From Lepidodermella squamata (Eukaryota; Animalia; Gastrotricha): 64,000 bases of DNA. The notes below the pieces were generated by a model. That model saw nothing but the letters and a program-made list of their open reading frames with translations. It ran no database searches and was not told where the DNA came from. The stretch covers positions 1,674,001 to 1,738,000 of the forward strand of contig JBLDXI010000019.1 of the NCBI GenBank assembly GCA_047495785.1, in the 5' to 3' direction. The position numbers and the translations under genes are program-made. Positions 1 to 64,000 of the stretch are shown here, in pieces (positions within the stretch are counted from its first letter, which is position 1; each line of letters begins with the position of its first letter).

Positions 1-1353
1 GGTGCCATCCTCGCCCTGAACAAGAGTGAAACAATTCTGAAAAGAGACTACAACCTTACTCTCAGAGATTTCGCGGCCTACCCAAAGCTGATTGGGAGTG
101 TTGTTAACCAATCGGCTGCAGAGTTGGATTTTATTGGAATTCGACTCGGGAGGATGAAATATTCCCCCAGACTAGAGATGGACATTGAAAACATGTGGGT
201 TGGTCAATGGACGAGGCAGACGAATGAAGTCAGAATGCTGTTTAAGGTATATCTGATCGATAGTGGCTTTGACATCAATATTTCGTCTTATTCGATGCAA
301 CTGTTGAATGAACCAAAGTGGAAGACTCAGTCGAAAGATGCTCCTAAAGACCTGTCTACTGTCATCCATAGATCGGACGAAATTCATGTTATAGCAGTTG
401 GGATTCTTGTAACGTTAGCTGGACTAAATTGCATTTTTCATATCATTCAATTCTCCGTCATTCTGAAAGCTAAGAACGGCATATATTTTGATAAGGATGC
501 CAAGTCTTACTTATATTTTGGGTTGGTCCTCCTCGATTTTGGTGCAGTTTTCTCTGTTTTGGAGGGTACTACTCATATGGTGGTCTTCTGCAGTTTAAAA
601 ATAATTTTCTCATCACTTGGACTAACCCTATGTAATGGCGTCCTCTTAAGCTTAGGATTAGCCATTGTAAAACTTGCGAATTTCCCACGCAAGCTTCGAA
701 AATCATCGAACGTCGAAACGACCTATTTGCCCTTGCAGAACATGAGTAAACGAAGTTCTATTATGGAGCACCGACGAGCGTCCTCTATCTTGAGCATACC
801 CGCCGACATCCAGCAACGGCTTTCTACAATTTCACTATCGAAAGTGACCACGAAATCGCGAAAAATCATCCGTTGGATTCAGTTGGCTTTGGTTTCAGTC
901 TGTGCCTTACTCCTTTTGATTTGGCTCTGCGGTGTCAATCCATTAAGCAACAGACTATTCACCTCGGAGGTCATGTTTGATGAGGCATCAGATTCGTATT
1001 TTGCCATCGATGTCATGTTGTGTTCTTCTGATAACTTTTCGTATTGGCTCCTGGCTCTCGTCGCGCTTAACAGCTTTTTACTAATCATAAGCGGTCTGTT
1101 TTCTTACCAAATGGGTACTTTGTCGGTCCCAAGTGACTGTGAAAGGGAATATAAAGCTGTCCGTTTCAGCATTGTGAATTCGGGCGTTGTGTTTTTCGCT
1201 TTTGTTCTGATTTTCGCCTTATTTTCATCACCAACAATCCCACACTGGATTGCAGATGTCGTTCTTGCCGTAGGCAACACCATGTATTCTTCAACTGATG
1301 GCTTCATCGCTTATTTCTTCATGAGAAGTCAGAGAAACTACAACGTGACATAG
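1..1353 (+). CDS. Class C GPCR, GABA-B-receptor-like (5'-truncated by window edge; end of Venus flytrap + 7TM)
   Basis: Frame is open from base 1 (GAILALNKSE...VVNQSAAELDFIG) and aligns with the paralogs at 1979 and 10984. Seven hydrophobic helices, no Cys-rich linker, no introns. Confidence 0.8.
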   Translation, partial: GAILALNKSETILKRDYNLTLRDFAAYPKLIGSVVNQSAAELDFIGIRLGRMKYSPRLEMDIENMWVGQWTRQTNEVRMLFKVYLIDSGFDINISSYSMQLLNEPKWKTQSKDAPKDLSTVIHRSDEIHVIAVGILVTLAGLNCIFHIIQFSVILKAKNGIYFDKDAKSYLYFGLVLLDFGAVFSVLEGTTHMVVFCSLKIIFSSLGLTLCNGVLLSLGLAIVKLANFPRKLRKSSNVETTYLPLQNMSKRSSIMEHRRASSILSIPADIQQRLSTISLSKVTTKSRKIIRWIQLALVSVCALLLLIWLCGVNPLSNRLFTSEVMFDEASDSYFAIDVMLCSSDNFSYWLLALVALNSFLLIISGLFSYQMGTLSVPSDCEREYKAVRFSIVNSGVVFFAFVLIFALFSSPTIPHWIADVVLAVGNTMYSSTDGFIAYFFMRSQRNYNVT

Positions 1354-1508
1354 TAGCTTTGATTTTCATCCGCCTTTCGCATATACCCCCGCAGCACGTT
1401 TGTAAACCTTTTAGCCTCAACGTTTGATTTCGTGTATGAAATTTCATAGTGTTAGTTGACATTGAGCTTAGAATGCTGGGTGATGATTGCATCAGACAAA
1501 TCACTCAT

Positions 1509-1870
1509 CGCCTATAAAACATCTTAAAATTTGCAATTTCTGGAAAATATTATCAATAATTGTAAATAAACAATGCCTCATTTCTTGAGTTCTGTGTTCC
1601 CAATGAAAAACCATAATTAAAAAAATATGCCATTCGAGCACAAATTTGAAAATGTGTCATGCGGAAGTTAATGTTAATGTTCAGGCTAAAAAGCGTGTTG
1701 CGCTTCGATTTGTGAATCACTAAAACATCCCGCACATAATGCCTGTTTTTGCTCTGCGACGGCGACGTTAGGCGGAATTCCGTCTCTAACAGCCCAGCCT
1801 TGTCGTGCCCATTCCAAAGTCAAAAAGGACAGCAATGCGATGATTTTTCCAGGCGGCGGCTACATAGCAT
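1509..1870 (+). promoter_or_regulatory. Upstream blocks shared with the paralogous GPCR promoter (CGCCTATAAAA; AAGTCAAAAAGGACAGCAAT..TTTCCAGGCGGCGGCTA)
   Basis: The same two blocks recur at about 10806-10816 and 10890-10933 upstream of the paralog, although the surrounding sequence has diverged. Confidence 0.4.
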
Positions 1871-1978
1871 TTTAAATAGTTTTCAACATGAGACGCTTTA
1901 TGCACCTACTCGAAGAATAATAATAATCATATCAAACCGGATTATATGGTTTATTCGGCCACTTTTGCGATTTTCAAA

Positions 1979-4405
1979 ATGCGGGGGGAGATTCTCATCG
2001 TTTTAGTTGCTATTTTTCTACCTGGTAGCTTACAGATCGAAGACAGGACAATTCTAATCCCTGGACTGATTCTTTTCGACGAAAGAGGCAACGTCAGCTA
2101 TAAGACATGCCTAGCTACTCGAAAGGTGGTAATCGACCATATCAATGCGAGGGATGACATTCTTCCGGGCTACAAACTCGAAATCGAATCAATCGATGAA
2201 GGCTCTGGTGCTTTCACAGCAGCTCGGAGTTTCTTCAATTTCTACAACAGATGGGAATCGGCTCATCTCAACGGATCCTTAACCATTTCTCCTGTAGTCA
2301 TGGGCCCGACTGTCTCCTGCCAATCTGTCGCTCATTCGCTGAAAATGATGAGTATGATCGAAATTACTGAGCAATGCAACGGGCCTTATCTAACTGGCCT
2401 GAAACAGAAGTATCTGACGAATATGTATCGAATGCTACAACCATCCCAGCTATCTGTAGTCGCAGTTCTTCTATTCCAGTTGCAAATGAAGTGGAAGCAA
2501 ACTGGAGTTATTTCAAACTACGCGAATCCTAACGACTACACCAATGCTCAAACTTTACAGCGGCTGTCAGTCGCGAATGGCATTGATGTTATCTACTCTG
2601 GGCTGGATGATGGGGAAATCACTGAAACAACACTGATTACCATGAAGTCAAGCGGGGCGAGGATTTTTAGTATGATAACATCATTTGTCCCGGCTTGTAT
2701 CAAGTTACTTTGTAGAACTCATCAATATGGAATGAGATCACCTCAATACGTTTTCATCCTCCTATTCAGTTGCTACTTCCCACCCGATAGTTCGCAATTG
2801 ATGCTGCCAGAAGGTTGCACTCGTCAAATGATCAATGAGCAATTGAAAACAACCATTTGGGCTGGTCTTTATCGAGGATCAATGGAAACTGCTATGAGCA
2901 CTTCTTTCGGCTATCAATCTTCCTGGTTCCAGGAGCAAGTTGCCAAAGAACTGAACTATGCCCCGACATCGGATGGGGATAATCTACCGATATGCCACGA
3001 CGTTGCTATGGCAACAGCTTTAACCCTGGACAGAGCTGATAAAACGTTGAAAAGCTATCACAATTCTTCGCTAACTAATTTCAGCTCAAATCCAACACTT
3101 GTTTCTGCGGTGATCAACCAAGCTGCGAGGCAGATGGATTTCATGGGGCTGAGAATAGGTCGTGTTCAGTACTCGCGTGATATCGAGGTTATCAACGACC
3201 GGATGTTGATAGGCCAATGGCATAGAAACAGTCTAAGGTTTCTGTTCCGTGCTCAGCGGAGAGATAGCGAAACAACACTTAACGTGTCAGCTTACGATCT
3301 AATAACGATTAATTTCACCATCTGGCCAACAAAACATAACAGTCCGCCGAGTGATTTGTCGAAAGTTTCTGAAATCCTAGAGCTGCCAAATGAAACTGTG
3401 CAAGGGACACTGTCTTCTATCGCAATCCTAGGAATAATCGTCACTTCAATTCAATTTGCGACCTACGTGAAGAAGACCCGGAAACCCGGCTGCAGCTTAG
3501 CCTTCAAGAGCTTGGCGTTCAAATTTCCACTCCTAGCCGGGAGTATCGTATTGAATTTGAACAGCATGTTAACTGTACTTCTACCTGCATCGTATCCGCT
3601 ACTTGAGTGTAACTTGAGATTCATCCTAACAACCATTGGCTTCGTGTTATTTGACGCCGTGATCATAACTCAAGCAACAATCATTTCTCATCTTACAACA
3701 CCGATTCAAAAGCTGAAGAAGAAGAGAAATCCATCAAAAAGCTTGAAGTCGATACGAGTTAACAAGGCGGAGGTGATGTCAACTGACAGGGTGGACCCTG
3801 CGAAATTAAAAGAGCTGAAATTCGACATAACTCGCCGAATTTGCCTAATCACAATTATAAGCTTCACCATTTTGGTAGTATGGCTGTCAGGGGTTGATAG
3901 AGTCTCAGCCGAATTCTTACCTTCACCCATTCACTATAGCGAAATTGAGGATACCTATTGCAGGAGAATCAACTTGTACTGCACCTCCAAGTACTTACAA
4001 AATTGGCTGGAGGCTCTGCTAGCAATTCACGGCTGTTATCTCATCTCATCTATGTTCATCGCGAATCGTAATAATAGGAACAAGGAGAAGATGACCCCCG
4101 AGTTCAAACTTGTCCGTTTGGCCTCGATTAACTCAACGGTTCTTTCGGCTTGTATCGTTCTTGTGATGTTAATTTTTTTGACTTCGACCAGTTCGCCGGG
4201 TTGGATGCTGAATGTTGTTCTTGGTATGGGTTGTACAATTTACTCGACGGTAACGTGTGGCGTCCTGTTTTATTGCCCTTCGAACAACACGGTCGCCAAT
4301 CCTCCGTCGCGGCTTTTCGGAGTCGTGTCTTCGGAAAATGCGACACGGGTGGCGACCCCGAAACATCAGCTCAAGACGAAAGATGTTGTGAAGGTTGTCG
4401 GGTAG
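1979..4405 (+). CDS. Class C GPCR, GABA-B-receptor-like (signal peptide, Venus flytrap, 7TM), intronless
   Basis: INARDDILPGYKLE N-terminal motif is typical of GABA-B/ANF-receptor flytraps, followed by 7 TM helices. ATG 1979 chosen because it matches the paralog start context ttttcaaaATG. Confidence 0.85.
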   Translation: MRGEILIVLVAIFLPGSLQIEDRTILIPGLILFDERGNVSYKTCLATRKVVIDHINARDDILPGYKLEIESIDEGSGAFTAARSFFNFYNRWESAHLNGSLTISPVVMGPTVSCQSVAHSLKMMSMIEITEQCNGPYLTGLKQKYLTNMYRMLQPSQLSVVAVLLFQLQMKWKQTGVISNYANPNDYTNAQTLQRLSVANGIDVIYSGLDDGEITETTLITMKSSGARIFSMITSFVPACIKLLCRTHQYGMRSPQYVFILLFSCYFPPDSSQLMLPEGCTRQMINEQLKTTIWAGLYRGSMETAMSTSFGYQSSWFQEQVAKELNYAPTSDGDNLPICHDVAMATALTLDRADKTLKSYHNSSLTNFSSNPTLVSAVINQAARQMDFMGLRIGRVQYSRDIEVINDRMLIGQWHRNSLRFLFRAQRRDSETTLNVSAYDLITINFTIWPTKHNSPPSDLSKVSEILELPNETVQGTLSSIAILGIIVTSIQFATYVKKTRKPGCSLAFKSLAFKFPLLAGSIVLNLNSMLTVLLPASYPLLECNLRFILTTIGFVLFDAVIITQATIISHLTTPIQKLKKKRNPSKSLKSIRVNKAEVMSTDRVDPAKLKELKFDITRRICLITIISFTILVVWLSGVDRVSAEFLPSPIHYSEIEDTYCRRINLYCTSKYLQNWLEALLAIHGCYLISSMFIANRNNRNKEKMTPEFKLVRLASINSTVLSACIVLVMLIFLTSTSSPGWMLNVVLGMGCTIYSTVTCGVLFYCPSNNTVANPPSRLFGVVSSENATRVATPKHQLKTKDVVKVVG

Positions 4406-4854
4406 ATTGATTGGCATTGAGTGTATCATAATTTCAAATGAAGTTCTTTAATAAAAATGAAATAAAAGAAGTTCGGTCCCAAGGTTTTGGCGAGTTAAAC
4501 CGACTAAAATCGCATAGAAAAGTTAGGAGAATCGATAGGAAGTTTGATTTGACCTAGTTTCCGACAGAATTATATTATCTGTTTTTTCAGCATTTCTTGC
4601 TATTGATTCGAAACAGGAAATGCCCACCGATGTAATTCGAAAAAATGAATCAAAATATTCTTTACCCAGCCCGTTTAAATAATTGTGAAAAGCTAGCTGA
4701 CCATCTGGTTATTCATATTTAACAGCGTCCACCTGTTAACTGATTTTGTCACAGCAATTATTTGCACATTCTGGTGAAAACCCATTTGGTTAAGAATATT
4801 GAGAAAAAACCTGTGGGGAACATTGCATGATTCGGTCCAATTGCGCCAAAAAAT

Positions 4855-6623
4855 ATGGAGATTTTATTGATAACTCTAACAGTTCTATTCATTTCTATTA
4901 ATCTTTCACATTGCGATGAGTATTACAACGATGAAGTTGACGATGATTCCTTTGGATGGCAGGGCAATGAACGACTCGAAAATCAGGAAATCGAATCTGT
5001 TACAACTAAGGCAGATGAACAAGACAAAATTTTGAAAACAATCTCAACGCCTTACTTCAGCTCCGGCAAAAATTACCCAGCTAATGTAACAAAAACATGG
5101 ACCCTACTCGCTCCATCAGAAAATTCTTGTTTAAATCTCAAATTCAACGGTTAGTTTGAAACAATTAATGTTATTTTCATTGAAATTTCAAAAAAATTAC
5201 AGAATTTGATCTTGAGAATTCGACCGATTGCGTGAACGATTTCGTCGAAATTCGTGATGGAAAATCGATAACTGATTCTCTTCTAGCTCGAATTTGCGGA
5301 AAACTCGAAAACTCGAAGATGAGTTTCATCTCTTCAAGTAACTTACTTTCAATTCGATTTCTAAGCAACGAAAACGAAATAGCTGGCCGCGGATTTTCTG
5401 CCTCGATTTCAATCGCGAAATCTTGCGCGAAGAGCTACAACTTTCGAGTAATTGAATCGAAAATTGATCTCGAATCTATTCATCGGCTTGAACCGAAAAT
5501 TGAGAATTTATTCCGATATTACGACCGTGAATTGTTCACTACCACCTCGACTACGACTATTTCTACCAAGAAAGTTGTCATGACTTGCGGACGCCCAGCG
5601 ATTCAACCTAATATAATTGAAGATCGAATCGTTGGCGGGGTCGAAGCTAGGCCCCATTCGTGGCCATGGCAGATTCAGTTACGCTTCAAAAACTACCCGA
5701 TTTGCGGCGGGAGTTTACTGAGCCGAAAATGGGCCATCACCGCCCAACATTGCTTCGAAAAAACGGCGCGAGATCCGCGGCAGTTCACGGTCGTTCTCGG
5801 CAAACATCACAAATTCGACCCAGATTTTCGGAGTGCGAACCTTGGCGGCGGGTTGATCAATCAGGAATACAGCGTTAAATCGATAGTTTTACATCCGAAT
5901 TACCGAAATCGGACAAAATTCGAGGCGGATATTGCGTTGGTCGAATTGGGCGGAGAAGCGATTTTCACGAATGAAATCAGCCCGGTTTGTTTGCCGCCTC
6001 AATTGCCGAGAAACTTGGCGAGTGCGAAAGTCAGACCGTTGCCTGGGTCGATTTGCATCGTTACTGGATTCGGTGAGACAGAACAGACTGGTGGGGAAGT
6101 TTTCTTGAAGCAAACAACGCTGGGTATTCTCTCGAATATTCAATGCATGAAAATGGAAAAGCGACACAAAGTGAGTCATCATTCAATTCAGAATTTTTCC
6201 AGTTAGTTCCAAGATCCAAGCTTCATCTTTTTTATTTCAAAGTTGAAAAAATAGTTGAATTTGAAAATTTAATTAAATTTTGATAAATTATTTTTTCAGC
6301 TCACTGAAAATATGTTTTGTGCTTACCGCGATTTCAACGACGCATGTCAGGGGGATTCAGGTAAGTTTCCCTGAAACGGTGCCCATCAACTATGAATGAT
6401 TGCTTCATTCTCTAAAGGTGGGCCTTTAGTATGCGAAAACAATGGAACATGGTGGCTTGAAGGCGTGGTTTCATACGGTTTCGGCTGCGCAGGTATTTTT
6501 TCGAAGCAAAATGTCAACGTTTTTAGATCGTGAATTTATTGTTTTTCAGAGCGAAATTCGCCAGGAGTCTACATCAGAGTTCGATCATTCGCTGATTGGA
6601 TACTTCGCCATGTCATGCCATGA
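4855..6623 (+). CDS. Secreted CUB-domain + trypsin-like S1 serine protease (5 exons, about 490 aa)
   Basis: Exons 4855-5149, 5203-6170, 6300-6360, 6418-6492, 6550-6623 join in frame at GT-AG sites. CUB domain (FDLE..C..DFVEIRDG), RIVGG activation site, TAQHC/DIAL/GDSGG triad, Asp in the S1 pocket (DACQG). Confidence 0.92.
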
Positions 6624-6859
6624 AGGTTTATGGATACTAGACTCAACCTTTAATGCCTTTCAACCGTTTGATAGCATGGATTTAATAAAACTAATTTGCT
6701 TGGTTCTTATTTGGATTTCTCGCAACCTAGAACGAGCGTTTCAGCCGAAGCCAACACAATGTCCATCCACCTACGCCTCTCCTCAGTATGTAACCTGATT
6801 GAGAAGTTTTTAATTAGCTTTATTTACGAAATTTCAATGAATTATTACATCAAAATTTC

Positions 6860-6968
6860 AAAGATCGGCCTAAGCCGTCGTGGATGCCCGGACGCATCCC
6901 TGCCTAGGCAAGCCGAAACCGTCCCAAGGTCGCCTTGTCTGCGGCCTTGAACTGCAGCCCAGACACAA
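6860..6968 (-). pseudogene. Truncated copy (3' half only) of the unknown ncRNA family, type A
   Basis: Has the 3' double hairpin and the GAACTGC.GCCCAGAC segment shared with the 14327 copy. Lacks the 5' stem and the promoter boxes. Confidence 0.65.
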
Positions 6969-7580
6969 AAGTCTTATTCAATTCTTGAGATTTGCTCATG
7001 TTAGGCAAAGCCATTATTTTCAGGTGTGGATAATCAGCTGCGCCGGATTCGATGTTTCAGTTTTTTCACCTTTGAAAATGTCAAGCAAATCGAGTTAACC
7101 GACAAGGGGTTCCCAATTCCTGGCCCACTTCGACGTTTTAAGAGACACTATTTGTTTAATTTTCTGAAAATCATGTTTATTTCAAAATGCTTTATATTTG
7201 CTACTTCTGGGAAGATAATCGTCCAAGGGAACAGTTGGTGGTGACACGAATTTTGTTGTTTATCTTATGTGAGCGCAATAGAGGTAACACGGCGCTTTGT
7301 TTAAATTAAATTAAACCATCGTCAGACGTAACGGTAAGCCTTGCAAAATGTTGTTCAAAATTTTCGATAAATTAACTAATTTTGTTCTCGCGAGTGGACC
7401 TGTTGGGACCAGCAACAAAAGTCAATTTGAAAATAATCAAAATTATTTATTGAAAACCCCTAGTTAGTAAAGCAACATCATAGGAATTTGAAGGACCTTT
7501 AAGCAACAAATAGCTGGCGCGATCGAGATTTGTCTCGGCTTTTCCGCCATCTGATCTTAACTTTGATTTATTCGGAATTC

Positions 7581-7847
7581 AAAAAAGCGGCCCAAGCCGC
7601 CGTGGATGCGCCCGGTCGCATCCCGAGCACAGCTCCTCATTTTCATAATAAATTCACAAAAAAACTTACCGCTGCGGATGGGGCCTAGCTGCTTTATTGA
7701 ATGAAAATTCGAAAATGCACGAAGTTGGCTAACAGTAACAGCTATGGTACACCTTAGACAGGTGACCAACAGGCAAGCAGCACGCAGGCTGGGCAGTGGC
7801 AGAGATAGACAATAACGCACACACAGACGCTTCGGCCTCTCCGCAGC
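7581..7847 (-). ncRNA. Unknown structured ncRNA, type B copy 1 (about 265 nt)
   Basis: 5' stem GCTGCGGA/TCCGCAGC, 3' GGATG..CATCC and GCGGC-TTGG-GCCGC hairpins, T6 tail. Boxes at -25..-30 (7872) and -70 (7917). Confidence 0.7.
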
Positions 7848-8176
7848 AACAAAAGGCTATCCTAAAAGCTTGACTACGTCTTTTTAGGAACCTCGGCTCT
7901 TTATGCCAATTCGTCTGCATATTCGCAAGTATTAATTGATGCATGGAAAGCGCTGACTGCCACGTGTTTAATAAAGGAAAATGCTGGCTCAATGCGTTAC
8001 GTTCGCTCAATGACCTCAGCTTAACGTCGTCGAGGTCAAACACAACAATTATTAGGCCTCTTTGATTTTAAGAGCCGAACTCAATTCAACCCTTCGAGGT
8101 GATTTTCCAGCGAAAATCGTTCTTATCAATTAATAAGTCGGTTTTTTTTTAAACGAAAATGCGGACACTGATTGCA

Positions 8177-8200
8177 TGCAAGCGGACGACCCGGCAGCAA
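8177..8200 (-). pseudogene. Deleted remnant of type C ncRNA 5' end
   Basis: tgcaagcggacgacccggcagcaa resembles 16531-16567 with an internal deletion and lies at the syntenic position between types B and D. Confidence 0.4.
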
Positions 8201-8666
8201 ATAAAATGTGTTAAAACCTGAGAGGATCGCTATGTTCCCTGTCCCAATTATTAGTTCATTAGTCCATTCTTATTATTCTAGCTAGCGCTCGTGACAGTAA
8301 TATCACGTGACGCACTTCATTATAACTCATCTAATTTGGCGTCCTCTTGGCTCTTGGCTATATAAGCCCTAAATAATAACAATAAAGATATCAGTTGATC
8401 TGCTTTACTGAACTGCCTTTTGTATTACTCATTATTCAGTCTAATTGCTGTTATTAGTTTGCCCCCGAACCAGGTCAGGGATATCAACCCTTCATTGGCG
8501 CTGAGACCCGGGACATCTTACGACCTCACTACTTTTATTTTAATTTCACCTCTCGTTACGGTATTCTTTGACCTTCGATTCTGAAATATTTTGAAATTAA
8601 GGTCGAAATTTTCGAAAATCCTCGGAACCTTCACCTATTTCAACTGAAATTTGCTTTTAGCGTTTC

Positions 8667-8841
8667 AAAGTCCGGCCTAAGCCGTCGTGGATGTCCGGTC
8701 GCATCCCGGTCCGCTAGTGTCCTGCACCGAGCGTTTACACACCTACAGTCCAGGCCGCTTCCCATGTGAAGCTTGCCACCTGAACATAGGGACTGCGGAG
8801 GGGGCTTCAATCGCAAGCCAAAGTTCCGGCCACCCCGCAGC
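8667..8841 (-). ncRNA. Unknown structured ncRNA, type D copy 1 (about 175 nt)
   Basis: Same 5' stem and 3' hairpins, with G-U pairs that work only on the minus strand. Boxes at 8866 and 8911 (ATTTGCAT). Confidence 0.72.
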
Positions 8842-9065
8842 AAATTTTAGTAAATCAAAATTCCTGGCTGCAATTTATTGTGAAAAACTTCAGTTCTAGA
8901 CAAACAATTTGCATATTATTTTTTAAAAATCAGTTTTTTTATTGATGGTTGAAGCAGCTAAAAGTCACTTGACGCAGACACGTGCACTCAATTAAATATG
9001 ATGCCAAGAACAATTTTATCTTGATTGAAATAGCCAATTATTTATTGACATTGAAATTTGGTAGA

Positions 9066-9257
9066 ATGACTATAATTTTTCTCCTGAATTTCTGAATTTC
9101 CCTGTTTATTCACGTATCGGTGAAAATGACCTGGTTCAAGACAACGCCTTCCAACCTTCAATCTCGAGTGACATCTGCATGTCGCATGGCATTGCGAAGA
9201 AGCGAAACCGAAAAAAACCCATCCAAGCAACTTCTTCATCCGCGACTTAGAAACCGA
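9066..9257 (+). pseudogene. Truncated, indel-bearing duplicate of the 5' end of the ankyrin/C-lectin gene
   Basis: Aligns to 17628-17826 with deletions and stops abruptly at a tRNA remnant. Confidence 0.8.
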
Positions 9258-9451
9258 AATTCCCGGGTCGTGGGTTCGAGCTCCACAACGGGCGGCTGCG
9301 CACTTTTTGCCAATTAGCATGGTTCAGCTCCAATATTGAGGAAAATAGCTGGCTTCTTATTTAGCAGGGAATCGAACCCTCGTCTCTCGTGAGACTTACG
9401 GGATACTAATTAATCGCAGTTTCTAAGGTTCGAGTCTCCCGGAGGGCGCCA
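9258..9451. pseudogene. Three tRNA remnants: Lys(CTT)-like 3' half (9258-9294, +), Asp-like fragment (9364-9408, -), unassigned 3' half (9410-9451, +)
   Basis: B-box T-arms GGGTCGTGGGTTCGAG..GGGCG, reverse complement of GGGAATCGAACCC..GGGATACT, and GGTTCGAGTC..GGGCG. Both + remnants are followed by T runs. Confidence 0.6.
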
Positions 9452-9632
9452 GCTTTTCAAAAACTTATTGATAGTTTAACGTTAATGTTGAGAATACCTT
9501 TATTTAAATTTGACTCACATACACGGGGGATTATCAGCTCAAATGTTAGATCGATCCACCTTAACCTTTCTCGATTTTTCGCGATAAGCATAAGCAGTGA
9601 TTTTTGCAAAAAACTCATTTCAGAGCAAAACT

Positions 9633-9704
9633 TTCCCTGACCGGGAATCGAACCCGGGCCGCCGCGGTGAAAGCGCGGAATCCTAACCACTAGACCATCA
9701 GGGA
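9633..9704 (-). tRNA. tRNA-Glu(TTC)
   Basis: TCCCTGATGGTCTAGTGGTTAGGATTCCGCGCTTTCACCGCGGCGGCCCGGGTTCGATTCCCGGTCAGGGAA forms a full cloverleaf with A and B boxes and a T4 terminator. Confidence 0.95.
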
Positions 9705-9839
9705 GATATGTATTGGGAGGCTTGTTTCGAGATGATGATCACATAGCAAGCCGAGACGCAGTTATGTGAAGTTAAATCTTGCAAGATTATGTGATGAATT
9801 TTCAAAAGATTGCTGAAATTCATAAAAGAAAAAACAAGT

Positions 9840-9911
9840 GGGCCCGCTCGGGAATTGAGCCCGAGACCGCTCGGGCCCGAAGCGAGAATCATACCCCTAG
9901 ACCAACGGACC
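9840..9911 (-). tRNA. tRNA-Pro(CGG), divergent or possible pseudogene
   Basis: GGTCCGTTGGTCTAGGGGTATGATTCTCGCTTCGGGCCCGAG...; T54 is C in the B box and there is a C-C mismatch at the base of the anticodon stem. Confidence 0.75.
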
Positions 9912-10059
9912 TGCGGTATTTAACCTTCCTGGGCTTCGAACATGACAACAGCCCCGCCTTCTCAAACCATGGAATACACAACACCATGGGCATATCTTGG
10001 AAAGAGAATCGCAGAAAAAAAATTGAATAGTACATGTCGCGTGCTTTTTTAACCAATCA

Positions 10060-10470
10060 TTTTATTTATTTTTATTTAAAGAGCTAGAACGCCCAGAAAA
10101 GGACAGCTCAGACAAGTGATCAATAGAAAAGTAAAGACAACAACAAAATTGAAAATCGAAATAGCATATAAAAAGTAGACTGATCGGGGTCAGTATAATA
10201 TCGAAATCAATGCAATAGCAAAAAATATGTGAATATTCAACAATCAGAGTAGAGCGGCATTAATGTTGCAATAGTGTAGATAAGCAACTTGGCGACATGC
10301 CTTTGCTGACTCCGCTTCATGAACGCTCGAAGGCATTTGATTCCACAAGTTTCCACAAGTCAAACACAAGACAGCTACATGTGAGTGAGAGTCTCTACGC
10401 GCTCTTCGTCACCAGGTAAACAACTTGACCTCAAGCCGACACTAGCTTATTCAGTACGTAATATCATCTT
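10060..10470 (-). mobile_element. Probable 3' end fragment of a non-LTR retrotransposon (CR1/L2/Jockey-like)
   Basis: Minus strand encodes LWNQMPSSVHEAES, resembling the LWNxLP..V..A.S terminus of LINE ORF2. It is followed by a short 3'UTR and an A-rich tail (plus-strand T-rich 10060-10077). The 5' boundary is approximate. Confidence 0.45.
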
Positions 10471-10983
10471 GTTCCGTACCTACCTTTCAGCCTGTCGCGT
10501 TGGCACGGAAGATTTTGACCTTTGACCTTGTAGCTGAGGCAATTCCGGTGGCGACATACAATCATGGCGACAACATCCAATTATGCCTAAGGGATTAATC
10601 GAAAGAAATCATTTTCCTAATGACGTCAATGACTGACAGAAGATGGATGCGACAAGGATTGTAATCACCCAAGATCACTTAACGCCTACAATATTAATCA
10701 GCAGCATGGAGAACTACTGAACTGCTGAGACCTTCTTCTATATTTGCTAACTGTGGAAAAACAATTCGCAATAGAGTGAGTATGCATTTTATGAGTGGGC
10801 GTCACCGCCTATAAAAACCCACTGCTTATTCCACTGCCTATAGCCTATAAAAAGACTTCACTTTCATCGGAAGGATCAGTACATATCCCAAGTCAAAAAG
10901 GACAGCAATTTTCCAGGCGGCGGCTAAATAGCACTTAAAACCAGATTCTTTGATTCATTTGTCCACTTCTTGCATTTTTCAAA

Positions 10984-13422
10984 ATGCAGGAAAGGATATT
11001 CGTCGCCTTGTCGCTATTAGCGAGTTTTCTACCAAGTGGTCTGCAGATTAAAGACAAGAAAATTCTCATCCCCGGACTGATTCTTTTCGACGAAAGAGGT
11101 AACGTCAGCTATAAGACATGCCTAGCTACTCGAAAGGTGGTAATCGACCATATCATTGCGAGGGATGACATTCTCCCGGGCTACAAACTCGAAATCGAAT
11201 CAATCGACGAAGGTGCTGGAGCTTTTACAGCAGCTCGGAGTTTCTTCAATTTCTACAACAAATGGGAATCGGCTCATCTCAACGGATCCTTAACCATTTC
11301 TCCTGTAGTCATGGGCCCGACTGTCTCCTGCCAATCTGTCGCTCATTCGCTGAAAATGATGAGTATGATCGAAATTACTGAGCAATGCAACGGGCCTTAT
11401 CTAACTGGCCTGAAACAGAAGTATCTGACGAATATGTATCGAATGCTACAACCATCCCAGCTATCTGTAGTCGCAGTTCTTCTATTCCAGTTGCAAATGA
11501 AGTGGAAGCAAACTGGAGTTATTTCAAACTACGCGAATCCTAACGACTACACCAATGCTCAAACCTTACAGCGGCTGTCAGTCGCGAATGGCATTGATGT
11601 TATCTACTCTGGGCTGGATGATGGGGAAATCACTGACATGACCCTGATTACCATGAAGGCAAGCGGGGCGAGGATTTTTAGTATGACATCATCATTTCCC
11701 CCGGCTTGTATCAAGCTACTTTGTAGAACTCATCAATATGGAATGAGATCACCTCAATACGTCTTCATCCTCCTTTTCAGTTGCTACTTCCCACCCGATA
11801 GTTCGCAACTGTCGCTACCAGAAGGTTGCACTCGTCAAATGATCAATGAACAATTAGCAACAACTATTTGGGTTGGTCTTTATCGCGGATCCATTGAAAC
11901 TGCTGTGAACACTTCATTCGGCTATCAATCTGCTTGGTTCCAGGATCAGGTTGCCAAGGAATTGAACTATGCCCCTACATCGGATGGAGATAATCTACCG
12001 ATATGCCACGACGTTGCTATGGCAACCGTTTTAACCCTGGACAAAGCTGACAAAACGTTGAAAAGCTATCACAATTCTTCGCTAACTGATTTCAGCTCAA
12101 ATCCAACACTTGTTTCTGCGGTGATCAATCAAGCTGCGAGGCAGATAGATTTCATGGGGCTGAGAATAGGACGTGTTCAGTACTCGCGTGATATCGAGGT
12201 TATCAACGACCGGATGTTGATAGGCCAATGGCATAGAAACAGTCTAAGATTTCTGTTTCGTGCCCAGCGAAGAGATAGCGAAACAACACTTAACGTGTCA
12301 GCTTACGACCTTGTGCTGATTAATTCCACCATCTGGCCAACGAAACATGGCGGTCCGCCGAGTGATCTGTCAAATGTTTCCGATATCGTAGAGCTGCCTA
12401 GCAAAATCGCGCAAGGGACATTGTCTTTTTTCGCTATCCTGGGAATAATTGCGAATTCATTTCAATTCGCGTTTTACGTGAAAAAGAGTCAGAAGCCCGA
12501 CTGCGGTTTAGTCTTTAAGAGCTACGTGTTCAAACTCCCACTCCTCGCCGGGAGTGTTATATTGAATTTGAGCAGCCTGTTAACCGTGCTTCTGGCTGCA
12601 TCGTATCCACTACTTGAATGCAACTTGAGATTCATCTTAACAACCATTGGCTTCGTGATATTCGACGCCGTGATCATGACTCAAGCAACAATCCTTTCTC
12701 ATCTGACAACACCGATTCAAAAGCTAAAAAAGAAGAATAGAAAGCCATCAAAAAGCTTAAAGTCTATAAGAGTTAACAAGGCTGAAGTGCTGTCCGCTGA
12801 CAGGGTGGACCCTGCGAAATTAGAAGATCTTAAATTCGACATAACCTGCCGAATTTTCCTAATCACAATTATAAGCTTCATCATTTTGGTAGTATGGCTG
12901 TCAGGGGTTGATAGAGTCTCAGCCGAATTCGTGCCATCGCCAATTCTGTATGACGAGCTTGAGGATACCTATTGCCGGAGCATCAACTTGTACTGCACCT
13001 CCAAGTACTTACAAAATTGGCTGGAGGCTCTGCTAGCAATTCACGGCTGTTATCTCATCGCATCTATATTCATCTCAAATCGAAACAATAGGAATAAGGA
13101 GAAGATGACCCCCGAGTTCAAACTTGTCCGTTTGGCCTCGATCAACTCGACTGTTCTTTCGGCTTGCATGGTTCTTGTGATGCTGATTTTTCTGACATCG
13201 ACCAGTTCACCGGGCTGGATGTTGAATGTTGTTCTTGGTGTGAGTTGCACAATTTACTCGACGGTAACGTGTGGCGTCCTGTTTTATTGTCCTTCAAACA
13301 ACACGGTCGCCAGTCCTCCGTCTCGGTTTTTCGGAGTCGTAACTTCGGAAAATGCGACACGGGCCGCGACCACGAAATATCAGCACTATAAGACGACGGA
13401 GTTGGTAACGGTTGGCGGGTAG
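10984..13422 (+). CDS. Class C GPCR, GABA-B-receptor-like; close paralog of 1979-4405
   Basis: 812-aa intronless ORF, collinear with and highly similar to the 1979 copy. Confidence 0.85.
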   Translation: MQERIFVALSLLASFLPSGLQIKDKKILIPGLILFDERGNVSYKTCLATRKVVIDHIIARDDILPGYKLEIESIDEGAGAFTAARSFFNFYNKWESAHLNGSLTISPVVMGPTVSCQSVAHSLKMMSMIEITEQCNGPYLTGLKQKYLTNMYRMLQPSQLSVVAVLLFQLQMKWKQTGVISNYANPNDYTNAQTLQRLSVANGIDVIYSGLDDGEITDMTLITMKASGARIFSMTSSFPPACIKLLCRTHQYGMRSPQYVFILLFSCYFPPDSSQLSLPEGCTRQMINEQLATTIWVGLYRGSIETAVNTSFGYQSAWFQDQVAKELNYAPTSDGDNLPICHDVAMATVLTLDKADKTLKSYHNSSLTDFSSNPTLVSAVINQAARQIDFMGLRIGRVQYSRDIEVINDRMLIGQWHRNSLRFLFRAQRRDSETTLNVSAYDLVLINSTIWPTKHGGPPSDLSNVSDIVELPSKIAQGTLSFFAILGIIANSFQFAFYVKKSQKPDCGLVFKSYVFKLPLLAGSVILNLSSLLTVLLAASYPLLECNLRFILTTIGFVIFDAVIMTQATILSHLTTPIQKLKKKNRKPSKSLKSIRVNKAEVLSADRVDPAKLEDLKFDITCRIFLITIISFIILVVWLSGVDRVSAEFVPSPILYDELEDTYCRSINLYCTSKYLQNWLEALLAIHGCYLIASIFISNRNNRNKEKMTPEFKLVRLASINSTVLSACMVLVMLIFLTSTSSPGWMLNVVLGVSCTIYSTVTCGVLFYCPSNNTVASPPSRFFGVVTSENATRAATTKYQHYKTTELVTVGG

Positions 13423-14326
13423 ATGTGCGATTAAACCAAGGGGGATTGTGTGTATTAAATCATAATTGTAAATTTATTTCTGATAATAAAAATGAAACAA
13501 AATTTCATCTGTATTTTCCGAATGAGTCCCGCTTCTGTTCATTTACCTGGGTCAAAACAGCTAATAACGCCTAATAGAAACACGTCGCCCAAATTTTAAA
13601 TCAACCAAATTTGCAGCCCAAAATCAACGTTCGTGCAGCACTTTGTCAAAATTTGCGCAGCGCATTTTGACCAAACGCAGCACAAATTACGCAACCTGCA
13701 GCCGGATTTTAATGGATGCAGCGCGATTCAATTATTGCGCCGCGCAAAGACTTGACACGTCAAGACTTGAAATTATTTCCCGAATTTTTCAAAAATGCGA
13801 TTTTTTTTGGTTGCGTGAATCATAATTATTGCAGATGGCGCCGTGATTCGTCGGGCGATTTTTTGCAAAAAAACTCGAAAAAGCAATAATGCGGAAACGC
13901 GCTTCTTTCAGAATTTTTCCTACCAAAAACCGTTCCCTGACGGAATTTCCGGTTTTACAAGCGCTGAGTTGAAGGTGAGATCTACATGCCTTATTTCTTT
14001 TTTATCTATCTATAGTTGCGACTAATACCAAAATTATTATTATTTAATAAAACGAACTCAATCGTTTCTAACTTGAATTTCTAGCTACCTCGAAATAACA
14101 AGTTCTACGAAGGTTTTCCATCAATTTATGCTACCTTATATTTCCTGAAATATTCAGAAAATTCCACATTCCACAGCAGCCTGATAGAAAATCGCGTCGC
14201 ACCAACAAATCAGCTTTTTGATACCCTGTGAAGATGGTCAGCAGAAAAATTTGGCTGATAATTACAGCCACTAACAAAGGGTCGGAAAGATGAGCAAGAT
14301 TACGGCTGAAATTATATCAAATTTGC

Positions 14327-14500
14327 AAAGATCGGCCAAAGCCGCCGTGGATGCCCGGTCTCATCCCTGTCCCCGACTATGACCTGTCCTTATGACCTGT
14401 CCTCGAACTGCTGCCCAGACAAATTTTACGCCCGAAGCCGCGACTGCGGAGGGGGCCTGCTTTAATCTCTCGCAAGCCATCAACCCGGCCTCTCCGCAGC
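14327..14500 (-). ncRNA. Unknown structured ncRNA, type A copy 2 (about 174 nt)
   Basis: GCTGCGGAG/CTCCGCAGT stem, GGCTTGC/GCAGGCC stem and 3' double hairpin. Boxes at 14525 and 14570. Confidence 0.72.
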
Positions 14501-15378
14501 AAATGACCTCAAACCGGAAATCTTGCCTACGTGTTTTCGTGAAACTCGGCCTTCTCAGCTATTTTGTTAGCATATTCGTAATGGAACACACGCAGTTTTA
14601 ATTGCTGCCGTGAAAACGCCGACTGCCTACTGTGTAATGGAGGGGGTTAATTTCGAAGCCATCATTATAAGTTAACTTTTCCTATTATGTCGACTTCATC
14701 GCCTGGAAAAAAAGTATTATTTTCGAAAATTTTCGTCAACTTAAGTCGGCTTTATCTCGCAAACATAAATGTACTACGGCCGATTTTATCGCTTCATAGT
14801 CGACTTGGTCGACGGCTGATTTTTGTTCGAAATAGAGCGTTTTGACCTCAAAAACTCTTGCTGACCTAATTGTATAAGAATCATAGCAATAAAAGAAGCT
14901 GGTAAAAAGTAGGTCACAGCTAATGATGATCAATATGAAACTGGCGCCTGCTGTTTTTTCCAGTTAAAGCCAGCAAAGTCGATATTTCGGCTTTATTATA
15001 AAGGCGGCTAGGTATTTTAAAAGCTGTCATTAGTTGAATCGAATTTGTGCAAAATGCAAAATGAGTGTTGGCTCAATTTCCGCGAAACAGGCGTTCCAAA
15101 AGCTGAATGCAAAAACTCATCACTGCTATATTCATCACTGCTGAGAAGCCTATCTTACAGGCGACCAGGTGGGTGGTGCCAGGATTTTTTGTAGATTTTC
15201 TATATGATCGCAAGAAAGTTGAAAGGGAGAATAATTCAATTCAAGCTAAAGTATAAGGCGTAACGGTATCGTTAACGGAACTAATTTTTGCAAATAGCTG
15301 CAAATAGCTAGCTGGCAAACGAGATTTGTATCCGCTTTCCTGCCATCTGATTTCAAGTTTGATTTATTCAACATTCAG

Positions 15379-15639
15379 AAAAGCGGCCCAAGCCGCCGTG
15401 GATGCGTCCGGTCGCATCCCGAGCACAGCTCCACAATTTCATAATAAACTCACAAAAAACTTACCGCTGCGGATGGGGCCTAGCTGCTTTATTGAGTTAA
15501 AATTCGAAAATGATACAATATTCAGCGAGACACCTTAGACAGGTGAGCAACAGGCAAGCAGCACGCAGGCTGGGCAAAGGCAGAGAGATAAACAATAACG
15601 CACACACAGACATAACCATCGCTACGGCCTCTCCGCAGC
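15379..15639 (-). ncRNA. Unknown structured ncRNA, type B copy 2 (about 260 nt)
   Basis: Paralog of 7581-7847. Boxes at 15664 and 15709. Confidence 0.7.
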
Positions 15640-16413
15640 AACAGCAGGCTATCCTAAAATCTTGGCTACGTCTTTTTAGGAATTCCGGTCCTTTCAGCCA
15701 TTTCGTTTGCATATTCGCTATTAAACACACAGTATTTAATTGCAGCATACGGGAGACCCCGGCTGCCACGTGTGTAATAAAGGAAAATGCGGCTCAATGC
15801 GTTCCGTCGAAATGACCTCAACTCATCTCAACGTCTTCTAGGTCAAACACATCAAATACTGCCTATTTTATTTTAATGCCGCACACCAATATTCTGTTTG
15901 GCCGAGCAACTCAATTCAACTCTTCGGGGTGATGTTCCAACGAAAAGACCAGTAGGTAGAGGAAATCGTTCTTATCAATTTATAAGCCTGTTTTTGAAAA
16001 GTGAAAAAATTTCATCCATAAATCGAATTTTAAGGACATGGAAATCCTGATTTCCTGCGATTTATTGTGATTTACCGATTTAGATAATTTCATTTAATTT
16101 ATTTAGTCTCGTAAAAATTGATTTTGATTGATTGAAGGAGGTCCATGATTTAAGCCATAAAATAAAATAAAATCCAAAGCAGTGGTAACTGTAGCTTATT
16201 GTGGACTGGGCAAATTTGGAATTTACAGCTAAGGTGGAAACTGTTAGCTCTTCCAACACAACTTGATCAGTGACCAGACGTGGATTTTCTTGGAAAACCT
16301 GACCCAATATGCGGTAATCTACAGTCCACAAATGAGATTCTCAACGTTCCATTCGAAACTTTCAAGCAGAACGAGCTTGTCAGCCAATTTCAAATATGTT
16401 TTTGTTTTCTGCT

Positions 16414-16565
16414 AAAAAGATCGGCTTTTGCCGTTGTGGATGTCCGGTACCATCCCGGCCCGCTGGTTAGTCACCGAGCGATAGTTGAAGTAGACCCCTG
16501 TGGGTGGATGCTACTGACTGCGGAGGGGACTTGCAAGCAAGCCGACAACCCGGCCGCTCCGCAGC
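16414..16565 (-). ncRNA. Unknown structured ncRNA, type C (about 152 nt)
   Basis: 5' stem, two middle hairpins, GGATG..CATCC, CGGC-AAAA-GCCG and a T5 tail. Boxes at 16590 and 16635 (ATTTGCAT). Confidence 0.75.
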
Positions 16566-17236
16566 AATTATAATACATCAAAAACCTCTCGCTACCTTTT
16601 ATTATGGATCGAAATAATTTCGGGTAATTAATTTGCATATTCAATACTATATTCACCAAGCCGTTGATGGCCAAACTCATAAAGCTTGATAACTATTCTA
16701 TATAAGAAAGTAATAACGCTAGTGATTGCCGTGATAATAGTGCGCTAATGTAGGGCAAGTGTTAACTAAGCGCTATGAGCAACACAGATAGGTCAGTTTC
16801 GGGTCAATCCGCCCTCAGAGCTCCAAATGAGTACTTTCCGAGCAGCGTGAGCTGATTTAAAACTATTTTACGCGTGACCCATTTTCATTCGATAGAGAAT
16901 TGTCTGAAGTTTATGTAGATATGCACCGCCACGATACTCGAAAACAGCCCATTGACATCACCGGTAATTTTTCGCTGCAGATCATATTGATATTTGATTA
17001 TGTTAAATTATGAAATTTTCGAAATTTGCAGGACAGCCAGGAATCATCTTGCCGGTTCAAATGGCTAAATTGTTTGAACAAAGGCTGATTTTTTTACCTT
17101 CGGAAAGCAAGTTTTATTGTAAGTTCCCTCTCGTTACGGTTCTTTGACCTTCGATTCTGAAATTGAAGTCGAAATTCGCGACTCTGGTGATCTGTCACCT
17201 AATTTTAACTGAAATTTAATTTGTTTTCAGCGTTTC

Positions 17237-17411
17237 AAAGTCCGGCCTAAGCCGTCGTGGATGTCCGGTCGCATCCCGGTCCGCTAGTGTCCTGCACCGA
17301 GCGTTTACACACCTACAGTCCAGGCCATTGAAGCTCGAAGCTTGCCACCTGAACAATAGGGACTGCGGAGGGGGCTTCAATCGCAAGCCAAAGTTCCGGC
17401 CACCCCGCAGC
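17237..17411 (-). ncRNA. Unknown structured ncRNA, type D copy 2 (about 175 nt)
   Basis: Near-identical to 8667-8841. Boxes at 17436 and 17481. Confidence 0.72.
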
Positions 17412-17425
17412 AAATTTTCGCAAAT

Positions 17426-17488
17426 CAAAATTCCTGGCTGCAATTTATTGTGAGAAACTTCAATTCTGGACAAACCATTTGCATATTC
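17426..17488 (-). promoter_or_regulatory. Bipartite snRNA-type external promoter of the ncRNA family (representative copy)
   Basis: On the plus strand, NNCTRC lies 25-30 bp and GCATATT begins exactly 70 bp from the inferred +1 in all six full copies. Confidence 0.7.
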
Positions 17489-17627
17489 TCTTTGAAAAAT
17501 GAATTTTTTATTGATGGTCGGAAAAGTCACATGACACAGACACACGCACTCAATTAAACATGAGACCAAGAGCAATTTTATCTCGATTGAAATAGCTAAT
17601 TATTTATTGACATTGAAATTTAGTAAA

Positions 17628-20600
17628 ATGACTAGAATTTTTCTGAATTTCCTAACAATTTCCCTGATAATTCACGTATCAGCTAACAGAATCGGTGAAA
17701 ATGACCTAGTTCAAGACAACGCCTTTCAACCTTCCATCTCGAGTGACATTTGCATGTCGCATGGCATTGCGAAGAAGCGAAACCGAAAAAACCCGTCGAA
17801 GTTCTTCATCCGCGACTTTGAAACCGGCATTTTCTCGCCTCAACACTGCCTGAATGACGAAATTTTCAACCTCGAAGTTTGCGCCTGTATCCCGGTTGAA
17901 ATCGAAGACTCCGATCGGCCGATCAATCGAAATCGCCCTATTCGATCGATGGCTCAAAATGATACTGGCTTTTCGATTTTACACGGCGCAGCTTGGCACG
18001 GCTCGATCCGCGTCGCTAGGACTTTGATCGAAGAAGGCGCGGATATTTTCATTGAAACTAACAACAAAGAATTACCGATTCATCTCGCCGCTTATCGAAA
18101 CCAGGTTAAAATCGTGCAAGTTCTACTTGAAGCCGCTGAGGCTGAAAAGTCGCTGGGTCGTATGGTTTCAGCTCGGCAATTCCAGGGCGAGACGCCGTTT
18201 TATTACGCAATAAAGGGCCAGGCATTTGACGCGGCTTCGAAATTGCTCGAGAACGGGGCTTCGGCCGAAATTCCAGACAACGACGGTCTAGCTCCGATTC
18301 ATTATTGCGCGAAAATGAATTTGCGAGAGGCGGCTGAATTTCTGCTGAAACACGGCGTTTCAATGGCGAGCCGTACGACAGATGCCAAGAATGAGTCGTT
18401 GACAGCGTTTCACATTGCCGCGGCTTTTAATTCTTTTACAATGTTTGAATCTGATCAATTGGCCGCTCGGTTGACGGACTACGTCGAGGCGAATCGCGAT
18501 GAGGCGGCGAAAATTATGTGTTTAGCGGTTGAGAATGGAGCTCTGGAATTTTCGAAGGTTCTCGTTCGACTCGACGGTTCCTTAGCATCACGGCCAAACT
18601 GCTCGATAGATACGGTAATCAGGATTTACAACACTCTTTTCTACGATATTTTAACCTAATACATTATGTTATGTTGTCCACTAATTTTCAATGGTATTTA
18701 ATTTTGATTTTTTGGGATTTTCGGCCTGCATGTTAAATTTTGTCGTATTTAAATTCGGTTTCTAGTTGGAAATTTCCGATTTTTTTAATTAAAATTAAAA
18801 TGTATTTTTTCAAGATCGGTAATTTTTGCAAATTTAGGGATCTAACTCTACATTTTCCCAAAAATTATGGTTCGCCTGCTGTTTTCTCCAATTCATTGAA
18901 TGCTCAATTCATATAGGTGCCGGTTGTTGACGCAAAATTCGTCGATGACTAATACTACTCTTTACTATACAGACTATCTTTTAGCAAAATCGAATTTACG
19001 TGAGCGGAACCTAAATTTCTGTTGCCGAACCAATTTTACATTCGCGAAAAATTTAAAGAATTTTGGGCATCGTATGATTTCTAAAGTCTTGCACAGAATT
19101 TCACTCTGAATTTAAAAATATTTTATTTAGAATTACGATGACCTTTTATAATATCTTTGGAAGTTCTGATAAGTGGTTCCAGGCCCAATAAATATTCCGA
19201 AATTTGGTTCGGTAACAGGAGGCCCCTTTACATGTTGATAACACGAACGGCTTTCATACGACACGGGTAAATGACGCCTTACATGCTTTTACTATAACCA
19301 TTTCAACCCATGTCCGTCCTGGAACTCTTTTTCGGGCTGCTTTTTGTGTTTCGCTGTGCCTTTTTATGACGACCCGCGTGATGTCACAGCAGTTTAAGAG
19401 CCGCTAACAGCTGAACGCGAGTACCAGAAGTTCGCCAGTTATTAGCCGTAACACTCAAAGAGCCACGTGGAGTATTCTGTTCGCATTTAGCCTTCTGGTT
19501 GTAGAAATTTTATATTAACATTTTGTGGGCCGTATCGCAGTAACCCGAAGTCGAAAAGACACGTTCGATTTCGCATTTTCCCGCCAGAACGAGTAGTAGT
19601 AGTATAGCCAAGCAGAGCAGTTGCCGAACGAAGCACGGTTAACCGCGCCAGGGCCAAGCAGAGAAGGCTGCTCTGGTCGAGGATCAGTGAGATTTGCGTA
19701 TTGAAGTTGGCGTTACGCGTAACGATGCGATTTTCGGCCGCTTGGTCAGAACTTCAATCGCCTCGGGTTGGGAAGGCTCGCCCGAATGTTGATTAGTCGA
19801 TTTCTTACTTCAGCCGACAGTTGGTTGATCAAGGCTTTGGCCTTACCGTAGGACTGGACGCTCAGGTCGCGCAATGTTGGCGGCAAGCAGGAGTTAGGTG
19901 TCTCTTAGCTGATCTGTGAAACGAGTTTCAAGACCAGTTGCCAGGTCGAGGCGAAGACGACGCAAATCGTTGCTTTGAAATTTGGTGTCGTCGCGCAGGT
20001 AGTTCATTGAATTGCGAATTTGGGACCACGACGATTCCGCAGTGTGCATCAGCCACCTTTAGATGAAAGAAGAACAAGTGCAGATATCGCGAGATACCTC
20101 TGAATTCAAAACCAGGTCGATCATGATCCTCGAAATCTGGAGAAGCGTTCCTATGAGCCGCGGGTGGGCGTCCGTGAGCTTTAAGGAAGTCGAGATGTAG
20201 CTGGGTATAATTTAAAATTTCCTTACATATTTGTGAATGAAAGATTGCACCCTTAAATAACTTTAAAATTGAAATAAAAAAATGTAGAAAATTTAAGATT
20301 AACAATTTTTCACCGTGGGGATTCCGAAGTGACTTGTATCACATTGATTTACTGTAATCTCACGATCAAAACCATGGTGTTAATTACCATTAACGAAGCT
20401 TAAAAATTGAAAAAATATTTTAGGACCTTAATTTGGGTGTTGAAAATATTTGGAGAAAAATTCTCTGAAATTTGAATTTTTCGTTTATTTTTAGCAAAAG
20501 GAAATTTATGGCGCACCTCTGAGTATCGCCTGCTATCAAAATGACTCGAATATGGCCGAATTTCTACTTAAGCGCCAAGACGTTGACCCGAACGCGAAAG

Positions 20601-23600
20601 ATTCGCGAAGTTTAACTCCACTGATGGTCGCCACTCAAAATGTCAACATTCCACTAGTTCGCCTTCTATTGGAATTCAACGCAAAATTAGATTCCGCCGA
20701 TTCTATGGGTCGAAATCCTTTTCTCATCGCTGCTGAGAAAGGATCGATTTCACTTGCTAAAATTCTAGTGGCAAAAGGCGCTGATCCTCTTCATCTTGAT
20801 AACAGAGGGCAATCAGCTTTTCATGTCACCAGAAATGCTGGTTTTCTCGAATATTTTCTGTCTGTTTCTAACGCCACGAAATTGGTGAATTCAAAGTCGA
20901 AACGCGAGGCGAGCGGCTTCACGCCGTTATTGACCGCAATCATTAGTCGCAAGGCAATTGATTTCATTCAAATTCTGCTGAATAACGGAGCCGATCCTGA
21001 AATAACCGATGATTTGAACGGCTTCACGGCCTATCACATGGCGATTGAAGTGGGCGCTAATGACATTCTCGATAAATTGATCGAGGCGTTGGGCCATCGC
21101 AGTGTCTATGTGGCGGCTGACAGGCGCGGCCGGTCGCCTTTCCATCTGGCGGTCGTGAAAAACAGCGTTGAAGCTATGAAATCGCTGCTGAATAAGGGTT
21201 CGAAAAATTATTATTTCTCAGAAATGTTCTTTATTATAAAAATTATACTTGAATTTAAATTTTCAAAATTTCAAGATTAAAATTTAATTTGAAATGTTCT
21301 TTATTTAAAATTTAAAATTTCAGATTTTAGATTTTGAAATTTTGAAAATTGAAATTTTTTAAATTTAAAATTTAAAAAAAATTGATGATTTCAGAATTTC
21401 TAATTTCTAAAATATATCTTTCTATTGCTTAATCATCCGTTTTTTAGGTGTTGATATCAATCACATCGTTGAGGCTACAGGTGAAACAGCGCTTCATCTA
21501 GCGGCTCGCGTTGGCAATATTGAAACAATTAGTTTTCTCCTCGACCAAAAAATCGACTCGACAATCGTATCGGCAAATTACCGCCGAACCGCCTTCACGG
21601 AAGCTCTTTACTGGCGTAATTTCGAAGCTGCGAAGCTGTTATCAAGCCTCGATCTAACCATGCGTGACTCTGACGGCCGGACCGTGCTTCACCTGGCCGC
21701 TCTTCACGGTGATCTAGTCCTGTTACGAAGTGTCATTTTAAAAGCTCGGCAAACCGAAGAGGCTGATTTGTTGATTACTGCAATTGACAACAACGACGAC
21801 ACGGTTCTGCACTACGCGTTCCGCTCGAATGATTTCGAAATGATTCGATGGCTGCTTGACCACACAACGATTGATTGTACGCTGAAGAACAAACAAGGCC
21901 GGTCTGCTCTTCATTTAGCCGCCCATCTCGGTCATTTGTATCTTTTGAAGCACTTTCATAGATCAGGAAATTGCGATTCGGCTTTGCCTGATAACGATGG
22001 TCTATTGGTTCTTGAATACCCTAAAGTTTCCGCTAATTCAGAGCTGGTCGAAGAGCTGGTAATCAACTCGGGAAGGGATGACTGCTTGGGTATCATCAGA
22101 CGATTAAAATTAGCCATCCGAATGAATCTCAAGCCCATCACTGCTTTAACTATTCAAGAGAACAAGTTTCAATGCGATTTTTCAACAATTTTGCTCGAAA
22201 AAATTGGCGGGGAAAGTGTATTCGACATCGCGTTGATTAAGCAAGATTTCGACATAATTAACCTTGCCCTCGACCTTGGTAACAATAATAATGCGAACTT
22301 CGACGTTTTAACCAAGTTGATATTCGCTGATCGATTGAAAACGATTCAAGCTATGATCGATGGCTCTGAGCGTCAGTTGAAAAACTTCGATGGAAATTGC
22401 CCTGATTTCGACCGACCTTCACTGCGTCAATTGAACGAAAAGCCCGAAAATGTCGCGAGAACCAGGGCAAATTTGATGGTTGAACCTGTTACATCAAGGC
22501 TCCGTAAGCAACTTCGAACGGTTATCAAGAAACAGTTCAGCGAGGATTCTCAAGTCAAGACTGGCTCAAATGACATTGGTAGAGGAGTTGACTTGATTTT
22601 GACCAGTTCATCGTCAAAACTTGACCTGAACAAGCCGTTAGATACCCAAGGCAATACTTTGCTTCATTACGCTTCGATGGATGCGATTTGCCAGTCTGGA
22701 GCTATCGAAACTTTGATAAAGAACGGTGCTGATCCTAATAGATTGAATGAAGCCGGTTTGTCGCCTCTTCACCTTGCTTCCATTTCCAAGAATCAATGTG
22801 CCGATTTGTTGATTGATGTTCTATTGAAGAATGGAGCTTCAATTGACCTGCCGGCTTCGATTGAACTCGCTGATGGGGATTCCGCCGTTACTCCTCTCCA
22901 TTTGGCTGCGACTAAATGTGGAAACCTCCAAGCTCTGGAACCTTTAACCAACTATGGCCGAATCAACTCGAAGCTGGAAGCAGAGATTGACGACTTCAAA
23001 TTTGATGAAAACAGGTTTTTGAACCCTTCGGATCTTGTCAACGACCGATTTTTGGTCGAAGAAAATGGCAAAACGTTTTTCCCAAGGCCCGACAGGGAAA
23101 AACGAGGTCGCTTCAATATGATGACAAAATTCGGTAAAACCCCAGCTGCAGTTGCAATTGACTCTGGAAGGTTCGATGTTCTCGAAAGGTTAGAGGCCCT
23201 CGGTGGTTTCGACGTATCCGTCCTTAAAAACGCCTACTTGGGTACTAAAGGTCGTGTTTCAAGAGGCCTGACCACCAAAACTGGTGATGCTTTCTCCGGC
23301 TGTCGATATTTGGCTAATCAATGCAGGCGAGAAGTTGAAGATTTGAACGATAAAGCTCTGTCATGCTCGAATGAATTGACCTTTCTTAGAACGTCCGAAT
23401 CTTCGAAATTCAATGTTTTAAAGCGGGCTATCCATCTGTCATCGGATCTCTCCGACTCGAAGCCGTCGAAAAAGTTCTTCTTCATAATCGAAGGTCAATT
23501 CAACTTTGATGAAGCTGAAAAAGCTTGCATAGGTCGAGGTGGAACATTGGCGCAGATTCATGATGATCAAGAGTTCAAACTGTTGCGGACTATTGGCGAG

Positions 23601-24512
23601 GCGAAGATTCCTACTCAGCTATGGATTGGTCTCAAGCGTGGCTCGACTAACCAACGCTTGTATTGGTGGACTGATGGTTCTTTGCTTGATAGCAGTGTTG
23701 AAATCGAGGATGTACCTGGCCTGAAATGTGTCACTCTGCAGTCGACAAAAGCTAGTAAAATGGTAATTAATGATTCTGAGGGACCTTTTTTGAAAAATAA
23801 TTTCCAGTTTTTGACTGCTGTTTCTTGCGGCGTCAACATCGGCGGTAGCCTCTGTCAAATTGAAATGGTAAATTACGCTGAATTACTTTCGAAATCTGTT
23901 CAGGATTCTTCTCCCGTAGCGACAGCCCGAGTTTTGGCTTGCGCATGGTTCATTTACATGGGAAGAAGCTATGATCGCATGCCAGCAATCTTCAAATTCC
24001 TCGAAATCTTCCAGCGGTCTTGCGATGCCTAAATATCAAGTTTACCTCGACGAAATTCTGGCGAAAGGTTGGCACTTTGACGAGTTACATCGATTAACCC
24101 AAAATTTGATAATTAAGGCAGCTGGCCTGAGAATCAACGCGGCTGGCAAGGTTGCTGGATAGGATTAAGGCGGATAAGTTCAAGCGAACAAGACGCCAAG
24201 TTCCGTTGGACTGATGAAACCTTTCTCGAGCCTCTCGATAATTTGCCTTGGATAGCCGGTCAGCCGGTAAATTCTTGAAATTTTGGATTTTTGGAAATTT
24301 TCGAATCCTAATAATTACAGGCTGTGATTGGCGGGCCAGATGACTGCGTGGAACTGTTTTCGAAAAAGCACCTTGAACCTGTAATTATTTTCGGATTTTG
24401 TCTCGAAAAAGGAGATTAATTTGTTTTTCATTAGGGTCGAGCTGGTAGACTGAACGATTTGCCGTGCGACTTCCGTCTAAGCTGTGCCGTGTGTTACCGT
24501 AATTCTTATTGA
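17628..24512 (+). CDS. Signal peptide + degenerate chitin-binding-type-2-like module + long ankyrin-repeat array + two C-type lectin domains (7 exons, about 1514 aa)
   Basis: Exons 17628-18614, 20495-21197, 21448-23867, 23920-24067, 24118-24266, 24321-24380, 24435-24512 splice in frame. Many TPLH/TALH ankyrin motifs. Two WIGL-containing CTLDs (second has GQP..DDCV..RLNDLPC). Confidence 0.82.
18985..19218. mobile_element. MITE-like element, GGAACC/GGTTCC subterminal-repeat family (intronic)
   Basis: GGAACC/CGAACC repeats at left and GGTTCC/GGTTCG at right. Ends resemble the 58520-58822 copy. Boundaries approximate. Confidence 0.55.
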
Positions 24513-24708
24513 TCGCAAAATTGACAGAAAGTGAATTATGTTAGTTTTTATGAAGAATTATTTTCCCACCAGATAATATTTATTTCGAATAAATTACTTT
24601 TCGTCCAATGAGATTTTAGATTTTATGATCACAATTTGAACTCCACTCAGTCAGCACTCAGTCTAATAAGCAATGCAACTTCATTCAAAAATATTTAAAA
24701 CCTGAATA

Positions 24709-24881
24709 CAGTGAAACCTGTTATCTCGACTAAGGTTCCGAAAAATGCATTCAACATGCGGAGAGTTTCGACATAGAGAGAGAAATTTATTAGCTTATGT
24801 GAACTATAGACGGTTCTACGAAAAGTGTTCGACATGAGGGATTTTCGACCTTCACAGAGTTCGAGATAACAGGTTTTACTG
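24709..24881. mobile_element. Tc1/mariner(pogo)-type MITE
   Basis: TIRs CAGTGAAACCTGTTATCTCGA / TCGAGATAACAGGTTTTACTG flanked by TA on both sides. Confidence 0.85.
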
Positions 24882-25000
24882 TAATTGAAAGTGTTTTCCT
24901 CATATAGCGAAGTTACTTCCACGGAACTCAAATAAGTCTACTTTGAGTGAAATAAAACATATTTCTTGTCTGTAGGTCGCCAGACTTACTTTTAACCAAG

Positions 25001-28000
25001 TTAAAATACCATGATTCGCGAAAAAAGTATGGGAAGTGAACCGTCTTTTTCAACAGTAACATATCGACCAGTCAGCGGAGGCGTGCAGTGCCCAGTCATA
25101 GACTGTCCCTGGACGAGATTAACCGAACGAAGGCCCTCGCTCCAAATGTCACATATTGGGTTCAGTGCCAATGAAGCATCCGCAGAATTTCCGACCCGCA
25201 TTACAAGCCTGGCAATCAAAGCGGGCTGTGACCAACCCGATCCAAGCTGGGTGACTACAACGATTTTAGACACAGACACCGAAACGCCGAGATCGACCTG
25301 AAACCAGCCGGAGGTCACAGTCAAGGTTCCACTAGTTGACCCAAACGTCGTCATCGCCACCAGATTAGCTGCAGAATTCATGGTGGTTGATGTGACAACT
25401 TTGTACAGCGCAAAATCTGTCGCGTCATCATTATAGACGCTAATTTGGCAGACGTCAATGTATGTATCCATGGAGACGCTTAAAAGAGTCACGTAACGAC
25501 CCGAAACCGGTTTGCTGCATGGCATATTGAATTTTCGAGGGTATGGCATCACTGAGCTTGAGGCTGTGCAAACGGGTTGGTTCATGGCTTGGTCAGCGCT
25601 CACAGGTTGCGTATCACTGACTCGAAGCTGAAAATTCCTTGCTGCATATTCAATAGTACCTAAATAATTGCAGCCTCGAACTCCGAAACGGCCAGATGGC
25701 GAACCAACGAATTCGTCAACCATGAATCTGATGCCAATAGCTTGTATTGGTGGGTTCAGGTAATTAATCATCGGGGTCGGGTTCACAGCAGATGTCGGTC
25801 CATCGAAAATGCGAATCCGGGAGCCGTTGTTGTCCTGGGTATAAGCCATCCAAAATGTGTTCCCATCAAGACTGCTTGTTATGTGGTATTTCGTTATCCA
25901 AGCAGTTTTGTTGACGTTGCTCTGAACTAGGACCGCTGTCACAATTTTGAAATTGTAGAATTTTATTTGGAAATATGGCTGTGGATCAGTGGCCAAGGCT
26001 TGCCACTCATAAATACTGTTCAAGGAAAACCACCCGGCGCCTCTTGAGTCGATATGGGTTGAGTAGGACGCAGCAGGGTTTGCAAAGAAAAGGTCAGCCT
26101 TGCACAAAATGTCTGTAAGTTGAAACTTAAAAATCCACACTCAGTATAATTCGTGCAAGATTAGTTACCTGGACACCCGCGAAACATGACTCGGAACGAA
26201 ATGGCACCGAACCATGACAGCGGCATGATACGAAGTAAACGAGTTGCAAGTACTGGATTCAAGAAATTCCATACGACAGTGTCAGCGTTAGTGTTTCCCG
26301 TAAATACCTATTGAAAAAAGGATAACTGCGACCTTCTTTAGTTGGTAAAAATGAACGTTCACCTTAGACGAACCGGTCTGACGGTTTAGATATAAAAATG
26401 TCATCACATTTGTATTGGTATAGGACAGCTTGTAACTTGAAACGTAGTATCCTGTCGAGTAGTCACCCTGTGTACCCAGCGAAGTTAACGTAATCTCTTC
26501 TAGGAAGTCGAATTGGGCGTATTGGTTAACGTCAGCAGTTGCGAGTTGCACGCAGCAAGAAGTTGAACCTGGCGTGTTAGCATCGCCGATCCATCGATTG
26601 TTCAAGCGGAATTGGTTGAAAGTGACATTTGCAGCTGACTTGTACAAGCTTCCACTGTTGGCAAATGTCACTCTTGGGGTCAGGTCGGTCTCACACCAGT
26701 GACCTTGAACTGAAATAAAAACAATATTAACATTTCTATGAATAAATAAATTATGTTTTACGCATGTTAGGTCCTGGGCACTGGCTCGCGACTTCTTGGG
26801 CTAGATATTGATTAAGGTAGCCTTGGAATATCGTCATACATGCAATATTTCCAGTGAACTGGTTGCTTCCGATATCACGACCAGATATGATTCTTTGATC
26901 TGTGACCGGCTGTGAATTAGGAAAAGGCTTCGAAATTAGTAAAGCGCCATCCTGGTAACCCTCGAACTTCATGCTGTCTACTGTCATGTCGAATGTCATC
27001 ATGTGGTGCTGCCATATATTAAGAAATGAGCTGAGATTGCCCACCGTCTGGGAGAATAAAGTTGCCGTTCCACTGACTTTCATATTGGCCTCGTAGTATA
27101 TCGAATTCGGGGTAATTGCTTTCATAGTGTAACGAATCGTGCTGGTGTCATCAATTGAGTATAGTGGCATTCCAATGGTATTGCCTGTTTGTTTGCTGTA
27201 GACAAATACTCCGATAGAATACGACTGGGCTGTTCCATTTCCGAGACCAAATAACAAATTTGTCTGAGAGGAGTAGTGATGGTTGTTGGCGGCTGTACTA
27301 TAACTAGTTCCCCAAGTATCATCAGTTACTGCTGATTTCCAAGGAAAGCCATCTCCCAGACTGCTACCACCCATCGGGGTCCACGATGCACTATCAACAA
27401 GTGAACTTATTCCATAGGATCCGTCCCAGGGAGTGTTTAACACTGCCGTCATGTCTGCAGTTGAAGTCAATGGACATCTCTTCAGTGAGTAGATTTGGCG
27501 TCTTGTCAGCAATGACTTGTAAGCTTGGAAGCAAGCCACACTTATCGATGACGATTGAGCTATACCGAAGTAGGTCGTGGATGTTTCCACGCCATTTGGA
27601 CAGCCAATGCCAGACAGCGACCCAACAGTCTCACCCTCATGGAAGATTTGAAATACCGGATTGCGGTTAGGGTTATAACCGAGACCAACAAACGCCCATG
27701 TATTTGGGGTGAGAATTCTGGTCGAAGCTACGTATTGATACGTGGTACCACCAACGCCATTTCTGCACCGAAACCCGCCGGCTAAGAAACCGTTGTGAAT
27801 CGCCAAATAGACAGTTGTGTTCGCCGAATCGTAAGACCAGCCCATAATTGTTCCATTAGAGTCAACTCCAGGCATCACGTGAATCAGGGCCGTGAACGAG
27901 TACTGCAAGTCAAGAGCATTGGCAGGAGCCGCTGTTATCTGCATCTGCAAGTAGTCGTTGGCTGTAGGAAGGTTCCAGGCTCTAATAACATTCAGATAAA

Positions 28001-30594
28001 CATGAAATGGTCGAACGAATTGGAATACTCACGTTGAAGTGAAACCGTACATCTTGGAGCATTGTGGGCTACCGACGCTATTGAAGCTCGCTCCGAACCC
28101 TACAGCGTCCGTCAACGAACAAGCAAGCGGGAAAACAGCGACAGGGGGCGGAGCTTGATAAGTAAAATCGATTAACATCGAATAAGAGCATCAAAAAACG
28201 ACAAACTTAGCCAGGGGCACATGCTCGCTTGATGAATCTCAGAGTGATCCAATCCTCGCTGGTAAAATTGCATGCAGGCAATCTTTCCCGTCCAAGCCCC
28301 GGAGACCATGAAATATTGCGAAAGTTTGAAAGCATCTACGGCACATCCGACGTTGAAAATTGCCTGATCGTTGTTGTCAAAGTAAATTCTCGCTATTCCG
28401 GATTTGCAGTCGACTGTTACAGCAAAGAAAAACCATCGATTAAGCGGGATCTTAACGTCATGGTAAGGCCAAGTGTGGCTGGTTGTTGCACTGGTGGTGT
28501 AATCAAGCTTCACGGCTCGAGTCGATTGAACAATTTTTATGTTGAATCGCAACAAGCTATGCGAGAAGAAGTGTGCGTATCGCCTAAGAATTGAAGAGAA
28601 ACCAACCTGTTCTTGATCACATTTTTCATTAAATACAGATCACTTGACGCCGATGAGTAATACATCATCATTCCAAAGGTCCAGCCATTCTTCGTGTCGA
28701 TCAAATTTATGTTGTTAGTTCTCACGAGAACAGCTTTATCTGTCCCAGTCCACTCAAGAGACGCCATCGGCCTACCATCAAATCCAGTGCCGTAGTTCAG
28801 ACCGGGAGAAACAATCGCATGGTTTGCATTGTACGAATAATCATCCGCTCCATGGACATAATCGAACAGCCATAAACCATCCGGGTTCAGTGTAACAATA
28901 GGTGGAAAGTTTGGCGTCACGATATCGACCGATGTTACTTGCATTGTCGCGCCGAGATCGATTGTGGCATAAGCCTTTCCGCCTGGGCTGGACGGCATGA
29001 TGCGAGTGCAGTTTTGAAAGTGCTGCTTCCTAACAACCCGCTTTTGTGTTATAACAGAAGGACTGCCCATTGGCGTTATCGCAACGTTGTCAAAAGCTGA
29101 AAATGTGACTGCCTTATTTTCAGCTAGATCTTTTATATAAGGAGGAGGATCTGGAAATTAAATGTTGGTAAATTTTGCTTAAAATCCGCCAAAACAGACT
29201 TTTGCATCCTAGAAGCTCGAATCTGTAACACGGGGATGTCGAGTATGCCAAAGGAATGATGCTGAAGTATCGAGCGATCACGATGGCTGGAAACTTGATC
29301 ACAACAATCGCGTTAGAGTCGACATTGCCACTGAGATATTTCGATCCCGAACTGTCAGTTACGTCATTCCATTTGTCCGAATCAGTCGATTTGTATTGAA
29401 TATTGAACGAGGTTACCCAGGCGTTGAGCGATTTGCATCCTTGGACTTCAATCGCGGTGACTACTGTTGATTTTCTAAGATCGATCATGGTATTCGTAGG
29501 ATTGTTAGCAGTTGTTTGAAAGCCCCAATTCAAACGAACTTGAGAAGTCGCTCCGCCAAGTTGGGTGTTATCAATATCGCCATTCTCCATTCCAAGAGGA
29601 TCGAAACAGTTGGCCTGGCAGCCATCAAATTGGAAATTGACGCAGTTTATTGATCCAGTAACATTCGTGGCTGTTATTTTGAAATATCGGAGTAAAGTAG
29701 GCCGGAAGAAGTCATGCGTCACCGTTGACCATGGATAGTTTGTTAGGAACTAAAAATGCAGCATCTTCATCAGGAAATGACATATGATTAAATTCTACTA
29801 ACCTTAATGCTTTTCCCACGAGATGTGGTAACGCTTTGATAGGTAACATCATCGAGGCTTGTGTCCATTTGAATAACTGGGAAACAATAAGGGTCTTTGC
29901 ATTGGTACCAAAATTTCTTGACCCAAACGTAGCGCTGCAGGTCGACTTTGTACCAACTACCAACTGGGGCTCCACTAGCCATGCATGACCTGTAATTATG
30001 CCCAGCTGTTTTTCGTGCGAACGCAGCTACTTCAAACGGTGTGCCGATCGATGTACCGGTGTAACCTCGGTTGCTGCTGTATGCGAGATCTGATATGTAA
30101 GACGTGTCATAATCTAGCGTCTCTGTCGGGCCTGCAATAATCCCTGCCTGAGGATTCGCGCACGAACTCGCAGCTGCATTTTCAAGGTAAGCGTCGTAGT
30201 ACCAGGCCCGTCGACAATCGCCTTTAGTGGTCAGACACTGCTTACCCTTCCCCAAAAGACTGGATCCATCAACAACGAATGAATTGAAATCTGAGTTCGC
30301 TACGATGGTAGCTGTTGATGAGGCATCGGGGGATATCGTGAATAGGGCGCATGCCTTTGTACTGAGCTGAAACTGTGCCGCCTGGCAATTTCGATCGGCA
30401 GAACATAGAGAAGCGCATACAGAGTCTATGCTCGCTTGCGCAACGCCGGAGATCAAGAAATTGTTGAGGTTGGACAGACCGCTACTAGCTGTTGGGACTA
30501 TGTTGTAACCTGGGTAACGCTTGTAATAACTTCCGCATTCAGTAATGATTGACAATGTGCTGAGAAACAAGATGAAACCAAATATCTTATCCAT
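25001..30594 (-). CDS. Large secreted mosaic lectin-like protein A: PAN/apple, four F5/8-C (discoidin), three LamG/pentraxin-like, two F-type-lectin-fold domains; multi-exon
   Basis: Chain of minus-strand ORFs separated by short introns. Signal peptide, CASLC..DRNCQA PAN motif, CFDPLGMENG..RFELLGC F5/8, NRWFFFAVT/NTWAFVG/IWQHHMMT LamG, C.P..GRYV F-lectin. Not every exon boundary resolved. Confidence 0.82.
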
Positions 30595-30799
30595 TATTCC
30601 TTAGGGAAGAAATTGAATGCAATATTGAGGTTGTTATTGTAAATGCAGATATTCTATTCAATGATATTCAATTCTATTCAATTCAATGGCTATTTGACTA
30701 TTTTCAGCTCGGCATAATTAATGCATATGTGCGTGATACCCATCCTTGGGCGAATTTCCCTTTGTAAGGTTCGAATGCGGTCGAATGAAGTCATCGATC

Positions 30800-31075
30800 T
30801 TCCCTAACACAAAAGATTGGCTTCAAAACAACGGCGTGAATAGTTTAATTTAGTCACCTGTTTCTCATAAAAATTTTAAGAAGCATTGCAAAACGCCACG
30901 AAATTTAACAATAAAAAAATTAATGTGCCAAACAGAGAAGAGCTGGGCAAATGGAAACAAAGAAGTCAATCGATATCCTAGCCAACCAATCGACTGGCTG
31001 CGGCGAACTGCAATGGGTCCATCACCGGCTGTCAAAGTTTCAATTGCCAAGGAAAAACTCAACCCTTTCTCCATA
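30800..31075 (-). pseudogene. Duplicated, frameshifted 3' end and flank of the Sushi-ankyrin gene
   Basis: GLSFSLAIETLTAGDGPIAVRRSQSIG matches GLSFSWSIETVPADDEPIAVRRSRSIG. DNA aligns with about 31170-31450. Confidence 0.8.
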
Positions 31076-31284
31076 GAGATCAGCTTAACCAGAGAGGAAA
31101 CTCATGCTGAAAACTAAATACAAACAGTAATTTCGCATTTTGAAGTTTGAATGAGGTTGAAATATAGTTATCGATCCTCGCTAACACAAAAGTCGTTCAA
31201 AACAATCGATTGGATTGCATTTAGTTGAATTTATTCACATTTTTATCATAAAATGTTAAGGGGCATTACAAAAACGCCATAAAA

Positions 31285-32917
31285 TTAACAATAATAAATT
31301 TGATGTAGCAAACAGAGAGACGCTAGGATAATGGAAACAAAGAAGTTAATCGATATCCGCGACCCAATCGACCGGCTGCGACGAACTGCAATTGGTTCAT
31401 CATCGGCGGGCACCGTTTCAATCGACCAGGAAAAACTCAACCCTTCCTCCAACTTCACTGGAGGTGATTTGGTGGTGACGTAGTAGCTTTTGGTTGACCG
31501 ATGTGTCGTTACTCGAGCGGCGCTGAATCCGCTATCACCCCTTATCAAACGGATCACCCGGATGAAATGTTTCTCTGTTGCTAGCTGAAACGCTGTTTTA
31601 CCATCGCTCTTCGCGGTAATAGATGCATTCGCCCCTCGCGACATCAACGATTCAGCAATTTCAGCCAGTGCCTCCTCGTCATCGACATCACGACATGCCA
31701 TGACCAAAGCCGATCCATCTTCATCAGATTCAGCGTTCACATCGGCCCCGAATTCAAGGAGTAACTGAACGGCTTTCACAAACCCGCCACTCGCAGCCGC
31801 CATTAGAGCTGTGGAGCCTTCGTGGCCCCTGGCCTCTAAATCAGCCCCGCGCTCCAGAAGTAGCCGCAGGATCTTTGTATGGCTAACCGCTGCAATTAGA
31901 GGCGTGTAGCCAGATATCGCCTCGTTTTCGTCACCAGCGTAGAATTGCTGTTGATTGACGTCCTCGATACGATCCAACAAAAGCCGCGATAAGTTGAAAC
32001 TCCCTGAAATCATCGCGTAGATAAAAGGGGTGTAGCCCAAATGTGGCTGGACAATGTTCGGCTGAGCCCCAGCGTCTAATAACATCTCGACAACATCGAC
32101 CCGGTTGCAACTCGAGGCGACAATCGTCGGATTTTGGTACCGAACTGTCGCAGACTGAATGCCGCTGTTAGGATTGGCGCAGTTATCCAGAAGGAGCTTC
32201 ACTACTGCCGTTGTGAAAGTCGGATTTTGAAGCCTGTAACCAACTGCGACTGATAACGGTGTGTTGCCGTTTTTATCAGCTTGATTCACATCGGCGCCAT
32301 GGTCGATTAGAAGCTGAATAAGGGCCGTGTTTTGAGTGCAGGCAACGGCGATAATCAAAGCTGTTGGCTCTGATGGGCGAGTGACTAGATCTTGTTCACA
32401 CAGCTTTGCTTGTCGCCATTGGCTAGGCCAGGCACTGCCCTCAAGACTTGTCCCGTTATCCAGCATCTCCCTCACATCTTCGTGTCGATTTTCTTTGATA
32501 GCAATTGCTAGTTCTGATGATAACTTTGCTCTGAAGTGCGGTTTAACAAGAGAAGCATTTGCTCCAAGGCATTTAAGAGGACGTTTGTAAATCGGGGTTT
32601 GCCGGATGGGTGAGCAGTGCCCGTTGTAGAGCCATCTCCCGTGCGGTCCAGTGCATTCAATAGTATTGATTTTCCGCACCTCGAAACCTCGATTGCATTT
32701 GAATAATCGTGTCGAGTTTAGCGTCGAGTTGCCAGGTTCACCTGTTCCACTGACGATTGACGGTTCAGTTCGACATATTGGATTATCTGAAAAACGATTT
32801 ATTGCCCGAAAATTGCGAATAAGGTTTACATTGAATTCTACCTAAGATTGCGGCTGCAGTTCGGAAAATACCAGCTAAAATTAGCAGGTTATTACGGAAA
32901 TTGAAATGAAAAGTCAT
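31285..32917 (-). CDS. Signal peptide + Sushi/CCP domain + ankyrin repeats + Thr/Ser-rich stalk + hydrophobic C-terminus (GPI-like or TM); 2 exons, about 525 aa
   Basis: Exon 1 32917-32842 (MTFHFNFRNNLLILAGIFRTAAAIL), exon 2 32786-31285. CRTEPSIVSG..FKCNRGFEV..IECTGPHGRW..GHC is Sushi-like. About 9 ankyrin repeats. Tail INFFVSIILASLCLLHQIYYC. Confidence 0.8.
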
Positions 32918-33469
32918 TCTGATTCTTTGTTGTGATGATGATTTTAACCTGAAGCTTTAAAATAACTCGACCTTCTCGTTGAACTCACACGCGATAGATA
33001 AGAGACCACCTGGCTCGTTAGGTCGATAGTTGAATTATGTGTTGAGAATTTAAATATTTCAGGCTATTTTAACGACATTTTAGGATTTTACGAATGAACG
33101 AAAATTAACCTGAAAATGGGTTAAAAAGCCGTCCCAAAATTACATGTGAGGCCAATTTGATATACATGCATGCAGCTAAGTTTGAGGAAACTGCTAGCTG
33201 ACCTTTCATTTTTTCCAGTTTTCTCAGTTTCTCATTGGGCCCCGATTTCGAGCACTATGGAAGCTCTAATTCTATTTTCCCAGTCATCAGGATCGGTGAT
33301 AACGCGCACGCATCAACATTTTATTTTATTTAAGTTTTATTTTCTCTACATTAACAGGAAAAAAAGAAGTCTAATCACGCATCACCAACAAACAAAGTAG
33401 TCGAATTTTGATCAGCTTATTGCAAACGAGTCCCACGATGCAAAAAATCGAGTCTTGGAACCGAGGCTG

Positions 33470-36400
33470 TCAGAATACCATTATACGAGCCAGCGAGATT
33501 TTCGCCCAAATATCGGTGTTCTGAACGCTCACATACCGACCAGCCAGAGGTGGCGTACAGTGAGCTATAATTGCCTGCCCGGGGACAATATTCGGCATTT
33601 TTATGCCATCGGTCCAAAAATCGCACACCTGGTTTTGTTCAAACATCGTCCCTGCCTGGTTCCCAACACGGAAAACAAGCTTCATAGACCCCATTGCAAC
33701 GTCGCCCTGCCACTCTCCATTAACCATAGTCAGTAGAACTATTTTCGAGACGAATAGTGGCACGCCGAGATCGACAGTCAGCCATCCTCCTGGGCTTAAG
33801 GATGCAAAAGCACTTGTTGATCCAGGGGTTGTAAGGGCCATCAAATTCGAAGCGGAAATCGACTGGTTTGTCGTAACAACCTTATACTCAGCTAAATCCG
33901 TCGCATTATCGCTGTAAACACCAATTTGACAGATCTCGATCGTGTCATCGCTTTTACCAGTTATGGTGACATAACGTCCGGATACCTTTCTGGTACATGG
34001 TACCTGAACACGGCTACCATATGGTAGTTTTGTCATCCCTGTTATCCCGCAGGCCGGCTGGGTATCTGCTGCGTTCGCATTTGTCGGGGCAGTGTCACTA
34101 ACTCTGATGTTGAAATTTTTCGCCGCTGGTGTTGAATGATCCGTATATAGACATCCCCTGAAACTGAATCGCCCTGTCGGGAAATTGACGAACTCATCGA
34201 CGTAGATTCTTAACGATCGCATCACGACAACGGGGCTGAGATAAGTTGTCCTAGGTGTAGGATTCATTGCTGCAGTGGGTCCGTCGAAAATTCTCAGGCG
34301 AGTTGATCCATTGTTGGCGTAGGTGTACGGCACCCAATCATCACTTGTCAAATCCATACTTGTCAGGAGATGGTACTTTGTAATCCAAGCCGTTTTGTTG
34401 TTATTGCATTGAACCAGTATGGTTGTTAGAATTCGAGCCCAGCTCATTGATAGCTGGTAATAAGGCTGGGGATCATTCGCAGCTGGAATCCATTCTTTTC
34501 CCCGGTTAACTTCAATAATTCCACCTGTAGACCCGATGTTGGACGAAAAGTACTCAACGCCGGAGTTGTCGTTGAAATTGTTTTTACAAAACATATCTTA
34601 ATTACAAATAATAACTAAAAAATTCGGTTTACATGAATAAGAGGCATTACCGACGCAACCGCGAACCATCATCCTCAAGCCAATACCGCCGACCCAAGTT
34701 TGAGGGTAGATCCCTATGCCTCGGCTGTAGATTGGGGGCCTTATGTAGTTCCAAACCGGAGTATCAGCATCAAAGTTTCCGATGAAGATCTTATAACATA
34801 AAAGTTGAAACAAATTAAAGGTGCGAAATCTCAATAAACGCACTTTGGCTGTGGTTTTACCATTAATGGTAATTGATGGATGAAACCAAGGGGAAATCTG
34901 GTATGCCAATCTATAGCTGGTTACGTAATACCCTGTCGAATAGTCCCCTTGTGTTGCGACAGACGTTATGGTGAAATAATTTCCGAAATCGAGCTGCAAA
35001 AATTGACTGGTGTCGAATGCTCCCAGTTGTGTGCAGCAAGCTATAGATCCTGGGGTGTCTGCATCTCCTACCCAGCGGTTATGGAGGCGGATTTGATCGA
35101 AAGTAACATTTGCTGCTGATGCGTAAACGCCAGCCGGTCCGTAGTAGGCTTTGGCTAACGGTGTCAAATCACTTTCGCAAGCGTGACCTTGCACTAATAC
35201 AAAAGTCTACAATCACTCATCAACTTAAGCTTTGTTGCTTACACATTGTTGGAGATGGACATTGTGTAGCGACTTCAGAAGCCAAATATTGGTTCAGGTA
35301 ACCTTGATAGACTGACAAGCAAGCGTATTCCCCACTAGATCGGTAGTTGTAGTATTCATCTCGTCCAAAATATAAACGTGAGGTCGAAAAAGGTTTAGTA
35401 TTAGCGAAAGAAGTTGACATCACCCTTCCGCCATCCATGAAACCTTCCATTTTCATGGACCCAGGTGTCATGTCAAAGGTTAGCATGTGATGCTGCCATG
35501 TGGTAGTTGGAGAGGATATATTTGTGGCATTAGCTCGTACCCAGCCTATTGGATCCATCGCTGCTTCGTACACGACGGTATTCGGGATTTGCAGCAAAAC
35601 ACTGTACTTGGCGTAATTGCTCCCGGCCTCAGCGACATTCATAATGGGTATCATAGTGTTAGCAACGGTCTCTCTGTTCTGGTAGAAAATTCCCATGGTA
35701 TAAGAAGTTGCGTTCCCATTACCACCCCCAAATAGCATGTTAGCTTGCGTTGAGTAGTAGTAATAAGTAGTTGTACCAGGAACAGCTAATGAGAAAATAT
35801 CATCAACCCCCCATGGGAAATAATTCATTGCATAAAATCCGTTAGGTGATGCAAGCGGATTAGCTGCATTTGTTAAATCTGCTCTTCCATGGGAAAAGTC
35901 TAAAGGAGCTGTATATGTCGCTGTCATATCAGCAGTCGAGGTTAATGGACATCTCTTTAGAGAGTATATTTGCTTCCTGGTTAGAGCGGCCTTGTAAACC
36001 TGGAAACAAGCCACATTCATCGCAGCAATGCCACCAATTCTGAAGAAATTCGTCGACGTATCCAGCCCGTTTGTGCATCCTACGGTAGCTATTGACGCGA
36101 CTGTATGCCCTTCGTGAATGATCTGAACCTCAGGGTTGCTCGCGGGGCTGTACACTATTCCAACATAAGCCCAAGTATTTGGCATGAGTTGTCTCGTAGA
36201 GTTGACAACTTGGACAGTTCCAGATCCATTTTTACAACGAAAACCAGCTGTCAAATTGCTGTTCTGGAGGCCAAGGTACACAGATGCGTTATTCTCGGCG
36301 TAGTACCAACCCATTATTTGACCATTCAAACTGGTTGTTGGTTGAATTTGAACGAGCACAGTCAGCGATGATTGTAAGGCGAGGCCATTAGCTGGCGAAC

Positions 36401-39193
36401 TAGTTATAGCCATGTCAAGGGAATCACTAGTTGAAGGGAGGTTCCAAGCACTATTTGAACAATTCTTATTGAAAACCCATATATTCCATATTTATATTGG
36501 AAAATTACGTTGCCGTAAAACCATAAATTTTAGAGCATTGTGGTGTACCAACAGAGGTGAAAGTAGCTCCAAATCCGATAACGTCATTCAGTGAGCATGC
36601 GAGCGGGAAAACAGCCAAAGGAGCTGGGTCTGAAATTCAAAGCTGAGTATCAATTCATAACACTGTAAGTGTAATACTAACTGAGCCACGGGCAAGTGCT
36701 GGCTTGTTCGATCTCGGAATGATCGAGGCCGCGTTTGTAGAATTGCATGCATGCAATACGGCCATTCCAAGTACCACCGGCATAAAAGTACTGAGCCATT
36801 TTAAAAGCATCAGCAGCACATCCAACATGGGCAATCGCTCGATCGTAGTTGTCAATGTAAAGCCGTGCAATTCCAGTTGCGCAGTCCAAGGTAACAGCAA
36901 GGAAGAACCAACGGTTCAGAGGCACAATCACGTCGTCAGCGGGCCAAGCCCAGGAATTATTCGCTCTGTTCGAATATTCTATTTTAACCGCTCGGGTTGA
37001 ATTAGATATTTTTATGGATAATTTGTTATTCCTGAAGTGAAAACAAAGCGTTTCAAAAGATCTGTCGATATAACCTTGAGTCTTACCAAGCACTTCCCAC
37101 GGTATTCATCATGAGAAATATATCGCTTGTTGCATTTTCGATATATACCCACTCGGCAAACGTCCAGCCGTTGGCTGTATCCAGATATTGAATTCCGGTA
37201 GTTCGAATGAGGATGCGCCTTGAAGCACCAGTCCATCTCACAGACCCCAGTTTTCGACCATCAACACCATCACCATAGGTTATTTGTCCCGAGATAATTG
37301 CATGATTAGCATTTTCTGATAAATCGTCCCCGCCTCTCATGTAATCTAACAACCACAGTCCATCAGGCATGAGACCGATGATAGGTGGGATATTGGGTGC
37401 CACGAGCTCCACGGATGTTACCTGTTTGCTACTGCCCAAGTCGACTGTCACCATAGGCCTGTCACCATAAGTAGACGACACTATCCTTGTGCAGTTCTGA
37501 ATATTCTGAGCTCGAATGATTCTCGTCTTTGTCAAAACCGATGGATCAGACAATTTGGAAACGGCATTGGTATCATAGCCCGATGACGTTACAGCAGCAT
37601 TTGCAGCTAAGTTTTTGAGATAGTTCGGAGGGTCTATAAAAACAGGAAAAATCATTATCCATTGAATCGATATAAAATGGAAATTACATTTGCATCCTAG
37701 GATCTCGACGCGGTAACAAGCCATGCTTGACGAAGTCCGAGGAATAAAGTTGAAGAACTGACCAACTACGATGTTGGGCAGCCTAATTGTCACCACAGTG
37801 GTTGCGTCTGTATTTCCAAGAAACGTATCTCGCCCTGATGCATCTAGGATGTCGGTCCATTTATCGTTCGCACGAGCCTTGTATTGAAAGCTGAACGATG
37901 TCACCCAGGCAGATTGAGATTTGCACCCCTGAACCTCGAAAGTGGTAACTACGGTTTGCTTTCGCAGGTCGATGATCAGATTCCCTGGGTTGTTCGCCCC
38001 ACCCATGCCCCAATTCAGTCGATCGATGTAGGCTGTAGCCATAGTTGCTGGAGCACTTATTTGGCTATTACTTATCTCCGAGCTTTCCATACCCAGCGGT
38101 GTCATGCAATTTGCTGGACAGCCCTCAAATCTGAAGTTGGCGCAGTATGACGTCCCATTAGCCCATGTTGAAATAAGCTTGAAGTATCGGAGTAATACTG
38201 GCTGGAAAGACTTGAAGGTAATAGTAGACCCAGGGATACCGTTGATAAGCTGTTAGAAGTAGATATCGTGCGTTAGTTTGAATATAACAAAGGGCATATT
38301 ATTTTCACGAAACTTAAGTTTACGGAGTTTCCGCGAGATCAGGAAAATCTGATCTCCCAGGAAGATTCCAAATTTTCTACTTCCCTATGAATTCGAAAAA
38401 AGTTCAACACCTTAACAGGGCCTCTTCCGGATGCGATTGGGCGATAGTAGACATCATCCAGGCTGGTTTCCATTCGGAATTGAGGCACACAAGAACTGTC
38501 CATGCATTCGTACCAAAACTGGGTCAACCACACATATCGCTGGAGATCAACCTCAAACCAACTGCCAACTCCGGACCCTGCAGCCCAGCATGCTCTTGAT
38601 AGATGGCCAGCGGTTATTCGAGCGAAAGCTGCATTATCAGCTGTTAGATTAGTCGCTGTATTCGGAGTCACTGAGCTTGAGCTGTAGCCAAAATCTGTCA
38701 CATAAGACGTGTCGTAGTCCAAAGTCTCGATAGGGCAATTCAGCGAAACGGAGTCTGCCGCGTTCCAGCAGATGGGCTGTGAAGCCCGCTGCTTGATGGC
38801 GTCGTAGTACCAGGCTGATGTGCAGTTCTTAGTTTTCAAGCATTGCCCCGATCGAGCAACCCCACTTTGCCAGTCTATGGCCGTGATAACAAAGTCGGCA
38901 TCTGTGCTAAGCTTCGCAATCGATGACCCGTCTGGGGAAACCGTGTAGAGAGTACACGACTTTGTGCTGATGCGGTACTGAGAGGCCTTGCATCGCAAAT
39001 CGCCGGTACAGAGACCCGTGCAAATGGATTCCGAGCTGGCAGTTGTCACTCCGGGTACAATGAAATCAGTCAACGCAAGGGAAGTGCTTGCAATGATTTT
39101 GTTGCCGGCGTAACGTTTGAAATACGCACCCGCTTTCACTTCTCCCATTGTGACAAACAGCAGGGAGAGCACAGCAAATATGTTTCGGTTCAT
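33470..39193 (-). CDS. Large secreted mosaic lectin-like protein B, paralog of 25001-30594
   Basis: Same domain order and similar exon layout, same C-terminus (RIMVF). Confidence 0.82.
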
Positions 39194-41863
39194 TTCCGCA
39201 CTGGAAAAAGGTTAAATTATCGAGTTAAATTAAGTTGCTATGCTCGTTACAACCTTTTATAATAGAAACCCACGCTCGAAGAACGCCAAAGTGTTAGTCA
39301 CATGTTCGAATCATCAATATTTAAATAAAACTGTAAGGCCTTGGAGATGTTTAGCCTCGAGCTGCCGGAACGCCTTATCTTCAGGTCGTCACTGAACAAA
39401 AACGCCTACGGTTGTTTGGGATGGATCGATGTTAAACCGGCAGCTTGAATAATTGCGTCAACTGCTATTGATTCCTTCTTGTTAATTTATTAACGCCCCC
39501 GTCTTGACGTTCGTCTGTAAGAAGGTGCCCGCACAACAAAAGCTTGAATTGTGGAGGCATTGCTTTGCAGGCACATTATTATTCTGTCAAGAACCTGCTG
39601 GAAGAATCGAAAATCGAAGACAATCTAGTGGACGCCATTAGGGAATGACCTATTTTTGCGAACTGTCTAATTTGATAAATAAATATGTATTAAGGTCGGC
39701 GTGTGTGAGCATATTTAGGTATCCCAATTGCATGTATCATGTTCACAGGACGATTTTTGACCAGTGTCGAAGATGGCGGTGTACGGGGGAGGAGGGGGGC
39801 CTGTTTCTGCTAACCAAAGGGGCTCGAACCCTATGTTTTTTCACTGGCCCCTATTGAAACTTGATCGATATAAGGGGGACCTTTACCTATATCCCCCTTT
39901 CGGCAAAATGTCCATCTTCTGCACTGTTTTTGACCTGAAAAACTGGACGCCGAACCCATTAGTCTTTATTCACCTCGGCGTTGTGCGAAGTAACATCTTG
40001 GAGGTTTCCAGGACCCAGGCTAGAAAACCAAAGGGTTCCCCCTGTGGTTTTCTCGCCCTTCCTCTGTCGTCGCGGCACCCCTGTACTTCGCACCCTGCGA
40101 CTCGGTGAATTCGCGGCTTTGATGGTACCTTTCTACGTTGAAAGGTTTTTTAAAGACTTTCCCATCGAAAGAACACCGATTCGTTTCAGTTTTGTATTCC
40201 GTCTTGAGTTTGTTAAACTTTCATAAACCCCACTGAATTCAAAATGACTGCAAACATCGCTCTATTGTTTCACAGCAGTGTGATCGCCTCGATGGTAACA
40301 GCTACTGTGCGAGGCATCCCGCAAGAATATGGCTGATAATTAAATGGCTTGTCTCTTTCTATTGTAAATTGTAACTTAAGCACCCTTATCTTGCCATCTC
40401 ATATGAATGCGTAGTGAGACGGAGCTTCGATCAAGTCGTCGCCAAAGGCAAACAATTGTCATGAACAGCTCGATAAACGTCTCAATAGGGAACTTGTATG
40501 CATAGCTAATAATATCTAGTGGAAATGGATTCGCCTTCATTTGTCAAGCCGTCGAGGTTAAATTTTGCCGACAAAAATGTGATTCGGCTTCAAGTCTGCG
40601 TGTACTCAGAAAATATGGTATTGGTTTATGAGTTTTTGGTTTTTTCATTTCCCAAGTCGGGAAAAAGTCGGGAATTCTCGGATATGTACTCAAGCGATGG
40701 AAGAAAGTTTGCGCAGTCAACGTTGGCGGTCCGTCCACAATACATTAGATTTCAATGTGTCCATTTGCTGTTTGCCGTCGTCTAAAGAGCGATCCTATGC
40801 GCTCTCTCTCCAGCATCAGTCGTTCTAAATTGTCTCACGTTTTGCGTGCGGTTGCAATTGAGAACATTTTTAGCCTTCTTTGGTACTGTACTTCCTCAGC
40901 ACGCAATCACCATCCTCATTCGGGGAGAAACTTTCGCTCAAATTGTGAATATTACTACATTACCCATTGATTAAAACAAAATGCTCAATAAAATATGCAT
41001 TGAAATTAAACTTTAAACTGAAATCTCGAGCTGATTGTAAAAACGACAAATCACGCAGTTTTTCGAATGAAACCAGACTTCCAGTCCCTCAGGATATTCG
41101 GGACGCAATGAGTTTTTGCGGTTAAAATGCATTTGCGAGACAATTTTATTTCGATTATGTTGAATTTTAAATTTCAATCATTTCTGTTGGGCTGAGCTTC
41201 ATTTCATTTACATATAAAGTTTTCCATACTTATATATAGCTTACAAATAAGTGAAGGTTCAATATTGCTATTCGGCGTCCTAGCCAGCTGTGAATGGTTT
41301 TTTTCTGTTGGCCAATAATATTCTATGCTATCTTTTTATACTCGAAAGCTGCCAAATATTGTCTTCCTCGACGTTCCCGAAGACGATTCTAGAAAGACGT
41401 AGTGAGCAAAAATTACAAAAAGCCGCTTATAGTCTAATTTCGAAGACGGAAAGTAATTTTTTAGGATTTAGGAACTAATTTTATTGCACTTCGCAATCAT
41501 TCTGTCCCCAGAGGATTATCTGAACGTCATTTGCTCTGTAAAGTCTTATATTATATTGTACTTTTACTCCGATATTTTCACAATCTTCATAATTCATTTT
41601 GAAATGCCGAGCTATATGCTAAAAATTTGAAGCTTCAAGAGTTCGCCTCGATAGCTAAGCTCTGTATTTTGAGACTTGGAATCGTTCGCTACCTTCGAAA
41701 AACTTGAAATGTCTATCACTTGCTCTGAGATCACTTGCTCGTCCTAATTCGCACTACTAAGCCTAACTTGAATAATTTATACAAAGTAAATAGATTTTCA
41801 AAGGTAGGGACCTTGAGCTTGGGGACAAATAGTTTCTGTTTTTGAAGGATTAAATAAACAAAA

Positions 41864-43157
41864 ATGGTTCCAGCTTTCATCTCAGCAAATTTCCTGCTAG
41901 TCCTCCTTGTAAGGGAAAGCTTGGCAGCGGGCAATATCAGCGACTTTCCGGACGATTTCAACGCTGATGCTATGCGCGATTTGTTCTTCGAGCTTTGCCC
42001 GATTGCAAGGTCCAGCAATCTACCCTCGACTTACCATAAGCACATTAAAAACTTCTCGGTACCCATCAAAAGCTACCTTGTATCAGGCCTGCTCGAAATC
42101 AACGAAGTTAGCGATGTCGCGATGAGGTATCGCACATTTTCAAGTTGAACCCGTTTAATTTTTGATCATTCCAGCATGACCATAGCCATGACATTGCGTA
42201 TCCTTTGGGACATGCCTTGCGGGAAGGATATAAGGGAGCAGTTATGGCCGGGTTATTCGGTTTACAAGCAGGAATACCTGGACAGGGTTCAATTCGAAGT
42301 TCCAGCCGATCAAATTTGGTGGCCGGATATGCAGCATATTAACGCGATCGGAGAATCCCGACCATTGAGAGGGTAAATTTCTGGAAAATGGTTTGAAATT
42401 TAAATGAAAATTTCGAAAATTTCACAGGGAAAGGACGATAAAAGTGCGACCCTTTCGCGTTCCCGGGCCGAAATTCATCATATATGCCGTTCGAACTTTC
42501 ACATCGAACTGTTATCACTTCAGCTACACCAAGTTCCCGTTCGATGTCGCCACGTGCACGTTCGAGTTCGAAAATGAAAATCTCAGTAACGAAGTTGATA
42601 TTGCGATCGAATCTGTTGGTATAACAACTGACTACAAGCCGCTGCGGGATGATGATATTTGGATTTTTGAGAACTACAACGGGACTGTTTTCGACGCAGG
42701 TGGTTTCCTACATGCTACTATATTCCTAACCCTGAAGCGGAAGTATCAATACTACGTCGGAAATGTGCTTCTCCCTATGTTTACGTTGTTTATTCTCCAA
42801 GTTATTTCTTTGATTATGGACCCTTCCCACCCGGATCGGCCCAACTTTTGCGTAACTGTGAACTTGGCCACTGCGGTTTTACTCACCCTGGTCTTTTCAC
42901 TGATTCCTCGAACTTCTGAGGATGTTTATCTAATCAATGTCCTTGTCAGCTTTATGGTGATCTGCGTGATTCTCACGGCATATGCCCTAACCGCTAGTAG
43001 CCTCAGCCATTGGAAGCAAGCTCGTCAAATCATCGGACGAAGCTTTGTCCATGGCGGGATGAGAATAATCAGGTTTTTGGACATGACGATTGCAGCACTT
43101 GCATTCATCACTGGCATGGCAGTTGTTACGCACTACGGAGTCAAAATGTTGGCTTGA
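41864..43157 (+). CDS. Divergent Cys-loop ligand-gated ion channel subunit 1 (3 exons, about 396 aa)
   Basis: Exons 41864-42126, 42175-42372, 42428-43157. Signal peptide, IWWPD, C..FPFD..C loop, LKRK before M1, four TM helices. Confidence 0.88.
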
Positions 43158-44420
43158 GAGTTTTGCAGCCGCAAGGCTTTGAATCCTTACTGTACTATAC
43201 ATCCAGTAATAACGGTCTAGTTATTTTGCTAAATTGATGATGTTGTTGTATATCTGACCTTGTGCAGGTGATTTTGTATTTTTTCGGGAAAATACCGGTA
43301 AATATAATATTATTATGAGGTCGCAGGGTTTCGAACCTCTTATGCACTTTAGTAATAATTTGAATATGCGCCACGTGGCTGGTCACGAATCTGGCATTCA
43401 TTACAGATTTTTATATGTGGAAGACAATATAATTTAATATAATTAATGCCAAAAATGATTTCAAGGGTAAACGCAGGGTTCCAAAGCTTTACCGGGATGT
43501 TTAATTTTATCGCATAATTATATTATTTTTAATACCCATTGACTCTTTTTATAATTTTTCAATATTTGAGATGTACATATTTTCTAAAATTGAATAAAAA
43601 TAGGGAGAGTGTTGCTAAATCTGGAAACTTCCGGAGCATGTCATGAATCGGCATTTTCAGGCCGGGGACAATTGAATTTTACAGCCTTCACGCATGAGTG
43701 AAGCACGCAATCAGAGTGAATTGCTGCAACGAGTATTCACTGCCAATATTAGAACGGACGGACGGCTGAAATTTTTTTCACATTCTAGTCCCGATGGATG
43801 CGAACGTTGCACATTCGGGAACAGATATTTCAATCAGCTCGCGGATATGTAAAACACGCTCAAATCGACCTTCAAAGTTGGAATAATGGTGTATTTGCCC
43901 TGTGATCAGTAGCGTGTAATCTTTGGGTCTTTTCTGGTCTTTTCTATATAGCTTCAACCTGACTTTAACCTGGATTGTTAACTATCCCAGAATCTGGGCA
44001 GAATTTAGGAAAATTGCGGATTATTAGTTACGTCAAAAATAATTATGCTTAGCAATGAACTTTTTATGCCTTAAATCAAGTAACAGACGTCTTCGACTTA
44101 CGTGCAGATTATCCGAAATTATGATTAAAAAATCCCGGATATATCTTCATTTTCTTTCGTCACAGAGCATCCTCAGACATTTGGATCCCCATATGTCCCC
44201 AAGTTTACCGACATTAATTTTGAAAAATCAAGAACTCTTTTGTCTTATGGCTTTTTCTGCGGGAATCTAATTCGGGTATTTCCGGTTTTATTTCACGGAG
44301 GATGAACAACGTAAGAAAGAGAAATGAGAAAAAAACATCAATAGCTATTATTCAAATTTAGCTTTTACCAATTTTAGTAAATTCTGAGGATTTTTTTCTG
44401 ATTTTTAGGAGAAGTAAAAT

Positions 44421-45795
44421 ATGGCTGTGATTGTCTTTTTGAAATTGCATATTTTCACTATCTTCCTCGTTACGGGAGGCATTTCAATGAAGAACGTCAG
44501 CGAATTTCCGGCGGATTACGACCCGGATGCAATGCGGAACAAGTTTTTCGAACTTTGCCCAATAGCCAAAGCGAGCAACCTACCAGCGGCGTATCACGAA
44601 CTGATTGACAACTACTCGGTACCTATCAAAAGCTACCTGGTTGGAGGTCTCCTAGCCATCAACGAAGTTAGCGACGTAGCAATGAGGTATTTATCAATTT
44701 CCGATTTTTCAATAATTTCACGAATTTGTTTAATAGCATGACAGTTGCGATGGGACTGCGGGTCATCTGGATTATGCCTTGCGGGCGTGATATAAGGAAC
44801 CTACTAAAGCCGGGCTACTCGAAGCTGAGCCAAGACTATCTCGATAGGATTCAGTTCGAAATCCCAGCCGATCAAATTTGGTGGCCGGATATGCAGCATA
44901 TCAACGCGATCGGAGAATCGCGACCTTTGAGAGCGTAAGATTTTTCAACAAAAACCCAGAAAAGTTTAACATTTCTGTAAAAGATTCAATAAAATTCAAT
45001 ACAATTTTGAAAATTTTAATTAAATTAAAAAAAAATTAAAAAATCAAATTAAATTTTATTTGCAGGGAAAGGACGATAAAAGTGCGACCTTTCCAAAATC
45101 CCGGGCCGAAATTTGTCAATTATTGCGTGCGAACTTTCACGTCAAACTGCTATCGATTTAGCTATACGAAATTTCCGTTCGACGTCGCCACGTGCACGTT
45201 CGAGTTCGAAAATGAAAATCTCAGCAATGAAGTTGACATTGAGATAGATTCCGTCATGGTCGCCGACGGGCATCACGCTCTTCGCGACGACGACATCTGG
45301 ACTTTTGTCAGCTTCAACGGGACAGTTTACGATGCTGGCGGGTATCTTCATGCCACTATGAGTCTAACCCTTAAACGAAAGTACCAGTACTACGTCGGAA
45401 ACGTTTTGCTGCCGATGTTTACGTTATTCGTTCTCCAAGTTATTTCTTTGATTATGGACCCGAGTCATCCTGATCGACCCAACTTTTGCGTTACGGTGAA
45501 CTTAGCCACGGCAGTTTTACTCACCCTGGTCTTTTCGCTGATTCCGAGGACGTCCGAAGACGTTTACTTGATCAATGTCCTGGTCAGCTTTATGTTGATC
45601 TGCGTGATAATAACCGCTTATGCTTTGGCTGCTAGTAGTCTCAGCCATTGGAAACTAGCTCGTCAAATCATCGGGCGAAGTTATGTTTATGGAGGGATGA
45701 GGATTATCCGATTTTCGGACATCGTCTTTGGGCTGGTTTCATTCATCACTGGAATGTCTGTTGTTACCTACTACGGCGTGAAAATGCTGGCGTAA
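44421..45795 (+). CDS. Divergent Cys-loop ligand-gated ion channel subunit 2 (tandem paralog, about 397 aa)
   Basis: Exons 44421-44686, 44737-44934, 45066-45795. Identical intron positions and motifs to copy 1. Confidence 0.88.
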
Positions 45796-46718
45796 TTCGT
45801 GAACGAGTGCTTCAAGTTCGATATTGACTTTTTCTATGATGCTGGGCATTCATATTGGCACTTTCTCCAATAATATTCACAATATAGTATTTACGGATTT
45901 TATTATTTTTTGTCAATTATTGCGTGATATATATCTGGCCGTTGGTTGCAACGAATATTGCGAAATTTTTTAAAATTTAGTACAGTGAATTTTTTAAATT
46001 ATTATACGACCTGTTGAAATGCTATAGCTGTTCAAATTACCGGTTTTACTTGCTAGTAAATGAGACAATTTACAAAATTCGTCATTATCGGTGTTTTCGG
46101 CCAATGATTTGGCCGCACTTTTCATTGGACGGAGGATTGGGGAAACATAAACCCCCTCCTCCTCCTCCCGGTCTCTCCCAGTTCGAGAGTTCCAGGCAAG
46201 AAACGATCTGGAAAAACCAAAGCTGGGGCCCTTTGGTCAGATACATTCGGCTCAACAAATCCAAACCCAGCTCCAGGAGAAAAGGTGAGACAGTGGAACC
46301 TTTCAGAAAGGTCAGGAAGCTTAAGATTCAGTTGTTAAAAAAAACAGAAATGAGCTTATTCGCAGCAAGTAAGATAAGACCAGATCGTTTTACTAACCAG
46401 GCGAAGCTTAACTACGAATAGTAAAACAGCGTAATTATTCAAGTACGAAATCCATCCCGTATTTTTCACGACCTCCTTTCCTTTTTCACATGAAATTTCC
46501 CTGCGGTTTTTGCACAAAAAGGGATTCGATAAGCGATTTCTTTTTACTTTTTTTCAGCTTTCGAGATGAGCGGTAATTAACTGTACGTGATATTAGTTTC
46601 AATTCATTATTTGAGTGTTGAAATGACACGATTTTAAATCAAAATACAAGCACAGAGCCTATTTATTGTCAACTAATTTTGTCTATATAATGTCTCGTGA
46701 TGTTTAATGTCTCCAATC

Positions 46719-48625
46719 TTATTCGCTGTTCAGCTTTGCCAGCACCTCAGCGATCCCCTTGCCAAGATCAGCATGGCATTTCGTAAATTCAGCAACAGTT
46801 CGCTCCTGAATAAATTTCTGCGCATCCTTCAAATGATTGCCAATATTTTCCACCAATCGTTTACGCTCCTCAGGCTTAAGGACCTTGACCCAAAACTCGC
46901 CAACCTGCGTGTAATTATCCTCATCAGCCGAGTCATAACGCGCAACATCGCCCGTTGTAGTGAATCGGTGCTCGGCGAAATGTTCTCCCAAGCCGTGTTT
47001 CGGCCCGGAAAATGAGTTCGGGAAGTAATTCGGCGCTCCGCCCTGATTTTCAAAGCAAGCCGGCCCGTCGCGTTGGAAATTTCGAACAGGGCATTTCGGC
47101 CTGTTGACAGGCAGTTGCTGGTAGTTGGTGCCAAGACGGTGGCGATGCGCGTCCGAGTACGAGTACAAACGGCCCTGAAGCATCTTGTCCGGGCTGGCCT
47201 CGATGCCCGGGACCATGTGGGCCGGGGTGAAGGCCAATTGTTCGACTTCGGCGAAGTAATTCTCCGGGTTCCGGTCGAGGACCAACTCGCCGACGGGGAT
47301 CAACGGGAACTGCGAGTGCGGCCAGACTTTGGTTAGGTCAAAGGGGTTCCACTTCAGCTTTGCGGCCTCGTCGAATGTCATTACTTGGATCTGGAACGAC
47401 CAAGACGGGCGGTTGCCTTTGGCGATGGCATTGTAAAGGTCGCGGATGGCGTAGTCGGCGTCCTGCCCAGCAAGCTGAGTAGCCCGGGCCGCGTCCAAGT
47501 TCTTGATACCTTGGCACGTCTAAATGCGAGAAAAAATTAATTAAAAATTGAGAGCATGAATTTTGGTATATTGCTATAATTTAGAATTTTATTTAAAAAA
47601 TTCAAAATTAAATTCAAATTAAATTTTTAAAATATAAAAAACTCTGAAATTGTTGAGTTCTCAAATTTTAGAGAATCAAAATTAGGAGTTCTTGAATTTT
47701 GAATTTTGAATTTTGAATTTTCAAATGCCCGATTTTCAACTTGAATTTAAAAAAATGTGGAGAATCGGATTTAGGGTTGATTGGTTTGCTACCTATGCAG
47801 AAAAATTACTTTGAGGTGAAATTTGCAGTAAAAAGCCTCGCCCTGAGCGTTGACCAGCTTGAAGGTATGCGATCCATAGCCATTCATGAAGCGATAGCCA
47901 TCAGGGATGCCGCGTTCTGAGAACAAAAACGACACCTGGTGAAGCGATTCCGGCCTCAGGGAGATGAAGTCCCAGAACATATCAGCGTCCTTCAAATGCG
48001 TGGCCGGGTTTCGCTTTTGAGTGTGCACAAAGCTCGGGAACAAAATCGGATCGCGGATAAAGAAGACCGGCTAAAAATTCGAAATATTAACTCTAAAAAT
48101 AGTAATTAATCGAAAAATTACCGTATTATTTCCGACAAGATCCCAATTGCCCTCTTCGGTGTAGAATTTGACCGCAAATCCTCGAGGATCCCTTACAGTA
48201 TCGGCCGAGCCGCTTTCGCCTCCAACAGTTGAGAATCGAACAGCGACCGGGGTTCGTTTCCCGATTCCTTCGAAGACCTTAGCCTTGGAGTACTGGCTAA
48301 TGTCGTGGGTGACCTCAAAATATCCGAAAGCACCGGCGCCTTTCGCGTGAACTACACGCTCGGGGATGCGTTCGCGTTGAAAGTGGGACATTTCATCCTG
48401 TAAAAATTAGGTAAATTTATTGAATAAAATAAGGCGAAATAGTCTTACAGTGAAAATGAAATCCTGAATAAGAATAGGTCCGTGAGGTCCGGCGGTGAGA
48501 CTAGCGGTTTTATTACCGATCGGGGCTCCGTTGGCGGTGGTCATGATTGGATGATCCGAGGCCTTATCGCTATGCGCCTCCTTATATTCCAGCAATTGAT
48601 TGGCTGCTTTATCGCGTTGAGCCAT
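46719..48625 (-). CDS. CAT: Catalase (monofunctional heme catalase; 4 exons, about 504 aa)
   Basis: Exons 48625-48449, 48397-48122, 48070-47810, 47519-46719. [13 protein letters not shown] (distal His), [15 protein letters not shown] (proximal Tyr). Confidence 0.97.
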
Positions 48626-49532
48626 TTTAGAAATGTTGAATTCAAATATTTTCTAAAAAACCAGCAAGGATTCTAATATTTTTAGGTCTTGAATATTTTT
48701 GAGCAAGGAAAATTTATATGCACATGTATGCACATTTAATTTCTCCGGTAAAAACAGGGATAAAGGGTTGAAGATTCCCCCAGTGGGCGTAATTTCTAAA
48801 AATTAGTTCCCAATTTCTAACAAAATTCCGTAATTAAAAATGGTTGCGCAAATTATGGGACACGCTGCATATAGTTGTATAAATTACTAAAAAAAATTAA
48901 AAAAGATAGTGCGACTAGACCCAAGGCAAATTCGCGCTGGCTTATACAGCGAGTTTCACAATAATTACAAATAAATTTTGAATGTTATGCGCAAATGTGA
49001 TACACGATGCGCATTTCCTTAACGCCTAGTCGGAACTGCTCAAAATCAAAGCTAATGCATGTCAAAAAATATATACGTCAATATTTGCAGCTTCAATTAA
49101 GCAAAATCTTCGATGGCACGGAATATAGAAACACTTTTCCTATGTACAAATGACCGTATGAATCGAGAGGTTCCGTGAAGACGAATACAGGAAATGATTC
49201 TGTAAAAAACTCTGCAAGTACAAACTCGGAGCTGCGCAGCTGAAAAGTGCAAGAAAAAGTGATCCTATAGACGCTATTTATATAGGAGAATACGATAATA
49301 AAAAAATCAGTCATGTGACGCAAGTATTTGTGGACGGACGCCGGACGCCGGGCTACCCCGATTTTTTGCCTGACCCACAAAACACGAATATTCAGAAATT
49401 CAGCCCGGCCTCTGCATCAAAACAATGAGAAATCGAACGAGATTTCGAGAAACTTTTCAGGCAAAAAATCGGGGTAGTCCTGTGTTCGTCAACATAAATA
49501 CGTCATATGAAATCAGTATTAAAAAAGGGGAA

Positions 49533-49836
49533 AACTTTTTTCATCCGACCAATGTCTTTTTTTTATCCGACAACCAAAAATGTGACCAAAACCTGCCGAT
49601 TTGCTTTTTCATATTTTCAAAAAATTACAGTAAAAAAGTGACTACTCGGATCGCCATAAATCTTTCACCGTAAAATTCTGCCGGTTCAGGGGCCAACACA
49701 GGGTGCATGAAAAAGGTATGTCCCTACGGAAAAATCGACCTCGGAAAAATAGAGAAAATCAATATTTTCATGTCGGATGAGTTTAGTCACATTTTTGGTT
49801 GTCGGATGAAATAAGGCATTGGTCGGATAAAAAAGT
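49533..49836. mobile_element. MITE with about 65-bp imperfect TIRs built from TCCGAC subrepeats
   Basis: ATCCGACCAATG..ATCCGACAACCAAAAATGTGAC at left and its reverse complement at right. Confidence 0.75.
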
Positions 49837-50743
49837 CACCATTTCGATATTCTATATATAAGTGTTTCTATATTCTTGAGAATTTTTATCAATAATTTTG
49901 AGCATGAATTCTTGTATTCTTGAAATTGCCAGAATTAAGAATTTTCCCAATTTTAAATACAATTTTGAAAATTAAAGAGCCGAATCTGTACAACTGTATC
50001 GTTTTTTAGCCCCACTTAGGAGAAATGTTTTCATATGGATGAGTCGAGAAATTGCAGGGAATTAAGCAAAGAAGTAACTAATAGGTACGATTAGCCTTCA
50101 AAATGAACCTTAAATATAAAATTTCGCCTCGGGCAGAAATAGACCATTTTCAGATAAAATTGAACCTACTGAAAGCAGTTGAGACACTACTATGAATTTA
50201 TTGTGCCTAGCTTTTATATACTTGATATACGCTTTTTATCGCATCTGTTTATTCGCGTGCGGTTTTTTTTTCGGACACGCCAGAAAGCGGTCAAATTACG
50301 TGTGTGCGTATTTTTTGTTCACGCTAAATAAATACGTGTGGCTGATGTATAGCTCAATAGTAAAAGCAAAAAATAATATTATTATACAATACGCAAAGGT
50401 GCTTTCATGTCACGTGGTATCATTTTTTTATACTTTTTTTTGAAGGTTTCAACGTTCATGAAGCTTTGTTATACTTTCAAAACGCCTGCTCCAATTTCAA
50501 TACAAGAGGCTTGGGGACAATGGAACTCCAGTGAGCGATTAAGGCATGAGAGTTCCCAATTCCCAAGCTTAGCTTAAGCAAAATAGAAACATCCAAAATT
50601 ACCTGCATCTGATTATTCGTTAACAGCCTAAAATACTTTGTTCCGCGGCAGGTGAATGAAAATTCGATAGTGAAATTCCCCGCAAAATATCATCCATAAT
50701 TTATTAACAAAAATGTGTTTCGAGCAATGAAACTATTTCAGCG

Positions 50744-51124
50744 CTAGGCTACTTGTGACAGGTACCAACCGCCGGCGACGAGATCAACAATAAAAGCCGT
50801 TGCTAGAACAGACAAGCCTTGGGTTATTCCTACAGCATTCAAAAAAGCCACTAATACCCAGGAACAAATCAGTATCAACAGATCAATTGTTAACGGAAGT
50901 AGCACTTGTCCTAGGTAAGAAATCGCAATGGCTGAAAATAGCATAATATCGATAATGACGAGCACCGGCATGAAGAAGATGGCGAACAGCCGTTTGAATG
51001 TCTCCGCTGCGTCGGGTCTGCCGTGGCCGACTGGAGGTTCGGTCAGCCATTGTTGAGTTATCGGTTTCCAGCGTATTTCCTCTCGCTTTGAGAGGGCGAA
51101 AATTCCAACAATAAAACACGCCAT
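50744..51124 (-). CDS. Small orphan multi-pass membrane protein 1
   Basis: About 126-aa hydrophobic ORF. Shares MAC, KP, PL(T/S)ID.L and TA...D motifs with the neighbouring ORF. Confidence 0.6.
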   Translation of the reverse strand: MACFIVGIFALSKREEIRWKPITQQWLTEPPVGHGRPDAAETFKRLFAIFFMPVLVIIDIMLFSAIAISYLGQVLLPLTIDLLILICSWVLVAFLNAVGITQGLSVLATAFIVDLVAGGWYLSQVA

Positions 51125-51977
51125 TCTCCTAAAAATCAGAGAATGAATCATTTAACTTTGCGGCATTGCTCGTTAAATATTGATATGCGAAATTCAATTT
51201 TAGGAAATTAATCGAATGAGAAATTATGGCATTCAGTTTTTGTATCTTGAAACTCACAGTTGGGACAGAGTTATTTCCATTAACATGCTATGGTATCAAA
51301 TCATGATATGCGGCTTATCAAGAGTCGTAAATTAGCTTCAGAGAGCTGATAACGAAGTCTGGTGCAAAACACGCGTGTTGGCCAATTCGTACCACCTTAT
51401 GGGCAGCATGGTTTAGACATGCCAAATATGGATATTGCAGTCTCGGGAAATTAACACTTCAGGTTTCATTGCATTGAGCCTCGTGAATAAGGGAGAAATG
51501 AGATGAGAAAGTTCAAAATGAGGTTCAAAATAAAAACCCATAGCTCAAGACCCAAAATCCAAAATGGTCCAAGATGGTCCAAAAGTTGAAAAACTTGAGA
51601 ACTCCAGCCTTTTCCGGACTGATAAATGAAACGGAATTCAGAAGAAAAATTTCCGAACCATTTACTATTTACATTATCGAGCTTTTCCGGAGTACCTCTT
51701 CTTTAAATTCTCTTTGAATTAATTACAGTGATAGGAACTCTCCGTTAGTTCAATCACCAGACTGAAATATAAATAAAAAATTCATCATAGCACAAATTCA
51801 TCTGCTTGTTGCCATTTCAATTTCTCCAATTCCGAACCTCGAATCTTTGAACCTTCCGACAGCATCAGAAAAATTCACGCAAATTCTGAGAATTTTCGGG
51901 ATGGCTTGTCCACAAACTCATTCAAATGCGGATAACTTTCAAAAAAATACTGATTATCTTTTTATTCCTTAAGATGA

Positions 51978-52373
51978 TTAATGAGAATCATTGAGGTACT
52001 GTTGCTGGCCTTGGTAAATGAAATAAGAAATAGCCGTCATTGAGTCAATAAGAAGACCAGCTGTTGACGCGGAAAGCTGCCTGAGGTCTGTTAGGCTCTC
52101 TGACTTCACTGCCAAGTTGAATATAACATGCCCGACCGAGTAGGCTAGGTAATCGATTGACAAAGGCCCAATGCCGTGAACTATGAGCATCACCGCAACA
52201 GCAAATATATCGCAAATTAGAGCAATCAGCATCGCGAACGGTGCAAATAATGGCGTTAGAGCACTTCCAACTAAATTTCTCGTTTTTTCCACTGCGGTAA
52301 ATGTCATTGGTTTGATGCTGGCTACGTCCAAGTCGTAGAGCCGCTTGGCAATGCTGATCAGCAAGCAAGCCAT
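51978..52373 (-). CDS. Small orphan multi-pass membrane protein 2 (distant tandem paralog)
   Basis: 131-aa hydrophobic ORF, collinear motifs with 50744-51124. Confidence 0.6.
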   Translation of the reverse strand: MACLLISIAKRLYDLDVASIKPMTFTAVEKTRNLVGSALTPLFAPFAMLIALICDIFAVAVMLIVHGIGPLSIDYLAYSVGHVIFNLAVKSESLTDLRQLSASTAGLLIDSMTAISYFIYQGQQQYLNDSH

Positions 52374-52834
52374 GTTAACAATTCACAGCTACGAAATAAT
52401 CTCAGAAATGTTAAAAATTAGTATTGCTGTTCATTGAGGAAAGTTTGAATACGTGGTGATAAAAGACAACCTCTTTTGAGAATCCGGGAGCGATAAATAT
52501 GTTCTTTCCCCTTTTTGCACTAGTATTAGAGCCTCTTGGCATGATAAAAGCATGAAAAAGCGTATGGTGGTGTGACTGCGTGGTCAAATCATGCTGTGAA
52601 ACTTTTGATATGCACATGCGCCTATACAAGTATTGTCGCATTTATTGCAATAATTACAATAATTAAAATTTCATCAAAAAAAACTAATTTTCATCATTAA
52701 TTTTCAAAAATTTCATCAACAAATAATTAGTAATACACTTTCTCCCTATTAAAGTCAAATAAAATAAGTACACGAAAATAGTGAAAAAAATTATTAGAGG
52801 CGATAATGGCCAGTAACATTATTCCTATTCTCAA

Positions 52835-53152
52835 GGAAGTTACCGGATCATTGGGGTTTCCTGCGCAAATTTTAAATGGGTTTAAATGCAGTTAACGGAA
52901 CCATATTTTAGAATTCGCCTGAAATCGCCTTTCGGATATTTCTTGCGGGTCAAGATTGGCCACAATAATAATTGTAATAAAATCACCAGGAAATTCAGCG
53001 CAGCATTCTCTAAAGTAAGACAGAGTTTTCAATTAAGAATCTATGCTTCGCCTAAAATTCGTAAAAGTATTCAAAAATGACTTTTGGCATATTTCGACCA
53101 AGGTTCCGCAATACGCAAATTCGGTTCCGATACAGCAAATTTTGTTCCGCTA
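52835..53152. mobile_element. MITE, GGAACC/GGTTCC family
   Basis: Internal sequence (GCCTGAAATC..TTCGGATATTTCTTGC.GGTCAAGATTG..ATGCTTCGCCTAAAATTCGTA) shared with 58520-58822, with GGTTCCG repeats at right. Left boundary approximate. Confidence 0.7.
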
Positions 53153-53391
53153 AACAATGTTCTGATTTTATATGTGTTTGGGGAACTTGCGGAAGAAGGA
53201 TCGGAGAATTAAATCCAGAAAGCTAAATTAAAAAAGACCTCAATAGATCGCCGCTGTGTTTGAAGAACTGAGACCATTTTGATTGTTTTAATAACGACGG
53301 AAAACACGGAATATGCTAATTCAGCCTTTAATATATTGACTGCAGAAAATTCCAATAAATGAAATTTCAAGTCGTTTTAGTCTCTAGAAAA

Positions 53392-53540
53392 AGAGCATCC
53401 CGCCCTAAATTCTGCTACTTTTTGGGTTTTTCTCCTATTCAACCAGGTAAAATGTTAAAAAATATTCGGCAAATACCGAGTCATAGAGGAGTTATCGGGA
53501 TATCGTATGCCGGTTTCCGCAAGTTCCGAGTTTTCCAGTA
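53392..53540 (-). mobile_element. Terminal fragment of the CCCTAATTTCGGCC-family DNA transposon, inverted
   Basis: Reverse complement of 55190-55339 and 60600-60747. Confidence 0.7.
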
Positions 53541-53791
53541 CTTGCGATTTCGACTTTTTTCTATCCTATAAGATCGGCAATGACGCTCTTAACATTATAG
53601 GACACTGATGAAGTAAAAATTCAATATTTTTCGGGAAATCAGTGCTGCCAGACAAAAATTTGTTGAGTGTTTTCGAAATAAAAGATAATTAAATTTAAAA
53701 GAAATTTTTTATTGCTATTTTAAATAATATCATCAACTCTAAAATTGAGACAATTTTTCAAATTTTCAGAGATAAAAGAAGTAAAAAGAAA

Positions 53792-54232
53792 TCAGCAGTC
53801 CTTGATCGTTAAAAATTCCCGTGCCAGGTCGTTGGCCGTCATTTTATCGCTATTCTGAAGGCTAACATTGGCGCCCATCGACTGCAGCAGATCACACAAA
53901 TCGATATTGCCACGTGACGCCGCCGACATCAAAGCGCTCCAATTATTGACGTCCTGAGCGTTAACATCAGCGCCATTTTCTGCCAACAGCCGAACAACAT
54001 CGATATGACCGTTTCGGGCCGCTAAAATCAGAGCTGTTTCGCCATTCGCATTTCGAGCGTCGATAAGGCCGGGCTCGACTCGAGTCTGACAATTGGGCGA
54101 TTTTAGGCTGACAAGCTCTCGAATGCAGACTTCAATGTCGCCAGACAATGCGGCTCTCATCAACGGTGTCATCCCGGCTGGTTCTGGCTTCAATTTTCCA
54201 GGGCTTGATTTTTCGTCTTTCCCCTGATCCAT
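53792..54232 (-). CDS. Small intronless ankyrin-repeat protein (146 aa)
   Basis: GMTPLMRAA, GETALILAA, NWSALMSAA, KMTANDLA repeats. Confidence 0.8.
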   Translation of the reverse strand: MDQGKDEKSSPGKLKPEPAGMTPLMRAALSGDIEVCIRELVSLKSPNCQTRVEPGLIDARNANGETALILAARNGHIDVVRLLAENGADVNAQDVNNWSALMSAASRGNIDLCDLLQSMGANVSLQNSDKMTANDLAREFLTIKDC

Positions 54233-55154
54233 AAATTGTGTTTTGAAAAAAATCGTGTAATAGTACTCCAGAGTTCTCTTATTCCGATTACGTGGGTATA
54301 CGCATACATTTTGGTTCGGTTTATTTTCATTTTTATGGCGCGCATCGCCAGGCCGGGGCTATCATCACGCAGCTGAAATAGCCGTATTTATGTGGGGTTT
54401 TTTTCATGTTCCGGCTATGGTAATCAATGGTTTATGTGTTTTCGATTTGTTTTTGATGGTACGGAGTAGCCGCTCCGGATCAAAGCCTTTCGAGAGCTAT
54501 CGCTCAACAGATCTCACTAACTATGTAGGTATAATGATAATGGACAGAATATTTTGAGTTTCGGTTATTAGGAGAAAATGCCGAACTTCTTTCAGAAATG
54601 AATCATCTCGTAAGAATCTTGATCCCTGAAATCGATTGAACTCTCGTAAAATGAGAACATGCAGATGTTGAAAAATTAGCATGCCGAAAGATAAGGAGTT
54701 CAGCAATTGATCGAAGTCAGAGATAAAGGCTTTCACGAAGAAAATCGAAATTTTTCATTTTTCGAATTGGAAAACGTATTAAGGAGGATACTCCATGGTA
54801 AAACAATATAGTGATATACCGAAAGCAAGAAATTCATCAGGATAGCGAATTTCCTAGCTGAGACCCAATCATTTCAGAACTTTGCAAATTTCATTATCGA
54901 GTTGTCCATTTTTTACCATTTTTTATTATAAGCGGGGTCCAAATTACGATATATTGGGAAATTTGAGCTAATTTCTCTTCGCTTTAAACGTAACGTTAAA
55001 TCGGTGAACTAATTCGGGAAAACAAAGTCGATACTCTCATTCTATACAAGAGTCAAGGGATTTTTTAGATATTTTTCCAGAATTTTAGAAAGTCAACCGC
55101 AGTTAGGCTATTACGTAGAAAACAAGCTATCAAACTTGTATCTGTGAAAACGGG

Positions 55155-55339
55155 GTGTCTGGGTGACTAAAAAATTAGCCATGAATCAAGGTAAAATCGT
55201 CCGGACTTGCGGAAAGCGGCATTCGATACCCTAAGAACTCATCTTTAATTCTGCTTTTGTCGAATATTTTATAAAATTCACCTGGCTGGCAACGTATGAA
55301 AAACCTGAAAAGCGGCCGAAATTAGGGCGGGGTGCTCTA
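55155..55339 (+). mobile_element. Terminal fragment of the CCCTAATTTCGGCC-family DNA transposon
   Basis: Aligns with about 60565-60747 and ends GTGCTC-TA. Confidence 0.7.
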
Positions 55340-55433
55340 TCAATTTAATGAGGAGTTTTAAGAATCTCAAGAATTTCAAGCATTCTTTTGCTATTGGAAC
55401 TCCTCAATTTCTTGGAATTCCTCATTGAATTGA
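55340..55433. repeat. About 94-bp palindromic mini-element
   Basis: TCAATTTAATGAGGAGTTTTAAGAA ... TTCTTGGAATTCCTCATTGAATTGA imperfect inverted repeat. Confidence 0.55.
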
Positions 55434-56171
55434 TGCGCATCGAATTCGACTTCTGCAGAATTTTTGGCCACCCTGTATAATGCGTGTATAAACTTGCAAA
55501 AAAGGCTTCGTATTTTTAATATTTTTAATAATGACTCTTATCTATGATTTAGAACCTTTTCTTCGAGCGAGGTTCTATAGCTAAATAATTGGTTCCAAAT
55601 AAACATTAGATTTGTATTCGTCGTTGTATTTTATTTCACAATTCTATATGATCATTAGTCATCAAAAAATGAAAAATGGCTGATATTAACGATGCTGCTA
55701 GATTTCAAGGGCGCAACCCGGCCGAGTTCAATTGTTTTTTTTCTCGTAATTTCTATCAAAAGCTACTTAACGTTAAATTAACGCCACCTTACGTGTTAAG
55801 GTAAATTCATTATTCGCGCCCGAGTATGGCTATATCACGTTTTTTTCGCCGCATTAACACACACACACACACAGGCGCCGTTGCTGGCTTTCTGCGGCGA
55901 GAAAAAAACGCTACAATACAAAGAGTTACAGACTTCTGACCGAACAAGCTGGTGGCTTTGAAGTGGTCATTTTTTTCTCATGATGATGATAATAAAATAT
56001 ATTATAACAAAAGTCAGAATATTTCTCGCATCATTTTTTGCGCCGTTGTTGTTGGTGGCGGCCGCGATCTTAAGTACGGCGGCGCGTAGGCTGAATAAAA
56101 AGCGTACATAGCCGGCGCCTTTCTTCATTCGAACTTTTTTGCCTCTCATCGTCAAATTTGTGTCCACCGTC

Positions 56172-56578
56172 ATGGCTGTTCTTCGCCTCATCGTCATCGC
56201 CGTTGTCCTCGGCGTTGCCATCGCCCAAGACCCGCCACTTCCCGACGTCGATGTTGGATGGTGGTTCCAAGTACGCTGAATTCCTTACCTTATTCCTTAC
56301 CATTCCTTACCCTAGTTTTTCCGATTTTTTAAATAATTTTGTCGTAATTTTTATAATTTTAGCCCGCTCCAGCATTGAACCCGTTCGTCCCTGGCTGCAA
56401 CCCTCTGCCAGTCCTCGCTAATGGAGTCTACAGCTGGGGCGCCTGGGGCCACACTGGAGCCCGCACCATCGTCTGCAACAAGGGTTACCAACTCGACGGC
56501 GCCGATACCGTTGTTTGCCAGCCCGACGGCTCGTGGACCACCCCTGGCCAGTGCCGCGCCAAGGCCAACGTCTACTAA
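56172..56578 (+). CDS. Small secreted single-Sushi/CCP-domain protein (2 exons, 104 aa)
   Basis: Exon 56172-56270 (signal peptide MAVLRLIVIAVVLGVAIAQ) and exon 56363-56578 (CNPLPVLANG..CNKGYQLDG..CQPDGSWT..C). AATAAA at about 56688. Confidence 0.85.
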
Positions 56579-57339
56579 ACATCAACTCATGACTCTTTGT
56601 TATTGCTGTATAGCTCAGTGATATCCACCATCAACCGTCATCACTGCCAACAACACTGCCAAATTTCAAGTTCCAACATCGAAACTGAATAAAAAATTGA
56701 ATATTTTCGAGACAGCCTTCGTATGTTCAGTTATCTTGTTGATCAGCTCGACAAGTTAGGAGGTCAATACGAGAGTAAATTAGAATACCGCCGCCTCACA
56801 CCTCGATATAAGAATGGCAGAAATGTAGAATTTGTTCAATTTTTTAATTGAAATTGAAATATGCACCTAAATTTTAGCAGCATGCAGCATGGATTTTGCT
56901 ATCTCTGGTGATTTCATTCAGAATTAGATACTGTTTGAAACCTCTTTTACTTATTCAAAAAATTTCAAGCTTCAAGGCAAGCGATAACTAATTCTACCCA
57001 AGAAATAAATTCATGAGGATTTTGATAAAGCCGTGAATATGCAAATGAGGCATTTAAAATAATCCATATACCTTCAACTATTTTATAGAATGAAGGTAAA
57101 ATAATGTAAAAATTACAGAAATTTTCACAGCCATCCGAAATCGGCGCTACCTTCAAGTTCTGATAAGTTCTAATTTTCATACTTTTTTTCTGATTTTCTG
57201 TACCTGAAAAACAAGATTTTCTGATTTTGTCCAAAATAAGAGCACTCACAAAAAAAACAAAGGAAAATTTATTTATTTTGCACCTCAAATTCGAATAGGT
57301 ATGAAACTTGAAAGATCACAACTTTATCAACATCCTCAA

Positions 57340-59820
57340 TCAATGTTTTTTCACCGATTGCACAACTGAGTGCGGCGCGACACGGATGAAAGCGTTGCGC
57401 GGCCGCCGATAGATGCGCATCTCACCCGGTTGATCGACGCCCGGCTCGTGAATTGCCGATAATAGTTGCGATTCTGGCTGTGATCTGACAAAATCGACAA
57501 TAGACCGCAACAAATACGCAGTTTCGAGCAGATCATCAACCGGCCGCCCGCCTATCCGCCGCTCAACTTCGTCCAGGGTTAGCTCTTCCACCCGGTCGAA
57601 ATAGCCGTTTTTATGCTTCCCTACCACCAATTTATCCGTGCCGCTGAAGTACATTTGCACCCATTTTTTCTTCGGAAATCCGCCGCTTGTCGATGTCAGC
57701 TCGACTAAACCAGCCGCATGCTCGACAGGCAAACGGTTTTCTGGTGTCACCATATCGGGTACAATACTGCATGAAAGACGTGAAGATTGATCGAAATGTT
57801 TCGGGGTTTCAGCGTTAGCCATGGATACGCCGATTTTCTGCGCTAGTTCCTCGTCGATGTTGCCAAAGTCGGCCGCGTCGACTTCGAAGCGCACGAGAAT
57901 TTTCATGCCGCCGAATGAGATTTCTTTTATGCACCGAAATGACCCATCGCCGGCGCGTGAACTCAGCCCGGTGCCGGGTAGAGGCCGTGTGGTTTCGTGC
58001 TCAAATGAATGGCCATAATTTCCTAGAAAATAATATAGACAATAATTTTTACTAAAATTTACCTATAAAAAGCTTCAAGAAAATTGAACGAGAAATCGAT
58101 TTTAAATAATAGAAAATCCTCCTTAAACTAAAGATTTTAAAAGCTATGGGAATAACAGAGGCGCAGCCTTGGAAATTGGATATTTTCAAACGCTACTGGT
58201 ATTAAATGTTCAAAATAAAAAAATAAATATTAAATATTAAATTCAATTTTCCAGAACAAATTTGAGGCGGCTCTATATGGGCGCTTGCGTATCTCTGAAA
58301 AGAATTTTTTTCCGAATTTCAAGTGACCCTCCATTTACAATTTTGATATCGATTCCAAGTATCGATTTTAACAATCAATATTTTTTCGAAATAAGCATTA
58401 AGGAAGCTATCAGTGAATATCATTAACAAAGGCTTCACTACACGCTTATATTCTGAAAACCAAGTCTGAGCCTGAGAAAATTGAGAGCTAGAAGGCCAAA
58501 TTTTAGTGCTGGATGAACTAAGATTTTGGGTCTTCCATTTACCGGAACCAAATTTACGCCGAGCGGAACCTAATTTGCTGTAGCCGAACCAAATTTCAGA
58601 ATTTTCTAGCGGCCTGAAATCCCTTTTCGGATATTTCTTGCTGGTCAAGATTGACCACGATAATTCGGAAAAAATCATTAGTGAATTCAGCGTAAGAATC
58701 TCTATAAGAAGTATATTCAATCTAGAACTTATGCTTCGCCTAAAATTCGTAGAGTTATTAAAAAAATGACTCTTGGCATACTTCGAGTTTGGTTCCGCTT
58801 ACCTTTAATTTGGTTCCGCTAAAAGATATTCTGTAAGCTTTTGGTGACGCAAAAATATGTTATATTGATCAGAAATTTAGGAATTTCATCTATAATTTCA
58901 ACCTTAGTATTTTGCCATTAGAGTAGGAAAAAATTCTGAAAACTTCTTCACCCGTTCAGACTCTTCCCGCTCTGACGTGATTTTTTAACAAAAATTTCGA
59001 TACATTTTCCACATTTTAACGATATGTGATTTTGAAGTCGAAGTCTGGAAGACTAAAAATCCTCTCCGATGTTCTAAAAATCAATCTCATGTCTATAAAA
59101 ACAGCTGAAACATGGGCGATGGGGATTTATATAAATTTTAGCGAGCAAAACGACGTAAAGTTTCGCCAAATTGCTAGACAATTTTTAACTTGCCTTGAAA
59201 ATTTAATTCGCTATAAAAGCTGGGTTTATGCCAATAAATAAATTATTATACTCTGACTTTTTCTAAATTATTGCAATTTTTTTTAAGGTTTTCTTACCAT
59301 GTTGATCGAAGGCTTTATACCTGGGCTCGATTCGAGTAAGCATGACGACATTACCAACCCGTTCCAGCTCGATTCTAACCGGCCCATCGTACTTCTTCCG
59401 CTGCCGACTCGCTATCGAGTACAATTTCCGCAAATTATTCCGATCAGTGCAAACATCGATGCGCTGCCACGCAAAATCTCGCCGGCCGAGTAAATTGTTG
59501 CAAATATCAACGGCTCGAATTAGCGACTCGAGTGGCCATTTAGGATTCATCGCGCCGTTCTGATCGACAAACATCTGCTGTTTTGTTGTCCGCAACTGGC
59601 CGCCTTTCCACGGGACGTACTGCATCGGGCAGCCGGGCACTAACATGGCCGGGCCGCCTTTATCGCGGACCAGCCAGTTGAAAGACGCGATGAGACGCGA
59701 TTTCACCTCAGCATCAGCTCGGTCGATTTCTTGCTGACAAGTCTGAGATGAGGCTAGAAAAACTGGTTGTTCAGCTTCAATGTCAACCCATAGCCAATTT
59801 TCTCTAGAATTACTAGCCAT
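57340..59820 (-). CDS. DXO/RAI1-like PD-(D/E)xK nuclease-fold protein of the fungal-type subfamily (2 exons, about 401 aa)
   Basis: Exons 59820-59298 and 58022-57340. Motifs IASFNW..LVPGCP, DQN, DVCTDRNNLRKL, YGHSFE, FGGMKILVRFEVD, VEL, KWVQMYF. Confidence 0.7.
58520..58822. mobile_element. MITE, GGAACC/GGTTCC family (intronic)
   Basis: Tandem GGAACC motifs about 21 bp apart at left and GGTTCCG at right. Homologous to 52835-53152. Confidence 0.72.
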
Positions 59821-60185
59821 CACTATGGAAAAAATTGAAAACATGGGAGAATTATTATATTTGAGGACCAATTGGCAGTTAAAGAACTACGAGCTCGCAT
59901 TTCGCACAAGTTGGCTCACGTACAGTGCTATCAGAGTGTGCACGTGTAGCATAAAACTGTACTGGCCGCATCAATTTTATTGAAGGTCTCAATGAAAATA
60001 GTGAGCCACGTGTTTGGTAGTATAGTATTTGCAATTTGCATTACCCAAATGTGTGTGTGCGTGTGTCGTTGTGTGTTTTAGCGTAGAAAAGTGCCGAGAT
60101 GTATTAATAAAGACGGAATTTAATCCTTATCAGCAGATGGTAGTAATGTGAAGAAAATCAAAGCAGTGAATTGGCCCTCAGAATA

Positions 60186-60747
60186 GGAATCCCTAATTTC
60201 GGCCACTTCCAAATTCGGTCGCTACGACCAATAACTTCGGCCACCGGTCGAAATTTGGACACTAAGTGCTGCGCAGCAGTTTTATTTGCACGCAATTCAA
60301 GACATTTGCATTGTTGAACCAATCTGTTTCATGATTTTGCAAGCACGTGATCGTAAACAATAATTTTAAAAGCGGGCGAGGGGGCTAATGCCGTTTCTCC
60401 AGTGCTTTGTTACCATACCAGAAACACCTGAGTTTCAGGCATCACGTCGTAAAGACACAAAGGCGATTGTCGAGACGAATTCAACGGTACCAAACTTGGG
60501 GTATTAGCGTAAGTGGATGAGGTGGCCGAAATTAGGGCACCTGGTTCCCTAATTCCGGCCAGGAGTCTAAGTGACTTCAAAATTAGCCATAAATCAAGGT
60601 AAAATCGTCCGGACTTGCAGTAACCGCCATTCGATAGCCCAAGAACTCCTCTAAAATTCTGTATTTGCCGAATATTTTCTAAACATTCACCTGGCTGGTA
60701 AAGTAGGAAAAAGTCGAAAAGTGGCCGAATTTAGGGGGATGCTCTAG
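60186..60747 (+). mobile_element. Non-autonomous DNA transposon with CCCTAATTTCGGCCAC / GTGGCCGAATTTAGGG inverted ends
   Basis: Terminal and internal copies of the motif in both orientations. Right end shared with 55155-55339. Confidence 0.7.
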
Positions 60748-61698
60748 CTAACTGAGACCGGCGCCATCGTTTAATTCAGGAGGTTCTTAGTTTAGAGAGG
60801 TACCTAATAGATTGATATTGAAACAAAGCTATTGGCCTTCAGCGTTGCTGAGAAAATCGGTATCAAACTTGAACTACCCAGTTACCCTTATTCTTTGTTT
60901 TAACCTCCAAAAATGTGCGAATTTGACCATTAACAAATTGGGTTTGGCAAAATTTTTAACGTCGTGAGATTTTGATGCCGCTTTCAAGATCAATGAACGT
61001 GGAGTCGAAAACGATATCAAAATAGGTAGGTTTATATATTCATTAATTGTTACTTGCTAAGGAAATAGGCTTCGAAGTTACGGATGAAAATTGTTAATTT
61101 TGAAAATTGGGCGCTTGAAAATTGCATCAATCGGTTTTTCATCGCATCAATTAGTACTTTGTCGCGCAACATGGGCAGTCGAGATTCCTCAGAGTGATCT
61201 GACGTGAGGAATCTTGCTAGATATTAAAAATTTTGATGGTATCAAGCTAGAGCTTCCATGTCAGCCTAATAATATTAGCCATTCGCGACACTTTGAGGTA
61301 TCCAGTTTTTGGGGTGGATGGGAGCTCCTAGGGCTGAAGAAGTGTAAGGAAAGCTAGGACTCTAAGAATCGTCCCTCTTCAAGTCATCTCTACTCTATTA
61401 CTCGTACACCAAGTTGCGAGTCTGCTGTAAGTGGACAATTTGATTTTCGCGATTTCCAAACTTTCTTTAAAAAAATTCAAATTTCTTGTTCAAAACTTCA
61501 ATAATTCTGGGTATAATTTGGGGCAGCTCTTCTTAAATCAACTATTGCATTTATATTTATTCCTAATATAATTCCTATTATAATTCCTATTATAATTTAC
61601 CGTAAAAATGAAAATTTGTATTTTCTGGCTTCGCGTGAAAAGTCAGGCAAACACATAACACATCCTTTTTTTTTTATTTCGGAAACGAAGAATCTACT

Positions 61699-63399
61699 TC
61701 AGCTTTCGGAATCGTAGCTGAGATAATTTCTAACAAAGTCTTTGAAAAGGGAATGGGCACTGAGTTCGATCCCTGGGCATCTGCTAGGAAGCGATCGCAG
61801 GAGTGATCGAAATGCTGGAGCGCCGATACGCAGGTTATTCATCAGCTCGTAGAACTGCGATAACCGATACTCGTCGCCATTCAGGCAGCGAATCAATGCT
61901 AACTTGTATCGATTATACAGCGCAGTCAGCTTTTCATTCTTTGAAAGAGTCTTATTACCTGAGTAATAAAGTAATGTTATTAGGATCCACTGAGATATTC
62001 AAAGCTTACCAATGCAAATGAGAACACATAGCAGGCTTAATTCCTGGTAATTGCGTATTGTCTGAAAGAATTGATTGCCCACACGTCTGAGATGATTTAC
62101 GATATGAAAATCTTCGCTGCTATTAGCGTTCATGGAATAGGTCCCACTTTCTTGATCCAACGACATATAATTGGGTGTTTGGGTTGACATGTCAAAACTT
62201 AGAGATAATTGAGCTGCTAGGATCGGGAAGAATGCGTCCAGGTAAGCTAGCGTTCTCTCTTGCAGAGACATTTCTGTCGCACCTTATAAAATAATTTACG
62301 TAGAAAGCAAATTCGATGTATTTATCGATCACTTACCTGGTAGCTCCCGAATGAACTCGCTGATTGCTGTGATGTAAGGAAGGAAAGCCGAAGCGCGGAG
62401 ACTCGTGGCTTCGTATGGATCGATGTCAGATGGAAATACGATCTTAACTTCCAGGATAGGTTTGAGCTTCGAAGCCGCCGCTAGAGCTCTGTCAATCAAC
62501 CAATCAGACGTAAAGTCTTGCTCTGGTTGTGAATGTGAACCGTCATAATTTGCGATGAGTATCTCGAAAGAGCCATTATCCTCGGCTGGAGCTGTCACCT
62601 CGAAGATTTGCTCGCTTGAAGATGGGTCTTCAGTAGAGTAGGAGTACCTCCTCAAGGCTCCAGAATCTTCGCTAAAGGTCGAAATAAGGTTGTCGATATC
62701 TCGCCGTGTCTCATCGGTGTACCGGCCGAAAGAAGTTTTAGACCTAGACATGCCTGCGGCAAGACATCTTTGGACACGGCAATAACGGCAGTTGGATGTT
62801 ACTTCACAGAGTTCGAAACCATTTTCCAGCTCGCCAGCGGTAGGCCTTCGCTTGCAAACGTATTCAAGCCGATGCTGCTTTGAGCTGTACCGTCGAAAAA
62901 AGAGCTTGCACCCCTCGCAAGACATAACCCCGTAATGGAAACCGGTACCTTTTAACATCAAATCCTTAGACAATCCATGGATTCATTTCGTAAAACTTAC
63001 AAGGAGAGCCGCAGATTTTGCATGGAATTTTGCCGAGGCCGAAATGGCAGTGTCTTTTGATCTCTTTCTTCTCAATCTGATTCGTGGTGGAGCGACCTTG
63101 TTTTGCTCGTTCCAGCACTTTCTTGCATTTAACCAAGCGGCAGGGGCGGCATTTTGCTATGTCGAAGTCCTCGCCGTGACCTCCATCGCATGCTGCTTCA
63201 TCAGACACGCCTGTCTCGTGATATCTCCAGTAAAATTTCTATGCATAAAATTACGGCAGTTAGTGGACTGAGCATCGGTTGAATAGGGATGTTTTACCTT
63301 GCAGGCGCCGCATAGAACGGTGGCTTGTAGTTGCTTGTCACGATGGACAGCAGACAAGGGGCGCATGCATACTTGGCATGAGAGATCAGGTATACTCAT
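61699..63399 (-). CDS. Nuclear receptor with two tandem DNA-binding domains (2DBD-NR) + LBD (5 exons, about 494 aa)
   Basis: Exons 63399-63298, 63238-63001, 62948-62337, 62282-62010, 61958-61699. DBD1 CQVC..CGACKKFYWR..CRPCRLVKC. DBD2 CKIC..GFHYGVMSCEGCKLFFRR..CRYCRVQRCLAAGM. LBD signature FIRELPG. Confidence 0.85.
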
Positions 63400-64000
63400 T
63401 AACTTTGATCTTTGAAAGCTTGTGGTAAAAACATAGATAAAGAGATATTTCAACTCCTGATGTGTGACAGACGAAAAGCGAAATGAGGGGAATATTGATT
63501 GAACTTTCACTACAAATATATCATGTTTCGTGGTTTAAAATCTATCCATTAATGAAGTTTCTTCTCCTGCGCGATCATGGAAAGGAAATGAAGAATAGAC
63601 TATGCCCTTTAAAGCGTGCTTCTGTAACAGTTTGAATCATTTGAGAAGAGTGTAATTTGAAGTTATTACGAGCTTCCAAACCCACCCCTACTACAAAATA
63701 CTATGATATTATTCAGCTGCATTAAAATACTACAACAATTATCAACGAGTACTCATTTATATAGAGGTCGGTTCCAGCTAGGAATATGGGTGGACATGAT
63801 AAAGAAAGCTGAAGCATATGCTGCTCGTAACTCATGATAAAACTATTCATCAAAAATGAATATGTAAAATAGGTGCTAGCTCATAAAATAGGTTAATTTT
63901 CAATCATATACTCGAAAGACTCTCATTCATCCTTGTACAGTCTGATTAGAAAAGCCGCCCAAAGACCTCTTGTTTCTTCCATTTATGTAGTAAGTTCTGA

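Follow-up and report, generated by a model that had tools for sequence, protein, structure and literature searches.

Organisation of the cluster

The window, that is the whole 64 kb stretch of DNA analysed, contains at positions 6860-17411 six full minus-strand copies of a small gene and two remnants, and none elsewhere (Table 1). On the minus strand, the full copies all open with GCTGCGG, at 7847, 8841, 14500, 15639, 16565 and 17411. The genes are about 144-265 nt long, with a spacing of 0.72-1.09 kb. They belong to four types, with two intact copies each of A and C and a single one of B and D. The gene order B-A-D-C occurs twice, which shows, at the level of sequence, an ancestral four-gene array that was duplicated as one block. 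The B and D copies of the first block are decayed.

Table 1 Genes, remnants and predicted promoters of the cluster, with coordinates in the window
Feature	Coordinates	Strand	Remarks
Truncated B-like remnant	6860..6975	-	3' module intact (65.5 bits); part of B middle retained; no 5' hairpin; no promoter at correct spacing
Type A, copy A1	7581..7847	-	about 264 nt; 5' stem arms around insert of about 165 nt; internal GGTAAGT, then T7 run, 3' double hairpin and T6
A1 promoter	7848..7927	-	box 1 (AATATGC core) 7913-7924; box 2 (A-rich + GTAGYCAAG) 7870-7889
Decayed D-like 5' hairpin remnant	8155..8203	-	no promoter boxes; no 3' module
Type C, copy C1	8667..8841	-	about 172 nt
C1 promoter	8842..8921	-	box 1 8907-8918; box 2 8864-8883
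Type B, sole intact copy	14327..14500	-	about 171 nt; 13-nt tandem duplication in middle (14378-14403); only T3 after terminal hairpin
B promoter	14501..14580	-	box 1 14566-14577; box 2 14523-14542
Type A, copy A2	15379..15639	-	about 258 nt; internal T6 run; TTTTCT at end
A2 promoter	15640..15719	-	box 1 15705-15716; box 2 15662-15681
Type D, sole intact copy	16414..16565	-	about 149 nt; CGCU-C-GGU hairpin in common with type C
D promoter	16566..16645	-	box 1 16631-16642; box 2 16588-16607
Type C, copy C2	17237..17411	-	about 172 nt; same as C1 in 5' hairpin (49/49) and 3' 72 nt
C2 promoter	17412..17491	-	box 1 17477-17488; box 2 17434-17453

There are seven occurrences of the 3' module, GGGATG..CCGG..CATCCAC-NN-CGGC-NNNN-GCCG, all of them minus-strand: one in each of the six full copies and one in a remnant at 6863-6906. 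Covariance models of this module and of the 5' hairpin were run over all 64 kb with filters off. At the cluster they score 58-69 bits and 68-76 bits respectively, and they recover a weak D-like 5' hairpin remnant at 8167-8198; beyond these copies and remnants, the best minus-strand matches in the 64 kb reach at most 8 bits. The sequence and covariance-model scans thus confirm the six copies and two remnants in one orientation, with the lengths and spacing originally described.

Shared architecture of the predicted RNAs and upstream elements

All types have the same 5' hairpin, consisting of a 9-bp stem P1, a 5'-side internal loop of 12-13 nt containing GGCCG, a second stem P2 of 5-7 bp, and a CC bulge. 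They also share the 3' module, in which two short hairpins are joined by AC-RR and followed by CTTT. The terminal tetraloop is variable and its stem invariant in all copies compared, and the CGCU-C-GGU hairpin is common to types C and D; both features had been described correctly. In minimum free energy (MFE) folds, types B, C and D have the same modular layout. The closing 5' stem proposed for type A is not recovered, and has a probability of about zero in the thermodynamic ensemble.

The folding energies themselves are unremarkable, with weak z-scores against shuffled sequences (-0.45 to -1.5, no significant difference). Among the family copies compared, in no base pair have both partners changed in a compensatory way. 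Three wobble changes, all one-sided, were seen in the stems, together with an invariant G1.U; these four wobble positions form pairs on the minus strand but not on the plus strand. The substitutions had been read as a signal of selection on an RNA. They are indeed strand-specific, but being one-sided they do not amount to covariation. Because no homologue was found outside the cluster (in the 64 kb, and in collections of viral, metagenome and prokaryote sequences, where motif scans gave chance matches only), no support comes from cross-species conservation or two-sided covariation.

The 100 nt upstream of the intact copies can be aligned without gaps across the four types. The sequence AATATGC is invariant at -76/-70, inside a box 1 at -77/-66 with consensus AATATGC(A/T)(A/G)A, and it is followed by a box 2 at -42/-23, consisting of an A-rich stretch and GYAGSCARG. 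The sequence between the boxes has diverged among the four types, while the boxes are kept in gap-free register; between C1 and C2 the promoters are 90% identical, again without gaps. In view of the invariant box and the fixed register of the second, this bipartite element is a predicted external promoter of the snRNA type. A conserved proximal element at a fixed upstream distance, as in snRNA-type (PSE-dependent) genes, is seen in the sequence of all four types. Box 2 is TATA-like in type C (CACAATAAATTG) and type D (CCATAATAAAAGG); in types A and B it reads CCTAAAAAGAC and CACGAAAACAC, neither of which is a TATA box.

If GCUGCGG is taken as +1, box 1 at -77/-66 is further upstream than a typical metazoan PSE, which counts against the snRNA-type reading.

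The position of the promoter upstream and of a T-rich tail downstream, the wobble pairs that form only on the minus strand, and an MFE that is lower on that strand in five of the six copies (the exception is D, whose plus strand has the slightly better fold) together support reading the genes from the minus strand.

Conservation and copy number

The duplicated genes allow the rate of change in different parts to be compared. C1 and C2 are identical at 49/49 positions of the 5' hairpin and 72/72 of the 3' part, making 121/121, and their flanks are only 70-85% identical; by our own arithmetic, the chance of 121 unchanged positions at 15% divergence is about 3e-9. The contrast suggests either purifying selection or gene conversion. 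In type A, the 3' 79 nt of A1 and A2 are 92-97% identical, as against about 80% in the interior and flanks. Both constant modules, 5' and 3', are thus conserved far above their flanks.

Gene conversion instead of selection could produce the perfect identity of C1 and C2.

The middle regions behave differently. Between A1 and A2, the 165-nt interior of type A shows about 80% identity and indels of 9 and 13 nt, which is about the divergence of the flanks; in type C, the apex of the middle hairpin likewise diverges at about the rate of the flanks. The suggestion that the middles are interchangeable and possibly guide-like is therefore not borne out: drift at a roughly neutral rate disfavours a guide role for the middle segments compared.

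Read depth was taken from one public DNA run, and is a rough measure in which copies of less than 90% identity would be missed. B and D have a depth of about 90-120 and A2 and C2 one of about 230-300, compared to about 90 for single-copy contigs and 950-1540 for the repeats in the cluster spacers. The genes are therefore at about 1-3x, against 10-17x for the spacer repeats, and this low depth indicates that they are not a SINE. Hundreds of dispersed copies, by which the original prediction would have recognised a transposon, are not seen at this depth, and the boxes are present upstream. The depth, together with the location of all copies in one block-duplicated cluster, argues equally against a MITE.

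The same observations bear on the proposal that there are no RNA genes here, but a non-autonomous mobile element or SINE, or DNA palindromes serving as protein-binding or recombination sites, spread by local duplication. We consider this the least probable of the readings discussed. It would account for stems that are invariant rather than covarying, for the unremarkable folding scores and for the high-copy repeats that fill the spacers. It does not fit the low depth of the genes or the strand-specific wobble changes, nor the rigidly spaced conserved boxes, which lie outside the hairpin-bounded unit and on one side only. Moreover, the paired copies derive from a single block duplication and not from transposition, and neither terminal inverted repeats nor target-site duplications were seen by eye.

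Predicted transcription and relation to known RNA families

As predicted, a U run follows every copy, but it does not adjoin GCCG directly: 1-3 nt lie between, and the run varies from T3 to T6, the shortest (3 U) being those of B, C1, C2 and the B-like remnant. A sequence resembling CTTTG(A/C)AA is found 1-3 nt past the last hairpin, and is kept between C1 and C2 over 15 nt. Type A also has an internal T7 or T6 about 70 nt upstream of its 3' module, which is 97% conserved. For comparison, the tRNA genes within the window terminate in T4 and T6, and small-RNA loci of C. elegans transcribed by Pol III terminate at four or more T (PMC2527325).

These ends bear on the question of which polymerase is used. 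The genes could be type-3 Pol III genes like those of 7SK, Y RNA, U6 and the sbRNAs, with a PSE-like and a TATA-like box and termination at the U run, in which case La or a LARP7-like protein would be the expected partner of the U-tailed terminal hairpin. Consistent with this, box 2 of C and D is TATA-like and at a fixed distance from box 1, every copy has its T run 1-3 nt past a GC-rich terminal hairpin, the RNAs begin with G, and two co-oriented tRNA genes lie about 0.8-1 kb from cluster genes. We nevertheless regard it as possible but doubtful: T3 is short by the standard of the local tRNA genes, the T7/T6 of type A would stop the transcript ahead of a strongly conserved 3' module, and box 2 of A and B is not TATA. 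For the same reasons (except the last), Pol II appears somewhat more likely than Pol III as the polymerase of these snRNA-type genes.

An Rfam search had been proposed as a check on the original prediction. Run gene by gene, and also on 12.5 kb, it gave no relevant match even at E<=10. Individual families were also considered. For 7SK, there is some likeness in the long 5' hairpin with internal loops, the short 3' terminal hairpin followed by U (here after 1-3 nt, as T3-T6) and the external PSE-type promoter. However, 7SK is about 300-450 nt long compared to 145-265 nt here, there are four types here, three of them with too short a U tail, no 5' hairpin contains GAUC, and there is no Rfam 7SK match at E<=10 in the 12.5 kb or in any gene searched singly. 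C/D and H/ACA snoRNAs were rejected on inspection, since the six sequences have no common RUGAUGA/CUGA boxes or 3' ACA; Rfam gave no snoRNA match at gathering score.

The four human Y genes are clustered at 7q36 and the three vault RNA genes at 5q31. These vertebrate loci are likewise single, with few paralog types that have conserved terminal parts and differing middles; their RNAs are 80-140 nt or more, with upstream promoter elements of the snRNA type, as here. The difference is that the conserved part of Y and vault RNAs is a stem in which the 5' end pairs with the 3' end, while here there are separate local hairpins, no A/B boxes and no Rfam match. There is no terminal stem with a bulged C, as expected for Y RNA or sbRNA; the 5' end pairs locally in P1, and a hairpin of 4 bp, likewise local, makes up the 3' end. 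Vault RNAs require internal A and B boxes; we found no box A, and a partial box-B-like string in B and the remnant only.

It might be argued that the family is a highly diverged form of a known RNA (7SK, an Sm-class snRNA variant, RNase MRP, or a vault/Y-type RNA), beyond the reach of the Rfam models in a fast-evolving lineage. The lineage is poorly sampled, an adjacent class C GPCR has no relative at E<=1e-20, and the 5' hairpin and U-tailed 3' terminal hairpin are superficially 7SK-like. We consider this improbable, in view of the Rfam result, the missing GAUC pair, the unpaired 5' and 3' ends and the absence of internal A/B boxes. In addition, four paralog types with only the end modules in common is a pattern that we know of in none of these families.

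Spliced leader (SL) RNA genes are usually of the snRNA type, multi-variant and clustered, and SmY genes are similar. The cluster could thus encode alternative SL donors with long leaders, or Sm-class cofactors like SmY. Types A and B carry donor-like and Sm-like strings: in A a perfect GGUAAGU precedes a U-rich tract, and B has GUAAAAUUUGUCUGG, which resembles a donor and an Sm-like site. The U4 of this genome presumably has a non-canonical Sm site, ACUUUCUGG. However, neither donor nor Sm site is conserved over the four types. GGUAAGU occurs only in A (about +185) and GUAAAA in B (about +72), nothing is conserved at an equivalent position in C or D, and these two also have no U-rich Sm-like site between the hairpins. 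The leaders, at 70-185 nt, would be far too long, and we know of no precedent. A role as SL RNAs or SmY-like cofactors of this class is therefore very improbable.

The closest parallel is with the snlRNAs and sbRNAs of C. elegans, which have PSE/UM1 or UM3 promoters (PMC2527325, PMC1474057). Like the members of the present cluster, they are small structured RNAs restricted to one lineage, each with a gene of its own. Strongly invariant PSE-type motifs, in some cases accompanied by a TATA-like element, stand upstream in fixed register, and several paralogs have a scaffold in common. There is no likeness in sequence or structure, and the boxes differ (here AATATGCAAA). The sbRNAs end in at least four T and have a Y-RNA-like stem of both ends, unlike the unpaired ends found here, with only T3 in three types.

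On the basis of these observations, we propose, with a probability of about 70%, that the cluster is a single-locus, lineage-specific family of independently transcribed small non-coding RNA genes of the snRNA type. The lack of an Rfam match, the common rigid promoter, the conserved modules and the low depth agree with the minus-strand, lineage-specific small-RNA family put forward originally. A PSE-binding (SNAPc-like) factor would recruit the polymerase, and transcription would start at GCUGCGG or up to about 10 nt upstream. The conserved CTTTG(A/C)AA beyond the last hairpin may act as a Pol II 3' box. Proteins common to all types would bind the constant 5' and 3' modules and make up a stable RNP with them, and the distinction between types would reside in the conserved middle parts, for example the C/D hairpin and, in type A, the 80 nt preceding the 3' end.

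The host belongs to a poorly sampled invertebrate lineage, and the family fits no catalogued RNA family. More speculatively, and rather unlikely at present, the four types might be subunits of an undescribed class of RNP, in which the constant ends recruit a protein core and the conserved middles are adaptors or guides. SmY RNAs are cofactors of trans-splicing in nematodes, and one possibility for such an RNP class is that its members would similarly be lineage-specific cofactors of spliced-leader trans-splicing.

Copies and arrangement of the predicted RNA-gene cluster

The predicted small-RNA genes, of four paralogous types (A to D), form a real cluster that is restricted to positions 6860-17411 and lies far beyond chance. 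The 64-kb window contains GCTGCGG seven times on its minus strand; six of these occurrences mark the 5' ends of units. A 3' string, GGGATG..CCGG..CATCCAC-NN-CGGC-NNNN-GCCG, also occurs seven times, always in minus-strand orientation and within 6886-17263. Two covariance models were then run over both strands of the whole window with filters off. R1, which describes the 3' module, matches exactly the seven 3' modules (58-69 bits), while R2, which describes the 5' hairpin, matches the four 5' hairpins of the B/C/D type (68-76 bits) and, weakly, a decayed D-like remnant (8167-8198). No other minus-strand match to either model in the window exceeds about 8 bits, and low-stringency blastn gives the same picture. 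String search, covariance models and blastn thus confirm the six full minus-strand copies and two remnants of the original prediction, and the model search recovers only these cluster copies and the D-like remnant.

Features of the cluster and its surroundings. The 5' ends are those found by string search for GCTGCGG on the minus strand; depth is summed contig depth, not copy number, and is ~90 for single-copy contigs (baseline).
Feature	Position	Strand	5' end	Depth	Details
Class C GPCR gene	1946-4405	plus			ANF_receptor + 7tm_3, ~810 aa, apparently intronless
Truncated B-like copy	6860-6975	minus			no 5' hairpin
A1	7581-7847	minus	7847
D-like stub	8155-8203	minus			decayed 5' stub only
C1	8667-8841	minus	8841
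Block upstream of C1	9116-9256				~100 nt, contains ATGCAGAT
tRNA-like fragments	9260-9460	both			several; T-arm + acceptor strings
tRNA-Glu(UUC) gene	9633-9704	minus			63.5 bits
tRNA-Pro(CGG)-like gene	9840-9911	minus			32 bits (weak), mismatched stems
Class C GPCR gene	10984-13422	plus			ANF_receptor + 7tm_3, ~810 aa, apparently intronless
Spacer segment	13740-13938
B	14327-14500	minus	14500	90
Spacer repeat	14735-14933			950-1540 (range of three)
A2	15379-15639	minus	15639	~233 (3' half)
Spacer repeat	16128-16326			950-1540 (range of three)
D	16414-16565	minus	16565	~119
Spacer repeat	16725-16923			950-1540 (range of three)
C2	17237-17411	minus	17411	~260-300
Ankyrin ORF	17607-18659	plus
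Block upstream of C2	17691-17826				~100 nt, contains ATGCAAAT (17748-17755)
Catalase ORF	46719-47498	minus			C-terminal 259 aa, Pfam 2.4e-74

Comparison of the two halves by blastn reveals a block duplication (9256-8533 with 17826-17112, 8146-7507 with 15995-15301, and 6902-6844 with 14369-14311). On the minus strand, the genes of each block follow one another in the order C, D, A, B as coordinates fall, and each block is adjoined by one of the plus-strand class C GPCR genes. The four types are older than the duplication. Decay has hit only B and D, and these only in the first block, so every type retains at least one intact gene (two each of A and C, one each of B and D).

The second GPCR is not on record, and a search of 5.8 billion proteins returned no relative at E<=1e-20. 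The lineage is therefore essentially unsampled, and the synteny route to orthologues is closed. Both tRNA genes have the orientation of the RNA cluster and are found 0.8-1 kb upstream of C1. The nearest named atlas clusters to the catalase ORF are mostly bacterial, in a type of search that cannot show gene transfer.

Depth was taken, as summed contig depth, which is not copy number, from the only public run found to contain this sequence, a DNA data set (~90x). The four spacer segments reach ~780-1540 against ~90 for single-copy sequence; they represent high-copy repeats, or TE fragments, that have inserted among the RNA genes. The genes themselves show no such pile-up, which fits a family limited to roughly one locus, at >=90% identity. 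Dispersed copies, as of a transposon, had been named as an outcome that would overturn the prediction; instead the depth over the genes is 90 to ~300, compared to 950-1540 over the spacer repeats.

Predicted RNA architecture and sequence constraint

Types B, C and D have the same modular layout in MFE folds. Their 5' hairpin has a 9-bp stem (P1), an internal loop of 12-13 nt in its 5' arm, which includes GGCCG, a second stem of 5-7 bp (P2) and a CC bulge. The middle forms one or two hairpins particular to the type, and is followed by a 3' module in which a 5-bp hairpin, whose loop contains CCGG, is connected by an AC-RR linker to a last hairpin of 4 bp with a free tetraloop. As originally described, this tetraloop varies (UUGG, UUUG, UUAG or AAAA) on a stem whose pairs are invariant, and a CGCU-C-GGU hairpin is common to C and D. 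Type A has an insert of ~165 nt between the arms of P1, and the probability of its proposed P1 is close to zero in the thermodynamic ensemble.

None of the nine 3'-module pairs varies, and 11/16 are invariant in the 5' hairpin, where three more have a one-sided wobble change; neither contains a two-sided change. Energy z-scores against dinucleotide shuffles are -0.45 to -1.5. Support for the predicted structure comes from constant complementary segments with varying loops, and not from covariation or unusual stability. A kissing contact of the internal-loop GGCCGG with the ACCGG loop was dropped, being just 4 bp and missing in type A.

The minus strand is supported as the RNA strand by the position of the promoter, by the T-rich tail, by four wobble positions that would become A-C mismatches on the plus strand (an argument also made in the original prediction), and by a lower MFE on the minus strand in 5/6 copies, the exception being D.

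Comparison of C1 and C2 is informative about constraint. Background identity is 85% far upstream, 70% at -120/-81 and 70-80% downstream. The promoter is 90% identical and gap-free, and the RNA is identical at 49/49 positions of the 5' hairpin and 72/72 of the 3' part, with identity running on 15 nt beyond the last hairpin. All changes inside the RNA are at the apex of the middle hairpin. A simple calculation gives p ~3e-9 for 121 unchanged positions at 15% background divergence; gene conversion confined to the genes is an alternative explanation of this identity. A1 and A2 are 92-97% identical over the last 79 nt and ~80% identical in the insert, which has 9- and 13-nt indels and is no better conserved than the flanks.

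The segments that vary most across types and copies are thus the least constrained. This weakens the earlier idea that the middles are interchangeable, guide-like modules, which gains no support from the A insert or the C apex, and nothing was found in favour of a guide mechanism. The middle of type B contains a perfect 13-nt tandem duplication (14378-14403, minus strand; AGGACAGGUCAUA twice), which may represent either a binding motif in two copies or simple slippage during replication.

Promoter and polymerase

The six intact genes were aligned gap-free on GCTGCGG (counted as +1), and also using MAFFT. AATATGC is invariant at -76/-70, inside a 12-nt element (box 1, -77/-66). A second conserved element (box 2, -42/-23) consists of an A-rich stretch then GYAGSCARG, and positions -2/-1 are TT. 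Between the two boxes the types have diverged in sequence, and the boxes are absent upstream of the D-like stub. Judged from sequence, such a one-sided bipartite element in rigid register is what characterises an external snRNA-type promoter. A mobile element or a DNA palindrome is contradicted by these one-sided external boxes, as it is by the depth and the strand-specific wobbles. A bacterial-style promoter and terminator were dropped on account of wrong spacing and the eukaryotic host genes and tRNAs.

A box-1-like string, ATGAGCAAAT, lies at 6990-7000 (minus strand), ~25 nt before the B middle kept in the truncated copy. This copy could have arisen by an internal deletion of ~125 nt instead of a 5' truncation, or the string could be there by chance. 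The two C copies are each preceded by a block of ~100 nt, with 95% identity between the blocks. Because of an overlap with the start of the ankyrin ORF, these may represent a coding 5' exon and a truncated duplicate of that exon rather than a distal enhancer acting on the RNA genes.

Termination at Pol III small-RNA loci of C. elegans takes place in runs of at least four T (PMC2527325), and the terminal runs of the window's two tRNA genes are T4 and T6. The run after the last hairpin is T3 in B, C1, C2 and the remnant, T6 in A1, T4 in A2 and T5 in D. Both A copies also have an internal T7/T6 run ~70 nt upstream of their 97%-conserved 3' module, so that Pol III would stop short of the module. 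Type-3 Pol III transcription is a real possibility, since C and D have a TATA-like box 2. It has to accommodate the internal run in A, the T3 tails of B, C1 and C2, and a box 2 that is not TATA-like in A and B. These three features, with T3 tails set against the T4/T6 of the tRNA genes, make transcription of the Pol II snRNA type somewhat more likely than type-3 Pol III, in which case the conserved CTTTG(A/C)AA would be the 3' box.

Relationship to known RNA families

The original prediction could match the genes to no known RNA family, and Rfam 15 bears this out: at the gathering score only the tRNA-Glu and weak tRNA-Pro-like genes are found, and at E<=10 neither the 12.5-kb region nor any gene alone gives a relevant family. 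A sub-threshold match of the 3' hairpins to Xoo2 stems from no more than a pair of GC hairpins plus a U run, and sub-threshold miRNA and lncRNA fragments are meaningless. A 24-base 3' motif has one match in metagenome contigs (inside a high-GC bacterial ORF), none in viral contigs and one in prokaryote genomes (a Desulfarculus MAG). A 15-base 5' motif has 104 viral matches; those of the loci that were re-scanned with both covariance models score <=23 bits (5' model) and <=30 bits (3' model), and at none are both modules found together. The matches in all these collections are due to chance, in high-GC DNA. A literature search on the conserved motifs returned unrelated primer matches only.

GGUAAGU and a U tract in A, together with GUAAAAUUUGUCUGG in B, hint at an SL-RNA or SmY-like role, but C and D share neither donor nor Sm-like site. 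Membership of the 7SK, Y, vault or snoRNA families was rejected, since for each of them a defining feature is lacking.

We conclude that a lineage-specific, single-locus, snRNA-type small-RNA gene family outside Rfam is a well-supported prediction; the present evidence is for genes, and not a demonstrated new mechanism. The kind of family is known, from the snlRNAs/sbRNAs of C. elegans and, in vertebrates, the loci of Y and vault RNAs; the family itself appears to be new. Its four types, with a common scaffold and a single locus, are reminiscent of the Y and vault RNAs, whose functions took decades to approach. If the genes are transcribed, they would represent a new small nuclear or cytoplasmic RNP for a very poorly sampled animal lineage, and would provide a compact two-box promoter of 80 bp for small-RNA expression in this organism. 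From a comparable family in a trans-splicing invertebrate it could be learned how RNP families of this sort originate.

Follow-up and report, generated by a model that had tools for sequence, protein, structure and literature searches.

Each full copy of a small-RNA family repeated in the window (the whole 64,000-nt stretch of gastrotrich DNA analysed) is probably an independent gene of the snRNA class, with Pol II as the likelier enzyme. Judged by sequence, the promoter belongs to a known type, and the RNA family that it drives, whose eight loci share one contig, is new and lineage-specific. In the scheme that we propose, a distal box near -70 would presumably recruit the SNAPc complex and an A-rich/GYAG box at -38 to -25 would stand where U6 and RNase MRP genes have TATA. 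The predicted start is the G of GCUGCGG or a position at most 1-2 nt from it, and an snRNA-type 3′ box just past the last hairpin would set the 3′ end in types B and D and perhaps in E.

Family members and the RNA they would encode

The eight loci, all on one strand, are six full copies and one partial copy in the window plus copy E (C19:2109465-2109613, minus strand), a diverged member 420 kb away. Searches by 5′-end pattern and by a covariance model built on the 3′ module returned the seven window copies and copy E, nothing more; three extra matches to the 5′ pattern were rejected as members, since they carry neither box nor 3′ module and equal the control count. The six full copies represent four types (A, B, C and D). 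The pairs 7847/15639 (A/A2) and 8841/17411 (B/B2) stem from segmental duplication (81-85% identity), so the independent promoter comparisons number four, not six. The window loci are as follows.

7581..7847, minus strand: ncRNA gene A, about 267 nt; long insert enclosed by the 5′ closing stem, then two 3′ hairpins and a T6 tail
8666..8841, minus strand: ncRNA gene B, about 176 nt; no T4 run
14326..14500, minus strand: ncRNA gene C, about 175 nt; not followed by any sequence recognisable as a 3′ box (score -0.3)
15377..15639, minus strand: ncRNA gene A2, about 263 nt; duplicate of A
16415..16565, minus strand: ncRNA gene D, about 151 nt
17236..17411, minus strand: ncRNA gene B2, about 176 nt; duplicate of B
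6859..6906, minus strand: partial copy, type-C 3′ module alone, promoter-less, with neither GCTGCGG start nor PSE

In the family RNA (150-270 nt) the 5′ closing stem and the two 3′ hairpins are conserved and the core is variable; the tail is short and U-rich. Palindromic CCGG motifs are conserved in one internal loop and one hairpin loop. Two compensatory base-pair changes come from copy E, and 100% of cells are paired, a result reached by 18 of 500 shuffles. Single-sequence folds are no better than those of shuffles (z = -0.7 and -1.5); the structure rests on conservation and the two compensatory pairs and not on fold stability.

No Rfam family matches anywhere in the window at gathering score. 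Xoo2, the sole Rfam family at E ≤10 in both clusters, was set aside as chance-level hairpin-plus-U matches. An Sm-class snRNA was rejected for want of the Sm pattern in the family RNAs, a box C/D or H/ACA snoRNA because the copies have no C/D or ACA motif in common, and an SL RNA because its motifs are absent. For telomerase RNA, the longest TTAGGG-template-like string is 6 nt (at least 8 nt required) and occurs in one type only. SINEs or other retroposed copies are discounted by homology that runs 77 bp upstream to the box, by the U-rich tails and by the confinement of eight loci to one contig; a mobile element is discounted by the neighbours, which are ordinary host genes (class C GPCR paralogues, trypsin/CUB, ankyrin). 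No orthologue was found in other species, and scanning metagenomes with the 3′ module yielded ten matches, all in G+C-rich bacterial coding DNA.

Two upstream boxes and their counterparts on host snRNA genes

All spacings given here are counted from an inferred +1, the point where homology between copies starts. This is the G of minus-strand GCTGCGG, at 7847, 8841, 14500, 15639, 16565 and 17411 in the six full copies; CCGCAGCAA occurs six times in the window against 0.43 expected, at 7841, 8835, 14494, 15633, 16559 and 17405. The earlier note had described a bipartite promoter in front of every full copy with a fixed 70-bp distance to its distal element. Both statements hold: the C of the box lies at 7917, 8911, 14570, 15709, 16635 and 17481, 70 bp away in six of six, and the seventh copy (6859-6906), which has no box, is 3′-only. 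In an ungapped 100-bp upstream alignment of the six copies AATATGC is invariant at columns 25-31, with the start at column 101, and a matrix scan returned identical box coordinates independently of that alignment. The distal matrix (17.4 bits) was trained on upstream regions of the host U1, U2, U4, U5 and U6 genes only. It places five of the six family boxes among the seven best matches in 128 kb (both strands of the window). The core of the box spans about -77 to -65.

7913..7924, minus strand: PSE-like distal box of gene A, GAATATGCAGAC; C at 7917 = -70; matrix score 16.7
8907..8918, minus strand: PSE-like box of gene B, TAATATGCAAAT; C at 8911 = -70; matrix score 9.7
14566..14577, minus strand: PSE-like box of gene C, GAATATGCTAAC; C at 14570; matrix score 14.5
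15705..15716, minus strand: PSE-like box of gene A2, GAATATGCAAAC; C at 15709; matrix score 17.4
16631..16642, minus strand: PSE-like box of gene D, GAATATGCAAAT; C at 16635; score 20.7, second-best match in the window
17477..17488, minus strand: PSE-like box of gene B2, GAATATGCAAAT; C at 17481; matrix score 15.8

The gene B box scores lowest of the six because T stands for G ahead of AATATGC. A perfect octamer ATTTGCAT (minus strand ATGCAAAT) is indeed present in three copies, those at 8841, 16565 and 17411. The highest-scoring box of the family (21.4) belongs to copy E, at -69.

The second box claimed by the earlier note was confirmed as well. G-30, A-28 and G-27 are invariant in the six copies (GYAG on the minus strand, CTRC on the plus strand), and ahead of GYAG so are the A residues at -37, -35 and -34.

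7872..7885, minus strand: proximal box of gene A, A run plus GACGTAGTC, -38 to -25; Pol II-proximal score 1.4, top 1.8% of background
8866..8879, minus strand: proximal box of gene B, AATAAATTGCAGCC; Pol II-proximal score 3.6, top 0.75% of background
14525..14538, minus strand: proximal box of gene C, GAAAACACGTAGGC; score -3.9 in register, 4.2 with 2 nt slack
15664..15677, minus strand: proximal box of gene A2, from the alignment and the Pol II-proximal matrix
16590..16603, minus strand: proximal box of gene D, ATAAAAGGTAGCGA; score -1.4
17436..17449, minus strand: proximal box of gene B2, same sequence as the gene B box

That these boxes should be related to the snRNA promoters of the species itself, the comparison by which the earlier note was to be judged, is borne out: the -70 box of the host U1, U2, U4, U5, U6 and RNase MRP genes (TGMATATGCAAAT, C at -68 to -71) agrees with that of the family in both sequence and position. 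Across a reference set of 46 non-redundant upstream regions of U1, U2, U4, U5 and U6 genes from the host genome, ATATGCAAAT is present with at most two mismatches in all except three divergent U2 copies, and its C falls at -68 to -71 in nearly all box-bearing upstreams. Both the distal element of the ncRNA family and its distance from the inferred start thus match those of the host U snRNA genes. The host genome also encodes a SNAPC3 gene, at C17:1930110-1930709 (E = 1e-48).

At the second position the host genes divide. U6 and RNase MRP, the latter also carrying the shared distal box, have a TATA at about -30 (TATTTA/TTTATA, 41-48 bp past the C of the box), which in RNase MRP reads TTTATATG in the U6 register. 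At that position the ncRNA family has TAGTCAAG or CAGCCAGG. The claim that it lacks TATA therefore stands, with U6-TATA matrix scores of -9.2 to 2.9 in the six copies against 9-17 in U6 genes, and no U6-type TATA was found in copy E either (-11.7). The family proximal box instead keeps the register seen in Pol II snRNA genes, A-rich and then G..G.C, 35-45 bp past the C of the box; that of copy E, GAGCCCCGG, is U2-like and in register. The Pol II snRNA proximal matrix gives the family -3.9 to 3.6, which ranks in about the top 1-10% of background, and its training sequences a median of 10.7; at such low scores the likeness to the Pol II snRNA box is weak and mainly positional.

Predicted transcript ends, likely polymerase and competing explanations

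A 3′-box matrix learnt from host snRNA flanks (consensus AAAACTAAAAACAAA; background 95th percentile 5.2) recognises three boxes in the window.

8650..8664, minus strand: 3′ box of gene B, AACGCTAAAAGCAAA, 8 nt past the last hairpin; score 8.6, matched by 1.6% of background windows
16395..16409, minus strand: 3′ box of gene D, GAAAACAAAAACATA; score 14.4, matched by 0.1% of background windows
17220..17234, minus strand: 3′ box of gene B2, AACGCTGAAAACAAA; score 9.9, matched by 0.9% of background windows

Copy E is borderline (5.1), and no significant 3′ box follows A, A2 or C (scores about 0). All copies end in a terminator-like hairpin-CUUU(U).

Pol II transcription of the snRNA class would, we infer, be the best reading for the family. 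The preference for Pol II over Pol III expressed in the earlier note is favoured by the missing TATA in the U6/MRP register, the pattern of T runs, the 3′ boxes of B and D and the proximal box in the Pol II register. The A-rich/GYAG box standing where U6 and MRP have TATA is what makes Pol II the likelier enzyme. The alternative that survives best, although we consider it unlikely, keeps the same distal box and has the genes transcribed by Pol III in the type-3, U6-like manner, the proximal box serving as a weak TATA and the U run as terminator. U6 has a G start and a spacing of 70-71, while the sampled Pol II snRNAs have an A start and 68-69, except for a tandem U5 repeat (T), so the inferred G start and 70-bp spacing of the family are slightly nearer to U6 than to U1-U5. 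Tails of T6 (A), T5 (D) and T4CT (A2) directly behind a G+C hairpin, the A/T-rich proximal boxes of B and D (AATAAAT, ATAATAAAA) and the missing 3′ boxes of A, A2 and C point the same way. Against Pol III, the U6-TATA scores reach only 2.9 in the family, B, B2, C and E end in T3 without any run of T4 or longer, and B, B2 and D carry significant snRNA-type 3′ boxes; moreover, the internal T7 (nt 184) and two T4 runs of type A would terminate Pol III early.

It is rather improbable that the -70 box is a POU-type octamer activator site on an ordinary Pol II promoter, in which case the loci would be short units of lncRNA kind and their likeness to snRNA genes would come from a widely used transcription-factor motif. 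The box does contain the octamer ATGCAAAT, and its palindromic TGCATATGCA resembles known POU dimer sites. Genome-wide, the strict 13-mer box has 354 sites against 1 for a reversed control, mostly away from known snRNA genes, so that it is not exclusive to them; among 40 sampled sites only two adjoin RNAs recognised by Rfam, namely one U2 fragment and RNase MRP. A POU site accounts poorly for a box that is the sole element at one fixed distance in U1, U2, U4, U5, U6 and MRP, which amounts to the working definition of a PSE; the family holds exactly that distance with no indels, and its predicted products are short and structured, some with 3′ boxes.

Least credible of all is that a single old sequence was duplicated and its copies are now decaying, untranscribed and with box and spacing kept by descent, a view that suits eight loci on one contig and strand, two pairs of plain segmental duplicates and one copy already truncated but conflicts with the promoter interval, which is free of indels amid flanks full of them, with the random homology between types just upstream of a still 77% identical box, and with copy E, which maintains its stems by compensatory changes and carries the best box. 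Ungapped comparison of the five gene types gives an identity of 0.77 for the box, 0.41-0.44 from box to start and 0.25 (random) farther upstream. The duplicated pairs have 0 indels and 82-90% identity over the 80-bp promoter interval against 57-77% identity and 12-33% gap columns in their flanks; for A and A2 the interval is 82% identical with no gap columns, the flanks 57-62% with many gaps.

Assuming that the family copies are snRNA-class genes, they could conceivably be one case among many in which the gastrotrich lineage employs the snRNA promoter, an extension that we hold only tentatively. At least five further multi-copy sequence groups lie downstream of the box, and a weak Rfam search of ten other box-bearing loci gave nothing at E ≤0.1. 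If most box-bearing loci were transcribed, the gastrotrich would have a large, lineage-specific repertoire of SNAPc-driven small RNAs, whose nearest parallel in scale would be the SNAPc-dependent piRNA and SmY genes of nematodes, and the window family would be a new nuclear RNP RNA. What were unexplained repeats can now be read as probable genes whose promoter is defined and whose start is predicted; for some, the end is defined as well. As far as we could find, this is the first working description of gastrotrich snRNA promoter elements (a distal box near -70, TATA in U6 and MRP, another proximal box in Pol II genes and a 3′ box consensus), useful for annotating other box-bearing loci and for choosing promoters for expression tools.

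Relation to known snRNA-type promoters

A PSE common to both polymerases and paired with either PSEB or TATA has published precedent (PMC1761439, PMC2655684), and Trichoplax has PSE-bearing genes (PMC2655684). In insects PSEA + PSEB makes a Pol II promoter and PSEA + TATA a Pol III promoter, both bound by DmSNAPc (PMC1761439). The gastrotrich arrangement is likewise bipartite and rigidly spaced, with one distal element of lineage-specific sequence that would serve both polymerase classes and a second element that is non-TATA in Pol II genes and TATA in U6. It differs in the position of the distal core (about -77 to -65, against -61 to -41 in insects) and in the gap to the second box (~28 bp against 8-12; PMC1761439). 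The distal sequence is also unrelated to that of insects and includes the octamer.

As in vertebrates, an octamer is tied to snRNA genes and a 3′ box stands just past the coding region. Vertebrate snRNA promoters pair a PSE at -55 with a distal enhancer whose octamer, ATGCAAAT, is bound by Oct-1 about 200 bp upstream, apart from the PSE, whereas in the gastrotrich the octamer sits inside the only conserved distal box.

Plant U-snRNA promoters have a USE near -70, a box near -30 and fixed spacing, as found here. In plants both classes have TATA and the spacing, which differs by one helical turn, sets the polymerase; here, by contrast, U6 and MRP have TATA and the Pol II genes another box at nearly the same place.

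Nematodes offer lineage-specific SNAPc-driven genes in their SmY RNAs and SNAPc-dependent piRNA units. Unlike SmY, the family RNA has no Sm site, no SmY likeness and no Rfam match, and it is larger and more variable (150-270 nt). It resembles the nematode SmY and piRNA genes and those of Trichoplax in being a lineage-restricted small-RNA family, in clustered copies, that appears to have borrowed the snRNA promoter.

Family copies and their upstream elements

Within the window, the minus strand carries six full copies of the ncRNA family, 150-270 nt in length, and one partial copy:

7847 and 15639 (inferred starts), minus strand: type A
8841 and 17411 (inferred starts), minus strand: type B
14500 (inferred start), minus strand: type C
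16565 (inferred start), minus strand: type D
6859-6906, minus strand: seventh, partial copy, type-C 3′ module only

The type letters are not those of the earlier note. All six full copies start with GCTGCGG and close with CUUU behind two conserved hairpins, GGGAUG..CAUCC and CGGC-N4-GCCG. The 9-mer CCGCAGCAA occurs six times in the window (0.43 expected), each time at a copy start. The A and B pairs are parts of a segmental duplication (81-85% identity) on which class C GPCR paralogues are also located. Two such paralogues, long single-exon reading frames at 1946-4405 (+) and 10984-13422 (+) of 819 and 812 aa (ANF_receptor in both, 7tm_3 in one), adjoin the two ncRNA clusters and seem to belong to this duplication. 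Genes for tRNA-Glu(UUC) (9633-9704, minus strand) and tRNA-Pro(CGG) (9840-9911, minus strand) lie between the clusters on the same strand. Genome-wide, a covariance model built on the 3′ module together with a 5′-end pattern returned one further member, the strongly diverged copy E (C19:2109465-2109613, ~420 kb away, same strand), bringing the whole family to eight loci, all on one contig.

The 100 bp upstream of the six starts align without gaps. The rigidly spaced bipartite promoter described in the earlier note is confirmed, although the six copies amount to only four independent types: in 6/6 copies, exactly 70 bp separate the G of GCTGCGG from the last base (hereafter C) of the invariant AATATGC in the PSE-like distal box, at coordinates agreeing with that note. 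The proximal box is also fixed in place, with G-30, A-28 and G-27 of its GYAG and the A at -37, -35 and -34 invariant. Perfect ATGCAAAT is present in three of the six copies, and scoring with a U6-TATA matrix found no TATA box in the family promoters.

Ungapped identity among five gene types is 0.77 in the distal box, 0.41-0.44 from box to start and 0.25, the random level, directly upstream of the box; homology therefore begins at the box. Each duplicated pair aligns without gap columns across its 80-bp promoter interval, at 82-90% identity, and the flanks are 57-77% identical with 12-33% gap columns. Copy E carries the best-scoring box of the family (21.4, at -69), and its proximal GAGCCCCGG corresponds to the U2 proximal box, with the register exactly kept. 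Compensatory changes are found in it as well: the 5′ stem has A-U in place of G-C, and the first 3′ hairpin has C-G in place of U-A; with copy E included, 100 of 100 pair cells are paired, which 18 of 500 shuffles equalled. Taken together, the type-wise identity, the indel-free promoter interval and the box and compensatory pairs of copy E favour the view that gene and promoter have both been maintained.

The distal box in snRNA and RNase MRP genes

Rfam models run on the whole assembly (121 Mb, 151 contigs) detected about 32 U6, 42 U1, 47 U2, 15 U4 and 48 U5 genes. Upstream regions were compared for 54 snRNA genes, 46 of them non-redundant, and ATATGCAAAT with at most two mismatches is present upstream of all except three divergent U2 copies. 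The consensus of the snRNA distal box is TGTGMATATGCAAATGA.

Position of the distal-box C upstream of snRNA genes
U1: -69 in 10 of 11
U2: mostly -68 to -71
U4: -68 or -69
U5: -66 to -69
U6: -70 or -71

The comparison with the species' snRNA promoters, which the earlier note had set as a test of its reading, comes out in favour of that reading: U1, U2, U4, U5 and U6 genes carry the same distal box as the family in the same place. A 22-column matrix (17.4 bits) trained on snRNA genes alone gives the six family boxes scores of 20.7, 17.4, 16.7, 15.8, 14.5 and 9.7, five of them ranking within the seven best matches when both strands of the window (64 kb) are scanned.

Met by chance among sampled box sites, the RNase MRP RNA gene (L085:151-424, minus strand, equivalent to G000:C1:1876590-1876863; Rfam 86 bits) has the distal box and, at the U6 TATA position, TTTATATG where U6 has TATTTAAG. 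The MRP gene offers an independent case of the promoter in its Pol III form. We infer that the box is bound by SNAPc, and a SNAPC3 (SNAP50) homologue is found at G000:C17:1930110-1930709 (minus strand, locus L079; open frame 315 aa, E = 1e-48).

Polymerase and nature of the RNA

Judged from sequence, the family genes are probably transcribed by Pol II, and the preference of the earlier note for Pol II over Pol III is supported; transcription by Pol III is unlikely. Four features speak for Pol II. U6 and MRP have a TATA 41-48 bp past the C, whereas the family scores -11.7 to 2.9 with the U6-TATA matrix (9-17 for U6). Pol II snRNA genes present, in place of TATA, a degenerate proximal box (CAGAAnGGGGnC, 9.2 bits) 34-45 bp past the C, a register occupied in the family by an A run and CGTAGCC. 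T runs of at least four are absent within B, C and E, and A has an internal T7. Finally, the 3′ box AAAACTAAAAACAAA (13 bits), derived by expectation-maximisation on U1, U2, U4 and U5 downstream regions and beginning 0-22 nt past the annotated ends of these genes, is significant for D (14.4), B2 (9.9) and B (8.6), and borderline for E (5.1).

Other features speak against Pol II or are neutral. The inferred start G and the 70-bp spacing are U6-like, a terminal hairpin and U run close every copy, and the 3′-box matrix found no match after A, A2 and C. The family also scores poorly on the Pol II proximal matrix (-3.9 to 3.6, top 1-10% of background, versus a training median of 10.7), and the likeness is therefore more positional than sequence-based.

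Most sampled U2 genes (snRNA loci L023-L034) have an additional hairpin, in which GAAACAUGGGGG pairs with the terminal CCCCCU; it lies past the Rfam 3′ end and ahead of the 3′ box, which suggests that the mature or precursor U2 3′ end is longer than the Rfam end.

The family copies matched no Rfam family; Sm site, C/D boxes, H/ACA boxes and telomere template were searched for in the RNAs and none was found, nor did a metagenome scan return environmental relatives. Single-sequence folding energies are unremarkable. All copies keep the 5′ stem, the second hairpin and two CCGG motifs, one in the internal loop adjoining the 5′ stem and one in the first 3′ hairpin loop; we speculate that these two motifs may pair, mutually or between molecules. 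Our best guess for the product is a lineage-specific nuclear RNP RNA.

The box beyond known snRNA genes

The strict 13-mer TGMATATGCAAAT occurs 354 times genome-wide, against one for the reversed control, and few of the 100 sites listed adjoin Rfam-found snRNA genes. Forty sites were sampled (L080-L119), two of which have recognisable RNAs downstream, a U2 fragment (L097) and RNase MRP; the other 38 returned nothing at the Rfam gathering score, and ten representative box loci had no Rfam match even at E up to 0.1. Fifteen of the 40 form five multi-copy groups, among them L089/L093/L117, where the proximal box is strong and of Pol II type. About one third belong to a common AT-rich dispersed repeat with the box at its head (L083, L099, L100, L105, L119 and looser relatives). 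The box thus appears to be used, or is at least present, far beyond known snRNA genes. This wide occurrence weakens the box alone as proof of an snRNA-type gene; it also makes a large box-driven RNA repertoire possible.

The AT-rich repeat, which elsewhere in the genome comes after many of the box sites, also has copies (CCTCTCGTTAC...GAAATTT motifs) downstream of both B genes, at 8460-8660 (+) and 17100-17230 (+). At 57031-57190 (+) lies a possible short small-RNA gene of Pol III type 3, with no Rfam match at gathering score. Its box is the top PSE-matrix match in the window (score 24.4; GTGAATATGCAAATGAGGCA, C at 57042); TATTTTATAG follows 38-46 bp on, and a T7 run (57183-57190) ~140 bp past the C. 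Another strong PSE-like match (43352-43373, minus strand; 16.5, GCGCATATTCAAATTA, C at 43362) has an A/T-rich stretch ahead of the expected start near 43293.

The paper on the published L. squamata assembly (122 Mb, 157 contigs) does not mention snRNA genes (PMC11660948). Promoter elements of the PSE kind were already described in insects (PMC1761439) and Trichoplax (PMC2655684). The promoter is therefore of a known kind, and the RNA genes predicted to be transcribed from it form a family that is new, small and lineage-specific.
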